Part shown: positions 1-64,000 of the stretch, piece after piece
Layout: each line of letters opens with the position of its first letter
Numbering within the stretch: the first letter of the stretch is position 1
Position numbers and translations under genes: made by a program
DNA from: Myxococcota bacterium
GTDB taxonomy: Bacteria > Myxococcota_A > Polyangia > Polyangiales > Houyiibacteriaceae
NCBI GenBank assembly: GCA_025453555.1
Contig: JALOQC010000017.1
Location: 3,868 to 67,867 of the forward strand
Reading direction: 5' to 3'
Length of the DNA stretch: 64,000 bases
Notes under the pieces: model-generated
The model's database searches: none
What the model was told of the DNA's origin: nothing
What the model saw: only the letters and a program-made list of their open reading frames with translations

Positions 1-2
1 CG

Positions 3-2858
3 GTGTTTCGACTGCCGTCGCAAGGCAGCGCGGCGGGCAGCACCGACCGCACGGTGACGGCGTCTTCCGTCGCGTCGATCGTCGCGGAAGCGGAGGACGG
101 CTCACCCCGACATCGGCGTTGGACCACGACCACCGAAACAGGCGAAGCGAGCCGTGAGTGGGAGCGCCTCTCGGATGGTCGTTCGGTCTCCCGGACGATC
201 AGCGCGATGGGTCGACGAACGGTCACGATCTACGACCTCCTCGATCGCCCCATCTGGAGCGCGGTCGTCGACGCGGCCGGTCAGCCGCTCTTCCACCCCG
301 TCACGTACACCTACGACGACGGCCTCGGTCGGCCGACACGCATCACCCAGGCTCCGACCGACGCGTCTCAGCGGCCCATCCTCACCGATGTCGAACAGAC
401 CCGCACCGTCGAGCTCGACTACCCGGGCGCGGGCCGACTCGGCCACGTCACCCAACCGCACGGCGACTCCGCGTTCTCCCCCGCCGACCCGAACGAGCGG
501 ATGCGCACGAGCTTCGGCTACGACCCGATCGGACGAGTGACGAGCTCGTCGTCGAACGGCGCCGCCACCGGCTTCGGATACGACGTGATGGGCCAGCTCA
601 CGCGCGTCACGCCTCCGGGCCGCGGCGATCACACGATGACCTACTCGGCGGACGAGCAGCTCGCGAGCTACGCACCCCCCGCCTACACCGATCCGGATGC
701 TGCGCCCGGCGCGCCGCGCGTCGCGACGCCGAGCACGTGGGCTCCCGGACCCGACCGCGACGAGGTCGCGAGCTATACCGTCACGCGCGGCGCGGAGACG
801 CGCTCGAGCGGACAGACGTACGACCCGACGACGGGCCGTCTCGCCTCGATGACGATCGGCGGTGTGCCCGGCAGCGTCACGTTCTCCTACGCGCCCCGCG
901 CGGGCGAGAGCGTCAGCGACACCGGCCAGCTTCGACACGCCTCGATGCCGCAGACGCGCGCGGGCTCGTCGGCGGTCGCGACCACGCTCTACTACGACGG
1001 CCCGCTCGGCACCGAGACGCGGACCGAGGGCCTGCCGAACGCGCCGTGGAAGGTGGGTTACCACCACGACGCGGCGGACGAGCTTCGGCTCGCGCACCTC
1101 ACGGTGGCAGTCGGCAGTACGAGCACGAACGTGCCCACGATCGCGTACGACTACGACGCGGACGGACTGATCACCTCGCTCGGCTACGGCTACGACGGGG
1201 ACGGGATCGCGCTCCGTGAAGGCAGCTACGACGAGAACGTGGCGCCGACCCCCACGCTCGCGCGAAGCATGGCGGTCGTCCCGGATCCGCAGACGGGCGT
1301 GCTCGCGCAGACGTGTGTCGGTGGCACGGTGGCGCTCGGCTCGGGCACCTGCTCGGGTCGTGTGAGCACGACGATCACGCCGAACGACTTCGGCGAGCCG
1401 GCGAGCGTGGAGACGACATGGAACGGAAGCTCCGTCTCGGGCAGCCTCTCGTTCCACTACGAGCACGACCGCGCGGGGCGCATCGTCGCCCGCACCGAGG
1501 TGGAGGGCGCGAGCTCGACCAGGCTCGAGTACGGGTATGACGCGCAGGGACGTCTCGAGAACGTGTGGCGCCGCACCTCGCCGACCACGCGCGAGCGCCT
1601 CTACCACTACCAGTACGACGCGAACGGCAACCGCATCGGCTGGGCGCTTCCCTCCGGAACTTGCAACCCGACCGTGAGCACGTGCACGCGCGTCGACGAG
1701 CAGGACCGCCTGCTCAGCGCGGGCGGGGTGAGCTACTGGTACGACCTCCAAGGTCAGCTCGCGACCCGCACCGAGGGCACGCGCGCGGAGACCTTCACGT
1801 ACGACATGGCGGGCAACCTCCGCACCTTCGCGGTGCGCGAAGGCGGAACGCAAACGCGTCACGTTCAATACGCGATCGACGCCTTCGGTCGCCGCGTCGG
1901 GCGCTACGTCGGCACGAGCGGAGCCACGAGCCCGGACCGCTTCTGGGTCTACCAGGACGGCCTCAACCCGGTCGCGCAGCTCAACGCGATGGGCCAGCTC
2001 GAGCTCCTCTTCCTCTACGGCACCCAGGCCCACGTCCCCGACCTCGTGGTCGAGGTGCGCGGTGCGAGCACCACGGACGACGTCGTCTACCGCGTAGTCA
2101 CCGATCAAGTCGGTAGCGTCCGTCGCCTCGTGAACGTCGAGACGGGCGCCGTCGCCGCGTCCTTCGACTACTCCCCCTTCGGTGTCCTCGAGCGCGAAGA
2201 CGGTGCGCTCGCGGCCCGATTCCCCTTCCGCTTCGCGGGCGGGCTGTGGGATGGAGACACGGGCTTGGTGCGGTTCGGTGCGCGGGACTACGATCCGCGG
2301 GTTGGAAGGTGGACGGCGAAGGACCCGATTCTGTGGGGTGGCGGGCAGGGGAATCTGTATGAGTACTGTGGTTCCGAGCCGGTCAACTGTGCTGATCTGA
2401 ACGGTCTCACCCCTTGGTCACTGGACGAGCTCGCGGCTCAAGGTCTGCAGATGCTGCGAGAGCACAAGCCTATGCTCCAGAACGTAGTCGGCAACGTGGC
2501 GCTGTTAGGTGGGCTGGCAACTGACTGGATCATGGGACGCGAGCCTCGAATCGAAACCGCGGAGGTTGGGGGAATCGTAGCGGTCGAGTACTACAACCAC
2601 CCCTGGATGTCTGACGGTTACTCACGCACGCTTGGAGATACGATCTGCTACGCATCGGACGGGAGATCCCCGTTCTTCGGGCGACATCGACAGCATGAGC
2701 ACGCGCACGTCGAGCAGTACGAGGCGCTTGGCATGTCGTACATCCCCTTGCACTTGCTTGCGCAAGTGGCCTCGTACGACCAGACAGGCTCCTACAACCG
2801 AGCGAACGCACTCGAGATTGGGCCATCATCAACACCCTCGAAACCATGGCCATGGTGA
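3..2858 (+). CDS. RHS/YD-repeat polymorphic toxin, C-terminal part (5' end outside the window) with a variable C-terminal toxin tip
   Basis: The ORF is open to the window edge. It has many YD-type repeats (YTYDDGLGRPT, FGYDPIGRV, YGYDAQGRLE, YQYDANGNRI, FTYDMAGNLR). The RHS core-end motif GARDYDPRVGRWTAKDPILWGGGQGNLYEYCGSEPVNCADLNGL lies at about 2270-2405. It is followed by a tail of about 150 aa containing HEHAH (HExxH). Confidence 0.9.
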   Translation: MFRLPSQGSAAGSTDRTVTASSVASIVAEAEDGSPRHRRWTTTTETGEASREWERLSDGRSVSRTISAMGRRTVTIYDLLDRPIWSAVVDAAGQPLFHPVTYTYDDGLGRPTRITQAPTDASQRPILTDVEQTRTVELDYPGAGRLGHVTQPHGDSAFSPADPNERMRTSFGYDPIGRVTSSSSNGAATGFGYDVMGQLTRVTPPGRGDHTMTYSADEQLASYAPPAYTDPDAAPGAPRVATPSTWAPGPDRDEVASYTVTRGAETRSSGQTYDPTTGRLASMTIGGVPGSVTFSYAPRAGESVSDTGQLRHASMPQTRAGSSAVATTLYYDGPLGTETRTEGLPNAPWKVGYHHDAADELRLAHLTVAVGSTSTNVPTIAYDYDADGLITSLGYGYDGDGIALREGSYDENVAPTPTLARSMAVVPDPQTGVLAQTCVGGTVALGSGTCSGRVSTTITPNDFGEPASVETTWNGSSVSGSLSFHYEHDRAGRIVARTEVEGASSTRLEYGYDAQGRLENVWRRTSPTTRERLYHYQYDANGNRIGWALPSGTCNPTVSTCTRVDEQDRLLSAGGVSYWYDLQGQLATRTEGTRAETFTYDMAGNLRTFAVREGGTQTRHVQYAIDAFGRRVGRYVGTSGATSPDRFWVYQDGLNPVAQLNAMGQLELLFLYGTQAHVPDLVVEVRGASTTDDVVYRVVTDQVGSVRRLVNVETGAVAASFDYSPFGVLEREDGALAARFPFRFAGGLWDGDTGLVRFGARDYDPRVGRWTAKDPILWGGGQGNLYEYCGSEPVNCADLNGLTPWSLDELAAQGLQMLREHKPMLQNVVGNVALLGGLATDWIMGREPRIETAEVGGIVAVEYYNHPWMSDGYSRTLGDTICYASDGRSPFFGRHRQHEHAHVEQYEALGMSYIPLHLLAQVASYDQTGSYNRANALEIGPSSTPSKPWPW

Positions 2859-3223
2859 GAAGCGCTTTTGTCCTGAGATGGACGGTGTCAGCATCCCTGA
2901 TAATGTCTTGTGTGTACCCAGGTACGCGAGTAGACGAGGTGTGCGTCGTAGCTGCCGTCGACGACGTTGACTGTGTGTCGAAGTCACTCGATGATATCTG
3001 TCAATGGTCACCCAACGAGGCTGGCTTCCTGGTGTGTCATCCCGAAGGAGAAGACCATCTCGTCATCGCACTGCACGAGGCCGACCTCATCGTGGGTGGG
3101 GCGGTATTCGACGGTAGGTTCGATCGGTGGAGCATTCGGCGACCTCTCACTGTTGATCGAATCGGCAAGGCTGCCGAGGTATGCGCTGTTGGCAGGTTCG
3201 TGGCATCCAGTTGCCCATTCTAG
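2846..3223 (+). CDS. Candidate immunity protein for the RHS toxin tip (hypothetical, 125 aa)
   Basis: It lies immediately downstream on the same strand, and its ATG overlaps the RHS stop by 13 nt. It falls inside the same lower-GC block (about 2400-3230) as the toxin tip. No recognisable motifs. A competing 73-codon ORF exists on the minus strand (3008-3229). Confidence 0.35.
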   Translation: MAMVRSAFVLRWTVSASLIMSCVYPGTRVDEVCVVAAVDDVDCVSKSLDDICQWSPNEAGFLVCHPEGEDHLVIALHEADLIVGGAVFDGRFDRWSIRRPLTVDRIGKAAEVCAVGRFVASSCPF

Positions 3224-3979
3224 TCCCATGTCTCCGAAACAGCTTTCGGAAGGATCCTGCCGTGACGGTGGAACGTTCCACCGTTTTTGCCCAGACCCTG
3301 AAGTGAACGGGGAATCCGCGGGGAACGGGAGAACGTGCCACAGGAACGTGTCAAGAGAACGCACCACCGTATTTGCCCAGACCCAGGAATCATCGGGGAA
3401 TCCGACGGCGCGATGAGCCGGTATGACCACCGCTACCACTGCCGGTGGGGGAACGTGCCACCGTTTCTTCTCAGAACCTGAAATCAACGGGGAGTCCGGC
3501 GGTGCGATGAGCCCGCCCGCCCGCCTCCGGAGCGTGGAACGTGGGGGGAACGTGCCACCGTTTTGCCTGGCGAACGTGGCGAACGTGCGGGGAACGTGCC
3601 ACCGGGGGAACGGGCCACCGCCGCGTGCCAGGGGAACGTGCCAGGGGAACGTGCCACGAACGTGCCAGGGGAACGTGCCACCGTTCTTGCCCAGACCCAG
3701 GAATCATCGGGGAATCCGATGGCGCGATGCGCCGGTATGACCACCACCGTGCCACCGGGGGAACGTGCCACCGTTTTTTTCTCAGAACCTGAAATCAACG
3801 GGGAGTCCGGCGGTGCGATGAGCCGGCCCGCCCGCCCCCGGAACGTGGAACGTGCCGCCGGTTTTGCCCAGAACCCGCGGTGTCAGGAGAATATGCTAGC
3901 CGCGGTGTCAGGAGAATATGCCACCATTTTTACCCAGACCTAGGAATCAACGGGGAATCCGGCGGCGCGATGAACCGGC

Positions 3980-4148
3980 ATGACGACCGCCAAGTCCGCA
4001 CGTCGCTCGCGTCCTCTCCGGTGTGAAGATCCAGAACAGTTGTTCTTCGTGACGACGCGAACCATCGAAGAGGTCTTCTGGCTCGACCCGCTGCTCTGTT
4101 CACGGCTCGCGCCCATGAATCGGGAAGCGCGGCGGGTGGTGGATGCGC
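3980..4148 (+). pseudogene. Truncated 5' copy (about 56 codons) of the RAYT-like gene
   Basis: MTTAKSARRSRPLRCEDPEQLFFVTTRTIEEVFWLDPLLCSRLAPMNREARRVVDA is near-identical to the N-terminus of the ORF at 4676. It is preceded by the same leader module and breaks off into another leader module at about 4150. Confidence 0.85.
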
Positions 4149-4258
4149 GCAACGGGGGGAACGTGCCACCGTTTTTGCCCGCGCAACGGGGGGAACGTGC
4201 CACCGTTTTTGCCCAGACGCCGGAATCAACGGGGAATCCGACGACGCGATGAGCGGGC

Positions 4259-4366
4259 ATGCCTACCGCCAGACCCACGCGCCGCTCGCGTCCCCTCCGG
4301 TGTGAAGATCCCGAACAGTTGTTCTTCGTGACGACGCGAACCATCGAAGAAGTCTTCTGGCTCCAC
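4259..4366 (+). pseudogene. Truncated 5' copy (about 35 codons) of the RAYT-like gene
   Basis: MPTARPTRRSRPLRCEDPEQLFFVTTRTIEEVFWLHP matches the 4676 ORF N-terminus. Homology stops at about 4366. There a different short-repeat segment begins: TGACGTCGTAGC-like 12-mers at 4384, 4408, 4441 and 4464, then GCTGCTGGCCGCCCA x2 at 4491-4521. Confidence 0.85.
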
Positions 4367-4675
4367 CCTGTTAACGGCCGAAATGACGTCGTAGCCGGAT
4401 CCAACATTGACGTCGTAGCGATCCGAGCCGATGGCCGCGCTGACGTCGTACGCGGGACCACGCTGAGGTCGTAGCCGTACGACCCACGCGGCTGCTGGCC
4501 GCCCAGCTGCTGGCCGCCCAGGGGAACGTGCCACCGTTTTTGCCCAGACTGAGGAATCAACGGGGAATCCGACGGTGCGAGGAGCGGGCATGCCCACCGT
4601 GCCAGGGGGGAACGTGCCACCGTTTTTGCCCAGACGCCGGAATCAACGGGGAAACGACACGCGCGATGAGCCGGC

Positions 4676-5667
4676 ATGCCCACCGCCAAGCCCGCGCGCC
4701 GGTCCCGTCCCCTCCGATGTGAAGATCCCGAACACCTGTTCTTCGTGACGACGCGAACTCTCGAAGAAGTCTTCTGGCTCCACCCACTGCTCTGTTCGCG
4801 GCTCGCGCCGGTGAACCGTGAAGCGCGGCGGGTGGTGGATGCGAAGCGGTCGAGGCTCCGCGCGAAGCTGGCGCGCCTCGTCGCGAGCGCGAACCGCCGA
4901 CGGCCCGAGAACCAACCGAAGTTGACGGTGGAGGAAGCGGAGAAGCTCGCGGAGGACTGCGTGAGCTCGGCGCTCGCGCGGGCGCAGAAGCATTGTGCGG
5001 AGAGCGGGCTGCCTCCGGTGGAGGTGTTCGCGGTGGCTACTTCCTCGCCCGCATCGCGCAGACCCTGAACCTGCTGCTCGGTCGCGTGGGTCCCGTGTTC
5101 CCGAGACGCTATGACGCTCAGCCGATCCTCGACGAAGAAGCCGCAGCGGGTCGCATCAAGTACGTGCTCGAGAACCCCAAGAAGGCGGGGCTCGTGAAGT
5201 GCTTCACGGAGTGGCCGGGCTTCGTCGCGGTCGCGGGCCTGCACGACGGCGAGGAGGTCGAGACGCGACACTTCGATCGGTCTGCTTGGCAGCTCGCGAA
5301 GCGCCCGAACGAACGCGAGCGCTACTGGCGTCGCGGCCGCCTGCGTCTGAGCCGACTTCCGGGAATGGAGTCGCTCTCGTGTTCGGCGTACCTCGCGACG
5401 TTGAAGAGCTGGTGCGACTCGCGGCACGCGGATCGCTGCCTGGGCGTCGAAGGCGTGCTCGACGCGGACGTGAACCAGCGACCCAGGAAGCCGAAGCGGT
5501 CGCGTCGTCCCTACGCGTTCGGACGCCCCGAAAAGGTCGACGCGTATCGCGAGGCGAGTCGGCTCCGCTACGCCGCGTACGACGCGGCGCGTGCGCTCAC
5601 GAAGCTCGGCGAGCGCGTCGAGTGGCCGGAGGGCATGTACGCGCCAGGGGGGGCCGTCGCGGCGTAA
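4676..5667 (+). pseudogene. RAYT / IS200-like (Y1 HUH transposase-like) gene, frameshifted and apparently lacking the HUH segment
   Basis: Two overlapping frames: 4676-5068 and 4993-5667. The second carries GRVGPVFPRRYDAQPILDEEAAAGRIKYVLENPKKAGLV, which resembles the conserved G-x-hF-x-RY...Y-hh-x-NP-x-KAGLV block of COG1943/PF01797-type proteins. The first ends ...VEVFAVA, where homologs continue with xxSNHxHLL. That motif is absent in every frame. Confidence 0.7.
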
Positions 5668-5806
5668 TGCGCGAAGCGGTGGGCTGACTTCGAGCGCGCG
5701 CGGGACGTCGCGGCTGCGCCTGCGCTTGCTGCGCTTGGGGGCGAGTCGGTCGACGCGCTCGAGGGTGTCGCGCATCCGGAAGTCCACCGGTGCGACGGGA
5801 AGTCCG

Positions 5807-5950
5807 GCCGCCGCGAGGCAAGATTGGTGGCACGTTACCCCCGGTGGCACGGCGCCATCGCGCGTGCACACTCGGGGTACCACTGGTCCCAGCAGATGCC
5901 GACGCCGCCGCGAGGCAAGATTGGTGGCACGTTACCCCCGGTGGCACGGC
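5807..5950 (+). repeat. Two 47-nt direct repeats carrying the inverted core motif, enclosing an aguB-derived 56-nt segment
   Basis: GCCGCCGCGAGGCAAGATTGGTGGCACGTTACCCCCGGTGGCACGGC occurs at 5807-5853 and 5904-5950. GGTGGCACGTT is the reverse complement of the left-array core AACGTGCCACC. The intervening 5852-5907 is identical to 7971-8026. Confidence 0.9.
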
Positions 5951-5989
5951 ACGTTACCCCTGGGCCCGGAAGCGCCTCCGCCGTCTTGC

Positions 5990-6649
5990 TCATCGCTCGG
6001 TTGGCTTCTTGGTGGCCCGCTGGGCTGCCTTCTTGGTGGCCCGCTTCGGTCCCTTCTGGCTCGCCGTCGCCGGGGCCTTCTCGCGCGGCGTCCGCTTCGC
6101 GACCAGCGGCACGCGCTCGCCCTGCCGCTCATACACGTACGTCCGCCAGACGCGCTCTTCTTTCCCGTACTCGGTCGGCTCGAAGCTCTCGACGACCTGG
6201 CACGGCGGCTCGCCCTCGCGCTGCATCCAGGTGCAATGACCGCTGTCCTTCGCCTCGCGGACGAGCACGAGGCCGCGGGCCTTCGCGAGCGCCGCACCGA
6301 CCCTTCCTGCGTACACCTCGGGAGCGCCCCGCCGCTCACGCTCGAGCGCGAGCTGCTCCAGCCGCCGGCCGAGGGAGTCCGCCTGATAGAACGAGACCCC
6401 GAGCTCGTCGACTTCGATGCACTTGCCGTCCGAGTCGCAGAACCAGTTGACGAAGTCGAACCCCCCCACGACGGTGTAGGTCTTTCCGCCTCGCGTCACC
6501 TTCCTCGGCGACGTCTCGAAGGTCACCGTCCGACCGTCCCCGTGGGGCTCGTCTTCCGCAATGAAAGCCAGGGCTCGCACCGAGAGGTCCCCGGCGAGCG
6601 CCGGGGGGACTTTCGTCCATTCGCTCCTTCGACGCCGGCTGGGCACCAC
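5990..6649 (-). CDS. Hypothetical protein with a Lys/Ala-rich (histone H1-like) C-terminal tail
   Basis: 219-codon ORF with a protein-like composition (GGKTYTVVGGFDFVNWFCDSDGKCIEVDELGVSFYQADSLGRR...) and the tail KAPATASQKGPKRATKKAAQRATKKPTER. No family recognised and the start is uncertain. Confidence 0.5.
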   Translation of the reverse strand: MVPSRRRRSEWTKVPPALAGDLSVRALAFIAEDEPHGDGRTVTFETSPRKVTRGGKTYTVVGGFDFVNWFCDSDGKCIEVDELGVSFYQADSLGRRLEQLALERERRGAPEVYAGRVGAALAKARGLVLVREAKDSGHCTWMQREGEPPCQVVESFEPTEYGKEERVWRTYVYERQGERVPLVAKRTPREKAPATASQKGPKRATKKAAQRATKKPTER

Positions 6650-6957
6650 TCAGTCGTCCGCCGCGCAGGCGCGATGAGTTGCAGGGGTTGCCGCCAGATC
6701 CCGTACTGCGATGAGAGGCTGACCCACTCTGAGTCAGCCTCTCAGTTCGTTGAGATATCGTCAAGAGGTGTGGATCGCGTAGCCGGATCAGGCGGCGTTC
6801 TTCCTCGACTCTCTGCGCTTCATGGATTCGATTTTTCGTACTGAAGGAGCCTTCGGCTCACGCGTGGTCGTCGAGTCGCTCACGACCGCGTCGAGATCGT
6901 CGCGTTCGGGGAAGCCCCGTCGACGCAGCGCTTCGTCCTCACCACGGGCAGCAGCGT

Positions 6958-7062
6958 GTGCCCAGCGCGGAACCGGGAGAACGCGCTGCCCAGCGCGGAA
7001 CGGCGGGGAGAACGTGCCAGGGAAACGTCCCACGGCGGCCCGACAACCAACCGAAACTGACG
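6958..7062 (+). repeat. Remnant of the repeat element plus an internal fragment of the RAYT-like gene
   Basis: A ~28-nt unit TGCCCAGCGCGGAACnGGnGAGAACGnG occurs twice, with the core GAGAACGTGCCAGGGAAACGTCCCAC. Then CGGCCCGACAACCAACCGAAACTGACG matches CGGCCCGAGAACCAACCGAAGTTGACG at about 4905-4931 inside the RAYT-like ORF (RRPENQPKLT versus RRPDNQPKLT). Confidence 0.7.
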
Positions 7063-7101
7063 AAGCTCGAAAGGTTTTGCTTCGGTTCGCCCGATTCCGC
7101 T

Positions 7102-7521
7102 TCAATTCCCCTCGATCACCCTCGGGGCGCCTTCGTCGCGGAGCCACTTCGCGGCTCGCTCGACCACGTCGCCGAGCAGGATCACGTCAGCGTCTTCGAC
7201 CGTGGCGCCGCAGCCGAGCGCCTTCTTCATCTTGGTCGCGAGCTCGTCGAGGCGGGTCTCGGGGAGGCCTCGCACGCGGGTGGCCGTCTTTCCGCCGCGG
7301 CCCTTTCGCTCGCGGGAGAGCACGATCTTGGCGCTGCCCCAGGTGGGCGCTCGGGGTGCGGGGGCCGACGCGGGCGAAGCTTCTCGGTCGGCCGGGTCAG
7401 CGGCCGACGAGGCTTCGACCTTCGGCGCCGGCGGCAGTTCGTCCTTCTTCACCGCGAGCGCCGCGAAGGGGTTCTGCTTGAGGGGGGCCGCGTCGGGCTC
7501 GATGCGCTTCTTCGAGGCCAT
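7102..7521 (-). CDS. yciH: Translation initiation factor SUI1/eIF1-like protein (YciH family)
   Basis: 139 aa. The C-terminal domain KIVLSRERKGRGGKTATRVRGLPETRLDELATKMKKALGCGATVEDADVILLGDVVERAAKWLRDEG has the typical SUI1 fold signature. Confidence 0.85.
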   Translation of the reverse strand: MASKKRIEPDAAPLKQNPFAALAVKKDELPPAPKVEASSAADPADREASPASAPAPRAPTWGSAKIVLSRERKGRGGKTATRVRGLPETRLDELATKMKKALGCGATVEDADVILLGDVVERAAKWLRDEGAPRVIEGN

Positions 7522-7605
7522 GGTTCTTCCGATTCGTGCGGACGAATCACTGCAACTGAATCGCGCGATTCATCGTGAGATCTAGCCGGCAGTCAAGCCG
7601 CACGA

Positions 7606-8469
7606 TCAAACCGGGTTCTTGCCGTCCGCCGTGAGCAATACTTGGTACAGCTCCGGGCGGCGGTCGCGGAAGAAACCCCAGTTCGCGCGTTCGATCGCGA
7701 GCGCGTCGAGGTCGAAGACCGCGTGGGCGAAGCCTTCGTCGGTGCGGCCGAGCTCGGACACTTTGTCGCCGCGCGGGTCGGCCACGAAGGAGGAGCCGTA
7801 GAAGCTCATCGCGGCCTCGGTGCCGACGCGGTTCGCGGCCGCCACCGGCATCGCGTTGCTCACCGCGTGCCCGATCATCGCGCGCTGCCAGGGATCTTTG
7901 GTGTCCATCTCGGGCGCGTGGGGCTCGGTGCCGATCGCGGTCGGGTAGAGCAGGAGCTCCGCACCCTGCAGCGCCATCGCGCGTGCACACTCGGGGTACC
8001 ACTGGTCCCAGCAGATGCCGACGCCGATCGCGCCGAAGCGCGTCTTCCACACGCGAAAGCCGGTGTCGCCGGGGCGGAAGTAGAACTTCTCTTCGTAGCC
8101 GGGGCCGTCCGGGATGTGGCTCTTGCGGTAGAGGCCGAGCAGCGCGCCGTCCGCGTCGACCATCGCGAGGCTGTTGTAGTAGGCGTGGCCCGCGCGCTCG
8201 AAGAAGCTCACCGGGATCACGACCCCGAGCTCCTTCGCGAGCGCCTGGATCGTGGCGATCGTCGGGTGCCCTTCGAGCGGATGCGCGGTCGCGAAGAAGC
8301 GTTCTTCTTCGGTCTGACAGAAGTAGGGGCCCTCGAAGAGCTCGGACGGCAGGATCACGTTCGCGCCCGCGGCGGCGGCTTCGCGGACGAGCTCCACGAC
8401 GCGCGCGACGTTGGTCTCGCGATCGGCTCCGAGGGCGCATTGCAGGACGGCGACGTGCACGGAACGCAT
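7606..8469 (-). CDS. aguB: N-carbamoylputrescine amidase-like carbon-nitrogen hydrolase
   Basis: VAVLQCALG...NVILPSELFEGPYFCQ...GLYRKSHIPDGPGYEEKFYFRPGDTGFRVW...GVGICWDQWYPECAR...LLYPTAIGTEP gives the nitrilase-superfamily E-K-C triad context typical of AguB. The start was taken at MRSVHVAV (8469), because the longer ORF to 8580 adds an Arg-rich non-protein-like extension. Confidence 0.85.
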   Translation of the reverse strand: MRSVHVAVLQCALGADRETNVARVVELVREAAAAGANVILPSELFEGPYFCQTEEERFFATAHPLEGHPTIATIQALAKELGVVIPVSFFERAGHAYYNSLAMVDADGALLGLYRKSHIPDGPGYEEKFYFRPGDTGFRVWKTRFGAIGVGICWDQWYPECARAMALQGAELLLYPTAIGTEPHAPEMDTKDPWQRAMIGHAVSNAMPVAAANRVGTEAAMSFYGSSFVADPRGDKVSELGRTDEGFAHAVFDLDALAIERANWGFFRDRRPELYQVLLTADGKNPV

Positions 8470-8750
8470 GGCACGGGGTTTCGCACGTGTGAGCCGCGGG
8501 GCCAAGCGGCGCGAGGCGCGGGTCCGATGGGGTCGAACACGGCGACTGCGCGTCGGGATCGCGCGATTCGACCGGGTCACTCGTGCGAGGCGACGCTCGC
8601 GCCGTCCTACTCCGCGATGGCGCGCGTCGGAAACGTTTCACTCGCACGGTCGACGCCTATGCCCCGTAGGAGGCTCCGCTACGTCACCTTCGCGTGAGCT
8701 TCTCGACACGGGGCTCGGGCGATCCGTCGAACGCTGGTAGGTTTCGCACC

Positions 8751-9299
8751 ATGACGCGTTGGGTCGCAGGGGTCGTTTTGCTGGTGGCGTGTGGGGGTGG
8801 TGGAAGCGGTGGTGGCGCGAGCACCGTGCCCGCGCGATGGCACTCCGACTTTCAGCATCTGAGCGCAGGTTGGCTCGGGTGTCCGGCGGAAGAGGTCGTG
8901 GTCGAAGAAGCGCAGCGCGCGAGCTGGGCATCCAGCTGGCGAGCGACGTGTGGCGACCTCGTGATGATCTGCAGCAGCGGGTATCAGAACAGCACCCATT
9001 GCGCGCCCCTCCACGCCTCCACCCCGGAGCCCACCCGCACCGAGAGCCCGCTCGTCATCCGCGATCTGCCGCCCGAGGTCGCCGAGTGCATCGAGCGTCC
9101 GGTCGCGGTCGAGGTCCTCTTCGGCGGTGACGGGCGCCTCTCCGAGCTGCGTCCGTGGCCCGGCGAGACCCCAGAGCAGCGCCGTTGTGTGGAGCGCGTG
9201 CTGGTCGAGATCGACGCCCCGACTGGCACCGGCGGCCCGGTGCTCGTGCGCTTCGAGCCGCGCGATCCGTGGCAAGGCACCTCGGGCGGCGAGCGCTGA
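8751..9299 (+). CDS. Hypothetical lipoprotein
   Basis: MTRWVAGVVLLVACGGGGSGGG is a lipobox signal peptide (LVAC). The start was chosen at the internal Met of ORF 8694-9299. Confidence 0.6.
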   Translation: MTRWVAGVVLLVACGGGGSGGGASTVPARWHSDFQHLSAGWLGCPAEEVVVEEAQRASWASSWRATCGDLVMICSSGYQNSTHCAPLHASTPEPTRTESPLVIRDLPPEVAECIERPVAVEVLFGGDGRLSELRPWPGETPEQRRCVERVLVEIDAPTGTGGPVLVRFEPRDPWQGTSGGER

Positions 9300-9368
9300 G
9301 CCCTCGCACGCTCCCGTCGCCGTGCGTCGCGACGATCGGGTGCTTCGCGAGCGTCGAAGATCGAGCGT

Positions 9369-9459
9369 GACGATCGAGCGCGACGATCGAGCGCTACGAT
9401 CGAGCGCGACGATCGAGCGCGACGATCGAGCACGACGATCGAGCACGACGATCGAGCGC
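9369..9459. repeat. 13-nt intergenic tandem repeat, 7 copies (GACGATCGAGCGC)
   Basis: Read directly: GACGATCGAGCGC x7 with three single-base variants (TAC..., ...CAC x2). It lies between the lipoprotein gene and the YhfC-like gene. Confidence 0.95.
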
Positions 9460-9555
9460 CGCCGCTCGAAGGCGTGTGAATGACGAGTCCGACTCGCCCT
9501 CGCGCTTGGTCACGAAGGCTGACCTCGTCGCACGATCCGCGGCATCCTCGCGCCC

Positions 9556-10443
9556 ATGAGCGACGAGACCACCGTCCTCGCGACGTCGATCGCGCAGATC
9601 GCGCTGATGACGCTGCTGCCGATCGGCGCCGCGATCGTCGTCGCGCGCCGCGGTCCCCCGCGCTGGATGCTCGCGATCGGCGCCGCGACCTTCCTCGGAT
9701 CGCAGCTCGTGCACCTACCGCTCAACCACGGGCTCACCGTGCTCGGCGCGGAGGCCGGTCTGAACGAGGCGCTCCAGCCTGCGTCGGCGCTGATCGTCAA
9801 CGCGCTCGTGCTCGGCTTCACGGCCGCGTTCTGCGAAGAAGGCGCGCGCTTCTTCGTGTTTCGCGCGGTCTTCGCGCGGCGACCGGAGTGGCGCACGCGC
9901 GCGGCGGCGCTGACCCACGGCGTCGGTCACGGCGGCGTCGAAGCGATCGCGCTCGCCGCGTTGGTGGCCGTCACGCTGATCGGCATGCTCTCGATGCGCG
10001 GGGTCGACGTCGCGCAGCTCCCGATCCCCCCCGACCAACGCGCGCTCGCGGCAAGGCAGATCGAGTCCTTCTGGGCGATGCCGGCGTGGATGCCCTTCAT
10101 GGCGGTGCTCGAGCGCGCGCTGACGATGATCCTGCAGATCGCGCTCTCGATCGCGGTCGCGTACGGAGTCGCCACGCGGCGCTTCCGCCCGGTGTGGCTC
10201 GCGTTCCTCACGCATTGGGCGGTCGACGCCTTCGCGGTGCTGGGTATCGGCGGCATCCCTCTGATCGTGGGCGATCCGGAGACGCAGCTCGGCGTGCTGA
10301 TCGTCGAAGGTGCGCTCGTCGTGGTCGCGGCGGCGTCGCTCGAGGTGGTGCGTCGCTCGCGTGGGTGGCGTTGGGAGCCTGACGAGCCGACGTCGGCCCC
10401 GATGCCGGGCGCGGCCGCCGACGAGGGTTCGCCACGAAGCTGA
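9556..10443 (+). CDS. YhfC-family intramembrane metalloprotease-like membrane protein
   Basis: Multi-pass hydrophobic protein with FCEEGARFFVF (EExxR) and HGVGHGGVEA motifs characteristic of the YhfC family. Confidence 0.7.
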   Translation: MSDETTVLATSIAQIALMTLLPIGAAIVVARRGPPRWMLAIGAATFLGSQLVHLPLNHGLTVLGAEAGLNEALQPASALIVNALVLGFTAAFCEEGARFFVFRAVFARRPEWRTRAAALTHGVGHGGVEAIALAALVAVTLIGMLSMRGVDVAQLPIPPDQRALAARQIESFWAMPAWMPFMAVLERALTMILQIALSIAVAYGVATRRFRPVWLAFLTHWAVDAFAVLGIGGIPLIVGDPETQLGVLIVEGALVVVAAASLEVVRRSRGWRWEPDEPTSAPMPGAAADEGSPRS

Positions 10444-10477
10444 CGCGCATCTCGGCGAACGAGCGCCCTCCTCGCGG

Positions 10478-10649
10478 CCGCGTGGGAAGCCTCGGCGCTC
10501 CTGCGTGGGAACCCTGCTGCGTGGGAAGCCTCGCCGCGGCAGGTCGGAAAGCCTTCGCGATTCAGGTCGGAAAGCTCCGCGATTCAGCGCAGGAAGCCTC
10601 CGTGATTCGGCGCAGGAAGCCTCCGTGATTCAGCGCAGGAAGCCGGTGT
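10478..10649. repeat. Degenerate 22-23-nt tandem array derived from the 3' terminus (last codons plus stop) of the cysQ-like gene
   Basis: GATTCAGCGCAGGAAGCCTCCGT occurs at 10581 and GATTCGGCGCAGGAAGCCTCCGT at 10604. GATTCAGCGCAGGAAGCCGGTGT at 10627 contains the real stop (TCA at 10630-10632) and the codons for ...FLR. More diverged units (CAGGTCGGAAAGC..., GCGTGGGAAGCCTCG...) extend back to about 10478. Confidence 0.85.
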
Positions 10650-11466
10650 CGCGCGCGACTTCCTTCACCACCGCGAGCACGGCCTCGTAGCTCGCGGCGT
10701 TGCACGCGAGGATGCCTCCGTCGGTCCGCAGGTCGGCTCCGCCGTACGCGTAGCGCTCGCCGTCGGCGCGTACGAACACGCCGCCCGCTGCGCGCAGGAT
10801 CGCCTCCGGGGCGCAGGCATCCCAATGCGACGACTTGTCGGAGAGGTGGATGTACAGATCGGCTTCTCGCTCGGCGATCAAACCGACTTTCAGCCCGACG
10901 CTGCCGCTCGGTCGTTCGCTGGTCAGCCCGAGGGTCTTGGCGATGCGGTCGATCTCGGCGGGGCGGTGCGAGCGCGAGACCACGAGGCGAAGGCGGCTCG
11001 GATCGACCTCGTCGGAGACACGCAGCGCGCGGCGCTCGCCGTCGTGCTCGAGGAACGCGCCGACGCCTTCCGCGCCCGCGTAGAGCTTACCGGTCGCGGG
11101 CTGGAAGACCACGCCGAGGACGGCGTGGCGATCGATCGCGAGGCCGATCATCACCGCGAACTCGCCGTTCTTCGCGATGAACTCCTTGGTGCCGTCGAGG
11201 GGGTCGACGAACCACACGCGACCTTTCGTTGCGAGGCTCTTGTCCGCGCTCTCCTCGGCCACGATCGCGTCTCCGGGGAACTCACGCTCGAGCGCCGCGA
11301 CGATGTGCGCGTTGGCGAGGCGGTCCGCGTCGGTCACCGGATCGCGGGGCGACTTGTAGGCGACGGCGAAGTCCTTCGCGTAGATCTCGGAGAGGATCGC
11401 GCCGGCTTCGCGGGCGATGCGGATGACGGTGTCGAGCTCGGCGGTCATGCGCGCGGACCATGACAC
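10630..11466 (-). CDS. cysQ: 3'(2'),5'-bisphosphate nucleotidase / inositol monophosphatase family protein
   Basis: Motifs AIVAEES, WFVDPLDGTKEF and SSHWDACAPEAILRAAGG are typical of the CysQ/IMPase family. An alternative start lies at 11448 (MTAELD). Confidence 0.8.
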   Translation of the reverse strand: MSWSARMTAELDTVIRIAREAGAILSEIYAKDFAVAYKSPRDPVTDADRLANAHIVAALEREFPGDAIVAEESADKSLATKGRVWFVDPLDGTKEFIAKNGEFAVMIGLAIDRHAVLGVVFQPATGKLYAGAEGVGAFLEHDGERRALRVSDEVDPSRLRLVVSRSHRPAEIDRIAKTLGLTSERPSGSVGLKVGLIAEREADLYIHLSDKSSHWDACAPEAILRAAGGVFVRADGERYAYGGADLRTDGGILACNAASYEAVLAVVKEVARDTGFLR

Positions 11467-11561
11467 GCGACCGAGCCCCGCGCCTCACCGCGAACGTGTC
11501 GCGGCGAAGCTCGGGGCTCGAAAGGTCGAGGCCGCGGGAATGCGCGTCGCGTTCGGAACGC

Positions 11562-12296
11562 TCAGGGCGCGAAGGTCCGCACGACCACGCCGTCGCCCGA
11601 GTCGTCGCAGGTGCTCCCGGGGGACAACGCGAGGCAGTCGCAGGTCGGCGGGCCGTCGCAGGTGTTCAGATCCGAGTTGCACGCGAAGCTCTCGAAGCCG
11701 GGCTCGGCACCTCCCACGAGGACGTCGCAGTACTCGGTGTCCTGACGGCAGCGCAGGCCTTCGTCGCCGCAGTCGAAGCAGGGCGCGGGGAAGACCTCGA
11801 GCCGCGTCCACTCGCCGCCCTCGCAGCGGAAGAGGTTGCAGAAGGAGCACTCGTCGGTGCACGGACCGCCGCACGACTGCCCTTCGGTCGCGCACGCCTC
11901 GCCCTCGGTGATGGAGCTCGGACACGCGCCCGCGTCGGACACGAAGCCGGAGTCGCGCAGGCCGGCGTCGGAGCGATCGCACGTCCGATCGACGCGACGG
12001 CAGAGGTCGTCCGGGAGATCGTCGCGGTCGAGCATGCGGTCGGAGCAGATCGCGGCGCCTTCGAGGTCGAGGCGGAAGGGGAGCTCGGTCGGACAACGGA
12101 AGCCGCCCTCGATCACGATCGCCTGCGCGTAGGCGCAGACGCGAGCGCCCGCGACCTCGTCGTAGTGACCGTCCGGGCCGCAGAGGCTCGGAGTCGAGGA
12201 CTCGGAGCAGCCGGGCAGGGCGACGACGGACAGGGCTACCGGGGCGACGGTCGTGAAGAGAAGCCTGACGAGCGGGCGAAGCATCGGGCGAAGCAT
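11562..12296 (-). CDS. Cysteine-rich hypothetical lipoprotein
   Basis: The internal start gives MLRPMLRPLVRLLFTTVAPVALSVVALPGCSES (lipobox LPGC). The mature part is Cys-rich. Confidence 0.6.
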   Translation of the reverse strand: MLRPMLRPLVRLLFTTVAPVALSVVALPGCSESSTPSLCGPDGHYDEVAGARVCAYAQAIVIEGGFRCPTELPFRLDLEGAAICSDRMLDRDDLPDDLCRRVDRTCDRSDAGLRDSGFVSDAGACPSSITEGEACATEGQSCGGPCTDECSFCNLFRCEGGEWTRLEVFPAPCFDCGDEGLRCRQDTEYCDVLVGGAEPGFESFACNSDLNTCDGPPTCDCLALSPGSTCDDSGDGVVVRTFAP

Positions 12297-12424
12297 GGTT
12301 TCCAACCTCCGCTCCGAGGATTCTCCGTCGCTCGTCGTCGCGCCACGATCGGGCGCGCCAAAGCGTGGCAACGGTTTGCCACACGGTGCGCCGCCCGAGC
12401 CCACCTGCGGAGTACCCTCGCGCG

Positions 12425-13267
12425 ATGAAGGCCGCGCCCAAGGTCTCGCCCATCGACGTTCGGCTGCAGGTCGTCGCGCTCGCGCTCGAGCCCGGGCTCG
12501 CGCTCGCGCGCCTCGCGTCGTTGCCGCTCGACGACCTCCAGCGCCTCGTCGCCGCGGGCTACTTCCGCGACGCGCGCGCCCGCGGCTGGTCGTTCCGCGC
12601 GATCGCCAAACGCTTCGACAAGAGCCTTCGCACCGTCACGAACCTCTCGAACCTCTCGAACGAGCACGGGGTCCCGCTGGAGTCGAGCCAGCGGCTCGGG
12701 TGGCGTCGGCAGCTCGTGCACGCGGTGGCCGCGCGACCCGAGGGGCTCACCGAACGCGCGCTCTTCGCCACGGTGCCGGAGGCGAGCTCGGAGGCGCTGG
12801 CGGAGGAGCTCGCGGAGCTGATCGAAGAGGGCATCCTCGAACGCGAGGCGCGCGAAGACGACGCGCGGGTTGGCGAAGCGCGGGTTGGCGAAGCGCGGGT
12901 TGGTGAAGCGCGGGGTGGCGACGAGTCGCGCGTGCGTGTGGTCGCGCGGCACTTCGACCTCGTGCAGGACGAGCTCGGTCCGCGCCTCGAGTCGTTCCGA
13001 CACTTCCTGCGCGCGGTCGCGGCGGTCGCGTACCGACGTTTCTTCGTGCGCGACGACGAAGCGGAAGCGTTCGCGCGGGTGCTCAGCTTCTCCTCGAGCC
13101 GCGCGGAGCTCGTGGCGTTGCGCGAGCGCAGCTACGCGGTGCTGCGTGACGCGGCGTTCGCGGCCGACGCCGCGGCCGACGCCGACGCGGACGACACGCA
13201 CCAAGCGGTCGCGGTGTTCGCGGTGGCCGAGGAGCCGACCGACCCTGCGTGGCGCCCGCGCCGCTGA
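12425..13267 (+). CDS. Hypothetical protein with a possible HTH segment and an internal ARVGE x3 repeat
   Basis: ORF 12365-13267, start taken at MKAAPK. GWSFRAIAKRFDKSLRTVTNL looks like a helix-turn-helix. A 15-nt in-frame repeat (ARVGEARVGEARVGEARGG) lies at about 12863-12919. Confidence 0.5.
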   Translation: MKAAPKVSPIDVRLQVVALALEPGLALARLASLPLDDLQRLVAAGYFRDARARGWSFRAIAKRFDKSLRTVTNLSNLSNEHGVPLESSQRLGWRRQLVHAVAARPEGLTERALFATVPEASSEALAEELAELIEEGILEREAREDDARVGEARVGEARVGEARGGDESRVRVVARHFDLVQDELGPRLESFRHFLRAVAAVAYRRFFVRDDEAEAFARVLSFSSSRAELVALRERSYAVLRDAAFAADAAADADADDTHQAVAVFAVAEEPTDPAWRPRR

Positions 13268-13569
13268 CGACCCCACAGCAGCGGTCGACTTCGCACGCCG
13301 AGCACCGTCACGCCATGGGTGCCGTCGATGCGCTCGCATCCGGCGCCAAGCGTGTCACGAGCGACGACACGTGGGCGTGTGGACTTCGCGACGCACCGTC
13401 CAGGGCGGCGTGTCGTTCCGTGACCTCCCTGTGAGCTTCAGCGGCCGAACCGTTGCGCGTGTCGCGCGTGATGGGCGATTCGACGCCCAGTTGGAACGAG
13501 CCGCTCGGAGCCGATTCGATGGGCCCGGACGGACGTCGATGCAGGGCGCGTGGCGACGATCGACGCGAC

Positions 13570-13648
13570 GGGTGACTCGACGGGTGACTCGACGGGTGAC
13601 TCGACGGGTGACTCGACGGGTGACTCGACGGGTGACTCGACGGGTGAC
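13570..13648. repeat. 12-nt intergenic tandem repeat, 6.5 copies (GGGTGACTCGAC)
   Basis: Read directly: units start at 13570, 13582, 13594, 13606, 13618 and 13630, with a partial unit at 13642. Confidence 0.95.
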
Positions 13649-13904
13649 GTACCGTCGTCGGTTGCTCACAAGTGTGATTGAGCACCACCGACGCGCCACT
13701 TGAGGTCATCGAACACCATACTAAGTTGGGGACGTCCGCTGCAGAAACGACTTCTGGCGGAACGCCGAGCCTCCGTCGCGGCGGAGCCGACGGACGTCGG
13801 GATGCGCGTCGCGAAGCTTGCACCCCGAGGTCGCTCGCTCCTCGTCCTGCCGTGGAAGACCGGAGAGGTGGCGGAGCACGACCGCGACATCGGAAGGATA
13901 CGTG

Positions 13905-15047
13905 ATGAAGAACGCGATGGTTTCCGCCTTCGTGGGTGTGCTGATCGTCTCCGGATGCACGAACGATGAATGTCAGATCCTCCCCGAGAGGTTCGAGGCT
14001 TCGACGACACTTTCGGGTTGCTACGAGGCGCCCGTCAGCCCGGTGATCGTCGACGGGGTCACGATCACGATGGAACCGGGGACCACGATCACGTTTGCCC
14101 GGGACACGGGGCTCTGGTTCTCGGGGGATGCAACTTTGATCGCCGTCGGAACGGCGGAGGATCCCATCCTGTTGACTGGCGCGGAAGAACGGCGTGGCTT
14201 CTGGGCTGGTGTCCGCTTCGACTCCGCCGACGGCGCCAATCGAATGGACTACGTGACGGTCGAGTACGCCGGGAGCACCACGGCCGCCAGCGATCCGGAT
14301 GCGGCCGCGATCAAGATGACCTCCGACTCCCGGTCCGTCGTGCTCAGCCTCTCGCACTGCACGTTGCGGGAGAGCGGAGGGTGGGGCTTGTGGGCGGAGG
14401 GTGGAACCACGCTGCCGACCTTCGCCGACAACACCCTCACGACGAGCACGCTCGGCGCCGCGAGCCTCGACTCCACCCTGGTTCACCAACTGGACGCCGC
14501 CACGTCGTACTCGGGCAACACCGTCGATCACGTCGTGGTGCGGGCCAGCTACGTCCACGAGAACGTGACGTGGGGGGCGTTGGACGTGCCGTATCGTGTG
14601 GAGGGCGCGTTGGAGATCTCGGCGGTCTGGACCCTGTCGCCAGGGACCACGATCGTCATGGGCGAGGCAGCGCAGATCACGATCTCCGACGACGTCGCTG
14701 CGATGAACGCGGTCGGCACGGCGGCGAGCCCCATCGTCATCACGGGAGCGCGCGCGAGCGCGGGCGCGTGGGACGCGATCGTCTTCGACAACACCAACAA
14801 CTCGTCGAACGTGCTCGAGCACGTGATGCTTGAGAACGGCGGTGGTGGAGACGAACAATACGATCTGGCGATGATCGTTGCGGTCTCCGACAGCCACGGA
14901 GTGACCGTCGATGTCTCCGACTGCACCCTGCGTGGCAGCGCGAAGTACGCGATTCATCTGGACGTCTACGCGGACTACAACGATGACATCGAGTCCTCCA
15001 ACACCTTCGCCGACAACGCGTCGGGGAACGTCCGCTACGTCGAGTGA
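13905..15047 (+). CDS. Secreted lipoprotein with two tandem beta-helix-like repeat domains (hypothetical)
   Basis: MKNAMVSAFVGVLIVSGCTNDE is a lipobox. There is an internal duplication: ...VTITMEPGTTITFARDTGLWFSGDATLIAVGTAEDPILLTG... versus ...WTLSPGTTIVMGEAAQITISDDVAAMNAVGTAASPIVITG... Confidence 0.65.
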   Translation: MKNAMVSAFVGVLIVSGCTNDECQILPERFEASTTLSGCYEAPVSPVIVDGVTITMEPGTTITFARDTGLWFSGDATLIAVGTAEDPILLTGAEERRGFWAGVRFDSADGANRMDYVTVEYAGSTTAASDPDAAAIKMTSDSRSVVLSLSHCTLRESGGWGLWAEGGTTLPTFADNTLTTSTLGAASLDSTLVHQLDAATSYSGNTVDHVVVRASYVHENVTWGALDVPYRVEGALEISAVWTLSPGTTIVMGEAAQITISDDVAAMNAVGTAASPIVITGARASAGAWDAIVFDNTNNSSNVLEHVMLENGGGGDEQYDLAMIVAVSDSHGVTVDVSDCTLRGSAKYAIHLDVYADYNDDIESSNTFADNASGNVRYVE

Positions 15048-15059
15048 GTCGATTCGACA

Positions 15060-15091
15060 GCGCGAAGGCGGCGGGACCGCTGCCTTCGCGC
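15060..15091. terminator. Hairpin between convergent genes (candidate bidirectional terminator)
   Basis: GCGCGAAGGC (15060-15069) pairs with GCCTTCGCGC (15082-15091), giving a 10-bp perfect stem and a 12-nt loop. It sits 13 nt after the + gene stop and 3 nt before the - gene stop. No U-tract. Confidence 0.5.
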
Positions 15092-15093
15092 GC

Positions 15094-16041
15094 TCACTCC
15101 ACGATCACGGTCCCCGTCTGCTCCACGTTCGCGTTGCGACCGAGACGCAGCGCGGGGTGGCCTTCGAGACGTCCGCCTTCGAGCCGTAGATTCGCGTTGA
15201 GCCCCGCCCGCACCGCCGCTCCCGCGCGCGAGGCCACCACCGAGTCGCGGAGCCGCAGCTCGAGGTTCAGTTCACCCACGATCACGTCGCGATCGGACTC
15301 CAGCGTGACCGGCCCTTCGAGGCGCACTTTCGTGTTCAGGCCGCCTTCGATCACCGAGGCGCCGGCGGCGAGCTTCGAGTCGCCGCGCACCTCGACCTGG
15401 AGGTTGGTGCCCCCGTCGATCACCCGCGAGCGGGCGCGCACCCGCACGTCGCGCATCACGACCACGGTGTTGGCGTTGCCTTCGACGATCACGTCCCCGT
15501 CGAGCGTGGAGCGTTCGATCTCCACTCGTGTGTTGATCCCCGCGCGCACGATCGTCTCGCCGCGCAGCCGAACGTCGCGCAGCACGAGGCGACAGTTCGG
15601 CCCCGCCGCGTCGATCGCGATCGTCGGCGTCGTGGCGCCGTCCGGCATCTGCAGCCCCTCGATCTCGAGCGTCTCGTTCGGTCCGCAGGTCAGCGTCTCG
15701 GTGCCGTCCCAGCGCGCCGCCTTTCCGAAGAAGGGCAGCGCGATCGTGCCCGTCGCGAAGAGCGGCACGAGCGAGAGCACGAACGGAAAGACGATCCCGA
15801 TCACGACCGCGCACGACACCGGATGCGACGTCGCCTTCTTGCGGTCGTACGCCAGCGGCGGCAGCCCGGTTTGCGGGGGTGGCGTCCACGTGGGGGGCGG
15901 CGTCCAGCCCGCCGGGGTCATCGCGGCGAGCGTCTGGGTCGATGCCACCTTCGACGTCGCCCCGCAGTACCCACAAGTCGCTCGTCGCGCGCCCGAAGCC
16001 ACGTCGAGCGGCGCACCACAACGGCTACAACGAATCAGCAC
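15094..16041 (-). CDS. Zinc-ribbon / single-TM / beta-helical-repeat membrane protein (hypothetical)
   Basis: N-terminal CSRCGAPLDV...CGYCGATS (4-Cys zinc ribbon), then a Pro-rich linker, then the TM segment VSCAVVIGIVFPFVLSLVPLF. The remainder is a regular repeat of V-x-V/L-x-G-type beta strands (VRAGINTRVEIERSTLDGDVIVEGNANTVVVMRDVRVRARSRVIDGGTNLQVEVRGDSKL...). Confidence 0.65.
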   Translation of the reverse strand: MLIRCSRCGAPLDVASGARRATCGYCGATSKVASTQTLAAMTPAGWTPPPTWTPPPQTGLPPLAYDRKKATSHPVSCAVVIGIVFPFVLSLVPLFATGTIALPFFGKAARWDGTETLTCGPNETLEIEGLQMPDGATTPTIAIDAAGPNCRLVLRDVRLRGETIVRAGINTRVEIERSTLDGDVIVEGNANTVVVMRDVRVRARSRVIDGGTNLQVEVRGDSKLAAGASVIEGGLNTKVRLEGPVTLESDRDVIVGELNLELRLRDSVVASRAGAAVRAGLNANLRLEGGRLEGHPALRLGRNANVEQTGTVIVE

Positions 16042-16133
16042 GCACGCACGTTACACCGGGACGGCGCGCGCGTCCGGACCTCGTGAGCGGGTCTTCCTTC
16101 GAGGCGCGATCTCCCGTTCGAGCCGCGAGGCGC

Positions 16134-17243
16134 TCACTCCGCCAAGCGCAGCGTCTGCTCCACGATCGTCCACACCGCGCCCGCGTCGGTCGTCACGTCG
16201 TCCGCGTCGCCGTCGAAGCGGAGGCAGAAGCTCGTGCGGAGCACGTCGCGGATCTGATCGTCGGTGCCGCCGCCGAAGCGCGGGTGCGCGAGGTACACGC
16301 ACGCCTCGTCGGTCGCGCGCACGGAGAGCCCGCTCGCGATCTCCGGCGAGCGCCGCACCGCGTCCGCCACCGCGACCACGCGCTCGATCACCTTCGCGGC
16401 GAGGCTCGGGTGACGTCGACGGAGGATCTTCACCTCCTCCGCCGGCGGCGGGTACGTCATGCGCAGCGGCGCGAAACGATCGAGCTGCGCGGCGTCGAGG
16501 CCGAAGGTCGCGCTGAACTGACGCCCGCGGTTGATCGCGGCCACGAACTGCACGTGATCGGGGATCGCGAGGAACCGATTCTCGATCGGGTGGAACACGC
16601 GCCGGGTGCTGTCGAGGGCGGGCATGAGCGCGTTGCGCGCGGGCTCGGGGCAGCGGTTGAGCTCGTCGAGGAACACGAGCACGCGCCGGCTCGGATCGCT
16701 CGACGCACGCTCGATCGCCTCGAGGATCTCGGTCTTCACGAAGTCCGTCACCGGCGTGCCGGACTCGGACGCGCGCACCTGGATGGTCGCGAAGAAGTCG
16801 CTCGCCTCGACCACCGCGCCGCAGTTGAAGAACACGAACTCCATGCCGAGCTGCGCGGCGACCGCGCGCGCGAGGGTCGTCTTCCCGCAACCCTGCGGAC
16901 CGTCGAGCAGGATGTTGAGCCCTCCGTCGAGGAGCACCTCGAGCTTTCGCGCCACGCTTGGATCGAGCCACACGCCCTCCACCCGGAACGACGCCGCGCG
17001 ATCCCAGACCACCTCGACGTGGCCGTGGGTCTCGCTCTCGGGCTTGCCGACGTGAACCACGCGCACGACGCACGGCACGCCCTCCTGGATGCGCGCGTCG
17101 TCGCTGAGCACGACCTTCGGCGCGCGCCGCCCGTCGAGCTGCGTGGTGCGCCAGCGAAAGCGCGATCCGGGCGCGTCGTTGGCGAAGAAGATCGCTTCGA
17201 AGGTGCGGCCGGGGGCGAGGTCGTCGAGGGTCAGGCGGGTCAT
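16134..17243 (-). CDS. AAA_5 (MoxR/CbbQ/NorQ-like) ATPase with a ~110-aa N-terminal extra domain
   Basis: Walker A LLDGPQGCGKTTLA and Walker B RVLVFLDELNRCPEPARNALMPALD. The overall layout matches CbbQ/NorQ-type AAA+ partners of vWA proteins. Confidence 0.8.
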   Translation of the reverse strand: MTRLTLDDLAPGRTFEAIFFANDAPGSRFRWRTTQLDGRRAPKVVLSDDARIQEGVPCVVRVVHVGKPESETHGHVEVVWDRAASFRVEGVWLDPSVARKLEVLLDGGLNILLDGPQGCGKTTLARAVAAQLGMEFVFFNCGAVVEASDFFATIQVRASESGTPVTDFVKTEILEAIERASSDPSRRVLVFLDELNRCPEPARNALMPALDSTRRVFHPIENRFLAIPDHVQFVAAINRGRQFSATFGLDAAQLDRFAPLRMTYPPPAEEVKILRRRHPSLAAKVIERVVAVADAVRRSPEIASGLSVRATDEACVYLAHPRFGGGTDDQIRDVLRTSFCLRFDGDADDVTTDAGAVWTIVEQTLRLAE

Positions 17244-17373
17244 CGTGTCGCTCGCGTTCGTCGAGAGAGGGCGAGAGTTCGAGAGGATCGAAAGATCGAA
17301 GAAGCGAAAGAAAGATCGAGGGTGTCGCGAGAAGGGAGAAAGAGATGTCGAAAGAGTCGAGACGTTCGAGCGA

Positions 17374-20300
17374 TCAAGACGGCCCGATCGTCCGCTGAAC
17401 GAGCCGCGCGACGATCGCGCCGAAGCGTCGCACGGCCTCGTCGGTCGGGAGATCGCGGACCTCGACGTAGTCGTCGAAGCAACGCTCTTCGAGCGGACGC
17501 ACCGCGATCTGCGCGCACGCCATGCCCTCGCGGCCGAGGCGCCGCACCAGCTTGCGCAGCGCTTCCACCGAGCACTCGGTCGGGAGCCCGTCGCTGATCA
17601 TCACGAGCAGCTTCGCGCGACGGCCCGAGCGCCGCGCGACCTCCGCCACGTGCGCGAGCGCCGCCGCGTCGTTGTTGCCTCCACCGGGGTGGAGCGACGC
17701 CGCCGTGGAGCGCTCCGCGTCGCCCGCGTCGTAGAGCTGCCGATCCGTGAAGCCGAACACCCGCAGATCCACGCCCCGCAGACCGCGCGCGCTCTCCGCG
17801 AGCAACACCGCGAAGCGACGCGCGAGCTCGATGCTGGTCCCGGTCATCGAGCCCGAGCAGTCGACCGCGACGCCGAGGAAGAGATCCGCGCGCGGCAGCA
17901 GCACCCGCGTCTGCATCACGTGCGGATCGCCGCGCAACACGAGGCCACGAAGCCGTGCGCGATCGAGCCGCGTGCCCGCGAGCCGCGCGCCCACCGTGAC
18001 CCGCGCGAGCCCGAGCCGCTCGAGCTCGTCGCGCAGCCGCCGCGCCGGCCGCGCCACCTCGCGCGCGAGCTCGCGTTGCCGATCGGGGCTCGGTGGTAGC
18101 CGAATCACCTCGCGAATCGGCGTGAAGCCGTCCTCCGGGCCGACGTTGATCTGCAGCGCGCCGCCCGCGCGACCGCTGCCACCGGCGGTCTTCGACGGGG
18201 GCGCCAAGATGCGCTCGACCTCCCGCTGCACCTCCTCGTCGGAGATGTCCTCGCGGTCTTCGAGCGATCGCGGGTCGTCGCCGGGGATCTCCTCCGGCGT
18301 GCCGAGGCAGCGCAGCAGCGCGGCCTCGTCGCCGAAGATCTCCGCCAGCTTCTTCGTGAGCTCGTAGAGCGTCGTGGTGTCGAGGTCCTTGAAGTGGCGG
18401 TCGAAGAGCGCGAGCGCCTCACGCACCCGCGGATCCGCGTCGCGATCGCCGAGCCCCATGCGCAGCGCCCGCACGAAGCGCGCGAACGAGCGCCCCTCCT
18501 CGCACGCCGCGCGGAGGATGGCGCCGCTCTCGATGCGCACCTGATCGGGCTCGAACGCCACCAGCAGCCGACCTGCGAGCACCCGCGCGACGTCCGGCCC
18601 GAGCGCGTACACCAACGTCGCGATCGGGAGCTCGCGCCCCGAATGTTGGAACGCGTACGACGCGAGGCGCTTGAGCCGATCGCCGTCGCGGGCTTCGCGC
18701 GCGCGCAGCCGGCGCTCGAGGTGCTCGTCGAGCACGAGGTTGTAGAGGTGTTGGAGGTGCTCGCGCCCCGCCTTCGCCCAGAGCTCGATCGACGCCGCGT
18801 CCGCGTGCCACGCCTGGTGCCCGAGCTCGTGCATCACGAGCCCCTCGACGACGTCGCGCCCGTGCGCCGCGCCGTCGAAGACCGGCCATCCACCGACGAA
18901 GATCGTCGAGCTCCCGAGCCGCGTGTGTCCGAGCTGATTTCGTCCCGTCGTGAGCCGCACCCGCACCACGCGCCCCGTGAGCTCGCGGCCGCGCCGCACG
19001 CCCCACGCGAAGATCTCCGCGAGCGTGCGCAGCTTGTGATTTCGCGTGCTGGATCGTGCGTCGGCGAGGGTGTCCGCCGCGCGCGCGCGTACCTCTGCAT
19101 CGCGTGCTTGGATCAAGAGCGCCGCGAGCTCCCGGAGCTCCGGACGTGGCCCGTCGCGTCGTGCGATCCGCGCCGCCGTCGCCTCGTGAGCCCCGAGCCC
19201 GAGGGCGCCGATCACCGTTGCCCGCGGATCGGCCTCCGTGCCCGCGCGCACGTCGGCCGCGGTCAGCGCGGCTTCCACGAGCAGCGGCGCGCCGATCGGA
19301 TCGCCTCGACGCGAGAGCGTGAACGCGGCCTCGAGCCGGAGCGGCGCCATGCGCTCCGTGCCTTCCTCGAGGAAACGTACGAGCGCGTGGTGCGCCTCCT
19401 CGTCGGTGATGGAGGCCGCGCCGTCGAGGCAGGCCCGCACCGCGAGCTCGTACGCCGCGGGGTGCGGCGAGCTCACGAGCGCGAGCGCGATGTCGTGCAG
19501 ACCGACCCTCGCGATCAGCCGATCGACGTCCACCGCCTCGAGGCAGCTCGATCCTTCGAGCGGCGCGTTCGCGGCGGCGAGGGCGAGTGCGGGCTCCGCG
19601 AGCTCGAGCGCGAGATGAAAGCGCGCCGCCGCCGGCCAGCGAGGCAGCCGCGCGAGCAGCGTCGACCGCGTCACGTGCGAGAAGAGCGAGCCGAAGCGCG
19701 CGACCGCGATCGCGCCCTCGCCGCCCGCGTCGAGCAGACCGAGCAGCGCGTCCTCGCCGGGCGCGCCGAGCTCGAAGAGCCGCTGCACGGCCTCTTCCGC
19801 GAAGGGTGGCGCGCCTGCCGCGACGAGCGACGCCAAATGCGCGACGTCGCGCGAGCCGCGGAGCTCGCGCAAGGTCTCGCTCGCGTCGACGAAGGTGTGC
19901 TTCGAGCTCGCGCGCGAAGGCAATCCGTCGAGCTTCGCGAACGACGAGAGCACCGCCCGCGTCGCGTCGTCGAGGCTGGGCAAGAGCGCCATCACCGCCG
20001 CGTGGCGCGTCCGCATGAGGGTGTCCGCCACGCCCGCTTCGAAGAGCGCGACGAACATGCGCGCCGCGTGCACGCCCAGCTCCGAACGAAAGGTCTCCAC
20101 GAGCCGGTCGAGCAGCGCGTCGCTCGCGAGCCGCGCGAGCCGCTCCTTGCCGTGCCAACGCAGCAATCCGAACGCCCGCGCGCACGCGCACCACACCTCG
20201 CGCCGCGCGAGCACGGATCGGCTCTCTCGCCAGGTCGCGAGCGCCCGCGGGAGCGACGAGCGCGGATCGTCGATCGGGGGCTCGTCTGCCCCCTCGTCCG

Positions 20301-22311
20301 CCTTCTCGTCCAACGCCGCCGCCGGACGCGCGCGTTCGCGCTCGAGGGCATCGAGCGTCGCGTACGCGTGGTGCTCCCAACGGTGCAGCATCGCGTGCCC
20401 GAGCAGCGGCAGATCGCGGCGCATCAGAAAGCGCGTCGCGCATTCCGTGATCACGAGCTCACGAAAGCTCGCGCTCGCGTCCTCGAAGCGCACGAGCTCC
20501 CGCACCACTTCGGGCCGCGGATCGTGCGACGCGAGCAGCGCCGCGCACGCGCTCACGTTCGGTTCGGCCGCGTGCTTGCGCAGCGCGTCGGTCAACCCGG
20601 TGGTGGGCCCACGGATCGTCCGCAGCGCATCCGCCGAGCTCGACGCGTTCGCGATCGCCTCGCGCGTGGCCTCCGAGAGCGCACCCACCGTCGCGGGCGG
20701 GGGCGGCGCCGGCTTCGGCAGCCGCGGCGTCGCCCAGGCCCGGCGCGCGTCGTCTGGATGATCGCGCCACCGCTCCGCGATCGCGCGCTCGACCACGAAC
20801 GGGAAGGTCGTCGCCTCCGCGAGCCGCTCCGCGAGCCGCGTGTCCGGCGCGGCGTCGACGACCTCCACCACACGCTCCTCGAAGCGGCGCCCGAGCGCGC
20901 CGAGCAGGCGATCCGTGAAGGGCCCGAGGGGCCCGTCGCCCTCGGTCGCGACCACGAGCAGCCGCTCGAGCTGCTCTTCGCGCACGCGCTCCACCACCCG
21001 CTCTGCCAGCCGCGTCGCGCGCTTGGCCTTGAGCACGAAGTCCGCCGCGAGCGCCACGAGCCGCACGAAGACGTCGACGTGATCCTCGCGCGCGACCTCG
21101 GCGTCGAGGGCCTCGCGCAGCTTCGGATCCATCACGCTCGCGCCGATCAACGCCACCGCGCGTCCGTCGCGCGCCACGTCCGGCCGATGCTGCGCGAGCG
21201 TGTCGAGGAACCAGCCGCGATCGCGCGCGCCGCCGCCGAGCCGCTCGTAGAGTCGCGCCGCACCGCGGGGATCGCGAACGAGCGCGTCCGCCAACGCGTC
21301 GAAGCCGAACGCGTCGACCAGCACGCCGTAGATCGAGTCCGAGTGCAGCTCCGCGACCGCGACCGCGGCGGAGAGATCGAGCTGTCCCGCGCTCGGGCCT
21401 TCGTGGTGCCGCACCACCGGGCCCGCGAGCAGCGTCTGCGCGAGCTCCTTGCGGAAGCGTGCCGCCGGCGCGAGCGCTTCGCGGGGACGCACCTGCGCGA
21501 GCAACTGACGACGCTGGACCAGCGGCCGCGACTCGTCGGCGAAGAAGCGCGCGTCGAGGATCGCGAGCAGGCGCGCGACGTCGTCGCGGGGGCGCCGCGC
21601 GAGCTCACCCTCCAGGATCGCGATCGCGTCGTCGAGCGCCGGCGCAGGTCCCACCGCGAACGTGCGGAGCTGTCCGAGCATCGTCACGCGTGCGTCGTCG
21701 CTCGCCTCCGCGAAGAGCTCGAAGACCCAGTCCCAGAACGTGCGCGGCTCGCGCAGCGGCGGGTACGCACGCGCTTCGACGAGCGGCCGAATCCCGTCGA
21801 AGAGCCGCAGCCGCGCCTCCTCGATCGGAAGCACCCCCCGCGTGACGTAGGTGTGCACGAACGAGAGCGATGGCGCGCGCAGACCGAGCGGCACCGCGTC
21901 CACACACGTCGGATCGGCGCGCAGCGTGAACGCCACGAAGCCGAGGTGTGGTGGCACGTCGTCGAGCGCGGCCCGTCGCACGTCCGCGCGCGCGTGGAGC
22001 AACGCGTGCACGAGACGCATCACGCCCGGGGTGTGACGAAGCGCCTTCGCCGCCGCGCGCCGCACGTCGACGTGCGGATCGTCGAGGCGCGCCACGATCG
22101 CCTCTTCGATCGTGTGACCGCGCATGCCGGTGAGCGCGCGCACCGCCGCCGCCCGCCACGTCGGATCGGGATCGTCGAGCAGCGGCGCGAGCACGGCCAC
22201 GAACCCGACGCGCCGCGCCGGAGGCAGCGCCGCGAGCGCCGCGAGCTCGTCGAGATCGTTCGGCTCGCGACGACCCTCGCGCAGGCTTCGGTGGAGGACG
22301 ACGTCCCGCAT
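17374..22311 (-). CDS. Giant (about 1645 aa) HEAT-repeat / HExxH metallopeptidase-like / C-terminal vWA (MIDAS) protein
   Basis: vWA: DLFLGVAVDCSGSMTG...KLLVMISDGLPTE (about 17377-17890). HExxH: VMHELGHQAWH (HELGH at 18817-18831). N-terminal HEAT-like repeats: DDPDPTWRAAAVRALTG...LDDPHVDVRRAAAKALRHT. The start was taken at MRDVVLH (22311). The ORF extension to 22734 is Arg/Gly repeat translation of the (CACGAC)n tract. Confidence 0.8.
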   Translation of the reverse strand: MRDVVLHRSLREGRREPNDLDELAALAALPPARRVGFVAVLAPLLDDPDPTWRAAAVRALTGMRGHTIEEAIVARLDDPHVDVRRAAAKALRHTPGVMRLVHALLHARADVRRAALDDVPPHLGFVAFTLRADPTCVDAVPLGLRAPSLSFVHTYVTRGVLPIEEARLRLFDGIRPLVEARAYPPLREPRTFWDWVFELFAEASDDARVTMLGQLRTFAVGPAPALDDAIAILEGELARRPRDDVARLLAILDARFFADESRPLVQRRQLLAQVRPREALAPAARFRKELAQTLLAGPVVRHHEGPSAGQLDLSAAVAVAELHSDSIYGVLVDAFGFDALADALVRDPRGAARLYERLGGGARDRGWFLDTLAQHRPDVARDGRAVALIGASVMDPKLREALDAEVAREDHVDVFVRLVALAADFVLKAKRATRLAERVVERVREEQLERLLVVATEGDGPLGPFTDRLLGALGRRFEERVVEVVDAAPDTRLAERLAEATTFPFVVERAIAERWRDHPDDARRAWATPRLPKPAPPPPATVGALSEATREAIANASSSADALRTIRGPTTGLTDALRKHAAEPNVSACAALLASHDPRPEVVRELVRFEDASASFRELVITECATRFLMRRDLPLLGHAMLHRWEHHAYATLDALERERARPAAALDEKADEGADEPPIDDPRSSLPRALATWRESRSVLARREVWCACARAFGLLRWHGKERLARLASDALLDRLVETFRSELGVHAARMFVALFEAGVADTLMRTRHAAVMALLPSLDDATRAVLSSFAKLDGLPSRASSKHTFVDASETLRELRGSRDVAHLASLVAAGAPPFAEEAVQRLFELGAPGEDALLGLLDAGGEGAIAVARFGSLFSHVTRSTLLARLPRWPAAARFHLALELAEPALALAAANAPLEGSSCLEAVDVDRLIARVGLHDIALALVSSPHPAAYELAVRACLDGAASITDEEAHHALVRFLEEGTERMAPLRLEAAFTLSRRGDPIGAPLLVEAALTAADVRAGTEADPRATVIGALGLGAHEATAARIARRDGPRPELRELAALLIQARDAEVRARAADTLADARSSTRNHKLRTLAEIFAWGVRRGRELTGRVVRVRLTTGRNQLGHTRLGSSTIFVGGWPVFDGAAHGRDVVEGLVMHELGHQAWHADAASIELWAKAGREHLQHLYNLVLDEHLERRLRAREARDGDRLKRLASYAFQHSGRELPIATLVYALGPDVARVLAGRLLVAFEPDQVRIESGAILRAACEEGRSFARFVRALRMGLGDRDADPRVREALALFDRHFKDLDTTTLYELTKKLAEIFGDEAALLRCLGTPEEIPGDDPRSLEDREDISDEEVQREVERILAPPSKTAGGSGRAGGALQINVGPEDGFTPIREVIRLPPSPDRQRELAREVARPARRLRDELERLGLARVTVGARLAGTRLDRARLRGLVLRGDPHVMQTRVLLPRADLFLGVAVDCSGSMTGTSIELARRFAVLLAESARGLRGVDLRVFGFTDRQLYDAGDAERSTAASLHPGGGNNDAAALAHVAEVARRSGRRAKLLVMISDGLPTECSVEALRKLVRRLGREGMACAQIAVRPLEERCFDDYVEVRDLPTDEAVRRFGAIVARLVQRTIGPS

Positions 22312-22418
22312 GGCGCACGCCGAGGTTCGAGGGAGCGGAGGGAGAAGGAAACCGAAAAGAGCGGTGTCGACCGCCGCATTGCATCCGTGAGGCGACCGTC
22401 CCGGGAGCGAACGTCGGC

Positions 22419-22544
<126 letters not shown>

Positions 22545-23175
22545 CCGCAGCGCGAGCGTGGGTCGACCGCCGCTCGTGAGCCATCGAGCACGCCCGTCGC
22601 TCGCGAGCCCGGAGGCTCGCCGCGAACGACGGGCGATCGTACGGAAGCGGGACGAGACGAGCTCGTCGTGTGCTCACGAGCGCGCGCCGATCGTTCGAAT
22701 CCAACGTGTGGATCCGACGATCGAACGTGCTCACGCGCCGAAACCGACGCGTGCCCCGCTGGACGCTCCCGCCGCGAAGGCGGTCCGAAGACCTCCCTCA
22801 CAGCAGGTGGACGAGGAGCATCCGGGTACCGCGCCAGGCTGCTCCCACCGGAGAAGCCCTCGTGACGACGCGGCGATGTGATGACCGTGATCCTCGCGGG
22901 CCACGACCGATGACGCTTCCGACGGATGGATCACGAGCGGAGGTCGACGCTCGCGGAACGTCCCGTCGCACATCGTCCCGTCGCACGTCGTGGCGCGGGG
23001 CGTTCAGCTCCGCGACCCTCGAAGGGCGCGGACGCGAGAGCAGGCTTGGCTCGAGACGCGGTCTCTCATTCGCTTCCTCCTTTCGAGGTGCGCGACGAGT
23101 AAGTCCGTCGATCCCAGCGTCAAGACGCGGTGCCGAGATCGTGGCTTCGGGAGAGGCGCATGCAGATCCGCCCCA

Positions 23176-23197
23176 GTCGGCGGGGTCAGCCGCCGAC
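23176..23197 (-). terminator. 22-nt hairpin downstream of pyk (candidate terminator or REP-like element)
   Basis: The plus strand reads GTCGGCGGGGTCAGCCGCCGAC (8-bp stem, 6-nt loop). In the pyk mRNA sense it reads GTCGGCGGCTGACCCCGCCGAC, identical to the hairpin at 59734-59755. No U-tract. Confidence 0.4.
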
Positions 23198-23216
23198 GGA
23201 TCGCTTCGTCGCCGTT

Positions 23217-23280
23217 CACGTCGCCGACCACGACCACGACCACGTCGACGATCACGATCGCGATCATGATCGCGATCACG
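23217..23280. repeat. Second (CACGAC)/(CACGAT)-type tract, in direct orientation to 22419-22544
   Basis: CACGTCGCCGACCACGACCACGACCACGTCGACGATCACGATCGCGATCATGATCGCGATCACG. It ends 10 nt from the pyk stop codon (23291-23293). Confidence 0.9.
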
Positions 23281-23290
23281 CGTCGCGTTC

Positions 23291-24706
23291 TCAGAGTCGG
23301 TGCAGCTTCACCGTGTTCGTGCGACCCGACACCGGCCAGCCGACGACCATCGCGAACGCGTCGCCCTTCTGCGCGAGGCCCTCGCGCGCCATCACCGAGC
23401 CCGCGATGCGCAGCGTCTCTTCGAGGTCCTCCGGCGGCACCTCCACGCGCGGCATCACGCCCCACTCGAGCGCGAGCCGCTGGGCCACCGCGGTGTTGCT
23501 CGTGATCGCGACGATCGGCGCGCGCGGGCGGTACTCGCTCACGAGACGCGCGGAGCGACCGTCCTGCGTGAAGGTCACGATCGCCTTGAGCGGCAAATGC
23601 GTCGAGAGCACCGCGGCCGCGCGTGCGGCGGCCTCCGGGAACTCCCAGTCCTCGTTCGGCACGACCTTCAGATCGCGGGTCTGGCGCGCGAGCTCTTCCA
23701 CCCAATCGCGCTCCACCTCGACCGCGATCGCGGCCATCATCTCCACCGACTCGACCGGATAGCGCCCCGCCGCGGTCTCTCCGCTGAGCATCACCGCGTC
23801 CGTGCCGTCCACCACCGCGTTCGCGACGTCCGCGGCCTCCGCGCGGGTCGGGCGCGGGTTTCGGATCATCGAGTCCAGCATTTGAGTCGCGGTGATCACG
23901 ATCTTTCCACGACGATTCATCTCGCGAATGATCCGCTTTTGAATCACCGGCACCTTCTCGCTGCCGACCTCCACGCCGAGATCGCCGCGCGCCACCATCG
24001 CGCCGTCCGCCTGATCGAGGATCGCCGCGAGGTTCTCCACCGCCTCCGGCTTCTCGATCTTCGCGATCACCGGCACGCCCTTGGCGAGCTGCTGCGCCTC
24101 GACGAGGTCCTCCGCGAAGCGGACGAACGAGAGCGCGAGGTAGTCGACCTTCAGCTCCTCCACCGCGAAGATCAGATCCTCGCGGTCCTTGTCGGTGAGC
24201 GCGGGCGTGCTGGTCGCAACGCCCGGCAGGTTCAGGCCCTTGCGATCCGAGAGCTCGCCGCCGACCTCGACCTCGGTCACCACCTCGACGTCGGTCTTGC
24301 TCACCACGCGCAGGCGCAGGAGCCCGTCGTCGAGCAGGATCTTGTCGCCCGGCTTCACGTCGTGCGGCAGCGGCTCGTAGCTCTGCGACACCCGATCGAC
24401 CGTGCCCAGCACGCTCTGATCGTTCGTGAGCACGAAGGTCGCGCCTTCCTTCAGCACGACCTTCTTCCCGTCCACGAAGCGACCGACGCGCATCTTGGGG
24501 CCGCACAAGTCCGCGAGGATCGCCAGCGGTCGCCGCGCCCGCACCGCCGCCGCGCGAACCTTCGCGGCCATCTCCGCGTGCTGCGCGTGCGCGCCGTGCG
24601 AGAAGTTCAGGCGCGCGCAGTCCATGCCGGCCGCGACGAGCTTGTCGAGCACGGCGGGGTCGGAGCTCGCGGGGCCGAGGGTGCAGACGATCTTGGTACG
24701 GCGCAT
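23291..24706 (-). CDS. pyk: Pyruvate kinase
   Basis: MRRTKIVCTLGPASSDPAVLDKLVAAGMDCARLNFSHG..., IAKIEKPEAV, MVARGDLGVE and ITATQMLDSM are canonical PK motifs. 471 aa. Confidence 0.95.
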   Translation of the reverse strand: MRRTKIVCTLGPASSDPAVLDKLVAAGMDCARLNFSHGAHAQHAEMAAKVRAAAVRARRPLAILADLCGPKMRVGRFVDGKKVVLKEGATFVLTNDQSVLGTVDRVSQSYEPLPHDVKPGDKILLDDGLLRLRVVSKTDVEVVTEVEVGGELSDRKGLNLPGVATSTPALTDKDREDLIFAVEELKVDYLALSFVRFAEDLVEAQQLAKGVPVIAKIEKPEAVENLAAILDQADGAMVARGDLGVEVGSEKVPVIQKRIIREMNRRGKIVITATQMLDSMIRNPRPTRAEAADVANAVVDGTDAVMLSGETAAGRYPVESVEMMAAIAVEVERDWVEELARQTRDLKVVPNEDWEFPEAAARAAAVLSTHLPLKAIVTFTQDGRSARLVSEYRPRAPIVAITSNTAVAQRLALEWGVMPRVEVPPEDLEETLRIAGSVMAREGLAQKGDAFAMVVGWPVSGRTNTVKLHRL

Positions 24707-24921
24707 GGCATGCCTCTATCAGAGCGGGCCCACGGACGGAACGGTGGGCCGTGAGTGACTCGCGACAGAGTTACGCGAAGTGAGGTCAGCCGTCGAGGGC
24801 GTGGTTCGAACGGGCCGTCGAGAGGTGGCTCGAGCGCGGGTCGGTCGATCCGCGGCCGGTGACGGCCCGAGCCGACAAATGGCGACTCGGGCCCGGCTGG
24901 GGTAGTAGCATCCGACCGCCC

Positions 24922-26268
24922 ATGGACGAGGGCATCCCCAAGCGCATCGGCCGCTACGAGATCGACCGACTCCTCGGATCGGGCGCGATGGGCTTCGTTT
25001 ATCTCGGGAAAGACCCCGAGCTCGACCGAGCCGTCGCCATCAAGACGGTCCGGGATCTCAACATCGATCCCGACGCGCTCGCGACCTTCCTCGAACGCTT
25101 CCGCAACGAAGCGCGCGCGGCGGCGCGGATGCATCACCCGAACATCGTTCAGGTTTACGACGTCGGCGAGGAGCCGGGCATCGGGCCCTACCTGGTCTTC
25201 GAGTACGTCGCCGGCTCGACGCTCAAGCAGATCCTGAAGAACCGCGGACCGCTCGCGCCGCCCGCCGTCATCCGGCTCGCGGAGGAGGTCGCCGACGCGC
25301 TGAGCGTCGCGCACGAGGCCGGGATCATCCACCGCGACATCAAGCCCGACAACCTGCTGGTCACGCCGGGTGGGCAGACGAAGCTGGCCGATTTCGGCGT
25401 GGCGCGCGTGCCGAACGCCGCGCTGACCCGCGAAGGGCAGTTCCTCGGGACTCCCTGTTACGCCGCGCCCGAGACCCTCGCGCGTGGTCAGTACGGGCCC
25501 ACGAGCGACCTCTTCTCGTTCGCGGCCGTGCTCTACGAAGCGGCGGGCGGCGTGCGCGCCTTCCCGGGGACCGACGCCCTCGAGGTCGCGAACAAGGTCA
25601 TCCACGACGAGCCCGTTCCGCTCCGCGAGGTCGCGCTCGAGCCGCAGCGCATCCCGAAGGCGGTCGAGGCCGTGATCATGCGCGGGCTCTCGAAGGACGT
25701 CGCGGCGCGCTACGGGAGCGCGGTCGAGCTCGCGGAGGCGCTCCACGACGCGTACCTCGACTCCGGCGTGGTCACCCCCGCGGACCTCTCGCGCCCACCC
25801 TCGCGCCGCATCTCGACCCAACACGCGGCCGCGCATCGCCCGAAGAGCTCGCTCGCGTTCTGGGCCGTGCTGATCGGTGGGCTCGCGGTGGGCGTCGCGT
25901 TCGTGTTCGCCTTCGACGAGCAGGGCGAGCTGCCGGCCGACCTCCCGGACGCAGGCGTCGATCGCCGCCTCGACGCTGGCCCGTCGCGCGAGCGGGATGC
26001 TGGGGCGGTGGCGGACGCGGGCGCGTTGCCGCTGGTGGTCGACACGGGCGTGATCGACACCGGCATCGACACGGGCGCGCCCGCGACCACTCCCGCGATG
26101 ACGCCGCACGAGCGCGAAGAGGCGGCGAAGGACGCGCTCGATCGGGCGCGCGATGCGATCGAGGACGGAGACGCCGACGCCGCGCGGGCCGCCCTGGAAG
26201 ACGCGCGCCGCTTCGATCCCGGCAACCCGGACATCGCCGAGCTCACGCGACGCCTCGACGCGCTCTGA
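24922..26268 (+). CDS. Ser/Thr protein kinase (Hanks type) with TM segment and C-terminal extension
   Basis: GSGAMGFVYLGKD...VAIK (subdomains I-II), HRDIKPDNLL, DFGVAR and GTPCYAAPE. A TM segment WAVLIGGLAVGVAFVFAF follows the kinase domain. Confidence 0.9.
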   Translation: MDEGIPKRIGRYEIDRLLGSGAMGFVYLGKDPELDRAVAIKTVRDLNIDPDALATFLERFRNEARAAARMHHPNIVQVYDVGEEPGIGPYLVFEYVAGSTLKQILKNRGPLAPPAVIRLAEEVADALSVAHEAGIIHRDIKPDNLLVTPGGQTKLADFGVARVPNAALTREGQFLGTPCYAAPETLARGQYGPTSDLFSFAAVLYEAAGGVRAFPGTDALEVANKVIHDEPVPLREVALEPQRIPKAVEAVIMRGLSKDVAARYGSAVELAEALHDAYLDSGVVTPADLSRPPSRRISTQHAAAHRPKSSLAFWAVLIGGLAVGVAFVFAFDEQGELPADLPDAGVDRRLDAGPSRERDAGAVADAGALPLVVDTGVIDTGIDTGAPATTPAMTPHEREEAAKDALDRARDAIEDGDADAARAALEDARRFDPGNPDIAELTRRLDAL

Positions 26269-26605
26269 TCGCGCGGAGCACCGACGCGCAGAATCTGCTC
26301 GCTCCGCAACCGCTGCACGCAGCGGAAGCATCGTGCGCGGGGACGTACAAACCGATCAGTTTGCGCCGGTGCGAGCGGCCCATCGGCATTCTCGGGACCA
26401 TTCGATCGATCGCGTCGCCCGTTCAACGTCGGCAATCGGCTCGCGACCGTTGCGCATCCTCGAGCGCATCGCGCGCACGAAGATGCGTGAGACGGAGCGC
26501 GTGTGCCGTTTTTGTTCATCGATTTCAAGTGTTTGCGAGGTGGCTCGCCTGAGCCCTCCGCGATGGCACGCGGGCTGCTCTACCACGTCTCGGAAGGTGG
26601 ACGTG

Positions 26606-27064
26606 ATGGACAACAAAGCCCTTTGGATTCTCGCGGCGCTGCTCGCGGTCGGTGCGGGTTACGGCGCCTGTGCGCTCTCGACGTCGGACGAATCTTCGGA
26701 GAGCCTGAGCGGCGATCCCCTCGACCCAGGCCCCACGATGCCGGACCTCCGTCAGGACGCGGGCACTTCGATCGCCACGCCGACTCCGGTGGAGCCCACG
26801 CAACCGACGATGCCGCCGCCGGCCCAGGCGGACGCCTGCGAGGGCGCCTGCACGAGCGGCGAAACGTGCTGCCCGACCACGCGTGAGTGTGTGCCCGCGG
26901 ATTGCGCGACCTGCTGCGCGCCCGACCAGACGCGGACGCCCGTGATCCCCACGGAGCTCGCACCGCGCGGTGACGGCCCCGCGGGGCCCATGCCGGTGCC
27001 CGACGTCGTGGAAGGCGGTGGTGGGCCGCGACCTCCGTCGCCCGATCCGCGCATCGGTCAGTGA
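26606..27064 (+). CDS. Small secreted Pro/Cys-rich protein (hypothetical)
   Basis: MDNKALWILAALLAVGAGYGACALS is a signal or lipoprotein signal peptide, followed by the Cys cluster ACEGACTSGETCCPTTRECVPADCATCCAP. Confidence 0.55.
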   Translation: MDNKALWILAALLAVGAGYGACALSTSDESSESLSGDPLDPGPTMPDLRQDAGTSIATPTPVEPTQPTMPPPAQADACEGACTSGETCCPTTRECVPADCATCCAPDQTRTPVIPTELAPRGDGPAGPMPVPDVVEGGGGPRPPSPDPRIGQ

Positions 27065-27158
27065 GCGCAGCGCCGTGATTTGACGGCGCGACGCAGGCGA
27101 GTCGGTGAGGCCCTCGACCACGGTGATCCGACGAGTGCCTCGGTGAACCGACCAAGCG

Positions 27159-27193
27159 GAGGAGCGTCGCGGTGTGCAGCCGAGACGCTCCTC
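27159..27193. terminator. Hairpin between convergent genes (candidate terminator)
   Basis: GAGGAGCGTC (27159-27168) pairs with GACGCTCCTC (27184-27193), giving a 10-bp stem and a 15-nt loop. It lies between the 26606-27064 gene and murB. Confidence 0.4.
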
Positions 27194-27211
27194 GCGCGTC
27201 GGGCTCTACCG

Positions 27212-28318
27212 TCAGCCGTCGACGCCGAGGAGGCGTGGCTCGCGCTCGAGCGTCACGCCGAAACGCGCCTGTACCGCATCGACGATCGTCTGTGCGAACG
27301 CGAGCAGCTCGCGCGTGGTCCCACCGCCGTGGTGGACGAGCGCGAGCGCGTGCGCGGTCGAGAGCCCGATCGCGCCCACGCGGTGCCCTCGCGCGAAGCC
27401 GGCGCGTTCGATCAGCCAGCCCGCGGCGAGCTTCGTGCGCTCACCCTCCGGCCAACGCGGCACCTCGCTCGGATCGCGCGCGAGCCCGTCGCGCAGCGCG
27501 CTCTCGACCACCGTCTCCGCGACCGCGCGCGGCACGATCGGGTTCGTGAAGAAGCTGCCCGCGCTGCGCACGTTCGGATCGCCCGGCGCGGCGTAGGGCG
27601 GCAGCACCATCGACTTGGTTCGCCGCAGCGCGAGCACGGTGTCGCGCGTCTGCGCCACCGAGGCGTCCACCGCGAGCATGCGCTCGAGCTCCGCGTAACG
27701 TCGCGCGGGCGAGCCACCTCGCCGCAACGCGAAGACCACCTCGGTGACGATCGGGCGCCGATCGAGCGGCGCGCGTTTGAGCGCGCTGTCGCGGTACGCG
27801 AAGCCACACGTCGCCGCGTCGAGCTCGATCGCTTCGAGCGTCGTCGGATCGATCGCGCGAACCTTCACGATCGTCTCCGCCACGTCTTGTCCGTACGCGC
27901 CGACGTTCTGGATCGGCGTGGCGCCGACCGCGCCCGGGATGCCCGCGAGGCACTCGACCCCCGCGAGCTCCTCCTCGACCGCCTGACGTACGAAGTCGTC
28001 CCACGACGTGCCGGCGCGTACGGCGACCTCGACCCGATCTCCGTCGATGCGCTGCACGTACGAGCCCGCCCCGACGAGCCGCACCACCACGCCACGCACG
28101 CCCTCGTCCGGCACGATCGCGTTCGAGCCGCCGCCCAGGATCGTCACGGGATGTCCCGCGCGTTTCGCCCAGCGCAAGCGGTCGATCAGCGTCGCGTCGT
28201 CCGCGATCTCGACGAAGTGATCGGCGGCACCACCGAGCCGCAGCGTGGTGCGAGGCGCGAGCGGCTCGTCGCGGCGGACGTCGGCGGGGAGCATCGCGCG
28301 CGGTGTAGCACGAGACAC
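27212..28318 (-). CDS. murB: UDP-N-acetylenolpyruvoylglucosamine reductase
   Basis: EPLAPRTTLRLGGAADHFVE...VTILGGGSNAIV...AGIPGAVGATPIQNVGAYG...FTNP are MurB FAD-binding and C-terminal motifs. The start may instead be MLPADV at 28294. Confidence 0.9.
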   Translation of the reverse strand: MSRATPRAMLPADVRRDEPLAPRTTLRLGGAADHFVEIADDATLIDRLRWAKRAGHPVTILGGGSNAIVPDEGVRGVVVRLVGAGSYVQRIDGDRVEVAVRAGTSWDDFVRQAVEEELAGVECLAGIPGAVGATPIQNVGAYGQDVAETIVKVRAIDPTTLEAIELDAATCGFAYRDSALKRAPLDRRPIVTEVVFALRRGGSPARRYAELERMLAVDASVAQTRDTVLALRRTKSMVLPPYAAPGDPNVRSAGSFFTNPIVPRAVAETVVESALRDGLARDPSEVPRWPEGERTKLAAGWLIERAGFARGHRVGAIGLSTAHALALVHHGGGTTRELLAFAQTIVDAVQARFGVTLEREPRLLGVDG

Positions 28319-28385
28319 CGCGTGCCTCGTCGTCGTGCGTGGCGCCGTACGATCGACGCGACACGCACGACGACGCTTCCGGGCT

Positions 28386-31358
28386 TCAGGGAGAACAACG
28401 ACCGAAGCTGGTCGCGCTCGCGCCCACGCACGTCTGGCCGGTGCGGCAGTCCGCGTTCGTGTCGCAGCCCGGGATGCACGCGCGCGTGCCGCTGCCGGTG
28501 ACGTCCACGCAACCGAGGCCCGAAGCGCACTCCGCCGCGCTCGCGCAGCCCTGCAGACACAGCGAGAGCGGCGCCGGATCCGAGCTCACCGCGACGCAGA
28601 GGTTGCCCGCGCCGCACGCGCTCGATCCCCCGCGGCCGGGCGCGCCGCAATCGAACACCGAGCAGTAGCCGTTCGGGAGATCGCCCGCCGCGAAGAGTCC
28701 GTCGAGGCAGTCGCCTTCGCCGAAGGGCGACCAACACTGCGCGGCCGACGTGCACGTCGCGCCGACGTTCTCGGTGGTGACGCCGTTGTCGAGGTTCGGC
28801 GACGGCAGGCAGTAGCCGTTGTCGGCCGCGCCCGCGGCGCCGCTCCACACGCACGTGCGGCTGGGGCCGCAGCCGGAGGTCGCGCCGAGCCACGTCGCGG
28901 GATCGACCGTCGTGCCGGCACCCACCGTGCACTCCGGCATGCAGCGCGCGTCCGGCAGGCGTCGCTCCGCGCAGGTTCCTTCGCCCGCGCACGCGAGATC
29001 CTCGCACCCGAGCTTCGTGCAGAAGCCCGCCGCACCCCAGAAGGGCTCGCTCGGATCGGGATCGCGCAGGCAGAGGCCGTCGCGCTCGCAGTCGAAGTCG
29101 TCCGTGCAGGCATCGCCCGCGTCGACGCCCGCCGGAGGCGTCCACGCGCAGCGGAAGGTGTCGAGGTCGCAGGTGACCTCCTCCTCGGCCCACACGAGCC
29201 CGTCGAAGCCCGTGGACGATCCGCCGCACGCCGCCGGGCTCGTCAGGCAGTCGTTCGGTGTCTGGATGCCCGGAATGCCGTTCGACTCGCGCCGCACCAC
29301 GCGGCACTCCGCGTCGTCGGTGCATCCGCCGAGGCACACGTCCGCGCCCGCCCGACACTCGTATCCGTCGCGGCAACGATCGTTGTCGACCGCGTTCGCT
29401 GCGCAGCTCTCGAGACAGATCGCGAAGTCGTCGTCGACCACGACACACGCCGCGCCCGCGCCGCACGTGCCCGCGGTCGCCGGGTTGCAGTCGAGCCGGG
29501 TGCAGTAGCCACCGGGGAAGAGACTCGTGGTGTGGCTTCCTCCGTAGCTCGCGGGGAGATCGCGCACCGGATCGCTCGCACCCCCGATCGTGGTCCGTAC
29601 CTCCGCTTCGGTGATGCAGTCGCGCCCGCCACCACCGCACGCGGCGTCCGAGGCGCAGCGCGCACCGATCGTCGTCGTCGTCGAGAAACAGCGATCGTTC
29701 GTCTCGTCGCAGCGCCCGTCCACGCACGCGGGAGGTGTCCCCGCCACGCACGCGCTTCCGACGCAGCGTTCACCGCCGTTGCAGAAGCTCCCGTCGTCGC
29801 AGTCGCCGTCGAAGAGACACTCCGACACCACGGTCGCACCGCGACGCGCGGGGACGAGCTCGAGCGCGACCCCGAACGACATCGCGCTGCACTCGCCCGC
29901 CTCGATCCGAAACGTGACGTCGTCCGCGTTGCCCGGGATGCCGTCGGGGCCGTTCGAGAGGCGCACCGTGGTCGCGGTGCTCACGCGATCGAGGTCGAGG
30001 TAGAGCGGAAGGATCGCGTTCACCAGCGAGCTGGAGATCTCCGAGCCGAAGAACGTCCCGAAGCCCGCCACGGTCGTGCGGCCGGTGAGCAGGTGTCGGC
30101 TCGGCCCGCCGAGCGGCGTGCGTCCGCGGAGATCGATCCGGAGCTCGGTTTGTTCGAGCGGGAGCACCAGCGAGCCGTCGTCTCCGAGCCGAAGTGTCAT
30201 GGCGAAGGGCCCGACGATCAGCGTGCCGGCCTCGACGCGACCGGTGGCGTCCACGACCGTCGGGGTGAGCACGTCGAAGGTCTGATCCGGCGCGAGGCTG
30301 CTCCCGCTCGCGATCGGCGCGCCGCCGCCCGGCACGCGCCCGAAGTGCAGCCGCACGCGTTGGCTCGTCGCGGTCGGCGAGAGCGGTCCGTCCGGCTCGA
30401 CGAGGAAGATCACCTGACCGTTCTGCACCGGCACCTCGGGAGCGCCCGTGATCGTCGCCCCCTCGCGGAGGCGCGCGAACGAGTTGTCGACGCCGCGGGT
30501 TCCGTCGAGCCCGATCTCGTCGGGGATCCCACACGGATCGGTGTCTCCGAAGGGACCGCCGTCGATTCCGTCGAGGTCGCGTCCGGGCACGCGACCGCTC
30601 GCGCTCGGGCCGAAGTCGAAGCGACCGACCACGAAGAAGCAGTCCTCGCACGCGATCGGCGCCTCGCACGAGTCGAGACCGCAGCTCGGGTCGCCGCCGC
30701 AGTCCGCGCTGCCGTCGTCGTCGTTGTCGCAGCCGTCGCCGCAGAGCGCCGGGCCCGTCTCGACCTCCGCGTCGAGGCACGCGTCGCAGTCTTCGTCGAT
30801 CCGCCCGTCGCAGTCGTCGTCGAGGTCGTTGCAGATCTCGGGCGCGAGGGGGTTCGTCATCGCGCGCGCGTCGTCGCAATCCTCCCCGCAGTCGGCACCG
30901 TTGCAGCACGACGCGTCGACGAAGCCGTCGCCGTCCTCGTCGATCGCACCGAACGTCTCCGGGTCGCAGTCTTCGTCGATGCCCGCGAAGTCACAGACCT
31001 CGGTCGCGTCCGGGTGCACGTCCGGGTCGTCGTCGTCGCAGTCCGGACCGCCACAACTCGCGGACGCGAAGCCGTCCCCGTCGGCGTCCTCGCAGTCGTC
31101 GCAGCGATCGCCCGCTTCGTCGCAGCGGAGCTCGCAGGGCGCGCTCCCCGGGAGGCACTCACCGCTCGCGAGGCAGCGCTCGACGCCGTTGCAGAAGAGG
31201 CCGTCGTCGCAGTCGAGGTCGGAGCGACACCCGACGGGGTCCGCGTCGAGGACGATCGGCACGTCGGGGAGCGCGCCCGCGTCGTCGGGAGGGGCGTCGT
31301 CGTCGCCGCAGGCGATCGCGAGGACGAGCAGCGCGGAGGTCCATCGGAGAAGAGGCAT
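28386..31358 (-). CDS. Large secreted cysteine-rich lipoprotein with MopE-type putative metal-binding repeats
   Basis: MPLLRWTSALLVLAIACGDDD is a lipobox. Repeats include DADGDGFASASCGGPDCDDDDPDVHPDATEVCD..IDEDCD and DEDGDGFVD..CCNGADCGEDCDDARAMTNPLAPEICNDLDDDCDGRIDED. Many CxDGxFCNG-type units follow. Confidence 0.75.
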   Translation of the reverse strand: MPLLRWTSALLVLAIACGDDDAPPDDAGALPDVPIVLDADPVGCRSDLDCDDGLFCNGVERCLASGECLPGSAPCELRCDEAGDRCDDCEDADGDGFASASCGGPDCDDDDPDVHPDATEVCDFAGIDEDCDPETFGAIDEDGDGFVDASCCNGADCGEDCDDARAMTNPLAPEICNDLDDDCDGRIDEDCDACLDAEVETGPALCGDGCDNDDDGSADCGGDPSCGLDSCEAPIACEDCFFVVGRFDFGPSASGRVPGRDLDGIDGGPFGDTDPCGIPDEIGLDGTRGVDNSFARLREGATITGAPEVPVQNGQVIFLVEPDGPLSPTATSQRVRLHFGRVPGGGAPIASGSSLAPDQTFDVLTPTVVDATGRVEAGTLIVGPFAMTLRLGDDGSLVLPLEQTELRIDLRGRTPLGGPSRHLLTGRTTVAGFGTFFGSEISSSLVNAILPLYLDLDRVSTATTVRLSNGPDGIPGNADDVTFRIEAGECSAMSFGVALELVPARRGATVVSECLFDGDCDDGSFCNGGERCVGSACVAGTPPACVDGRCDETNDRCFSTTTTIGARCASDAACGGGGRDCITEAEVRTTIGGASDPVRDLPASYGGSHTTSLFPGGYCTRLDCNPATAGTCGAGAACVVVDDDFAICLESCAANAVDNDRCRDGYECRAGADVCLGGCTDDAECRVVRRESNGIPGIQTPNDCLTSPAACGGSSTGFDGLVWAEEEVTCDLDTFRCAWTPPAGVDAGDACTDDFDCERDGLCLRDPDPSEPFWGAAGFCTKLGCEDLACAGEGTCAERRLPDARCMPECTVGAGTTVDPATWLGATSGCGPSRTCVWSGAAGAADNGYCLPSPNLDNGVTTENVGATCTSAAQCWSPFGEGDCLDGLFAAGDLPNGYCSVFDCGAPGRGGSSACGAGNLCVAVSSDPAPLSLCLQGCASAAECASGLGCVDVTGSGTRACIPGCDTNADCRTGQTCVGASATSFGRCSP

Positions 31359-31592
31359 CCGGCGAGGGTCCACGAATCGAGGCGCGTGCGCATCCCTCAA
31401 ACGAGGTAGATGGGGCAGATTGCCTCGCTCCAAACCCGCTTGATTCAGAATCGAAGGCGGCGCGATGCGTGTGGGGAGTGACTCTCGGAAGACGCCTGGT
31501 CGAAGGATCCGAGGGCGTGAGGATCGCCGTCCGGCGACCGAACCAACGGCCCGACGTGCTTCGGAGCCGGCGGCTGCGCGAGCGCCGCGGGA

Positions 31593-32060
31593 TTAGGGCG
31601 GCGGGACGACCGTCGCCCCAGGCTCGCTCGCCGGCAGAAGCGTCGGGTCCTCCGTCGGCGCGTCGCTCGGCACACTCATCTCGACGCGCGTTCGGGTCGT
31701 GGCCGCCTGGGTCCGCTGGTCGCGGAGCACGATGCCGACGCAGGCGTGCACTTCGCGTCGAAGCGTGGCGTAGCGTTGGTCGAGCGCGACGGTGGAGCCG
31801 AGGCCGCTCTCGCTGCGGTACCAAGTCTGGCGCAGGAGCGCGTGCACCTCCGCGAGCTTGCGATCGAGACAGCGTGTGCGGGTCTCGTCCGCGTCGCGGC
31901 GGGCCTCGCCGAGGAAGCGCGCGGTGAGCTGCGCGAGCTGCTCGGTGCGAACCCCGAGGCGGGTGAGATCGGTGGCGCGATCGTCGGCTGACGTCCGCGA
32001 CACGGACGTCGGGAGCACGACGAGCAAGCCGAGCACGAGCGCAAAGCGAACGAACGACAT
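31593..32060 (-). CDS. Hypothetical secreted protein (155 aa)
   Basis: MSFVRFALVLGLLVVLPTSVS is a signal peptide followed by a helical Arg/Leu-rich body. It is the in-frame internal start of ORF 31593-32966, whose upstream part is Arg-rich shadow. Confidence 0.5.
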   Translation of the reverse strand: MSFVRFALVLGLLVVLPTSVSRTSADDRATDLTRLGVRTEQLAQLTARFLGEARRDADETRTRCLDRKLAEVHALLRQTWYRSESGLGSTVALDQRYATLRREVHACVGIVLRDQRTQAATTRTRVEMSVPSDAPTEDPTLLPASEPGATVVPPP

Positions 32061-32272
32061 CGCTTCACAGGTTGCACGACGCACGGCGAGATTCAACGGC
32101 GCCTCGTCGATGCCGCCGATCCCGCCGATCCGATCGGCGAACGGGTCGGCGAACACGCCGTGCTCCGCGCCCACGGGCCGACGACCGCCGCGAACGCGAC
32201 GAGGCCCGCTCGGCACGTGCGAAGCGGGCCTCGACCCTGGTGAGCGGCGGCGCGAGCACCGCAACCGAACGC

Positions 32273-34076
32273 TCAGCGCCGGCGCCGGCGCCACGCGACG
32301 AGCGCGACGACCGCGAGGCTCGCGAGCGGACCACCGAAGCCGCCCGTGGGCGTGGTGGTGCGGCAACCGCAACCCGGATCGCCACCGTCTCCGCGCGGGG
32401 TGCGACCGCCGTCGACCGCGGGCGCACCGGAGTCCACGCCGGGGATGGGTCCTCCGCCGTCCACGCCGGGGATCGGTCCCCCGCCGTCGCGCGGCATCGG
32501 CATGCCTCCGTCCGGTCGCTCCACGGCCACGCACGCGCCCGCCATGCACGCCTCGCCCATCGGGCACACCACGCCGGTGCACGCGTCGCGGCAGGTGCCG
32601 CCGTCGCAGAACTGACCGGCCGGGCACGTCACGTCCGCGCACGCGCTCTCCACGCAGCGCCCGTCCTCGAGGCAGCTCTCGCCCGCGGCGCAGTCGACGT
32701 ACTGGCAACGCGGGATGCACGCCCCGTCCTCGCAGGTCGTGCAGTCGTCGCAGACCGCGCCCGCGCAGAGGTCGACGCAGCGACCGCCGCGGCACTGCTG
32801 ACCGGGCGGGCACACCACGCCGTCGCACGCGCCGACGCAGCTTCCGGCCACGCAGCGCTGGCCCTCCGCGCACGTCACGGACTCGCAGCCCGCGTCCACG
32901 CAACGCCCTGCCTCCGTGCAGACCTGGCCGTCGGCGCAGCCACCCTCGAAGCACACGCCGGTGCACACGCCGCGGTCGCAGACCTCACCGGCCGCGCACA
33001 GGCCCTCGCCGTCGTCGACCATGCCGTCGCAGTCGTTGTCGATCGCGTCGCAGCGCTCGGGGCTCGCTTCGACCTCGGGCCGGCACTCGATGCCGTCCGC
33101 AACGCACTGGGTGCGCCCGGCGCCGCAGACGCCCGGCATGCCGGTGTCGCACGCGTCGCCCGCGCCCGGGCACTCGATCACGCCGCTGCGGATCTGGAAG
33201 CGCCAGATCCCCGGCATGCCGACGTTCGACATCGTGCAGAGTCCGCGAGCCCATGATCTCGACGTAATCCATCGTGTTCCCCGCGTCGAATCCGGATTGA
33301 GCCGGCGTCGCAGAGCCCGCGGGATCGCACATGTTCATCCGACAGGGCAGGAGCGGATTGCTCGGGCAGAGGCCGGCGATGCAGCGCTGGGGCATCGAAG
33401 GCGGCGCGAGTCCGTCCGTGCCTCCGCTCGCGTCGCCGGTGTTCCACTCGCAGCGGTTGAATCGGAACTCCACGTCGAAGTCACCGGCGCCACCGCAGGT
33501 GGAACCGCCGTCGACGCCCGTGAGGACGAGCTGAAAGCTCATGCGCTTGTCGACGCTGCACTCGTAGTACCCGACGCGATCCCAGGTCACGATCACGCGA
33601 CGCGTCGCCGGATCGAGGTGCCACCAGACGCCGTTCTCGCTCGGGTTCTGGCAATCCCCCGCGTAGCCGGTGCCGCCGTCGGGCTCTGCGCACGCGGTGC
33701 CGCGAATGTCCACGTCGGCCCAGAACGGCGCGATCATCGGCTGATTCGCGACCGGAAACGCCGCGGGCGTGTACGTCGGGACGGCGCCGCTGAACGTGAT
33801 GTTGCCGTTCGTGTTGACGTACATCTGGGTGTGAGTGCGATCGAAGAACTGGAGACCGCTCGGGAAGATCGAGCTCAGATCGATCACGCGCGACGAGCCG
33901 TCGTCGTTTCGACCGAGGCACGCCGTGCCGTAGTCCGCCGTGCCACCGAAGCCGTCGAGGAGCGGCACCTGAGCGCGCGCTGCCTCCGGGAAACCACCCA
34001 GGGCGATCGCGCCAACGCACGCGACCGCGAGAAGCCGAAGAAAAGCCCTCACACAAACCTCCACGCCCCGCGCCAC
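32273..34076 (-). pseudogene. NIDO (nidogen-like) domain / Cys-rich repeat / MYXO-CTERM protein, split by a frameshift near 33233-33265
   Basis: Frame A (34076 down to about 33240): signal peptide plus NIDO motifs (VNTNGNITFSG, APFWADVDIRG, WDRVGYY). Frame B (33232-32273): SNVGMPGIWRFQIRSG (the end of NIDO), repeated CxxGxxCxxGxC units, and the C-terminal GCGCRTT...LASLAVVALVAWRRRRR (MYXO-CTERM-like). A sequencing error is an equally possible explanation. Confidence 0.6.
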
Positions 34077-34389
34077 CTCACCGGGCGTGCCGAGGCTAGC
34101 AGGCGCGCGCCGCGTGTACGAAGCGTGCGCTCACGCGTCGAGCGTGACGCGCGTTCGCGACGCGCCGAGCGACGCCCGAGCGCCCGCTCGGATGGAATCC
34201 GCGCGACGTGTTCGGGGCGTTGCCCACGACCCCAGGAACGGGCTTCTCTCAGCTTTTCCGAGGGTCTGTCGCCAGACCCTCCCCCATGTGGCATGAAGCC
34301 CCGTGGGGCCCCCACCCACGAGCCTTCGCTCCCTTCAGTCGCTGCGCGCCGTCCAGTAGGGCGGCTTGCGAAATCGGCCGAGCTTCTAC

Positions 34390-35784
34390 TCAGTGCGATC
34401 CGAGGACCTGCGCCTCGACCTCGTGCTTCGTCGCTTCGATCGCTCCCGAGGCGATCGTCTCGAGGGCGGCGAAGCCCGCGTCGGTGGCCGCTCCCGGCGT
34501 TGCGCCGTGGTGCGCGTTCGCGAGCCCCTTGGCCACACCCACCTCGGTGGCGACCGCGATCGCAGCGGCCGTCGCGGCGACGTCGGCGCGGCGCTCGGCC
34601 TGCTCCGCCGCCTCCACCGTCCCGAGCTCCGCCGCCGCATCCGAGGCTGCGTCGTTCGCTTCACCGTAGAACGCCGCGACCTCGAGCGCCTCGCGCCCCG
34701 CGGTCGCTACCGTGCTCGAGCCGCCTGCGCCGAACCATCCGATGAAGAAGCCCGCCGCGACCAAGATGTACTTCCCGGTCGCGGCGTCGCTCGCGCGCTC
34801 GGCGTTCGCGGCCTCGGTGTGCTCACGGATCGCCTGCTCCACGATGCCGCCCGCGCCCCAGCGCTGCTGCACCTCCGCGGCCGCCCAGGGCATCTCGCGG
34901 CTCGGGCTCGCGCTCAGCGCGGCGTGCCCTTCGCCCCGCGCCACGTCGGTCGCGCGTTCGCGCACCGCGTCGGCCAGCGTTCGCATCGCCCGCGCGAGCG
35001 GCAGCCGGAGCTGCTCCGCGTCGGCGCCTCTCGCGAGCAGGCCCGCGAGCTCCACCGCCTGATCCTCCGCGCCGACGAGCCGCAGCGTCTCGAGCAGCTC
35101 CTCACCCCGAGGGCCCTGCAGACGCGCGAGCTGCTCCGCGTGCTCGGGTCCCATCCCGACCGCGGCGCGCTCGAGCCGCGCCGCCGCCTGGTCGAGCCGT
35201 CGCGCGCCCTGCTCGTGCACGCGCCGCTGGAAGGGCAACGCGATGTTCGACTTCAGCGCATCGATCGCACGATCCGCCGCTTCTCCCGTGACACCCGCGT
35301 TCGCGAGGGCGGCGCGCAGCTCGGACTCGCTCACGCGGCTCAGCTCGCGCATGCGCGCGTCCGAGCCGCCGCGCACCAGCGCCCCCGCGAAGGCCGACGG
35401 ATCGCCGGTGCGGCGCATCGTCTGCGCGGCGACCCGAACGTCGCGCGCGATCGACCCGCCTTCGCTCGCCCCGCGCCGCTCCGCCACCGCGCCGATCGCG
35501 CGCTCGCGCCGCGCCGACTGGATCGTCGTGGCGAGCGTCCCGCGGAGCGCGTCGAGTCGATCGATCGCGGCGCCCGCCCGCCCCTCGCGCGTGAGCTCCG
35601 CGAGCACCTCCGAGCTCTCGTTCAAGAGCGCCTCGGCCGCCTCCAGCGATCCGCGGCCGCGCTGCAGATCGCCGATCGCGGTGCCCATCTGAGACGTCAT
35701 GCGGCTCGCGCGGATCTCCGCGTCCGAGATCGCCAGTTCCACGCGCGCCGAAGACGCGCTGCCCACTCGCAACGGTTGGTTCAT
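34390..35784 (-). CDS. Hypothetical alpha-helical protein (464 aa) with a hydrophobic segment near the C-terminus
   Basis: The internal start MNQPLRV is preceded by GGAGGAAACC. The protein is Ala/Arg/Glu-rich and helical, with GKYILVAAGFFIGWFGAGG as a TM-like segment. No family recognised. Confidence 0.55.
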   Translation of the reverse strand: MNQPLRVGSASSARVELAISDAEIRASRMTSQMGTAIGDLQRGRGSLEAAEALLNESSEVLAELTREGRAGAAIDRLDALRGTLATTIQSARRERAIGAVAERRGASEGGSIARDVRVAAQTMRRTGDPSAFAGALVRGGSDARMRELSRVSESELRAALANAGVTGEAADRAIDALKSNIALPFQRRVHEQGARRLDQAAARLERAAVGMGPEHAEQLARLQGPRGEELLETLRLVGAEDQAVELAGLLARGADAEQLRLPLARAMRTLADAVRERATDVARGEGHAALSASPSREMPWAAAEVQQRWGAGGIVEQAIREHTEAANAERASDAATGKYILVAAGFFIGWFGAGGSSTVATAGREALEVAAFYGEANDAASDAAAELGTVEAAEQAERRADVAATAAAIAVATEVGVAKGLANAHHGATPGAATDAGFAALETIASGAIEATKHEVEAQVLGSH

Positions 35785-36023
35785 GGTTTCCTCCACCGCG
35801 CGGGTCTTCCGGCGGCGGAGTGGGCTCGACCGCGGACGAGCCGAGTTGCGCGAGGGGCGTGATCGAGCGGCTCGGGGAGCTGGTCGAGATTCCACCGCCC
35901 ACGCGTCCGCTCACCGCCGAGCGGTTCGGCGTCCGCCATCCACCCAACGTGCGCCGAACGGACGGACGACCTCGACGATCGATGCTTGTGCATCCTGCGA
36001 TCGCCGCGTACGCCGACGCGCGC

Positions 36024-38183
36024 ATGACGATGGACGACTTCGATCCCACACCGACGATCGCCGCTCAGCTCGAGCTCCCCGCGCGGGGCGTGGCCGCGGT
36101 GGTGAAGCTGCTGGAGGAGGGCGCGACGGTGCCCTTCATCGCGCGTTACCGAAAGGAAGCGACGGGTGGGCTCGACGAGGTCGCGATCCGCGCGATCCAA
36201 GAGGCGCGCACCTACCTCGTGGAGCTCGAGACGCGTCGGCGGGCGATCCTCGCGGAGATCGAGAAACAAGGCGCGCTCACGCCGGAGCTCACGCGAAAGA
36301 TCCGTGCCGCGACCACCAAGCAGGTCCTCGAAGATCTCTACCTTCCGTTCAAGCCGAAGCGCCGCACGCGCGCGACCATGGCGCGCGAGCGAGGCCTCGA
36401 GCCGCTCGCGCAGCGCATCCTGGCGCAGCCGGACCAGGGCGATCCTTTCGCGGACGCGCGGCGCTTCGTGCGCACCGACGGTCCCGAGGAGCGGCGCGTG
36501 GAGGACGTCGACGTCGCGCTCGCGGGCGCGCGCGACATCGTGGCGGAGCGGGTGGCGGAGAACGCCGAGGTGCGCGCGCTGGTGCGCGAGACGTACGCGC
36601 GCGAGGCGGTGATGCACACGCGCGCGATCGCCGCGAAGACGAAGGAGCGCACGAAGTACGAGCAGTACTACGACCACCACGAGCCGCTCGCGCGCATGCC
36701 CTCGCATCGTTTCCTCGCGATCGCGCGCGGCAAGGCCGAGGGCGTGCTGCGCGTGAGCACCGAGATCGACGAGGCGCGTCTGCTCCCGCAGATCGAGCAG
36801 ACGGTGGGTCTGCGGCGTCGCTCGCCCTACGCGCGGCTCTATGCGGAGGCGATCGCGGACTCGCTCTCGCGTCTGCTCGGGCCGAGCGTGGAGAACGACG
36901 TGATCGCCCGTGCGGAGGAGCGCGCGCACCGTGAAGCGGTGGAGGTGTTCGCGAAGAACCTCGAAGCCTTGCTGCTCGCGGCGCCGCTCGGTGGAAAGCC
37001 CGTGCTCGGGGTGGACCCGGGCTTTCGGACCGGCTGCAAATGCGCGGTGGTCGACGAGACGGGGCGCTTCGTCGAGAACGCGACGATCTACCTAGGGCAA
37101 GGCGCGGCGAAGGAAGAGGAGGCCGCGCGGGTGCTGCGCGCGCTGGTGAAGAAGCATCGACCGGGCGCGATCGCGGTGGGCAACGGCACGGGAGGTCGGG
37201 AGGCGGAGGCGTTCGTGCGCGCGACGCTCGACGACGCGGTGGTGGTGTCGGTGAACGAAGCGGGCGCGAGCGTGTACAGCGCGAGCGACGTCGCGCGCGA
37301 GGAGTTCCCGGACCTGGACCTGACGGTGCGCGGGGCGATCTCGATCGCGCGGCGGCTGCAGGACCCGCTGGCGGAGCTCGTGAAGATCGAGCCGGAGTCG
37401 ATCGGCGTGGGGCAGTACCAGCACGACGTTCAGGCCACGCTCTTGAAGCAGAAGCTCGGCGAGGTGGTGGAGAGCTGCGTGAACCGCGTGGGCGTCGAGC
37501 TGAACACCGCGAGCGCGAGCCTGCTCTCGTACGTGGCAGGGCTCGGGCCGACGCGCGCGAAGAAGATCGTGGAGCACCGACGCAGCGAGGGGCGCTTCGA
37601 GAGCCGCGCCGCGCTGAAGAAGGTGTCGGGGATCGGGCCGCGGACCTTCGAGCAGTGCGCGGGGTTCTTGCGGGTTCGAGACGGTGCGCATCCGCTCGAC
37701 GGTTCTGCGGTTCATCCAGAGCGGTATGCGCTGGTGGAGAAGATCGCGCGCGACATGAAAGTCGCGTTGAAGGACCTCGTCGGTCACGCGGATCGGGCGC
37801 GGCAGATCGACGTGCGGAAGTGGGTGGGGGAGGGCGTGGGCGAGCCGACGCTGCGCGACATCGTGGCGGAGCTGGAGAAGCCGGGCCGCGACCCACGCGC
37901 GAGCTTCGAGCCGCCGAAGTTCCGCGACGACGTGCGCGAGCTCGAGGACCTGAAGGTCGGCATGGTGCTCGAAGGCGTGGTCACGAACGTGACGACCTTC
38001 GGCGCGTTCGTGGACCTCGGGGTGCACCAGGACGGGCTGGTGCACGTGTCGAAGCTGGCGGACCGGTTCGTCCGCGATCCGAACGAGGTCGTTCGTCCCG
38101 GGGATCGGATCACGGTGAAGGTGTTGGAGGTGGATCTCGCGCGGCGAAGGATCTCGCTCAGCGCGCGCTCGGCGGATCGGTGA
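36024..38183 (+). CDS. tex: Transcription accessory protein Tex (S1 RNA-binding domain protein)
   Basis: VVKLLEEGATVPFIARYRKEATGGLDE (Tex N-terminus), the YqgF-like GVDPGFRTGCKCAVVDETG, the HhH region, and the C-terminal S1 domain GMVLEGVVTNVTTFGAFVDLGVHQDGLVHVSKL. Confidence 0.95.
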   Translation: MTMDDFDPTPTIAAQLELPARGVAAVVKLLEEGATVPFIARYRKEATGGLDEVAIRAIQEARTYLVELETRRRAILAEIEKQGALTPELTRKIRAATTKQVLEDLYLPFKPKRRTRATMARERGLEPLAQRILAQPDQGDPFADARRFVRTDGPEERRVEDVDVALAGARDIVAERVAENAEVRALVRETYAREAVMHTRAIAAKTKERTKYEQYYDHHEPLARMPSHRFLAIARGKAEGVLRVSTEIDEARLLPQIEQTVGLRRRSPYARLYAEAIADSLSRLLGPSVENDVIARAEERAHREAVEVFAKNLEALLLAAPLGGKPVLGVDPGFRTGCKCAVVDETGRFVENATIYLGQGAAKEEEAARVLRALVKKHRPGAIAVGNGTGGREAEAFVRATLDDAVVVSVNEAGASVYSASDVAREEFPDLDLTVRGAISIARRLQDPLAELVKIEPESIGVGQYQHDVQATLLKQKLGEVVESCVNRVGVELNTASASLLSYVAGLGPTRAKKIVEHRRSEGRFESRAALKKVSGIGPRTFEQCAGFLRVRDGAHPLDGSAVHPERYALVEKIARDMKVALKDLVGHADRARQIDVRKWVGEGVGEPTLRDIVAELEKPGRDPRASFEPPKFRDDVRELEDLKVGMVLEGVVTNVTTFGAFVDLGVHQDGLVHVSKLADRFVRDPNEVVRPGDRITVKVLEVDLARRRISLSARSADR

Positions 38184-38210
38184 GCTCGCCGCCGGACGAG
38201 TGCTTTGGGT

Positions 38211-41200
38211 TCAAAGCCAGCCGAGCTTCATGCGGACGTCCTCCCGCCAGGGCGTGACGTGTGCGTCGGCTTCGAGCCTCGCGCGCACGCGTGGATCGGT
38301 GCGGGCCGGGAGGTTCGCGTTCGTGAGCGCGGGGTGCTCGAGCGCGTCGCCCACCGCCCAGAGGACGAGGTCGGGCTCGCCCGATCGCGTCGCGAGCGCA
38401 TCGGCGGCGGCGCGAAGGTCGGCGCGAGCGCGGAGCTGCGCGAGGAGCGTGGGCTCGGCGCGGAGCTCCGCGATCCACGCGGAAGCCGACACCACGCGGC
38501 GACGGGCTTCCCAGCGGGCGCCGAGCGTCGCGTCTTCGCGTGCCGCGCGGAGGACCCCCTCCATCAGGAGCGCGTGGGCTTCGAGCGTCAGCCCGAAGAG
38601 GCCCGGTGCGCTCGCGGCGCGAAGGGACACCACCGCGCGGGCGGCGTCGTTCGGATCGGAGGTGACGGTCGCGAGGCGGAGCATCGCGTCCGCGAAGAGC
38701 AGGTGTGCGGCGGCCACCGTCGCGGCATCGCCACGCGCCTCCGTCTCCGAGAGCACGGCCTGCGCGTGCGCCACGCGGGTGTCGATCTCGCGCCGCGTGC
38801 GCTCGTCGTCGTCGCCGCGCGCGTAGGCTTCGTAGCGCTGTCGCGCCTCCGCGTCCGCGAAGTCGATCTCACGCAGGCGCGCGTAGACCCGCATCTCGGC
38901 GTCGCGCTCCTCGAAGCGTCGCGCGCGATCGCGCTCGGCGTCGTGCGCGCCCGACATCGTCGGCGCCAACACCGCGGCTTGGCGCCAGAGCTCGGTGGCG
39001 CGGCGGTGCGAGGGATCGCGTCGCAGCTCGTCGAGCACCCGGGCCCGTTCGGGGCCGTCCAGCATCGCGTCCGCCAGCATCTCCGTGCTGGCCGCGTCGA
39101 GCCGAAGCACACCCGTGCGCACGCGTCGCTCGACCACCCGGACGAAGCTGCGGTGTTGATGGACCGAGGCGAGGTTCGAGACCACGATCGCGCTGTCCGG
39201 CTCACGTCGCGCGCTCTGCTCCAGCAGCTCCACCGCGCGGTCGAGCGCGCCAGTCTCCCCCGTCACGCCGTGCACGCGCGCCCAGGCGAGCGCCGCGTTG
39301 TTCGACGCCGCGCCGTTGGTATCGGCGTCCGCCTCGTAGCCGCGCGCCACCTCTCGAAATCCGTTCGCGGCCTCGTCCCAGCGGCGCGCCTCGAGCGCTC
39401 GCTCCGCGCGCACGTTCTGGAGCTGGAGCCGCACGTACGAGAGCTCGGACGGCGCGCGGCTGAGCCAGAGCTCTTCGTCGTCGAGGTTCGTCGCGAGCTG
39501 GGCGAGCACGATCGCCGCCTGCCCCTTCACCGACTCGTCGCCGTCCGCGTACGCGCGCTCGGCGTTCGTGCGCGAGGGCCCGGAGAGCGAGAGCTCGCGG
39601 TAGACCTCCGCGACGTGCAGCCGCAGCGCGGGCGACTCGGTCGCCACCGCCTCGAGCTCCGCGTCACCCTCCGCACGTCGACCGAGGCGGTGGTAGACCT
39701 GCCCGAGGCCCACGTGGAACTCGGGCGCGCCCTCCGCCTCTTGGCGAATCGCGAGGAACACCCGCTCGGCCTCCTGCAGCAACGCCGCCCGCTCTTCTCC
39801 GTCGCGCGCTTCGGCGCGTTGGAGCTGCAGCGTCCCGAGCGCGAGCGAAGCGGGCACGACGTCGGAGAACTGTTCGAGCTGATCGCGCATCGCGGTCAAA
39901 CGTGGATTGTTCGCGAGCTGCTCGCGCGCATACTCTTGAAAGAGCTGCAACATCTCGGCTTCGTCGTGCACGCCTCTCAAACGCGCGTTGAGCGCGGAGT
40001 CGCTGCCGTTCTCGGCCTTCGTCGCGAGGTCCGAGTAGATCTCCTCGGCGAGCGCGTCGTGGTACTGGATCGCGGTCTGGTAGCGACCGAGCCGATCGCG
40101 GACGTGGCGGTCGAGCAACCGCGCCGCTTCGTCGAGCTCTCCGAGATCGCGCAGCAGCGATGCGTACGAGACCAGCGCGTCCGGTACGAGCCAGCCGGGC
40201 TGGACCTCCCCGAAGACCGCGCGGGCTTCCTCGAGCCGACCCTCGAAGCGAAGATGATCTGCGAGCGCGGCGGCGAGCACGCGGTCGTTCGGGGCTCGAG
40301 CCAGCGCTGCACGAAGCGCCTCCACGTCGTCCGACGCCAGCGCCTCCATGCGGGTCGCGTCGGTGCAGCGCAGCCGTGCCGCTTCGAGCTTCGCCTCGAG
40401 GGCTGCGCGTCGATCGCCGGCGTGCATCCGCAACCACGTGTGGATCGGCAGGTCGATCGCGCACCACGTCGCGTCGTCGTCGAGCGCTTCGACTTGGGTC
40501 ACCAGCTCACCGATTCGATCGGCCACTCCCGGCGCGCTCAGATGATCGGCATAGCGCTGGAGCGCAGCGAGCGGCCACTCCTCGCGGAGCCGATCGGCCA
40601 CCGCGAGGGTGGCGTCGATCGACAGACGCTGTGCCTCGAGATCGCTCGGCGCCACCCGCGCCACCGCCGCCGCGAGCCGTGCGCTCGCTTCCGCTGCCTC
40701 GAGGCTTTCGGCGCCGACCTGTCCACGCCACCGCTCGAGCGCTTCCTTCACGCGCGGGGTGACGGTCTCGCGCCCCGCGGGGAGCGACTGCAGCCGCAGC
40801 ACCACGCGCTCCGCCTCGTCGACGCGCCGCGCGGTCATCGGCTCGCTCACGCCCGCGATCGTCGCGTCGATCACCGCGAGCGCCGCGGGCGTCACCGCGC
40901 CGGGCGCGTCGTAGCCGTACTCTTCGAGGATCGCGTCGTAGCGCGCGAGCCGTGCCGGGCCCTCCAGCGCCTCCGCCTCGGCGATCGCTTCGGCCGCGCG
41001 CCGTCCGGGGGAGCTCCACCACGCGTGCGCGAAGAACCCCGTCAGACCGAGCACGGCGGCCACGAGCACACCCACCTGAGCGAGCCGTGCGAAGGGCGAG
41101 AGACGCACCTTCGCATAGAAGGTGTACTTGCTGTCGCCGTGATTGAAGACGCGGTACGCGGCGATCGGAAAGACCGGCATGAAGGCCACGACCGCGCAGA

Positions 41201-41861
41201 GGGTCGAGACGTAGGTTCCGTCCTCCCACCGATCGCGCGCGCCGTGGAGCATCGTGCCGATGGAGTTGAACGTGAACATCGAGGGCGCGCCTTCGAGCGG
41301 TCGCAAGCCGTCGAGCGCCGCGTCGACGAGCTTCCGGAGCGCGGGCGCCTCCGTCTTCAGCTTCTTCAGGAGCGCGTCGCCCTCGCGAAACCGCTGCTCG
41401 CGGTGATGCGCGCGCGCGGCGAGCAACGTGCGGTATCCCGCGGGATCGGCCTCCGACGCGTCGAGCTCGTTGCGCGCGGCCTCGGACCGAGCCCAGCGTC
41501 GCGCGATGCGGCGCGCTTCGCTGGCGCCGAGTCGATCGCCGCTCGTGTCGAGGAGGGTCGCGAGCTCCACCGCGACCATCGCGACGTTCTCCACGATCCC
41601 ATCGTGCGCGGCGAGCTCGGGTGAGCGCTCCAGCTCGCTGGCGACCTCGTCCCGAAAGCGACGCCACGCGGCGTCGAGGCGCGCGGGGTCGACGGGCCCG
41701 GAAGAGGCTCCCGCAGACGGAGCCCCCGCAGACGGAGCCCCCGCAGACGGTGATCCCATGGATGGGGCGAGAGGGGCGAGGGCGTCGAGCTCGTGGCCGA
41801 GAGCTTGGAGCGCGATCATGAGGGGCGGCGGCGAGTCCATGCGGAACTCTACCCGGAACAA
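38211..41861 (-). CDS. Large TPR/helical-repeat membrane protein (hypothetical, about 1216 aa)
   Basis: Continuous 1216-codon ORF with protein-like helical repeats and two hydrophobic segments (STLCAVVAFMPVFPIAAY, AQVGVLVAAVLGLTGFF). It has an in-frame GAPSA x3 repeat near the N-terminus. The start could be 41840. Confidence 0.65.
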   Translation of the reverse strand: MFRVEFRMDSPPPLMIALQALGHELDALAPLAPSMGSPSAGAPSAGAPSAGASSGPVDPARLDAAWRRFRDEVASELERSPELAAHDGIVENVAMVAVELATLLDTSGDRLGASEARRIARRWARSEAARNELDASEADPAGYRTLLAARAHHREQRFREGDALLKKLKTEAPALRKLVDAALDGLRPLEGAPSMFTFNSIGTMLHGARDRWEDGTYVSTLCAVVAFMPVFPIAAYRVFNHGDSKYTFYAKVRLSPFARLAQVGVLVAAVLGLTGFFAHAWWSSPGRRAAEAIAEAEALEGPARLARYDAILEEYGYDAPGAVTPAALAVIDATIAGVSEPMTARRVDEAERVVLRLQSLPAGRETVTPRVKEALERWRGQVGAESLEAAEASARLAAAVARVAPSDLEAQRLSIDATLAVADRLREEWPLAALQRYADHLSAPGVADRIGELVTQVEALDDDATWCAIDLPIHTWLRMHAGDRRAALEAKLEAARLRCTDATRMEALASDDVEALRAALARAPNDRVLAAALADHLRFEGRLEEARAVFGEVQPGWLVPDALVSYASLLRDLGELDEAARLLDRHVRDRLGRYQTAIQYHDALAEEIYSDLATKAENGSDSALNARLRGVHDEAEMLQLFQEYAREQLANNPRLTAMRDQLEQFSDVVPASLALGTLQLQRAEARDGEERAALLQEAERVFLAIRQEAEGAPEFHVGLGQVYHRLGRRAEGDAELEAVATESPALRLHVAEVYRELSLSGPSRTNAERAYADGDESVKGQAAIVLAQLATNLDDEELWLSRAPSELSYVRLQLQNVRAERALEARRWDEAANGFREVARGYEADADTNGAASNNAALAWARVHGVTGETGALDRAVELLEQSARREPDSAIVVSNLASVHQHRSFVRVVERRVRTGVLRLDAASTEMLADAMLDGPERARVLDELRRDPSHRRATELWRQAAVLAPTMSGAHDAERDRARRFEERDAEMRVYARLREIDFADAEARQRYEAYARGDDDERTRREIDTRVAHAQAVLSETEARGDAATVAAAHLLFADAMLRLATVTSDPNDAARAVVSLRAASAPGLFGLTLEAHALLMEGVLRAAREDATLGARWEARRRVVSASAWIAELRAEPTLLAQLRARADLRAAADALATRSGEPDLVLWAVGDALEHPALTNANLPARTDPRVRARLEADAHVTPWREDVRMKLGWL

Positions 41862-42103
41862 TCGCGGAATCGACGCCGTGATCTGGTCGAGAAACGACCA
41901 TCTTCACGAGAACGTTGCCGATCGTGCTCATCCGTCTCACCCGTTTGGGTGATGCGGGGGGCGTCGTTCACTTCCCGTTCTCTTCCGCGGTCTTCGCCCC
42001 GTGCGACGACCCGACGAGGCGCGCCCCGGTGCTCCGGCCCTCGGTCCGCGCCCGCTCGTCGGTGCCCGGACGACGCGCGCCACTCGGGGGCTTCGGTCGA
42101 GCG

Positions 42104-42967
42104 TCAGCGCAGCCAACCCACGAGCCGCGCCGCCAGATGCTCCACCACCGCGCGCACCGCGGGGTTCGAGCGGCTCTCTTCGTGGCTCACCACGTAGACC
42201 TCGCGTCCGACCTCGACCTCTTCGAGCGCCTCGAGCCCACGCAGCATCGTGGCCGGCACGAGCGCGAGGCCTGCGCCGGCGCGGGCGGCCACCAGCTGCG
42301 AGCGCGCGGAGCTCGTGCGCAGGCCGACGCGCGCTTTCGGAAGACGTCGCGCGAGCCACGCGCCCTCCGGAGGTGCGCCCTCGTCCACGTACGTGAGCAC
42401 GACGTGGCCCTCGCCTTCACCGAGGGCTCGTCCGTGCACGTCGAGGTACTCGGGGGTCGCCGCGAGCGCGTAGCGGATCACGCCGACTCGCCGCGCGAGC
42501 AAGCGCTGATGCTCCGGGCGCGCGACCCGCACCGCGACGTCGGCCTCGCCGCGCTCCAGGCTCACGATGCCGGCCTCCTCGCGAAGCACGAGCTCGAGCT
42601 CCGCGTGTCGCGCGAGCAGCTCGCCGAGCAGCGGCGCGATCGTCTCCTGCGCCATCGTCGGGGGCGCGCTCACCACCACGCGCCCCGCGATGCGATCGAG
42701 CGATCCCTTGGCGACCCGTTCGAGCCCGCGGATCTCGGACTCCACGCGCTCGGCGCGCTCGATCACCGCGCGGCCCGCGTCCGTGGGCTGCAGGCCACGT
42801 GCGGTGCGTTCGAAGAGCTTCACTCCGAGGCTGCTCTCGATCGCGTCGAGGCGACGGCTGATCGTCGCCGCGTTCACGCCGAGGGTGCGCGCCGCGCCCC
42901 CGACCGAGCCCGTGCGCGCGGAGGCGAGGAGCACGCGGATCAGATCCCAATCGAGCGTGTCGATCAC
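42104..42967 (-). CDS. LysR-family transcriptional regulator
   Basis: N-terminal wHTH LDWDLIRVLLASARTGSVGGAARTLGVNAATISRRLDAIE plus a LysR substrate-binding-like C-terminal domain. It is divergent from the hydrolase gene. Confidence 0.9.
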   Translation of the reverse strand: MIDTLDWDLIRVLLASARTGSVGGAARTLGVNAATISRRLDAIESSLGVKLFERTARGLQPTDAGRAVIERAERVESEIRGLERVAKGSLDRIAGRVVVSAPPTMAQETIAPLLGELLARHAELELVLREEAGIVSLERGEADVAVRVARPEHQRLLARRVGVIRYALAATPEYLDVHGRALGEGEGHVVLTYVDEGAPPEGAWLARRLPKARVGLRTSSARSQLVAARAGAGLALVPATMLRGLEALEEVEVGREVYVVSHEESRSNPAVRAVVEHLAARLVGWLR

Positions 42968-43005
42968 GGACGCACCTTGCCAGCGTGGACGTGCTCGCCG
43001 CCAGC

Positions 43006-43068
43006 GCCCGTCGTGATCGGACGGCGCTTCGCGCCCGTCGTGATCGGACGGCGCTTCGCGCCCGTCTC
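43006..43068. promoter_or_regulatory. 27-nt direct repeat x2.3 in the LysR/hydrolase divergent promoter region (candidate operator)
   Basis: GCCCGTCGTGATCGGACGGCGCTTCGC occurs at 43006 and 43033, with a partial copy at 43060. It sits 39 nt upstream of the LysR start codon. Function is inferred only from position. Confidence 0.35.
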
Positions 43069-43304
43069 GGATCGCGGCGGTCGTTCAACCACACGATCTC
43101 GCGCTGCCCGATCGTTTCGCGGAATCGTGTCGACGATTCCACTTCGATTCCTGCAAGGGCGCCTTGCGCGCATGCGGGCTGCCGCGACGCACGCGCGTTC
43201 GCCATGTTGCTCCCACGCGTCGCGCGACGGCGCGGACCTCACTCGGCGCGGACCGCGGGAACCCTTCGGGTCTCGACGGTCGAACGCGCCCGAAAGGCGC
43301 CCCA

Positions 43305-44273
43305 ATGGATCAGGATCTCGCATTCGCTGGCGTTCCGCGCGCGTCCTCGGACCCTCGCCCACACCGCCCCGACGCGCTCGACCTCGCGGTGTCCCGCCCT
43401 GCGCCGGACGAGGGCCCGGAGCCGGGCCGCGCGCTCAGCGTCCACGCGCTCGACGGCTACGAGCTCGGCGCGCGCTTCTTCGAGGCCTCGTCGCCGCGCC
43501 TTCGCGTGCTGATCGCGGGCGGCACCGGGATCCCTTCGCGCTTCTACCGACACTTCGCGGCTTGGCTCGCGGAGCGCGGCGCGTCGACGCTCACCTTCGA
43601 CTACCGCGGCATCGGCACCTCGCGGCGCGGCTCGCTGCGCGGCGCTCCGCACGGCTACCTCGACTGGGCGACCTCGGATCTTCCGGGCGCGCTCGCGGCG
43701 TTGGAGTCGCTCGCGCCGAACGTACCGACCGTGATCGTCGGCCACAGCTTCGGCGGGCAGGCGCTCGGGCTCACCGACGCCGCGAAGCGCGCGGACGCGA
43801 TCGCGATGATCGCGTCGCAGTCGGGCTACTGGAAGAACTGGAGCGGCGCCAAGCGCTGGCGGCTCGGGCTCCTCTGGCACGTGACGGCGCCGCTCGTGAC
43901 CTCGACCCTCGGCTACGTGCCCGGATCCCTAGGTGTGGGCGAGGATCTGCCCGCCGAGGTGATGAACGATTGGGCGCGCTGGTGTCGCACGCCCGGCTAC
44001 TACACGTCGCACGTGACCGGCTCCGCGGAGCGACTCGCGAGCTTGGCGATGCCGCGTCTCGTGGTCGGTTTCGACGACGACGGGTACGCGCCGAAGGCCG
44101 CGGTGGACGAGCTCGCGAGCTGGCAGAACGCCGAGGGCCTCGATCGGGTGCAGCTCGCGCCCGACGATCTCGCGCGCACGCGCATCGGACACTTCGGCTT
44201 CTTCCGACCGGACGTGACGCGCGGCTGGTCGTGGTTGCTCGGTTGGATCGACGACGCGCTCGCGGCGCGGTGA
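43305..44273 (+). CDS. Alpha/beta-fold hydrolase
   Basis: LIAGGTGIPSRFYRHFAAWLAERG...DYRGIGTS...VGHSFGGQALG (GxSxG nucleophile elbow)...IGHFGFF. Start taken at MDQDL. Confidence 0.75.
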   Translation: MDQDLAFAGVPRASSDPRPHRPDALDLAVSRPAPDEGPEPGRALSVHALDGYELGARFFEASSPRLRVLIAGGTGIPSRFYRHFAAWLAERGASTLTFDYRGIGTSRRGSLRGAPHGYLDWATSDLPGALAALESLAPNVPTVIVGHSFGGQALGLTDAAKRADAIAMIASQSGYWKNWSGAKRWRLGLLWHVTAPLVTSTLGYVPGSLGVGEDLPAEVMNDWARWCRTPGYYTSHVTGSAERLASLAMPRLVVGFDDDGYAPKAAVDELASWQNAEGLDRVQLAPDDLARTRIGHFGFFRPDVTRGWSWLLGWIDDALAAR

Positions 44274-44500
44274 TGGACGTGACGCGAGCGCGCGACGACT
44301 CGGGTCGATCGCGCGAGTCCTTTGCGGGATGACCGCGCGCTCGCGCGAGGCTCGTGCTCGACGTGTGCTCGCACGAGGCTCGCGTTCGGCACGCGCTGGA
44401 GCGGCGCGTCGGGTGCGCGTGAGCGTCGTCGAGCGCCCCGCTTGACCGAACCCCGCGCGCACGTAGCTTTGGCGACCGGCCATCCGGCCGCCCGAGCACC

Positions 44501-45380
44501 ATGTCCAGAGAACCCCGCGACCTCGATCCTCTCAACGCCCACCTCGACCGCGCGTGGGATCTCGTCGCGGAGGGTGACTTCGAAGGCGCGTTCGCGGCGG
44601 CGCAGAAGTCGCTCGAGATCGACGAGGCCTCGCCCGAAGCGCACAACCTGATGGGCTACGTGCTCGCCGCCAACGGCCAGCTCGGCGACGCGCTCGAGCA
44701 CTACCGCGAGGCGATCGAGCTCGACGGGAGCTTCTTCGAGGCGATGCTCAACGCGTCCGAGGCGTTCCTCCAGCTCGGGCAGCTCCAAGAGGCGCTCGCG
44801 ATGGCGAGCGACGCGCAAGACGTCGCGCACACCGACGACGAGAAGGCCGACGCGCTGCTCTTGCAGATCGACGCGCTGCTCGCGGCGGGACGTCGCGAGG
44901 AGGCGGAGGCGCTGGTGCCCGATCTGCCGCGTGGTCCCTTCGAGAACCAACACCTCGAGTTCCTCGTCGGCCGCGCGCTCTACGAGACGGGCGACGTCGA
45001 GGGCGCGTCGATGCGCATCGAACAAGCCGCGCTGACCGGTAGCACCGACCCCGAGGTCTTCTACTACCTCGGCCTCGTGCGCGAGAACCGCGGCGACGTG
45101 CGCGGCGCGACGGCGGCGTTCCTTCAGTCGCGCGATCTCGAGCTCGATCTCCCACGCGCGCCGTGGTCGGAGCCCTTCGCGCGCTTCGAGCGGCGGGTGG
45201 CGGCCGCGCTGCGTGCGCTCCCGGAGCCGCTCGCGCACGCGCTCGACGGCGCGCTCGTGGTGGTCGACGATCTCCCGGGCGCGGAGGTCGTGAGCGAAGG
45301 CGTCGATCCGCGCGCCACGGTGTTGCTCGACGATCTCCCGCTCTCGGACGGAACCACGCTGCGGCGTTGCTTCGTTTCGA
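44501..45380 (+). CDS. TPR protein fused to the N-terminal half of a DUF1025/Zincin_1-like domain; 3' end uncertain, possibly truncated
   Basis: TPR-like N-terminus (AHNLMGYVLAANGQLGDALEHYREAIELD...). Then FARFERRVAAALRALPEPLAHALDGALVVVDDLPGAEVVSEGVDPRATVLLDDLP resembles the first half of the small 'metallopeptidase family protein' domain. No HExxH follows in any frame. The formal ORF runs on to 45832 through a 36-nt repeat and into the next gene. Confidence 0.5.
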
Positions 45381-45416
45381 GTGAGCGAGCGTTCGCGCGG
45401 TGTCCTCGCTGCCAGC

Positions 45417-45505
45417 GCGGAGTCGCTCGGCGCGCGATGCCTCGCTTCGCGTGCGGAGTCGCTCTGCGCGCGATGCCTCGCTTCGCGTGCGGAGTCGCTC
45501 TGCGA
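45417..45505. repeat. 36-nt tandem repeat x2.4
   Basis: GCGGAGTCGCTC(G/T)GCGCGCGATGCCTCGCTTCGCGT starts at 45417 and 45453, with a partial copy at 45489. A further CGGAGTCGCTCCGCG lies at about 45538. Confidence 0.9.
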
Positions 45506-45612
45506 GGAGTCCTTCGCGGCGTCCGTCGCGCTCTTCACGGAGTCGCTCCGCGTTCGCGCGGAGCCCGGAACGCGAATCGCGTGTGGCTCCGAGATCGGGC
45601 ACCGTTCGTGGC

Positions 45613-46371
45613 ATGCCCACGCTCACCGAACGACTCGCGGCTCTCGAGGACGGCGACCGAAACGCCCTGCACGCGATCCTGCACGGGCTCGGCCACGTCA
45701 GCGTGCCGCACCTCTCGCTCGCTGCGGTGTCGCTCATGGCGAAGCGCCCGCTCACGGCGATGCGCACGCTCGCGTGGATCACCACGCACGTCGCGGAGCC
45801 CACGGATCGCATGCTGCGCGACGAGTGGCTGAAGGTGCACAACAACGCGTGCTACCTCGCCAACTTCCACGGCGAGCCGGACGAGCGACGCGCGATCGTC
45901 GCGCGTGCCCTCCGCGTCGCGCCCGCGAACCCGCCGATCTTCCACAACGCGGCCTGTGTGCTGTGCAAGCTCGGCGACCTCGACGCCGCGCTCGACGCGA
46001 TCCGTCGTGGGGTCGCGAGCGGCTACGACGACGTGACGATCGCGTCGATCCGTGAGGACGACGATCTCGCGCCGATCCGTGGCGAAGCCTTCGACGCGAT
46101 CCTCGCCCGCGCCGACGCGCTCGCGCTGCCCGCGTGGGCCGAGGGATACACGGCAGCGGCGTTCTCGCAGTTCCGCGAGTCGGTGCGCACGATCCTGCCC
46201 GACCCCGATCTGTCGACCTTCGAGGACGGTTTCATCGCGTGGGTCGATCCGGACTCCGGCTTCGAGCGCGTGTTCGAGCTGCGCGAGCTGGCGGCGGAGT
46301 GTCGTGGTGTCTCCGCGATCGAGTGCACCGAGATCGTGCACCGACACTTCCACGCGCTCTTCCACCATTGA
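45613..46371 (+). CDS. Hypothetical protein (252 aa)
   Basis: The internal start MPTLTERLAALEDGD... gives a protein-like sequence to the stop (...IVHRHFHALFHH). The upstream part of ORF 45400-46371 is a translation of the 36-nt repeat. Confidence 0.55.
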   Translation: MPTLTERLAALEDGDRNALHAILHGLGHVSVPHLSLAAVSLMAKRPLTAMRTLAWITTHVAEPTDRMLRDEWLKVHNNACYLANFHGEPDERRAIVARALRVAPANPPIFHNAACVLCKLGDLDAALDAIRRGVASGYDDVTIASIREDDDLAPIRGEAFDAILARADALALPAWAEGYTAAAFSQFRESVRTILPDPDLSTFEDGFIAWVDPDSGFERVFELRELAAECRGVSAIECTEIVHRHFHALFHH

Positions 46372-46486
46372 GCGCACGGGAATCGTTCGACTCCGCGCGC
46401 CCGCACGGTCCGATGGTCTCGCGGAGTCGTTCGCCTTCGCGGACGTTCGTGTCCGCTTCGTCGGAGATCGTGGTGTTCGAGGGTGC

Positions 46487-47644
46487 TCACGCCGCGTGGG
46501 CGACCGGCTCCGCGAGCAAGCCCCGCAGCAAGACCACGATGCCGATCGCGGACGAGACGCCGCCCAGCGAGAGGAACGCCGAGGGCCCGCCGAGCTCGGC
46601 GACCATCGGATGGCTGACGAGCGGTGACGCGAATTGCCCGAAGAACACGCCCATCACGACCACGCCGATCGCGGTCGCGCGGTGCGCGGGTGCGGCGAGG
46701 CGCACCGTCCACTGGCTGAGGTTCGGCATCATCAGGCCCATGCCGACGCCGGCCACCGCGATCGCGACGAGCACGCCCGCGTAGCTCGACACGAGGCCCA
46801 CACCCGCGAGCCCGAGGCCCATCGCGAAGAAGGTCGCGCCCAGCAGCACGAAGCTCCCGTAGCGCACCACGAGCTTGCCGAAGACGAGGCTCACGAGCCC
46901 GCCCGTCAACGTGCCGACCGCGATGGCGACGCCGGCCGCGCTGCCGCCGAGGTGGAGCCGGCGCTCGAGGTCGAAGGGGACCTGCACCGGGATCGTGTAG
47001 AAGACGATCATCGCCGCGAAGGCCGCGAAGCCGAGGCCGAAGATCGCGAGCCACGGGGTCTCGCCGTCGAGGTGGGAGGTCGTGGCGCTCGCGACCGCCG
47101 TCGGACGCGGGAGCACGAGGGCGAGCAAGGTCACCGGGACCGCGGCGAGGTACACGACGTACGGGCCACGCCACGACCAGTCCGCGAGCGCGCCGCCCGC
47201 GAGCAGGAAGAGCACGCCTCCGAACGACATGAACGACGCCTGCATGCCGAGGAAGCGGCCGCGCTCGAGGCCGTCGAAGTAGTCGGCGATGAGCGCGGTC
47301 GCGCTCGTCATCACCGCCGCGACGGAGACCCCGAGCAGCGCGCGGCTCACGAGCAACGCGTGCAGGTCGTCGAGGTAGAGCCCGGCGCTTCCGGTGAGCG
47401 CGTAGACCGCCGCGCCGACCGCCAGCACGCGACGCCGATCGACCCGGTCGACGACGCGCCCGAGCGGGATCGCGAGCAGCGCGATCGCGAGCCCCGGCAG
47501 CGTGAGCAGGAGCCCGACCAGCGTCGGATCCGCGCCGTCGAAGTGGCGCTGCATCGAAGGCAACGCGGGCGCGATCGTGGCGCTCGACATCACGGTCAGG
47601 CTCGACGCCGCGAGGAGGGTCAGCCGGCCGGTACACGAGAGCAT
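46487..47644 (-). CDS. MFS transporter
   Basis: About 12 hydrophobic segments and an MFS-like loop motif PLGRVVDRVDRRRVL between TM2 and TM3. Start taken at MLSCTG. Confidence 0.8.
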   Translation of the reverse strand: MLSCTGRLTLLAASSLTVMSSATIAPALPSMQRHFDGADPTLVGLLLTLPGLAIALLAIPLGRVVDRVDRRRVLAVGAAVYALTGSAGLYLDDLHALLVSRALLGVSVAAVMTSATALIADYFDGLERGRFLGMQASFMSFGGVLFLLAGGALADWSWRGPYVVYLAAVPVTLLALVLPRPTAVASATTSHLDGETPWLAIFGLGFAAFAAMIVFYTIPVQVPFDLERRLHLGGSAAGVAIAVGTLTGGLVSLVFGKLVVRYGSFVLLGATFFAMGLGLAGVGLVSSYAGVLVAIAVAGVGMGLMMPNLSQWTVRLAAPAHRATAIGVVVMGVFFGQFASPLVSHPMVAELGGPSAFLSLGGVSSAIGIVVLLRGLLAEPVAHAA

Positions 47645-47740
47645 GGCTCTCGGTCGACCGAGCGGTGTTCTCGTTACGGATTCTCCGCCTCCCGCGAGGG
47701 GCGGTCCCACGGGGCGTGAAGCTCCGATGGGGCGTCTCCT

Positions 47741-48475
47741 TCAAACGTCGAGGTCGAGGCGTACGACGGTGCGGGTCGGATCGACCGGATTCGGCACCCG
47801 CTGAATGGTGACGCGCTCGGTCTCGGAGCGGCCGAGGGTGTCGCCGGTCGGCAGGCGCATCTCGGGCTGCGTGTAGAACCAACGCCCGACGCCGAAGAGG
47901 AAATCGAGGGCGCCGCGGCCGTTCACCGAGGCCGTCACGTAGACGTCCTCACTGCCGTGGCGCTCGAGCCCGTGGGTGAGGAACGACATGCGGTCCTCGC
48001 TCTCGCGCGCGGACGTGATGTCGACCGCGACCTCGAAGGGCAGCTCGCCGCTCTCTGCCGCGAGCTTCGCGAAGTCGATCACGAGACCGGGGCGGTGGAA
48101 GATCACGCCCGGCGCGAGGGATGCGGAGGGCGCGCCCGTGGCTTCGAGGATGGCGGCCACGATCCCCAGCATCACGCGGTCGCGCTGCTGAGTGTCGCCA
48201 GCGAGGCTGCGGCCGGTGACGAGCAGGTGCGCGCGCGAATCGCGGATGAGCGCGGGGTCGATCGCGAGCGGACCGAACGCCGGCTCGGCGGCCGCGGGGT
48301 GCGGCGCCGGCATCAGGCCGAGGTGCACGTCGCCTCCGCCTTCGACGTCGAACGACGTCACGTCGCCGGTGCCGACGACGCGGAGCGAGACGCCGTAGCG
48401 TGCCGCCGCGGTGGCGATCGCGACGGCGTCGGGCGGTTGGGGGTGGGTGAGCAGGACGGCGGCGAGGTCGATCAT
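47741..48475 (-). CDS. Hypothetical protein (244 aa)
   Basis: The internal start MIDLAAVLLTHPQPPD... gives a protein-like sequence to the stop. The upstream ORF portion is Arg-rich. It is divergent from the AraC-type gene. Confidence 0.55.
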   Translation of the reverse strand: MIDLAAVLLTHPQPPDAVAIATAAARYGVSLRVVGTGDVTSFDVEGGGDVHLGLMPAPHPAAAEPAFGPLAIDPALIRDSRAHLLVTGRSLAGDTQQRDRVMLGIVAAILEATGAPSASLAPGVIFHRPGLVIDFAKLAAESGELPFEVAVDITSARESEDRMSFLTHGLERHGSEDVYVTASVNGRGALDFLFGVGRWFYTQPEMRLPTGDTLGRSETERVTIQRVPNPVDPTRTVVRLDLDV

Positions 48476-48619
48476 GATCGAACGCGTGCGTACCACGACG
48501 AGCGAATGTCGCGCGACGCGCTTCTGCTTCGTGGTCGCACTTCGACCTGGTGGTACCGCTTCGTGGTCGCACCGTCGTGTGGTCGCACGACGACCTGGTC
48601 GCACTGCTACGCTCCGCGC

Positions 48620-49444
48620 GTGTTCGTGCGACGCGAGCCTTCCGCAGCGCTGCGGCCCTTCGTCACGACGATGTGGGCCCAGCGGGTACCGACGCCGAGC
48701 GCTGCGCACCCGGGTGAGCTCCTCGATCCTCGAGGCGCGCTCGAGCACGTGCTGCCGACCGGCGCCGTGCACGTCGTGTTTCGGCTCGGCGGCTCACCGC
48801 TGCGCGTGCTGGACGCGCGCGGCCGGGAGACCCGCGTCGTCGGAGCGGTCGTCGGAGGACCGCGCGCGAGCGCGTACGTCAAGGACGTCTCCGGCGCGGA
48901 AGATCTCGTCGGCGTGCAGCTCCGTGTCGGGGCAGCGGCGTTGATCTCTCCTGGCGCCGCGCACGCGCTCGCCGACGCGCACACGCCGCTCGAGGCGCTC
49001 TGGGGCCCCGATGCGGAGCGGCTGCGCGCACAGCTCGCGGAAGAGCCGTCGCTCGTGCGGCGCCTCGATCGTCTGGAGGCGGCGCTGCTCAGCCGTGCGC
49101 GCCACGTCACACTCCGACCGGAGCTCGCGCACGCCATCGCGCTTCTCGCGCGTGGTCGATCGCTCGCGGACGCGTGCCATGCGGCGAACCTGCACGAGCG
49201 CCGCTTTCGCGACGTGTTCACGGACGCGGTCGGGCTCCCGCCGAAGACCTTCGCGCGCGTGGCACGCCTCGGTCGAGCGCTCGGTGCGTTGATGGATCCG
49301 ACCCCGAGCCTCGCGACGATCGCGATCGAAGCGGGCTTCGCGGATCAAGCGCATCTCCAACGCGAGATGAAGGCGATCACGGGCCTGACCCCGGCGGTCT
49401 ACCGCAGCCGGCGACCGCGTCATCCGCACCACGTGCGTGCGTGA
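48620..49444 (+). CDS. AraC-family transcriptional regulator
   Basis: C-terminal AraC HTH: LADACHAANLHERRFRDVFTDAVGLPPKTFARVARLGRAL...IAIEAGFADQAHLQREMKAITGLTPAVYR. A GTG start was chosen at 48620, but the start is uncertain. Confidence 0.8.
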   Translation: MFVRREPSAALRPFVTTMWAQRVPTPSAAHPGELLDPRGALEHVLPTGAVHVVFRLGGSPLRVLDARGRETRVVGAVVGGPRASAYVKDVSGAEDLVGVQLRVGAAALISPGAAHALADAHTPLEALWGPDAERLRAQLAEEPSLVRRLDRLEAALLSRARHVTLRPELAHAIALLARGRSLADACHAANLHERRFRDVFTDAVGLPPKTFARVARLGRALGALMDPTPSLATIAIEAGFADQAHLQREMKAITGLTPAVYRSRRPRHPHHVRA

Positions 49445-49550
49445 CGCGGTCGACGCTCCGACACCGACGAAGCCTGGACGATCGCCGATTCGTTCAAGAC
49501 GCGGCCGCGAGACCACGCCATCGTGCGGTCGACCACGAAAGGAAGGAACC

Positions 49551-49991
49551 ATGTCCGTGCACGAGCTCTTCGCCTACCTCCGCGTCCGCAACGCCGGCGC
49601 CGCGATCGACTTCTACACGCGCGCCTTCGGGGCGACGGAGAAGTTCCGCCTCACCGAGCCCGGAGGTCGCATCGGCCACGTCGAGCTGCTCTTCGGCGCG
49701 CACACCGTCATGCTCTCGGAGGAGTTCCCCGAATTCGGCCTCGTCGGACCCGAGACCCTCGGCGGCACGGCGGCGTCGCTTCACCTGCACGTCGACGACT
49801 GCGACGCCTGGATCGAACGTGCGGTCGCGGCGGGCGCGACGCTCGTGCGCGGTCCGAGCGATCAGTTCTACGGCGAGCGCGGCGGGACGGTGCGCGATCC
49901 CTTCGGGCACGAATGGATGATCGGCCACGAGATCGAGAAGGTGACTCCCGAGGAGATGCAGCGTCGATACGACGCGATGATGAAAGGCTGA
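49551..49991 (+). CDS. VOC/glyoxalase-family (PhnB-like) protein
   Basis: MSVHELFAYLRVRNAGAAIDFYTRAFGA...GHVELLFGAHTVMLSEEFPE...FYGERGGTVRDPFGHEWMI. The RBS-like sequence GAAAGGAAGGAACC precedes the ATG. Confidence 0.8.
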   Translation: MSVHELFAYLRVRNAGAAIDFYTRAFGATEKFRLTEPGGRIGHVELLFGAHTVMLSEEFPEFGLVGPETLGGTAASLHLHVDDCDAWIERAVAAGATLVRGPSDQFYGERGGTVRDPFGHEWMIGHEIEKVTPEEMQRRYDAMMKG

Positions 49992-50008
49992 GCGCCCGCC
50001 TCCGCCGC

Positions 50009-50893
50009 TCAGCGCGTCGCGAGCTTCGGCTCCGACACCCGATCGTGCACGAGGAAGATCCCGAGCAACACCGCCATCGCGGCGATGCCCGCCACGCCGA
50101 AGAACGGGCGCTGCCACTCGTTCGCGCCCCACGCGAGCTCCGCCGCGGGCACGACGAGCGCCAGCAAGGTGCCGCGGAAGAGCGCGACCACCACCACCGA
50201 GCGGCTGCGCGCGCGCAGGTAGGTGAGCACCGGCGAGGCGACGAGGCACCACACGAACACGCACGCGACGCCGACCAGCGGCTGTTCGGGGAAGTGCAGG
50301 CCACACGCGACGGGCGGCGCGAGCCAGGCCGCCTCCGCGAGACCGGAGAGCAGCGCGCGTCGCCAGAAGCCGCCGCGGATCTCGCGGAAGAGGAAGCCAC
50401 GAAAGCCGAGCTCGCCCGCGAGCGCGACGAGCAGGTTGATCGTGAGCCCGGCGGGCAGTCCTTGGACGACGAGCCAGAACCAGAGCGGGCTCGGCGGCGG
50501 GGTCTCGCGTACGTGCCGATCGAACGCTTCGAGCTGATCGGGCGTGAGCAGCGCGCGCTTGTTCGCGACGTAGGTGGTCGCGTCGAGCACCGGCTCCGCG
50601 CCGAAGAAGAGCCACGCGAAGAGCACCCCGAGCGCGAGGAGCAGCACCGGCGCGAGCCAGGCGACGAGCCACCAACGACCGAAGCGCAGCTCGAGCCCGA
50701 GCGGCTCCATCACGGGCTGCTTGAGCACGGGACCCTGCACGAAGAGCGTCGCGAGCAGCACCGGCAAGAGGTGCACGATCGCGAGCGCGCGCGCCCAGGG
50801 CGTCGTCCACACGTCGAGGAAGAGCAACGTGACGGCGAGCCCGCCCCCGTGGGCGAGGCCGAAGAAGATGGCGAACATCTTGGGCCGCGTCAT
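50009..50893 (-). CDS. CPBP-family intramembrane glutamic endopeptidase (CAAX protease-like)
   Basis: Multi-TM protein with AGELGFRGFLFREI (EExxxR-type motif 1 variant) and downstream His-containing TM motifs. Confidence 0.7.
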   Translation of the reverse strand: MTRPKMFAIFFGLAHGGGLAVTLLFLDVWTTPWARALAIVHLLPVLLATLFVQGPVLKQPVMEPLGLELRFGRWWLVAWLAPVLLLALGVLFAWLFFGAEPVLDATTYVANKRALLTPDQLEAFDRHVRETPPPSPLWFWLVVQGLPAGLTINLLVALAGELGFRGFLFREIRGGFWRRALLSGLAEAAWLAPPVACGLHFPEQPLVGVACVFVWCLVASPVLTYLRARSRSVVVVALFRGTLLALVVPAAELAWGANEWQRPFFGVAGIAAMAVLLGIFLVHDRVSEPKLATR

Positions 50894-51088
50894 CGCGCGG
50901 GGCGGATAGCAGGAAGCACCACGGGTGACGAGCGCTCGCCGGCTCGCGGGCGTGGTCGGAGTCGTGCGCGTCGAACGCGGATCGCACCGCGTGGTCGGAG
51001 TCGAGCGCGTCGAGCGAGGATCGCACCGCGTGCTCTTCGTCGAGGTCGGCGCGGCCGAGATCGCGCGCCGAAGCGGGCGTGACGATGC

Positions 51089-52537
51089 TCAACGCGTCGG
51101 CGGTGCCACGATCGCGCGCCGCAGCTCCGCGAGCGGCGCGTCGTCGGCGAGCTCGAGATCGCGCGCTCCGAAGCTCACGCCGATCGACCGGAGCAGCGCG
51201 TCGGTGTCGGGGAACTCTTCTTGTGCGCCGTAGCGCTCGGCGAGCGGCAGCAGCACCGGCTCGCCGAGGAGTCGATCGCACTCCGCGAGCAGATCGCGTC
51301 CGTGCCACACCTCGCGGGTCGACCAGCGCGCGCGGCTCGCCGCGAGCACGCCGTCGAGCGTGTGCCCTCGACGCCGCAGCGCGAGATCCGCCTCCAGCGC
51401 CCACGCGGTGCCGGCCCAATACACGCGCCGAAACGCGCCCGTCCGCATCATGTCGCGCGCCTCGCGCCAGAGTGTGCGCCCCGAGCCGACCACGCGACCG
51501 CGCTCGAAGCCGCTCGCGATCGCAGCCCACGCGTCGTCCTCGGAGATCAAGCCCCCGCGCGCGCGGAGGATCTCTTGGAAGTACGTCGCGAGCCCCTCGC
51601 TGATCCAACGATCTTCTTCGTACATCCGCGGCATCGCGAGGTGGCTGAGCTCGTGGGTCGCGGTCCAGTCGCGCACGAGCGCCTCTTCCGGGATCTCGTC
51701 GTGCACGAGGAGCATCACGGACGGACCGCCGCCGCGTCGCACGAGCCCGAACGCGACGGGCCGCCACCCGGGACCCGAGGGAATCACCACGACGTGCAGG
51801 CGCTCCACCGGGAAGCCGTCGCCGAAGGTGTCGACTGCGCGGATCGCGGCGCGCAGCCAGCGCTCGATCCCGTCGCGCGTCACCGCGAGCGAGCCGTCGA
51901 AGATCGCGACCTCGACGTCGGTGCCGCTCTCCGAGAAGCGCAGCGGCTCCGCGCGCACGAACGCGAGGTTGCCCGGCACCGCGAGCGCGTCGGTCGAGAG
52001 CTCCGAGGGCTCGCGCGAGTCGTCGCGGGACTCGACCCCGTCGTCGCGCTCGTCGTCGAGCCAGGGCGCCGAGGCGTGCAGGCCGGGCGGGAGCTCGACG
52101 CGTACGCGCGCCGGAATCACGCCGGCAGGACGCCACAAGAGCAGACCCGGAGGCACCAGCGCTTCACCGCCGCGCCGCACGACGTCGCGCCCCCACGCCG
52201 CGCGCGCGAGGTCGATCTCCCAACGCGCACACTCGCCCGGCGCGAGCCGCGAGAGGTCGAGCACGTCTCCACGAAGCAGGGGCGCGCCGTCGTCGCTGCG
52301 TGCGTCGACGAGCAGCTCCGCGGCGGGCGCCGGCGCGATCAGACGATCGGGCGCAGGACCGTCGAAGCACGCCCGAACGTTCGCTCGGGTCAGCGACGCG
52401 TCGACCTTCAGCGTGTACGAGATCCCGACGAGCGTGGGCTCCGCGAGCTCGTCGGGAGGCGTGGACGCAGCTCCGCACGCCCCGAGCGCGAGGAGCCCGA
52501 GGAGCCACGAGGTCGGCGCGAGGAGGTGGGTGCGCAT
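51089..52537 (-). CDS. Putative zinc metallopeptidase lipoprotein (HExxH...E gluzincin-like, M61/M1-like)
   Basis: MRTHLLAPTSWLLGLLALGACGAAS is a lipobox. WTATHELSHLAMPRMYEEDRWISEGLATYFQ provides HExxH plus a downstream E. Confidence 0.7.
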   Translation of the reverse strand: MRTHLLAPTSWLLGLLALGACGAASTPPDELAEPTLVGISYTLKVDASLTRANVRACFDGPAPDRLIAPAPAAELLVDARSDDGAPLLRGDVLDLSRLAPGECARWEIDLARAAWGRDVVRRGGEALVPPGLLLWRPAGVIPARVRVELPPGLHASAPWLDDERDDGVESRDDSREPSELSTDALAVPGNLAFVRAEPLRFSESGTDVEVAIFDGSLAVTRDGIERWLRAAIRAVDTFGDGFPVERLHVVVIPSGPGWRPVAFGLVRRGGGPSVMLLVHDEIPEEALVRDWTATHELSHLAMPRMYEEDRWISEGLATYFQEILRARGGLISEDDAWAAIASGFERGRVVGSGRTLWREARDMMRTGAFRRVYWAGTAWALEADLALRRRGHTLDGVLAASRARWSTREVWHGRDLLAECDRLLGEPVLLPLAERYGAQEEFPDTDALLRSIGVSFGARDLELADDAPLAELRRAIVAPPTR

Positions 52538-52909
52538 GCGCGGGCTTCGGAGAGTCGCACGACGCGCGACGGCGTTTCCTCCCTCCGAGTGCGTCTCCCG
52601 GTCGAGGCGAAATTCGAAACGGTTGCGAAGGTTTACGGCGTCGACGACTTCGCCGCGTCCGGTCGCTCCGATCCCCGCGCGATCCGAACCACCCGTTCGG
52701 CCGTAACGCGCACCGAGCGTCGGCGTAGACGACCCGCGCGCCCTCTCGGGCCCGATTCGTAAGACACTTGAACCCACGAACCGCGCTGACATACGCTCGC
52801 GCCGGATTCGTGAGAATCGACTTCCCTCGGGCGAACACCCGCGGGCGCATCGCTGGACTGACCTGCCTCGGTGATGCGGTGAGTGAACCGTACGTTTGGA
52901 GGTTTGGAT

Positions 52910-53176
52910 ATGAACTCGGCTCTCAAGCACACCCTCGTCGCCATGGCTACCGCTGCGCTCGGCTTCAGCGTCGGCTGCGGCGGCGGTTCGGAGGAGCCGG
53001 CGGCGGAAGAGACGTCGACCGGTGGTGAGGAAGCGACGGAGGCGTCGTGCGGCGGCGCGGCTGGCGGTGAGGCCGGCGGCGAGGCGTCGTGCGGCGGTGA
53101 GGCCGGCGGCGGCGAGGCCGGCGCGGGCGCGGAGAGCGCCGGCGAGGCGTCCTGCGGCGAAGGCTCCTGCGGCTGA
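52910..53176 (+). CDS. Small Glu/Gly-rich lipoprotein with four E-x-S-C-G motifs
   Basis: MNSALKHTLVAMATAALGFSVGCGGG is a lipobox. It is followed by ...EATEASCGGAAGGEAGGEASCGGEAGGGEAGAGAESAGEASCGEGSCG and then a hairpin terminator. Confidence 0.6.
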   Translation: MNSALKHTLVAMATAALGFSVGCGGGSEEPAAEETSTGGEEATEASCGGAAGGEAGGEASCGGEAGGGEAGAGAESAGEASCGEGSCG

Positions 53177-53194
53177 TCGAACCTCCGCTTTCTG

Positions 53195-53240
53195 GAACGA
53201 AGACGCCGCGACCGAGAGGCCGCGGCGTTTTCGTTTCCGT
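53195..53240 (+). terminator. Rho-independent-type terminator
   Basis: ACGCCGCG (53203-53210) pairs with CGCGGCGT (53221-53228), extended by GAACGAAG/TTTCGTTTC. The loop is 10 nt and is followed by TTTTCGTTTCC. It lies 19 nt after the stop of the small lipoprotein gene. Confidence 0.65.
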
Positions 53241-53426
53241 CCGCTTCTCCGAGGGTCTGTCGCCAGACTCCCGGGCGGCTTCCTCGCGCGGCGGTCGGCG
53301 CGGTGTCCCGTCGCAGTGAGCGCGCCGTGATCTCCATCCCGCCCGTCGCTCCGCGGGCGGGGCCGACGGGGTCCGCCCGACGCTGGCGCCCGTCGAGGCG
53401 GCGCTCGCGTATCCTGCGCCCCACCC

Positions 53427-55451
53427 ATGAGCGCCGAGGTCCTCCTGCCGTCCCGGAGCGCCGATCCCGTCGAACGACGCGCGTTCACGCGGGTTCTGCT
53501 GCGAGGCTTCGTCCTCGCCGCGCTCTACGTCGTCTCGGGCCGCCTCGGGCTCGCGCTCGCGCACGAGCAAGACAACGCGACGCTCTTCTGGCCGCCGACC
53601 GGCGTCGCGCTCGCGTCGCTCGTCGTGTTCGGCGTGCGCTACTGGCCTGCGGTGCTCGTCGGCTCGGTGACCGTCAACCTGATGATCGGCACCGCGCCGC
53701 TCGTCGCGCTCGCGATGGGCACGGGCAACACGTCGGAGGCCGTCGTCGGCGCGCTCCTGCTCGCGCGCCTCGGCTTCGCGCCGAGCTTCGACACGCGTCG
53801 CCACGTGCTCGCGCTCTTCGGCGTGGCGCTCGTGGCCTCGACGATCAGCACGGCGCTCGGCGTGGGCGCGCTGCGGCTCTCCGACACCATCGACGACGCG
53901 ATGGTCGGCTCGGTCGCGCTCACGTGGTGGCTCGGCAACGTCGGGGGCGCGATCGTGGTCACGCCGCTCGTGCTGCTCGCGACCTGTGAGCCGGGCGCCT
54001 GGCGCGCGCTCGTGGGCCGCGTCGACACGTGGGCGATCCTCGGCGCGACCTTCGCCACCGCGCTCGCTGCGTTCACCGGGCTCGGCGTCGGTCAGTGGGC
54101 GTTGCTCGTCGCGTTCCTGCCGTTCCCCTTCCTCGTCTGGGCGGGGCTCTCGCTCGGACCGCGCGGCGCGATGGTAGGCGGCGCCGTGGTCGCGGTGATC
54201 GCGGTGGTCGGCACCGCGCGTGGGCACGGCGCGTTCGCGAGCTTCGAGCCCGACGCGCGGCTGCTCACCCTCTGGGCCTACGCGGCGACGATGGGCGCGG
54301 CGGCGTCGATCCTCGCCGCTGCGGTGGCGGAGCGCGAGCGCGCGGAGAAGGAGCGGCTCGCGGTGGAGAAGGCGCAGCACGCGCTCGACGTGCGGGTGCG
54401 CGACACCCAGCGCCTCGAAGGGCTCGGTCTGCTCGCGAGCGGCGTCGCGCACGACTTCAACAACATCCTCGCCGCGATCCGCGTGAACGCGGAGCTGCTG
54501 GAGCGGCGCGCGCGCGACGCCGAGCAGGCGCACCTCGTCGGCGAGATCGATCACGCGGTCGCACGTGCGTCGGAGCTCTGTCGACAGCTCCTCGCCTACG
54601 CGGGCCGCACGCCGACGCCGCTCGGGCCGGTGTCGCTCCCGAGCGTGATCGACGACGTGTGCCGTCTCGCGTCGCCGTCGATTCCGAAGGACGTGAGGCT
54701 CGAGATCGACGCGCCGGACGATCTGCCGTCCGTGAACGGCGAAGCCTCGCAGCTCCGTCAGGTGCTCTTGAACCTCGTGCTCAACGCGGTCGACGCGATC
54801 GGCGCGCGCAAGGGAACCGTGCGCGTCGAGGCGCGCGCGGAGGACGAGCTCGTGCGGCTCGTCGTGGAGGACGACGGCGACGGAATGGATCCCGACACCC
54901 TGGCGCGGATCTTCGATCCCTTCTTCACCACGAAGTCGAAGGGGCGAGGGCTCGGGCTCGCGGCGGTCGCGGGCATCGTGAAGTCGCACGAGGGCACGCT
55001 CGACGTGACGAGCACGCCGGGTCGCGGCACCCGCTTCGAGCTCGTGCTGCGTCGCGCGAAGGAAGCCCTTGCGCAGACCGTCGAGCCGGCGGCGGCCCCC
55101 GCGAAGAAGACGTCGTTGCGGGTGCTGGTGGCGGACGACGAGGCGCCGATCCGCGACGTGGTGCGGCTGACGCTCGAGCTCGAAGGTCACGCGGTGGAGT
55201 GCGTCGCGGACGGTGAGCTCGCGGTGGAGCGCGTGCGCACGGGCGAGTTCGACGTGGTGCTGCTCGACCTCACGATGCCGGGGCACGGCGGCGTGGAGGC
55301 GTTGCGCGCGATCCGAGAAGGTCGTCCGACGATGGGCGCGGTGTTGATGAGCGGCTACGACGAGTCGCAGCTCGCGCACGACGAGGTCTTCCTCGCCAAG
55401 CCGTTCACGATCGACGCGCTCCTCGATGCGCTCGCGCGCGCCACCGCATAG
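53427..55451 (+). CDS. Hybrid sensor histidine kinase (MASE1-like membrane sensor, HisKA, HATPase_c, receiver)
   Basis: N-terminal multi-TM region with LFWPPTGVALA (MASE1-like), H-box GVAHDFNNIL, N box LLNLVLNAVDA, G boxes DDGDGMD and GRGLGLA, and a receiver domain VLVADDE...LLDLTMPG. Confidence 0.9.
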   Translation: MSAEVLLPSRSADPVERRAFTRVLLRGFVLAALYVVSGRLGLALAHEQDNATLFWPPTGVALASLVVFGVRYWPAVLVGSVTVNLMIGTAPLVALAMGTGNTSEAVVGALLLARLGFAPSFDTRRHVLALFGVALVASTISTALGVGALRLSDTIDDAMVGSVALTWWLGNVGGAIVVTPLVLLATCEPGAWRALVGRVDTWAILGATFATALAAFTGLGVGQWALLVAFLPFPFLVWAGLSLGPRGAMVGGAVVAVIAVVGTARGHGAFASFEPDARLLTLWAYAATMGAAASILAAAVAERERAEKERLAVEKAQHALDVRVRDTQRLEGLGLLASGVAHDFNNILAAIRVNAELLERRARDAEQAHLVGEIDHAVARASELCRQLLAYAGRTPTPLGPVSLPSVIDDVCRLASPSIPKDVRLEIDAPDDLPSVNGEASQLRQVLLNLVLNAVDAIGARKGTVRVEARAEDELVRLVVEDDGDGMDPDTLARIFDPFFTTKSKGRGLGLAAVAGIVKSHEGTLDVTSTPGRGTRFELVLRRAKEALAQTVEPAAAPAKKTSLRVLVADDEAPIRDVVRLTLELEGHAVECVADGELAVERVRTGEFDVVLLDLTMPGHGGVEALRAIREGRPTMGAVLMSGYDESQLAHDEVFLAKPFTIDALLDALARATA

Positions 55452-55455
55452 CCGC

Positions 55456-55537
55456 GCGCACGTTCACTCGCGCACGTTCACTCGCGCACGTTCACTCGCG
55501 CACGTTCACTCGCGCACGTTCACTCGCGCACGTTCAC
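55456..55537. repeat. 14-nt tandem repeat x5.8 derived from the last codons plus stop codon of the L,D-transpeptidase gene
   Basis: GCGCACGTTCACTC units start at 55456, 55470, 55484, 55498 and 55512, with a partial unit at 55526. Unit 5 holds the real stop (TCA at 55520-55522), and units 5-6 encode ...VNVRE*. The repeat fills almost the whole 68-nt convergent spacer. Confidence 0.95.
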
Positions 55538-56935
55538 GAAGGTCGTCGGCTCGTCCTCGCGAGGGAAGATCGCGGTCCACCCCGGCGGCACCGCGGGCTC
55601 GCTGCGCTCGTAGAGCACGCGCGCATCGCGCGGCGAGAGGTTCACGCAGCCGTGGCTCCGTCGGCGCCCGAAGTCGTCGTGCCAGAACGCCGCGTGCAGC
55701 CCGTTGGCGCCCTCGAAGTACTGCACCCAGGGCACCCGCTCGATCGCGTAGTTGTGCTCCGCGTCGACGCGCTCGAGATCGTCCATGTCGCTGTACGCGA
55801 GCTTGACCCACGTGCGGTGCAGTCCAGGCGGCGTCGCGGTCGGGCCCGCGCGTCCGCTGCTCACGAGCGTCGCGTAGAGCGCGCGATCGCCGCGGAAGAA
55901 GACGAGCACTTGGCTGCGCACGTCCACGTCGATCCACGTTCCGTCCGCGGGCACGCCTTCGGGGCGCGGCGTCGGTCGCCACGTGTGCAGGCCGCTCGTG
56001 CGCGCGAAGGTTCCGTCGACGAGCTCCGCCCAGCCGCGCTCGATCGTGCGCACCTTCAACACCTCGCGCGCGCCCGCGCGCCGCAGCACGCGCCCGCCGC
56101 GACGCTCGTGGATCGTGGTGCCACCGCGCTTCACCCACGCGACGTCCATCGTCCCTTCGAGCTCGACGCCCACGAAGTCGCTGCCTCGCGCCATGCGCAG
56201 CGAGTCGGCGTCCACGTAGAGCCCGCGCAGCGTGCGGGCCCAGCGCGCGCCGTCGTGCCGCACGAAGCCCGTGACCACGATCCCGAAGCCTTCGCCGAGC
56301 GCGGAGTAGTAGTCGTCGGTGAGCGCGTCGCGCGGGTGGATGAACGCGCGCGTGCCGTCGAACGCGACGAACGCGTAGTCGTAGGGGAGGTGGCGACCTT
56401 CGCCGATCGTCGGCACCACGGGGCGCGCGATCGGTGCGTCCACGATGGCGACGTGGTGCCCACACACCCACGCGCCGTCGTCGACCGCGTACCACTCGAC
56501 GGGGCAGCCTTCACCCGCGACGCGCGCGCGGATCTCGAAGCGAGCACCGAGCGCGAGGGTGCCGCGGCGTGGCGCGTCGGCGCGCGGTGCCAGGTAGACC
56601 GCGGCGTCGGCGTTCTGGATCTCGATCGTGCGCACCCTCGGCGCAGGTCGGCTCGACGCGGGGCGGTTCGACGCGGGGTGGTTCGGCGCGGGGTGGTTCG
56701 GCGCAGGGCGGTTCGGCGCGGGGTGGTTCGGCGCAGGGCGGTTCGGCGCGGGGTGGTTCGGCGCGGGGTGGTTCGGCGCGGGGTGGTTCGGCGCGGGGCG
56801 GTTCGGCGCAGGGCGGTTCGACGCTGGGCTGGGCGCGATCCGCGCGTTCGGAGGCTGCGCGCGGGGCTGTGCGTCGCTCCCCGCCGCGAGGGCGGCGCCG
56901 AGCGCGACGAGGATCCCGAGCACGACGCGTCGCAT
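55520..56935 (-). CDS. L,D-transpeptidase (YkuD domain) with an N-terminal PAPN(H/R) pentapeptide repeat linker
   Basis: The catalytic motif is RRSHGCVNLSPRDARVLY. The signal peptide is MRRVVLGILVALGAALAAG. A 15-nt in-frame repeat of about 12.6 copies lies at 56639-56827. Confidence 0.85.
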   Translation of the reverse strand: MRRVVLGILVALGAALAAGSDAQPRAQPPNARIAPSPASNRPAPNRPAPNHPAPNHPAPNHPAPNRPAPNHPAPNRPAPNHPAPNHPASNRPASSRPAPRVRTIEIQNADAAVYLAPRADAPRRGTLALGARFEIRARVAGEGCPVEWYAVDDGAWVCGHHVAIVDAPIARPVVPTIGEGRHLPYDYAFVAFDGTRAFIHPRDALTDDYYSALGEGFGIVVTGFVRHDGARWARTLRGLYVDADSLRMARGSDFVGVELEGTMDVAWVKRGGTTIHERRGGRVLRRAGAREVLKVRTIERGWAELVDGTFARTSGLHTWRPTPRPEGVPADGTWIDVDVRSQVLVFFRGDRALYATLVSSGRAGPTATPPGLHRTWVKLAYSDMDDLERVDAEHNYAIERVPWVQYFEGANGLHAAFWHDDFGRRRSHGCVNLSPRDARVLYERSEPAVPPGWTAIFPREDEPTTFVNVRE

Positions 56936-57174
56936 CGCCCGATCGTAGCGCGCGTCGTCCGAGACGGCCTGCTTTCGACGCGAGCTCGTTCCGCGCGCCC
57001 TCGTTGGGCGTCACCTGGTGCGAGGCGACCTCGTTCTACGCGACCTCGTTCGACACTTCGGTGCGAGCGCGCTTCGACGCCGTGGTTTTCCACGCGCCCT
57101 CGTCTCGACGTGTCGCGCGCCGAACGGCCTCGATCACGTCGCGCTCTCGCCGGCCTCGTCGTAGCACTGGCGTC

Positions 57175-58299
57175 ATGGCGGAGAGTAGACCCTTCAAGCT
57201 CTGGTTCGACGCGGCGCTCGTGGAGTCGATGGCGACGCGGCTCTCGGAGGTCGAGCCACGCTTCGACCGTGCCCGCTTCGTCGCGCACGCGACCGACGGG
57301 CTCGACGCGCTCGAGATGATGGGACGCGTGGGGCTGCTCGCGGACGCGCTGCACGTCGCGCTGCCGCGCCCGACCCGCGCGGCGCTGCGTGCGCTCGTGG
57401 CCTCGATGCCGCCACCCGCGCAGAGCGACGAGGCGATCACGAGCTACGGCTACGCGCTCTGGCCCTACGGCGAGCACATCGCGCGCTACGGCCTCGATGA
57501 CGTCGACGCGAGCTTCGACGCGATGATCGCGCTCACTCAACGCTTCAGCGCGGAGTTCGCGGTGCGCCCGTTCCTCGCCGCCGACGCCGACGGGATCCTC
57601 GATCGGCTCGAAGCGCTCGTGACGCATCCGAGCCTCCACGTGCGGCGCTGGGTCAGCGAAGGCACCCGCACGCGACTGCCTTGGGGCAAGCGGGTGCCCG
57701 CGCTCGAAGCGCGCGCGCCGCGACGTCTCGCGCTGCTCGCGAAGCTCCGCCACGATCCCGAGCGCTACGTTCGACGTTCGGTCGCGAACCACCTGCAGGA
57801 CGCGCTCAAGGACGATCGCGCGCTCGCGTTCCCGGTGCTCGAGGCCTGGGCGCGCGAGGGGCATCCCGCGACCGAGTGGATCGCGAAGCACGCGGCGCGC
57901 GGGCTGCTGAAGGCGGGCGATCCGGACGCGCTCGCGCTCTTCGGGCACGCGCCGGTGGCGGTCGACGTGCGGAGCTTCGACGTGAAGCCGAAGCGGGTCG
58001 CGATCGGGGACGAGGTGATCTTGGAGGTCCGGCTGCACAACCCGAACGAGGCCGCGATCACGGCGCGCGTCGACTTCGTGCTCGAGAGTCCGTCGCGCAA
58101 GGGCGCCGACGCGAAGCCCACGAAGAAGACCTTCCGCTTCGCGGACGTGCCGCTCGCGCCGGGCGAAGAAGCGAGTCGGCAGAGCAGACATCGCTTCGTG
58201 CATCGGACCATCCGCACCGTGCGGGCGGGCGTCCACCGCTTCGAGCTCCGCGTGAACGGGGAAGCGCGTGGGGTGGTCGAGGTGAAGGTGCGGGAGTGA
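57175..58299 (+). CDS. DNA alkylation repair protein (AlkD-like HEAT-repeat family, PF08713-like)
   Basis: HVRRWVSEGTRTRLPWG...LRHDPERYVRRSVANHLQDALKDD matches the conserved core of this family. Start taken at MAESRPF. Confidence 0.75.
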   Translation: MAESRPFKLWFDAALVESMATRLSEVEPRFDRARFVAHATDGLDALEMMGRVGLLADALHVALPRPTRAALRALVASMPPPAQSDEAITSYGYALWPYGEHIARYGLDDVDASFDAMIALTQRFSAEFAVRPFLAADADGILDRLEALVTHPSLHVRRWVSEGTRTRLPWGKRVPALEARAPRRLALLAKLRHDPERYVRRSVANHLQDALKDDRALAFPVLEAWAREGHPATEWIAKHAARGLLKAGDPDALALFGHAPVAVDVRSFDVKPKRVAIGDEVILEVRLHNPNEAAITARVDFVLESPSRKGADAKPTKKTFRFADVPLAPGEEASRQSRHRFVHRTIRTVRAGVHRFELRVNGEARGVVEVKVRE

Positions 58300-58373
58300 T
58301 CGCGCGTGCGGCGGGGCCCTCGGTGGGGCGACGTCGCGTTGCCCTCGCGGCTCGCGCCTCGCAGGTTGCGCGC

Positions 58374-59720
58374 GTGCTCGTTTCGTTTCGTCGGAAGAAG
58401 TCCGCCCTCGCGTCGCTCGTCTCTCTCGCGCCGCTCGTCTGCCTCGTGGCCTGCGAGAGCTCCATCCCGCCTGCCACGGTCGAGGTCCGCGTGATCACGC
58501 CCACCTCGGCGGACCCCTTCGACGGCGAGCCGATCACCCGCGTGACGCTCGAGCTCCAGCAAGAAGGCGCGGAGCCGGTGCGCGTGGTGGAGGACGTCGA
58601 CGACGACTTCGATCTCGGCCTCGCGCTCACGGATCTGACGCTGCGCACGCGCACGCGCGTGATCCTCGAAGGTGCGGACGGAGTCCTGCTGCACGGCGCG
58701 GCGCCTCCCTTCGTTCCGCTCGCGTCCGGTGGGCTCGTCCGCATCGTCGTCGGTCCGCCCGGGGCGTGCGCGGTGGTCGGTCGCGCGCAGCTCCCCGCCG
58801 CGCGGGCGCGACGCGGACACGCGCTCGTCGACACCTTCGCGGTCTTCGTGGCCGGCCTCGACGCGGAGGGCGCGGCCTCGAACAACGTGACCAGCCTCGA
58901 CCTGCTTCGCTTCGACGCGCTCGACGACGTGACGACCGAAGGCGCGCTCCCCGCGCTCACGCGGCTCCGTGGTCCCGCGCGCGCGGCGGCGTTCGGCGTC
59001 TCACGCCTCGTGATCGTCGGAGACGACGCGGCGGTCCGCTACGACCTCGGGGTCTTCGAAGGACGCGAGGCCGCGCTCGAGCTCCACGAGGGCGCGGATC
59101 TCGGCAGCGCGTTCGGCTCGGTCGGCAACGCGGCGATCGTCGCGGGTGGATCGAGCGAAGGCGCGACGTGGATCACCGCCGAGGAGCGGCGCATCCCGAT
59201 CGCGCTGCAGGGCGCACGCGCGGACGGCGCGTTGATCGCGGTCGGCGACGCGGCGCTCCTGTCGGGCGGCGTGGTCGCCGAAGGTGCACCGCTCGCGGAG
59301 CTGCTGCGCGCCGACGGATCGAGCGTCCCGGTCGAAGGCGCGGCCGACGGCGTGCGACGTCACGGGCGCTTCGTCGTCGCGGGCGACGTGGTCCTCTTGG
59401 TCGGCGGCGTCGACGCAGGCGGCGCGCTGCGCTCGGACACCGTCGCGTTCCGCGGCTGCCCGAGCGCGTGCGTGGCGAGCGCGGGACCCACGTGGGACGA
59501 GCCGCGCGAAGGCCTCGCCACCACGGGCGATCTGCTCGTCGCGGGCGATCGCGTGGAGCGCTTCACGGGCGACGCGATCGTGCCCCACGCGACCCTCGCG
59601 GTGGCACGCCGAGACCCGCTCGTGGCACGCCTCGAGAGCGGCGTGCTCCTCGTCGGCGGCGGCGAGCCCGCACGACGCGACGTGGAGCTGTGCTTCCCCG
59701 AAACCCTCGACCCGCTCTGA
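58374..59720 (+). CDS. Hypothetical lipoprotein, Gly/Ala/Val-rich (possibly Kelch/beta-propeller-like)
   Basis: A GTG start gives (M)LVSFRRKKSALASLVSLAPLVCLVACESS (lipobox). Recurrent ...VVGG/VAGG/LVGG... strand motifs follow. An alternative GTG at 58296 overlaps the upstream stop. Confidence 0.55.
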   Translation: MLVSFRRKKSALASLVSLAPLVCLVACESSIPPATVEVRVITPTSADPFDGEPITRVTLELQQEGAEPVRVVEDVDDDFDLGLALTDLTLRTRTRVILEGADGVLLHGAAPPFVPLASGGLVRIVVGPPGACAVVGRAQLPAARARRGHALVDTFAVFVAGLDAEGAASNNVTSLDLLRFDALDDVTTEGALPALTRLRGPARAAAFGVSRLVIVGDDAAVRYDLGVFEGREAALELHEGADLGSAFGSVGNAAIVAGGSSEGATWITAEERRIPIALQGARADGALIAVGDAALLSGGVVAEGAPLAELLRADGSSVPVEGAADGVRRHGRFVVAGDVVLLVGGVDAGGALRSDTVAFRGCPSACVASAGPTWDEPREGLATTGDLLVAGDRVERFTGDAIVPHATLAVARRDPLVARLESGVLLVGGGEPARRDVELCFPETLDPL

Positions 59721-59733
59721 CCTCTCCCGAGAA

Positions 59734-59755
59734 GTCGGCGGCTGACCCCGCCGAC
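59734..59755 (+). terminator. 22-nt hairpin 14 nt after the stop codon (candidate terminator or REP-like element)
   Basis: GTCGGCGG-CTGACC-CCGCCGAC (8-bp stem). It is identical in mRNA sense to the element at 23176-23197. Confidence 0.45.
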
Positions 59756-59904
59756 CCAGTCGGCGCAGCCGACCAGCAACCCAACATGCGCAAACGAGGG
59801 GTTCGAAGAGGGCGAAGCCCCTCGTCGCCGAAGGAGACCGACCGGAGCGAAGCGCAGGGAGTCCTCCGAGGAGGCTGGGGAGCTGGGGAGATCACTCCCC
59901 AGAA

Positions 59905-59919
59905 GTCGGCGCAGCCGAC
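59905..59919 (-). terminator. Short hairpin 6 nt downstream of the DUF1704-like gene stop
   Basis: GTCGGC-GCA-GCCGAC. The same 23-nt sequence AGTCGGCGCAGCCGACCAGCAAC also occurs at 59758-59780. Confidence 0.35.
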
Positions 59920-59925
59920 CAGCAA

Positions 59926-61197
59926 CTACGTCACGATCACGCGGCGCACCGGCGCGGCGTGGACCTCGTCGAGCTCCACCTCCGCGAGGTCGATGCGATC
60001 GCTGAGCGTCGTGAACGCGAGGAAGGCGGCGAGGTTGCGGACGTTCGCCGCCCACGGCGGCACGTAGCGCGGCGGGCTCACGGTGCCGTCGTCGAACGAC
60101 GCTTCGAGGTCGAGCGCGTCGACCAGCGTGAGCCGCCCCGCGAACAAACGCGGGATCAGATCCGGGCGATGATCGGCGATCGCCTTGCGCAAGAAGGTGT
60201 GCACCGCGAAGAGCCCGCGGAGGTACACGACGTCCTTCGTGAACACGTGACGTCCGCGCGGATCGCCGCCGCGGAAGATGCGCATGGTCGTGCGCACCGC
60301 CTCGCCCTCCGGCTCGCCGATCGAGAGCAACCACTCGAAGACCTCGACGAAGTCCGCGCCTTCTTCCGCGTGGTGGATCGCGCGCACGCGGTACGCGAGG
60401 CGGCGCAGGCGCGCGAGATCGATGCTGCCCGTCACGAGCTCCGCGAAGGTCGCGAGCCCCTCTTGGGTCGCGGTGGTGCGCGGCGCGCCGAGGCTCAGCG
60501 CGGTCACGATCGGCTGCGCGCGCCCGTTGCGGCTCGTCAGGCTGTGCACGCCGATCTCGTGCTCGGAGAGCTGCGCGACGTCGTTCTCGGTGAAGACGCT
60601 GCTCGTGTGCAGCCGAACCCGATCCGCGCTCGCGGCCGCCTTCGCGGCGAGGTCGTCGTCGAGCACGATCTCCAGCGGATCGGTGAAGAAGCCGTTCCAG
60701 CGCGCGCGCAATCGCATCGCGACTTCCGTCGCTCCGAGCTGCACGTCCTCGTGATCGTCGTGCGTGGCCTCGAAGAGCGCGGCCGTGACCGCGAGCAGCC
60801 GATCGGCCGCTTCGAGGTGCGAGAGGCTCGAGCCCGTGATGTGCGCCTGCGGGCCACCGAAGAGCTCGCGGCTGATCTGGTGCGCCTTCGCGGTCCCGGC
60901 GGCCCCGATGAGCCCGCAGATCGTGCGGTAGCTGTCTGCGGTGTCCGCGAGGAACTGCCCCACCGGATCGCCGAGATCGACCTCGTCGAGGATCGCGTCG
61001 AGCTCGTCGGTCACCGACGCGGGCAGCGGCCGCGGCTTCGGCGCGATCGGCAGCTCACGACGCCCCTGCCGCCACGCCTCCAGGAACCGCTCCCCGATCG
61101 ACCCCGGCCAGCTCAGCGCCGAGAGCACCTTCACGTCGCGCGCGGCCTCCACGAGCCGCCGACTCTGATCGCGCAGTCGATCCACGCGTCCGATCAT
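59926..61197 (-). CDS. DUF1704 / 'QEGLA motif' flavohemoglobin expression-modulating family protein
   Basis: SEHEIGVHSLTSRNG...TTATQEGLATFAE is the family-defining HExxH-like and QEGLA motif pair. 423 aa. Confidence 0.8.
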   Translation of the reverse strand: MIGRVDRLRDQSRRLVEAARDVKVLSALSWPGSIGERFLEAWRQGRRELPIAPKPRPLPASVTDELDAILDEVDLGDPVGQFLADTADSYRTICGLIGAAGTAKAHQISRELFGGPQAHITGSSLSHLEAADRLLAVTAALFEATHDDHEDVQLGATEVAMRLRARWNGFFTDPLEIVLDDDLAAKAAASADRVRLHTSSVFTENDVAQLSEHEIGVHSLTSRNGRAQPIVTALSLGAPRTTATQEGLATFAELVTGSIDLARLRRLAYRVRAIHHAEEGADFVEVFEWLLSIGEPEGEAVRTTMRIFRGGDPRGRHVFTKDVVYLRGLFAVHTFLRKAIADHRPDLIPRLFAGRLTLVDALDLEASFDDGTVSPPRYVPPWAANVRNLAAFLAFTTLSDRIDLAEVELDEVHAAPVRRVIVT

Positions 61198-61317
61198 CGA
61201 CGCTCCGCGTTCCTCGAGGCTCCCGACGGCGCGCTCATCGGGCCGGAGAATGCCGGAAGTGACGAGAGATTGAAAAGAGCCGCGGTGCTTGCGGCCGCTC
61301 GCGGAGGCCGAGCTCGG

Positions 61318-61944
61318 CTACGCGCGCAGGCCGTCGAGGAAGACCAGCGCGAGCTGCGTGGCGGCCTTGCGGAGCGAGGCCGGATCGGGGGCGCGATCGG
61401 GGGTTCCGAGGGCCCACGTGAGCGCGATGCCGTCGAGCGCACCCCAGAGCGCGCGGGCCATCACGCGGGGGCTCACGTCCTTGCGCAGCACGCCCTTCTT
61501 CTGGCCCTCCGCGATCACGCCCGCGATGAGCTCGAGGTACTGGCGGAAGAGCGGCGCCGCGTACTGCTTGAGGAGCTGCGAGCTCTGCCGGAGGTTTACG
61601 GTGATCACCTCCGCGAGATCGCGCTGCCCTTCGAGCAGCCCGAGCTGCAGCTCGACGATGCGGCGCACCTTGCCTTCGATCGTCTCTTCTTCGTCGAGCG
61701 CGCGACGCAGCACGTCGAGCAGACGTGTGATGCGGTCCTCGAAGATCGAGACCAGGACGTCGTCCTTGTTCTCGAAGTAGAGGTAGATCGTGCCGTCCGC
61801 GACCCCGGCCGCCTTCGCGATCTCGCTCACGCGCGTCGAGTAGAAGCCGTTCTCCGCGAACACCCGGATCGCAGCGCGCAGGATGCGCTCGCGCTTGTCG
61901 CCGGGGGCCTTCTTGCCGCGAGCTTTCGAGCCGTCGTCCTGCAT
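61318..61944 (-). CDS. TetR-family transcriptional regulator
   Basis: KRERILRAAIRVFAENGFYSTRVSEIAKAAGVADGTIYLYFENKDDVL is a canonical TetR N-terminal HTH. Start taken at MQDDGSK. Confidence 0.9.
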   Translation of the reverse strand: MQDDGSKARGKKAPGDKRERILRAAIRVFAENGFYSTRVSEIAKAAGVADGTIYLYFENKDDVLVSIFEDRITRLLDVLRRALDEEETIEGKVRRIVELQLGLLEGQRDLAEVITVNLRQSSQLLKQYAAPLFRQYLELIAGVIAEGQKKGVLRKDVSPRVMARALWGALDGIALTWALGTPDRAPDPASLRKAATQLALVFLDGLRA

Positions 61945-62161
61945 GATCGCGCGTGGGTTTGAAGCGGAATCGTTCGAGGCGAAGCGGACGAAGTCCGCGG
62001 AGCTGAACGATTCCGCGAAACTATCGGACCGCGCGTGAGCGCGGAGCCGATGACTCCCGCCGAACGTGGTCGCGCCGACCACTGAACCGCGATTCAACGC
62101 TCGTTACCATCGCGCGATCGGGCGGTCAACGGCGCGCTCGAAGCCGCACGCGACCCGCCGC

Positions 62162-64000
62162 TCAACGACGCTGCCACGCGCGCGCTTGCTGCGTGCGGCC
62201 CACTGCGATCGCGAACGCGCCCGAACGCAGTGCGCGCACGATCGCCTCCGCCTCTGCCGCGCTCGGCAGCGTCGCGCGCGTGCTGCCCGTGCGCGCCAGG
62301 CGCAGCGCCGCCACGCGCGCGTCCGCACCCGCCCAACGCTCGCGCTCGAAGGCGCGCGCGAGCTCCTCCGCGCTCGGACCTCGCACCCCGCGCGCGCGCT
62401 CGATCACCGCGTCGACCTGCTCGGGCGCCACGTCGATCCCGACCGCCGCCCACGCGCCTCCGCTCGGTCCTTCGCCACCGTCGCGCCAACGCAGCTCCGC
62501 CTCCGCGCCGAGCCGCGCCGCGACCGCGTCCGCGAAGGCCCGCGCGACCACCGCCGCGCCGCTCGAGCTCACGTCGTCCACGCGCCACCCGAGCGCGAGC
62601 CGCACGCGCGGGGCCTCGAAGCGCTCCGCCACGAGCGGCACCGCCTCGCCCCAACGCGCGCGCGTCACGGCCTCGCCGGACGGCAGAAACGAGAGCAGCC
62701 GCGCGCCGAGCTCCGCGCTGCTCCGCGCTTCCACGGGTCCGACCAGCGCGAGCGTGGTGCGTGTCCCGACCCGCGTCGCGCTCGCGAAGGCGCGCGGATC
62801 GATCGTCCGCGACAAGCCGCGGGCGTCGCCCCGCGGCGCGACGGTCGCGAGCGCACCCGGGGTCAGCGCGTGCGCGAGCCAGCCGCGCTCGGGGCTCCGT
62901 CGCCGTGCTTCGAGCGCCCGCAGTCGGATCCGATCGACCTCGCGCAGGCTCGTGGTGCTCGCGCAGCGCACGAGCGCCGCGACCGACTCCCGCGCGCGCG
63001 TCGGATCCGCCGCGCGCGCGACGAGCGAGATCCCCTGCGCCTCGAGCTCGGGCGTCACCTGCTCGAGCGAAGGCTCGCTGGCGCAGCGCGCCGCGAGCAC
63101 GTTCGCGAGCACCGTCGCAGCCGAAGCGTCGGTGCCGTCCGTCTCCAGACCCAGCGCCAGCACGAGCGGGCCTTCGCGCGTCTCCACGCGGACCCGGGCG
63201 CCGTTCTCCGCGCGCGTCTCGGACGCGCGCTCGGTGGTGCGCTCGTCGACGGGGCTCACGTCGCCCAGCGCGGCGATCGCGCGCGCTCGCTCCACCGCGC
63301 TCACGCAGCTCTCGCCGCGCTCCTCCGCACACACCGCACCGACCGCGACGCGCCGCGCGCGCCCTGCCTCTTCCGGCACGTCGTCGTGACGCTCCGCGAG
63401 CCACGCGAGCCCGCGCTGCTCGGCGAGCGTCGCGACGTCGGCCGCCTCGGGCGGTGTGCGCGGCGTCGCGCTCGCGAAGCGGAGCTGCGCCGCGAGCAGC
63501 GGCAACGTCGCGGGCTCCGCGCGCACGATCACACTCGCGCCCTCCCGGTGCGGATAGACCCACACGCCGCGTGCTTCGGGCGCGAGCGCGCGCGCCAACG
63601 CCCACGCTTCGTCGACCGAAGCCGTCGTGGTCGCGAGCGAGAGCGCGGACAGCGGACCCCGCTCGACCTCGCCGAAGGTCTCCGCCTCGATCGCGCCGCG
63701 CGTCGAGCCCGCCGCCGCGGGCGCGCGCTCGAACGCACCCTCGATCGCACGCTGCAGATGTACCTCGTCGACCTCACCGACCACGACGAGCAACGCACGC
63801 TCCGGCCCGAAGGTGCGAGAGAAGAAGCGCTCCACGTCGGCGCGCGAAGGATCGCCTTCGAAGGGCGACGCCGCGGGGCCGAGGAGCCCGCGAAGCGCGA
63901 GCTCGTCCGCACGACGCGCGGGCGACGCGAGCGCGCGACGACGCGAGTCCACGAGTCGCTCCGACAGCTGGCGGTGGCGCGCGTCGTCGAGCGTGCGCGT
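62162..64000 (-). CDS. M16 (pitrilysin/insulinase)-family peptidase-like protein, N-terminus outside the window
   Basis: The reading frame is open to the window edge. ADVERFFSRTFGPERALLVVVGEVDEVHLQRAIEGAF resembles the Peptidase_M16_C core. A second M16_C-like half follows. The catalytic HxxEH, if present, would lie upstream. Confidence 0.6.
   Translation of the reverse strand, partial: TRTLDDARHRQLSERLVDSRRRALASPARRADELALRGLLGPAASPFEGDPSRADVERFFSRTFGPERALLVVVGEVDEVHLQRAIEGAFERAPAAAGSTRGAIEAETFGEVERGPLSALSLATTTASVDEAWALARALAPEARGVWVYPHREGASVIVRAEPATLPLLAAQLRFASATPRTPPEAADVATLAEQRGLAWLAERHDDVPEEAGRARRVAVGAVCAEERGESCVSAVERARAIAALGDVSPVDERTTERASETRAENGARVRVETREGPLVLALGLETDGTDASAATVLANVLAARCASEPSLEQVTPELEAQGISLVARAADPTRARESVAALVRCASTTSLREVDRIRLRALEARRRSPERGWLAHALTPGALATVAPRGDARGLSRTIDPRAFASATRVGTRTTLALVGPVEARSSAELGARLLSFLPSGEAVTRARWGEAVPLVAERFEAPRVRLALGWRVDDVSSSGAAVVARAFADAVAARLGAEAELRWRDGGEGPSGGAWAAVGIDVAPEQVDAVIERARGVRGPSAEELARAFERERWAGADARVAALRLARTGSTRATLPSAAEAEAIVRALRSGAFAIAVGRTQQARAWQRR

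Follow-up and report, generated by a model that had tools for sequence, protein, structure and literature searches.

Anatomy of the locus

The window, by which we mean the whole 64-kb stretch of DNA analysed, opens with an RHS/YD-repeat polymorphic toxin gene on the forward strand (3–2858; Pfam RHS_repeat 7e-15, TEN_YD-shell 2e-15), whose RHS core extends to about 2400, ahead of a C-terminal toxin tip of lower GC content (GC 0.57–0.60 at 2400–3400). The stop codon of this gene is overlapped by a 125-aa ORF from the ORF list (2846–3223, + strand), which has no Pfam or NCBIfam match and which, from its position, is a putative immunity gene. Small ORFs are found at the matching position in the related loci L002, L003, L018 and L032.

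Downstream lies a pseudogene for a Y1 HUH transposase of the RAYT/TIRYT-like type (4676–5667, + strand), delimited by alignment to 352-aa orthologues. The Y1/RAYT similarity noticed in the first-pass annotation of this DNA holds, but the simple frameshift that it proposed does not: a 67-nt deletion at 5037|5038 takes out VVMSNHLHLVVRAPGKNLAAFM, the HUH motif, and shifts the frame. The tyrosine motif RIKYVLENP is retained, with RIKYVLENPKKAGLV in the window aligning to YIYINPVKHGWV of the E. coli RAYT structure 4ER8, and the Y and N are invariant across the alignment. The HUH motif, MSNH[LIV]HLV, is present in all 20 full-length homologues and missing from the window copy, which, because of this deletion, is a catalytically dead pseudogene. 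The 352-aa orthologues from Sandaracinus/Polyangiales have intact MSNHLHLV (HUH) and Y-x-x-x-NP motifs, and the intact orthologue in L018 shares 91% DNA identity with the window gene.

The gene is preceded by its left end (4605–4678, + strand), in which a conserved 74-nt leader, with invariant columns and the pattern TTTTTGCCC…AATCAACGGGGAA…GCGATGA…ATG, comes after the terminal motif GGGGGGAACGTGCCACC; across 23 leader copies at 9 loci, motif and ATG are 72–75 nt apart, in most cases 74. Immediately upstream is a penultimate unit (4521–4604, + strand) comprising left-end motif, leader, ATG and three codons, 88% identical to 4607–4685. Farther upstream, a left-end stutter array that we call array A (3265–4367, + strand) contains ~17 nested units that begin at the left-end outer boundary GGGGAACG…. 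When short stubs are included, ~20 units match the gene leader, all with the common left boundary GGGGAACGTGCC… and reaching 10–239 nt inward; parsed against the master leader, the units of array A start at relative position 1–11 and end at 15–239. The roughly ten leader modules described in the first pass are indeed there, as module pieces CCACCGTTTTTGCCCAGAC (ten copies in the window), GGAATCAACGGGGAATCCG (nine) and GCGATGAGCCGGCATG (eight). So are the two truncated gene heads carried by two of the units. The first (3980–4150, + strand) encodes aa 1–57, with 86% identity in tblastn with the family protein P0001 and 84% identity to 4607–4843 in blastn, and the second (4259–4368/4372, + strand; tblastn and blastn) encodes aa 1–36 to 1–38 and ends right after CTGGCTCCACCC. 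Two heads in L003 stop at the same codon as this second head (L003 relative positions 181 and 182).

Array A opens, as had been noted, with a perfect 20-nt palindrome, ACGGTGGAACGTTCCACCGT (3265–3284, matching on both strands), in which a right-end-type half, GGTGGAACGTT, overlaps a left-end-type half, GGAACGTTCCACC; this first motif copy is the only palindromic one. The array also holds a higher-order 311-nt duplication (3320–3543 against 3631–3854, 87% identity) and a perfect 34-nt tandem repeat (4146–4214). The long units are only 83–91% identical to the present master leader, and therefore many of them are old or come from other paralogues. Between the array and the penultimate unit lies a piece beginning GTTAACGGCCGAAATGACGTCGTAGCC… with 4–5 GACGTCGTAGC-like direct repeats (4368–4520, + strand). 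It is not filler, being conserved at the corresponding place in three other genomes, such that it precedes the left-end motif in four in all (the window, L003 at 5739, L018 at 4096 on the − strand and L032 at 9671); a diverged copy, GTTAGCGGCCGAAATGA…, stands after the right end in L030.

On the other side of the gene, sequence comparison identified a right-end copy (5807–5853, − strand) composed of GGCAAGATTGGTGGCACGTTACCCCC, the inverted counterpart of the left end, and a partial unit, GGTGGCACGG. A second right-end copy with two partial units (5904–5960, − strand; parsed as units −35..0 and −13..−1) shares the common outer boundary …CACGTTACCCC, giving 3–4 right-end units in the window. The two 47-nt right repeats reported previously (5807–5853 and 5904–5950) are 100% identical, and our analysis corrects the description of the ~50 nt between them, which are a copy from the neighbouring aguB gene: 56 nt of templated filler (5852–5907, + strand), 100% identical to aguB at 7971–8026, overlap the flanking right-end copies by 2 nt and 4 nt. 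Filler with such microhomology may be a sign of DNA synthesis at the right end. The core unit thus spans ~4605–5842 and consists of a left end with terminal motif GGGGAACGTGCCACC and 74-nt leader, the gene, and a right end with the inverted motif. Beyond it, an older remnant (6990–7065, + strand) contains the left-end stubs GAGAACGTGCCA and GGGAAACGTCCCAC joined to gene nt ~4896–4930 and then to a SUI1 flank; L040 has the same junction. A plasmid or phage origin of the locus was rejected, since plasmid records matched the aguB filler only.

Distribution of the motif and the protein family

Scanning the window for GGAACGTGCCACC with at most one mismatch gave 16 matches against a chance expectation of 0.07: 13 on the + strand (3270–4621) and three on the − strand, at 3267 (the other half of the palindrome), 5826 and 5923. 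The 12-mer GAACGTGCCACC, at the same stringency, gave 17 matches, every one inside 3267–5934. These 16–17 matches within 3265–5935 agree with the multi-copy motif and inverted right-side copies first described. In the other ~58 kb of the window neither scan found a copy, the only related sequence being a degenerate stub at 7010. Among 185,579 species genomes, clusters occurred only at two RHS loci (one Sandaracinus MAG), and the remaining 24 matches were singletons in unrelated taxa. Both scans therefore speak against a dispersed element. Within ~200 kb of flank at 10 related loci, motifs adjoin the gene only, with one exception, in L111.

The motif does not behave as a REP hairpin either. Single-stranded DNA folding of the left and right ends, the palindrome and the 4368–4510 piece, on both strands, yielded no structure that convincingly exceeded shuffled controls in stability (z between +1.3 and −0.9 for the two ends; best overall z = −1.8, for the 4366–4510 piece). 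The RNAalifold consensus of 10 leaders came to −3.5 kcal/mol and showed neither covariation nor conserved structure. Rfam returned nothing at E ≤ 1 for 2800–7200, and a sigma-70 consensus scan of 3200–6100 found no promoter. A sigma-54 promoter was also rejected, on sequence grounds: the spacing TGCCAC-N5-TTGC is present at the left end, but the invariant GG is missing, and the L002 sequence mismatches at two positions.

Profile searches place the gene family in the Y1 superfamily. NCBIfam REP_Tyr_transpos matches the window copy at E 4e-6 and P0001 at E 3e-15, the 56 bits of the latter being below the equivalog cutoff of 80; for Pfam Y1_Tnp the 352-aa subfamily is sub-threshold (at most 20 bits against 23), and ~300-aa relatives exceed the threshold. 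The score cutoffs of Pfam and NCBIfam thus miss this Y1 subfamily. For the AF2 model (pLDDT 87), the best Foldseek match was 4ER8 (E 4e-5, probability 1.00, TM-score on target 0.61), which is also the only PDB sequence match, followed by the ISDra2, IS200 and IS608 TnpA proteins. Intact orthologues are accordingly modelled as Y1 HUH transposases nearest to E. coli RAYT. Between β1 and the HUH strand they have an inserted helical segment of roughly 85 aa, and their C-terminal domain comprises ~150 aa. The 352-aa subfamily was seen only in Sandaracinus/Polyangiales myxobacterial assemblies, where the genomes of relatives carry 2–3 diverged paralogues, 58–84% identical (at least 3 in GCA_041389665.1; 2, at 84% identity, in GCA_019637115.1). 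Some orthologues have been named RayT by JGI; tnpB was sought at the related loci and seen in none.

Stutter at both ends, in mirror image and fixed at each outer boundary, is seen in relatives down to 40% identity, and every family member inspected has 3–8 copies at each end. Inverted terminal repeats at both ends occur also in L003, L032, L036–L039 and L111. The stuttered motif differs between loci – GAAACGTGCCACCC in L003 and L001, AAAGGTTCCACCA in L002, GAGGATCCACCA in L110 and L111, GCGTGCCAGGGAC, ACGTGCCASGGAC and CCTGCCAGGCC in L036–L039, and GGGGTCAGAG/C in L107 and L064 – and in each relative co-varies with the protein. For L003, L018 and the window, the outer starts of ~40 left-end units fall within ±11 nt of a single position, and their inner ends lie anywhere from 12 to 522 nt inward. 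The right-end units seen in the window, L003 and L111 share one end position, with starts 8–152 nt inward of it. The pile-ups are, then, nested partial copies of the element ends, anchored at the outer boundary. Truncation points common to independent lineages fall at relative positions ~47–54, 80–87 and 181–182. CCACC stands at the ends of 11/20 units in the window, 2/9 in L003 and 0 to 1/10 in L018, which gives only a hint of a universal truncation or target site. Of the REP/RAYT interpretation first offered for the locus, what survives is a RAYT-related Y1 gene flanked by inverted copies of its cognate motif and a pile-up tied to the element's own end; the REP identity does not.

Origin of the pile-ups

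We consider it probable (roughly 60%) that the locus is a decayed copy of a Y1 (HUH) element flanked by terminal inverted repeats (TIRs), a ‘TIRtron’-like relative of REP/RAYT, and that its pile-ups were left by the action of the transposase. TIRtrons, whose TIR-associated tyrosine transposases are termed TIRYT (Di Nocera et al. 2013, PMC3733652), correspond approximately to TnpA_Y1 subclass 2.1 (Quentin et al. 2018, PMC6006769). This class suits the arrangement better than REP/RAYT does, in that TIRs, not REP hairpins, likewise flank a RAYT-like Y1 gene, begin with GGGG and often form dimers or clusters, and paralogues are diverged and low in copy number. In the window, TIR clusters are present at both the left and right ends, the pair being GGGGAACGTGCCACCGTTTTTGCC (left) and GGGGGTAACGTGCCACCAATCTTGCC (right, reverse complement). 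The published motif GGGGWSAS is ascribed to ‘some’ TIRs only; the window TIR, starting GGGGAACG, has the GGGG but not the WSAS, and the distant relatives L064 and L107 (GGGGTCAGAC, GGGGTCAGAG) carry the published motif in stuttered arrays. Several features set the window locus apart from described TIRtrons: a 352-aa protein that has a ~85-aa helical insertion and a C-terminal domain of ~150 aa and that falls short of the Pfam and NCBIfam thresholds; a TIR of GGGGAACGTGCCACC instead of GGGGWSAS, the left copy of which opens a 74-nt leader running to the start codon; pile-ups that hold up to ~500 nt of the gene; and, for the close clade, residence in RHS toxin islands.

Elements of the IS200/IS605 family (IS608, ISDra2) share the Y1 HUH fold and cutting at a defined boundary tied to a short site. 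However, their TnpA is ~150 aa long with a Y-x-x-x-Q motif, whereas the protein here has 352 aa and Y-x-x-x-NP; their ends are asymmetric and carry, in place of a TIR, subterminal hairpins on one strand, whereas TIRs and no hairpins are found here; and they occur in many near-identical copies, often with tnpB, in contrast to the 58–84% identical paralogues of the present family. In TnpA length, tyrosine motif, hairpins, copy number and tnpB alike, the locus lacks what marks that family.

The arrays would be scars of repeated nicking and rejoining at the element termini. The transposase, acting in cis before decay or in trans from a paralogue, would nick repeatedly at the terminal boundary and hold the 5′ end covalently, and a variable 3′ end would then be rejoined to this fixed 5′ end. 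The 3′ end could come from strand-displacement synthesis of limited extent, from template switching or from a CCACC-like pseudo-site inside the element, and each cycle would add or leave one truncated end copy. We infer the nick site, the chemistry and the involvement of an enzyme rather than slippage from sequence, the presumed cleavage site being read from the junctions only. HUH rolling-circle initiators such as M13 gene II and pC194 RepA cause illegitimate recombination in which one endpoint lies at the nick site and the other is variable; these are phage and plasmid replication initiators, and the events are mainly deletions. By analogy, one endpoint here may likewise mark an enzyme's nick site while the other varies, although a chromosomal Y1 transposase homologue, two inverted ends and nested duplications would be involved.

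Some observations count against an enzymatic origin. The window copy, lacking its HUH motif, could not itself have made recent events; junction microhomology fits template switching without an enzyme; the 13–16-nt stubs are explicable by ordinary slippage in a genome with many unrelated tandem arrays; and no stable single-strand hairpins of the IS200/IS605 or RAYT type were found. Neither an empty site nor a target duplication was found, and mobility is thus putative. Simple nested transposition was rejected: insertion of a whole element into a resident copy should leave long gene tails on the right, and only right-end stubs of ≤152 nt are seen. A CRISPR-like or integron-like array was likewise set aside, as the units are irregular in length and spacing and neither cas nor intI lies nearby. 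On the action of RAYT/TIRYT enzymes in vivo, and on the multiplication of their cognate repeats, published work (PMC3733652, PMC6006769, PMC8266576) offers models and no in-vivo record. Loci of this kind may preserve such a record, in dozens of junctions that recur in several genomes, have one endpoint fixed at each terminus and carry filler and microhomology; from these follow testable predictions of nick site, strand cut and DNA synthesis.

Alternatively, the arrays could have been built without the transposase, by generic slippage during replication and by unequal crossing-over, in a genome that is GC-rich and prone to repeats, anchoring being due to G-run microhomology. The many unrelated perfect 12–15-nt tandem arrays in the window, the 34-nt repeat and 311-nt duplication of array A, and the microhomology at several junctions, such as GGGGAA at leader positions 1–6 and 43–48, are all consistent with this. 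Yet slippage predicts neither a fixed boundary with variable inner ends nor its mirror image at the other end, nor the recurrence of the pattern, in many genomes, at Y1 genes whose motifs are unrelated, nor non-templated or foreign filler at junctions, and we consider it unlikely. It is more doubtful still that the multi-copy ends are not scars but selected arrays of binding sites or promoters that regulate or titrate the protein, as in Tn7 or Mu. Such selection could account for the presence of multiple copies at each end in every inspected member, and for a leader so highly conserved in sequence and length; however, copy number, spacing and unit length vary freely even between the close relatives L018, L040 and the window, and the units include dead gene heads and foreign filler, with many stubs too short to hold a leader.

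The classical REP/RAYT label does not fit the locus, because the motif has no stable hairpin and is not dispersed and because relatives have two or three paralogues per genome. In the REPtron arrangement, the 13-mer would be a dispersed REP/REPIN and the gene a single-copy domesticated transposase. There are resemblances to E. coli TnpA-REP: 4ER8 comes first among the structural matches, HMM and fold alike mark the gene as RAYT-like, some orthologues bear the JGI name RayT, the Y-x-x-x-NP motif is that of class 2, inverted copies of a cognate element flank the gene on both sides (at least 13 on the + strand upstream and 2 full copies on the − strand downstream), and motif and protein co-vary. 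Against these stand a module that folds no better than shuffled sequence, with no conserved or covarying hairpin; motifs confined to the locus within the 64 kb, next to the gene in the 10 related loci apart from the L111 exception, and clustered elsewhere only as described above; paralogues where a single copy would be expected; and a protein twice as long. We regard a REPtron as very improbable, and the window region as a rearrangement-prone island with a pseudogene rather than a REP system. Repeats are hard to assemble and L003 has homopolymer errors, but we attach almost no weight to collapsed or chimeric assembly as the source of the pile-up, given the same architecture, with locus-specific variants, in independent NCBI, ENA and JGI assemblies of several genomes.

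Association with RHS toxin islands

In the closest clade (≥74% identity), the TIR-flanked gene lies beside RHS/Tc toxin–immunity genes at 6 of the 7 loci with a readable upstream flank. In L002 and L003 the RHS genes were assigned from Pfam matches, having escaped a tblastn search with the RHS protein of the window. RHS/Tc toxin islands are hot spots of bacterial antagonism and gene turnover, with which this subfamily is consistently associated; we found no literature link between RAYT and Rhs. The H-rpt (ISAs1-family) of E. coli Rhs elements is a transposase-type element commonly lodged by rhs toxin/immunity modules, and its transposase is a DDE enzyme unrelated to Y1. It may be analogous in its setting, though not in its enzyme, and it is not known to carry an end-anchored stutter.

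It is conceivable, though distinctly unlikely, that RHS toxin islands have in the Y1 ends a system for handling cassettes, one that moves non-transposase cargo. If so, the ends would bracket and mobilise immunity or toxin-tip genes, the left-end leader would be a portable promoter and start site, and the conserved ends would provide a right-hand anchor for swaps of toxin tips and immunity genes between strains. The six close-clade loci that adjoin RHS/Tc toxin–immunity pairs are one hint of this. Another is L041, where a left-end leader is fused to an ORF of no relation and a right-end-like site follows 2.4 kb farther on. L041 also shares with the window the RHS core (92%) and the downstream genes (90%), and differs from it in what lies between them: toxin tip, immunity gene and Y1 array.

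A broken Y1 transposase gene

The locus at 3265–5960 is best read as a decayed TIRtron-like Y1 element, that is, a Y1 transposase gene with terminal inverted repeats. Its two open reading frames (4676–5068 and 4993–5667) are halves of a single gene, and their conceptual join retrieved 34 homologues, of which the full-length ones, from Sandaracinus and Polyangiales assemblies and from metagenomes, are 352 aa long. In the protein alignment the window copy lacks exactly VVMSNHLHLVVRAPGKNLAAFM, and at the DNA level, with the 91% identical, intact gene of the related locus L018 as reference, a 67-nt deletion lies at 5037|5038. The HUH catalytic motif is lost and the frame is broken, which makes the gene at 4676–5667 a pseudogene; the tyrosine motif RIKYVLENP is retained.

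The kinship with Y1/RAYT transposases that had been proposed from the sequence holds, in that the intact orthologue (P0001) matches the NCBIfam model REP_Tyr_transpos with an E-value of 3e-15, though Pfam Y1_Tnp remains below threshold for the 352-aa subfamily (best score 20 bits versus 23). A family profile matched only E. coli TnpA-REP among PDB sequences, and an AlphaFold model (pLDDT 87, pTM 0.87) found its best structural match in 4ER8, the structure of TnpA-REP (E 4e-5), followed by the ISDra2, IS200 and IS608 transposases. From the NCBIfam match, the PDB profile search and the predicted model, the 352-aa proteins can be placed in the Y1 superfamily. When 1.84 billion representatives were searched with a profile, 311 clusters had E ≤ 1e-30 and 2,948 had E ≤ 1e-10; many of these are ~300 aa long, with the core and C-terminal domain but without the N-terminal helical insertion, and some of these shorter relatives exceed the Pfam threshold.

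Element ends and nested partial copies

Among close relatives, the leader from the left-end motif to the ATG is strongly conserved, running from a variable outer 8–10 nt through CCACC-N-TTTTTGCCC, AA(T/A)CAACGGGGAA and GCGATGA to the start codon, with a motif-to-ATG spacing of 72–75 nt, mostly 74. The right-hand repeat corresponds to the left end in inverted orientation (reverse complement GGGGGTAACGTGCCACCAATCTTGCC versus GGGGAACGTGCCACCGTTTTTGCC), and the gene thus has terminal inverted repeats. Immediately outside the left-end motif there is in every case a conserved piece (GTTAACGG, starting with GTTAACGGCCGAAATGACGTCGTAGCC; 4368–4520 in the window) that contains two to five direct repeats resembling GACGTCGTAGC. 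Four genomes have it ahead of the left end, the copies in relatives being at L003 5735–5830, L018 ~4100–4020(−) and L032 9669–9720, and a diverged copy lies near L030 1359. The element may truly end with this piece on the left, or the piece may serve as a binding array or a target.

When the left array was mapped onto the last complete leader and gene, ~20 units were all seen to begin at nearly the same point, no more than a few bases from the G-run that precedes AACGTGCC, and to stop 10 to 239 nt inward. The two truncated gene heads reported by the first-pass annotation were recovered by both blastn and tblastn, at 3980–4150 (aa 1–57) and 4259–4372 (aa 1–38). By the same parse, units stop at relative positions 34 to 522 in the related locus L003 and 12 to 200 in L018. 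The right side mirrors the left in L111, L003 and the window: 13 right-end units in L111 share one outer end base and begin 8–22 nt inside, those of L003 are 13, 16, 143 and 152 nt long, and those of the window 35 and 13 nt. At both termini, therefore, partial copies are nested, with the outer boundary as their fixed point. Truncation points recur across independent lineages (relative positions ~47–54, 80–87 and 181–182), many of those in the window fall directly after CCACC, and junctions sometimes contain a few unrelated bases. Between the two right-end repeats lies a 56-nt perfect copy (5852–5907) of the interior of aguB (7971–8026), the N-carbamoylputrescine amidase gene, with 2- and 4-nt overlaps at its junctions; it looks like templated filler and suggests that, at a right end that had been broken or nicked, DNA synthesis switched templates.

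We infer that the termini may have been nicked and rejoined repeatedly, the enzyme keeping hold of one strand end while the partner end varied, a process that would leave nested end copies behind. The main rival is generic slippage in a repeat-prone genome, which accounts for the short stubs and suits a window rich in unrelated tandem arrays, but leaves unexplained both the anchoring at the two ends and the recurrence of such arrays around Y1 genes with unrelated motifs.

Motif spread and co-variation among relatives

That recurrence extends to family members of as little as 40% identity, around which two-sided arrays are found with a different motif for each. Loci L036–L039 have upstream arrays in the plus orientation and downstream arrays inverted, L110 and L111 have GAGGATCCACCA, and one genome carries two motifs, AAAGGTTCCACCA at L002 and GAAACGTGCCACCC at L003. 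With each relative having its own motif, motif and protein co-vary, as would be expected of an enzyme and its putative binding site. The more distant L064 and L107 carry stuttered arrays of GGGGTCAGAC and GGGGTCAGAG, which fit the GGGGWSAS motif described for TIRYT elements (PMC3733652). Within-genome paralogues are 58–84% identical, a divergence like that of class-2 TnpA_Y1 genes and unlike that of active IS copies (PMC6006769). Reading frames at L003 5860–10000 are untrustworthy: homopolymers there differ at many places by a single base, with motif runs of T3, T4 or T5 and frameshifted gene copies, which suggests that the MAG contains errors from long-read assembly.

The pile-up of motifs in the window is real: 16 matches to GGAACGTGCCACC with at most one mismatch all fall within 3267–5935 (0.07 expected), a second scan found 17 matches to the 12-mer GAACGTGCCACC and none beyond the locus, and longer stretches of the module are present in 10, 9 and 8 copies. 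The opening palindrome (3265–3284) was confirmed, and the two 47-nt right-hand repeats are identical by blastn. As for the REP/RAYT label, protein kinship and inverted bracketing stand, and the nature of the repeat speaks against it, with neither hairpin nor dispersal. Folded as ssDNA, neither end is more stable than shuffled sequence; ten leaders share no covarying structure, and Rfam and promoter scans of the locus gave no matches. A REP system is made very unlikely by the spread of the motif, which does not occur in the 58 kb of the window outside the locus, forms clusters (as AACGTGCCACC-N(1-2)-TTTTGCC) only at two RHS loci of a single Sandaracinus MAG among 185,579 species-representative genomes, and, in ~200 kb of flanks of related loci, has cognates adjoining the gene only, L111 excepted. 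The two extra arrays of L111, at 876–1277(−) and 8542–8686(+), hold eight and four copies at distances of as much as 9 kb from the Y1 gene, and are the sole hint of dispersal at any locus examined.

The surrounding genomic island

In the window, the Y1 gene is preceded by an RHS toxin gene and by a small ORF placed where an immunity gene would be. In the clade of at least 74% identity, which has seven loci with a readable upstream flank, an RHS or SpvB/TcdB/RHS toxin and a small ORF lie directly upstream in six (the window, L002, L003, L018, L027/L041 and L032); this context was not seen at the seventh, L001, and is absent in the 65–70% and 40% clades. At the syntenic locus L041, from a related strain, the RHS core is 92% and the SUI1/aguB genes are 90% identical to the window (window 1–2406 versus L041 10624–12060, and 7102–9352 versus 18044–20197, 90–92% identical), and the two differ in between, in toxin tip, immunity region and Y1 array.

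Only a 5′-truncated fragment of the RHS gene is present at L041, with a degenerate Y1 leader and head ahead of it. At L041 13103–15530, a left-end leader cut at position ~58 is fused to an unrelated 212-aa ORF, followed by a DUF4034/TPR gene and a right-end-like site, ACAAGATTGGTGGCACGTT; this stretch may represent cargo carried between a left and a right end. An older remnant, in which left-end stubs and a ~35-nt internal gene fragment are fused to the SUI1 flank, is common to the window (6990–7065) and L040 (1543–1875), so the island is older than their split and has a long history of rearrangement. A 219-aa ORF (5990–6649, minus strand) that separates this remnant from the right end has a lysine-rich C-terminal tail and no match in Pfam or NCBIfam. 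Elsewhere in the window are near-perfect tandem arrays of short period, at 9348–9459 (13 nt ×8.5), 13562–13648 (12 nt ×7.2), 55455–55537 (14 nt ×5.9) and 56638–56829 (15 nt ×12.8), and the genome seems prone to short tandem repeats.

Follow-up and report, generated by a model that had tools for sequence, protein, structure and literature searches.

The locus and its genes

The window, meaning the whole 64-kb stretch of DNA analysed here, belongs to a myxobacterial MAG whose nearest named relatives are Sandaracinus and Polyangiales MAGs. The neighbourhood is an ordinary chromosome, with an RHS/YD-shell toxin gene that ends near 2790 and genes for SUI1, YhfC, inositol monophosphatase, pyruvate kinase, MurB, and Tex. 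The features of concern are (i) a RAYT-like transposase gene together with the terminal inverted repeats (TIRs) that bracket it, (ii) two 47-nt repeats, R1 and R2 (jointly R), that enclose a 56-nt sequence, X, and (iii) aguB, in which the same 56 nt are found a second time:

3267..4630, plus strand: pile-up of at least 12 left-end copies, including gene fragments, stutter arrays, and a 34-nt tandem
4597..4630, plus strand: left TIR of the full-length element copy, CCGTGCCAGGGGGGAACGTGCCACCGTTTTTGCC
4676..5667, plus strand: TIRYT/RAYT-like Y1 (HUH) transposase gene, a pseudogene in the window, with 67 nt including NHLHLVV missing at 5036
5807..5853, plus strand: R1, made up of 10 nt from inside the element (GCCGCCGCGA), the right TIR (GGCAAGATTGGTGGCACGTTACCCCC), and an 11-nt stutter of the TIR core (GGTGGCACGGC), with 83-85% complementarity to the left-end copies at 4150-4630 (repeat pairs I1-I8)
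5852..5907, plus strand: X, exact copy of aguB 7971-8026
5904..5950, plus strand: R2, second identical 47-nt copy of R
5948..5963, plus strand: older, incomplete repeat of the TIR core (GGCACGTTACCCCTGG) that follows R2 immediately (repeat family D10, 94%)
5990..6526, minus strand: conserved hypothetical gene of 178 aa, converging on R2-X-R1 and used as the anchor for finding orthologous loci
6958..7062, plus strand: another remnant of the element (repeat families D5 and D12), in which a left-end core with stutters runs straight into an internal piece of the transposase gene that resembles 4901-4927
7606..8469, minus strand: intact aguB, N-carbamoylputrescine amidase
7971..8026, plus strand (gene on the minus strand): source segment within aguB, encoding GVGICWDQWYPECARAMA

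The RAYT-like element

The transposase gene is split between two frames in the window. JGI contig L001 (3300037462, Ga0392395_0004448) is 100% identical to window positions 1-13868 except for 67 extra nucleotides at 5036, which restore a 352-aa open reading frame with the HUH motif NHLHLVV; the window allele is thus a deletion pseudogene without the HUH motif. The intact 352-aa protein resembles the NCBIfam family NF047646, “REP-associated tyrosine transposase”, with an E-value of 6.6e-15 and a score of 55.3 bits that lies under the cutoff of 80, and matches Pfam Y1_Tnp at E=0.19 with 12.3 bits, under the cutoff of 23. A sequence search for a relative in the PDB returned none. In a family alignment of 22 sequences, H126 and H128 of the HUH motif and the catalytic tyrosine Y185 are invariant. 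Homologues that share 40-96% identity occur in Polyangiales, Sandaracinus, and Myxococcales MAGs as well as in metagenomes, where several sources label them “REP element-mobilizing transposase RayT”, and the family is multi-copy and diverged within MAGs.

The TIRs that bracket the gene are 26-36 nt long and start with a run of G; arms of 26-32 nt are 78-85% complementary when left copies (4150-4630) are compared with right copies (5817-5848 and 5914-5945); the reverse complement of the right TIR reads GCCGTGCCACCGGGGGTAACGTGCCACCAATCTTGCC. TIRtrons, or TIRYTs, are RAYT-like genes between G-run TIRs, and these TIRs are found as dimers and in clusters as well (Di Nocera et al. 2013, PMC3733652); TIRtrons make up subclass 2.1 of Quentin et al. 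2018 (PMC6006769). Many, though not all, published TIRs carry the motif GGGGWSAS (PMC3733652). The TIRs of the present element start GGGGAACG or GGGGTAACG, which fit this motif in the G run and at positions 5 and 8 and depart from it at positions 6 and 7. Neither R nor the left end folds better than shuffled sequence (z=+0.4 to +1.6), so that a hairpin or REP-like structure is not seen, and the GTAG-tagged palindromic hairpin architecture is likewise absent from both. The R repeats are the right terminal inverted repeat of a TIRYT/“TIRtron”-type RAYT-like Y1/HUH element. The right-end core GGTGGCACGTTMCCCCCGGTGGCAC has 0 exact matches in metagenome_contigs and 0 in genome_contigs; the source organism lies outside both collections.

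The source gene aguB

The product of aguB (MCU0671626.1) scores 448.9 bits against TIGR03381, whose cutoff is 410, matches Pfam CN_hydrolase at 9e-53, and aligns with 5H8I, the N-carbamoylputrescine amidohydrolase of Medicago, at E=1e-110. The residues encoded by the source segment align to IGVAICWDQWFPEAARAMA of 5H8I (…IGVaICWDQWfPEaARAMA…) and cover the catalytic-Cys motif ICWDQW, in which the cysteine is the nitrilase-superfamily nucleophile. The statement of the earlier note, made from the sequence letters before the present analysis, that the duplicated segment stems from the catalytic-Cys region of an aguB gene on the minus strand is thereby borne out. Because the stretch in aguB is native coding sequence for a conserved catalytic motif, copying proceeded from aguB to the intergenic site.

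The 56-nt copy and its junctions

The exact 56-nt copy described in the earlier note is confirmed, as are its place between two 47-nt repeats at the right end of the RAYT-like element and its orientation. The window contains the 56-mer GCGCCATCGC…GACGCCG at two places and no more, 5852-5907 and 7971-8026, in each case on the plus strand and with 0 mismatches; in 100 shuffles the expected number of second copies is 0. Source and copy are thus in the same orientation, 2,119 nt apart, and identical at 56/56 positions. The direct repeats that flank X, R1 at 5807-5853 and R2 at 5904-5950 (repeat family D7), are 100% identical. In a self-BLAST of the whole 64 kb, the X pair and the R pair are the sole repeats of at least 28 nt at 93% identity or more, and the 56-mer alone is shared between the element region (3200-7100) and the remaining window.

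X overlaps its flanks by a few nucleotides on either side. The GC at 5852-5853 is common to R1 and X, and the GCCG at 5904-5907 is common to X and R2; on account of these 2- and 4-nt overlaps, the unambiguous insert is the 50 nt from 5854 to 5903. Among random junctions drawn from the window, microhomology of at least 4 nt has a probability of 0.036, and a total of at least 6 nt over two junctions has a probability of 0.03. The 2-nt microhomology taken singly (P=0.23) is uninformative. The two joins also differ in where they fall on the element: the R1/X junction is no more than 1-2 nt from where the complementarity between left and right ends stops on its outer side (5852), and the X/R2 junction is at an internal position of the element, 10 nt inward from the TIR, that has nothing remarkable about it. 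Reading of the sequence around the four breakpoints of R-X-R revealed no evident common motif.

The earlier note had named misassembly of either copy as a possible refutation. That R-X-R is an artefact of assembly or library construction, namely a chimeric path through short repeats, is very improbable. The sequence does come from metagenome assemblies, and the locus is rich in repeats at which related contigs often break. However, the same R-X-R is present in contig L001, which differs by the 67-nt indel 0.8 kb away, although the two assemblies may share reads. Moreover, both junctions need reads that cross from R into X and from X into R, and repeats of 47 and 56 nt are shorter than typical final k-mers or reads, so that a false path would not be expected.

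Unstable element ends in the window and in related loci

End duplication is recurrent in this family. The pile-up of left ends contains three 5′ fragments of the transposase gene, at 3980, 4259, and 4676, stutter arrays with units of 13-24 nt at 3580-3681, and a perfect 34-nt tandem duplication at 4146-4214. A second junction between a TIR core and distant sequence is found in the downstream remnant, at 7007-7062. Among related loci, L003 carries a 26-nt tandem (x2) at its right end and L013 a tandem of ~38 nt (x2) with one mismatch, and left ends are arrayed in L003, L006, and L013. The ends of this TIRYT family are hot spots of rearrangement and replication slippage.

The segment at 4366-4510, made up of TGACGTCGTAGCCG repeats, was considered as a second foreign insert and rejected. 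It has no match elsewhere in the window, and a similar stretch lies between right and left ends in L015 and L013; it is probably associated with the element and not a capture of host DNA.

No foreign DNA is present in the end duplications of L003 and L013 or in the 34-nt tandem of the window. Further captures of host genes were sought by BLAST of the window against itself, by the same comparison for each of the first eleven related loci, by reading the right ends of L013 and L015, and by BLAST of the window against L093 and L095, and only element-derived repeats were recovered. For about 80 more loci from the metagenome scan, the check covered the TIR core motif alone, which is present in ten. 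The earlier note had proposed asking whether other copies of the repeat flank host-gene fragments; none does in the related loci examined, a limited sample, which argues against a functional reading.

These observations bear on the idea of a dedicated acquisition process, in which the element ends would act like CRISPR repeats and a spacer-like fragment would be integrated with duplication of the 47-nt repeat, or in which a template would be copied as in a DGR. The sizes of repeat, insert, and repeat (47/50/47 nt) fall within the CRISPR range, and integration with repeat duplication would yield exactly R-X-R. Against this process stand the presence of two repeats only, the identity of the repeat as an unstructured transposon TIR, and the absence of cas and reverse-transcriptase domains among 31 ORFs scanned against Pfam, a subset of the window ORFs consisting of the 28 of at least 120 aa that pass a codon-GC filter and three others. 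A-specific mismatches, which bear on a DGR-like copy, number 0/56. In addition, neither similar arrays nor end pairs with foreign inserts were seen in the related loci examined, and the other end duplications are free of inserts. Dedicated acquisition is accordingly extremely improbable. A broader proposal is that TIRYT ends are active acquisition sites, at which the Y1 enzyme or a partner would insert short single-stranded host fragments while duplicating the end, in a transposase-driven analogue of CRISPR integration that would provide antisense regulation by read-through, here of the catalytic core of aguB. It too is very improbable.

Orthologous loci and the age of the event

The conserved 178-aa protein (MCU0671624.1) identified the orthologous loci. 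In genome_contigs, its sole match is an unrelated Planctomycetia sequence. Two loci recovered from one metagenome sample, on different contigs, are closely related to the window. The first, L093 (JGI 3300043773), is 95.4% identical across the 178-aa gene. Directly past this gene stand two solo copies of the right end, and in front of each are arrays of a 21-nt unit (TGCAGTCGAAGGGGAACGTGC; ~11 copies in total), with efflux genes next; the site contains neither an aguB fragment nor a transposase gene. The point at which these arrays slip back varies around a TGC microhomology (…GTGCC/TGCAG, …GTGC/TGCAG, …GTG/CAG, with the slash marking the joint). Such shifting joints are what a slipping polymerase leaves behind, in contrast to a site-specific cut or nuclease.

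The second locus, L095, matches the window at 92.2% identity across aguB, SUI1, and the 178-aa gene. Its similarity to the window ends at position 5964, and neither the right end nor X is found there. The aguB allele of L095 differs from X at 3/56 positions, whereas the resident aguB of the window matches X at 56/56. The same orthologous site thus has three different structures in three closely related strains.

The comparison with related strains called for in the earlier note shows X to be absent from both orthologous loci. Since X matches the resident allele at 56/56 positions and R1 matches R2 at 47/47, and since older duplicates of the end, in the same array, reach only 65-91% identity, R-X-R is recent and lineage-specific. 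The earlier note had held that perfect identity implies an event that is recent or a copy that is maintained; the former is supported over the latter, on the strength of the match to the resident allele and the absence from L093 and L095.

The same age and distribution weigh on functional retention, according to which a plus-strand read-through RNA would carry 56 nt perfectly complementary to aguB mRNA and putatively lower N-carbamoylputrescine amidase and hence putrescine synthesis; such retention would be compatible with an origin by template switching. The geometry proposed in the earlier note is valid, as X is oriented like its source and aguB lies on the opposite strand, and no intrinsic terminator is predicted between the transposase stop at 5667 and X. 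The regulatory part of the claim is unsupported: a promoter/terminator scan gave no promoter-like site, an Rfam scan of 2500-9000 gave no match at E<=1, and X is missing from both orthologous loci. The event is also very young, X and R each being 100% identical, and transcription of the convergent 178-aa gene would yield the sense strand of X. Functional retention as an antisense RNA, putative from the arrangement of the sequence, thus has little probability. X looks like a fresh mutational scar, and nothing points to a regulatory role.

Origin of R-X-R

R-X-R is probably a recent, lineage-specific scar, in which the right end of the TIRYT element was duplicated in tandem and the join was filled with 50-56 nt templated by the resident aguB gene 2.1 kb away, through a microhomology-mediated template switch. 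The earlier note had offered a template-switching footprint as the alternative to a functional copy, and this suggestion is upheld by (i) the microhomology at the junctions, (ii) the recurrent duplications and stutters at element ends, (iii) the absence of X from two orthologous loci, and (iv) the match to the resident allele.

The event can be laid out as four steps when the minus strand is read, which is also the direction of the slippage in the L093 stutters. First, a nascent strand copying R would detach 10 nt inside the TIR. Second, it would re-anneal through 4 nt (GCCG/CGGC) to aguB at 8026-8023, single-stranded nearby. Third, ~50 nt of aguB would be copied down to 7971, followed by a second detachment. 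Fourth, pairing through GC (2 nt) would return the strand to the outer edge of the TIR, and the 47 nt of R would then be copied again.

A plausible setting for these steps is a rightward-moving fork, at which minus-strand synthesis would be that of the lagging strand. One exposed template would in that case hold both R and aguB, whose separation of 2.1 kb is within the distance of one Okazaki fragment. The element ends may act as strong stall or break points, perhaps owing to binding or nicking by the transposase, and such stalling or breakage would account for the repeated end duplication and stutter in the family. Microhomology-primed repair synthesis at a break would be equal in outcome and indistinguishable from template switching at a fork.

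Because R-X-R is a single event, the mechanism has to be read from the anatomy of its junctions alone. That replication or repair synthesis, and hence a polymerase, produced the scar would follow only from the recurrence of slippage-type stutters at the same ends. One feature departs from this scheme: the placement of the R1/X junction at the edge of complementarity is not predicted by a random-breakpoint model and hints at a transposase nick. Eukaryotes provide well-documented cases of template switches that span 2 kb and jump back. A literature search gave no bacterial precedent at the end of a Y1 element.

The position of the R1/X junction, within 1-2 nt of the outer edge of TIR complementarity, also favours a different origin, in which the transposase itself made the capture: the Y1/HUH enzyme would have cut single-stranded DNA at the terminus of the right end and at fortuitous sites in aguB, and the pieces would have been aberrantly rejoined in an off-target form of “peel-and-paste”. 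The same population includes an intact gene for the enzyme (L001). Cleavage and strand transfer on ssDNA are activities of RAYT-type enzymes, whose choice of site is somewhat flexible (PMC8266576), and this is in keeping with such an event. Pairing between X and the 3′ portion of R1 is possible as well, although it ranks no higher than the top 3.4% of random windows. Several features point the other way. The X/R2 junction, 10 nt inside the TIR, is an unremarkable internal site, the aguB site is outside the best TIR-like sites of the window, and the four breakpoints have no evident shared motif. Further captures were not seen in the related loci examined. Finally, the stutter junctions of the L093 ortholog vary by 1-2 nt, unlike those of site-specific cleavage. 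Capture by the transposase is for these reasons unlikely, and the “peel-and-paste” variant raised in the earlier note is less likely than slippage, which fits the variable stutter junctions better.

A related idea, that the aguB segment was recognised as a pseudo-end of the element, was considered and dropped, because the top-ranking TIR-like sites do not include the one in aguB, and this site pairs with the 3′ end of R only to the level of the top 3.4%.

Significance

As a single event, R-X-R is in itself of little weight. It offers a clean, datable bacterial case in which a duplication junction carries a templated insertion with microhomology. The type of mutation is already known, and the present locus is a new example of it at the end of a little-studied class of elements whose ends are strikingly unstable. 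The locus points to the ends of the poorly understood RAYT-like (TIRYT) elements as hot spots of replication slippage and rearrangement. REP- and TIR-type repeats may multiply in part through copying errors at ends that are bound by protein or nicked, as the stutter arrays and end duplications suggest. If X were transcribed, it would supply a ready-made antisense RNA against a polyamine-synthesis gene, and regulatory RNAs could thus originate by accident.

Comparison with known systems

The element agrees with TIRtrons/TIRYTs in having a RAYT-like Y1 HUH gene flanked by G-run TIRs of 26-36 nt, with TIR dimers and clusters near the gene. It differs in that its TIR (GGGGAACG) matches the published GGGGWSAS motif only in part, in that its ends are extremely amplified and stuttered, and in that one pair of ends encloses a host-gene fragment, a feature without description in PMC3733652 and PMC6006769.

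The likeness to a CRISPR unit is one of form, with a 47-nt repeat, an insert of ~50 nt, and duplication of the repeat around the insert. In contrast to a CRISPR unit, the locus has no array, no leader, and no cas domain in the 31 scanned ORFs; its repeat is a transposon end, and its insert is self sequence from 2 kb away. The TR/VR pair of a DGR is likewise a poor match, given 0/56 mismatches here and the absence of an RT domain among the same 31 scanned ORFs.

REPtrons, with their RAYT (TnpA-REP) transposases, are distant relatives in sequence (NF047646, E=6.6e-15) and share the arrangement in which inverted repeat copies bracket the gene and also occur in clusters. The present element remains under the NCBIfam cutoff (55 vs 80 bits), its repeats are not GTAG-tagged hairpins, and its family, unlike REPtrons, is multi-copy and diverged within MAGs.

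FoSTeS-MMBIR and other templated insertions have been described mainly in eukaryotes, partly with the participation of Pol-theta. R-X-R resembles them in carrying, at a duplication junction, an exact copy of nearby sequence from the same chromosome that keeps the orientation of its source and shows microhomology of 2-4 nt at both joins. It is set apart from them by its host, a myxobacterial MAG, and by its tie to the end of a mobile element at which slippage recurs.

Structural Variation beside the 178-aa Gene

Just past the 3′ end of the conserved 178-aa gene (5990-6526, minus strand), each of three strains that are 92-95% identical has a different structure, as seen from a comparison of window positions 5927-5990 with the orthologous loci L093 (560-830) and L095 (6563-6856). 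In the window, the gene is followed by R2-X-R1 (the two 47-nt right-end repeats enclosing the 56-nt aguB copy) and the transposase gene. In L093, 21-nt stutter arrays accompany two solo right ends, and efflux genes come next. L095 shows degenerate core motifs and, after them, the beginning of an ORF; judged by eye, the first 52 residues of this ORF resemble the helix-turn-helix at the N terminus of IS30-family transposases.

The opposite side of the 178-aa gene holds a further trace of the element:

6958-7062, element remnant

Here, a stuttered left-end core (GGGGAGAACGTGCCAGGGAAACGTCCCACGG) is fused directly to a transposase gene fragment that resembles 4901-4927 and encodes RRPxNQPKLT.

The 178-aa protein has no match in Pfam or NCBIfam. 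Within the 3′ end of its gene lies a 24-nt tandem repeat of 2.7 copies (5994-6057), which encodes a Lys/Ala-rich tail (…KRATKKAAQRATKKPTER).

Left-End Arrays and Stutters

Left ends of the element are piled up ahead of the transposase gene, together with 5′ fragments of that gene and several tandem structures:

3267-4630, at least 12 left-end copies, each with a leader of ~70 nt
3980, 4259, and 4676, three transposase gene 5′ fragments inside the pile-up
3580-3681, TIR-core stutter arrays (GAACGTGCCAGGG) of 13, 24, and 37 nt, near the 34-nt duplication
4146-4214, perfect 34-nt tandem duplication with the left TIR inside
4366-4510, segment that starts with GTTAACGGCCGAAATGACGTCGTAGCCGGATCC and contains TGACGTCGTAGCCG four times

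The junctions in the pile-up are recurrent, with the next left end beginning just after the ATG(C/A)CCACCG of the preceding copy, and similar left-end arrays occur at the related element loci L003, L006, and L013. Both 4146-4214 and 3580-3681 show the kind of slippage seen at the right end and contain no foreign DNA.

The segment at 4366-4510 stands in place of the body of the second transposase gene fragment and has no match elsewhere within the window. Similar stretches are found in L015 (1359-1392), where a right end is separated in this way from the left end that follows, and in L013 (4341-4411).

The left-end array begins directly after a toxin-gene/125-aa ORF region (1-3223). The toxin gene is of the RHS/teneurin YD-shell type and ends near 2790. 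GC content falls from ~0.70 to ~0.57-0.59 across 2500-3500, and the 125-aa ORF (2846-3223) lies inside this low-GC stretch, which may represent a putative variable toxin tip and immunity gene. A 423-aa protein (59926-61197, minus strand) gives a full-length match to Pfam MATCAP (E = 4.5e-101), the microtubule-associated tyrosine carboxypeptidase; the family is named for a eukaryotic enzyme and is found here in a myxobacterial MAG.

The 67-nt Deletion and Miniature Derivatives

Relative to L001 (8834-8899), a JGI contig with the same R-X-R arrangement, 67 nt are absent at window position 5036, the two contigs being otherwise 100% identical. This deletion takes out the HUH motif (NHLHLVV) and puts the transposase gene out of frame; the missing 67 nt are present in all other family copies examined. 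The difference between the contigs reflects either population heterogeneity, with dead and live alleles, or a difference in assembly.

In L005/L016 (1680-1930), a full element is followed directly by a miniature copy of ~250 nt, which consists of a left end and a right end without the gene. MITE-like, non-autonomous derivatives thus also belong to this element family.
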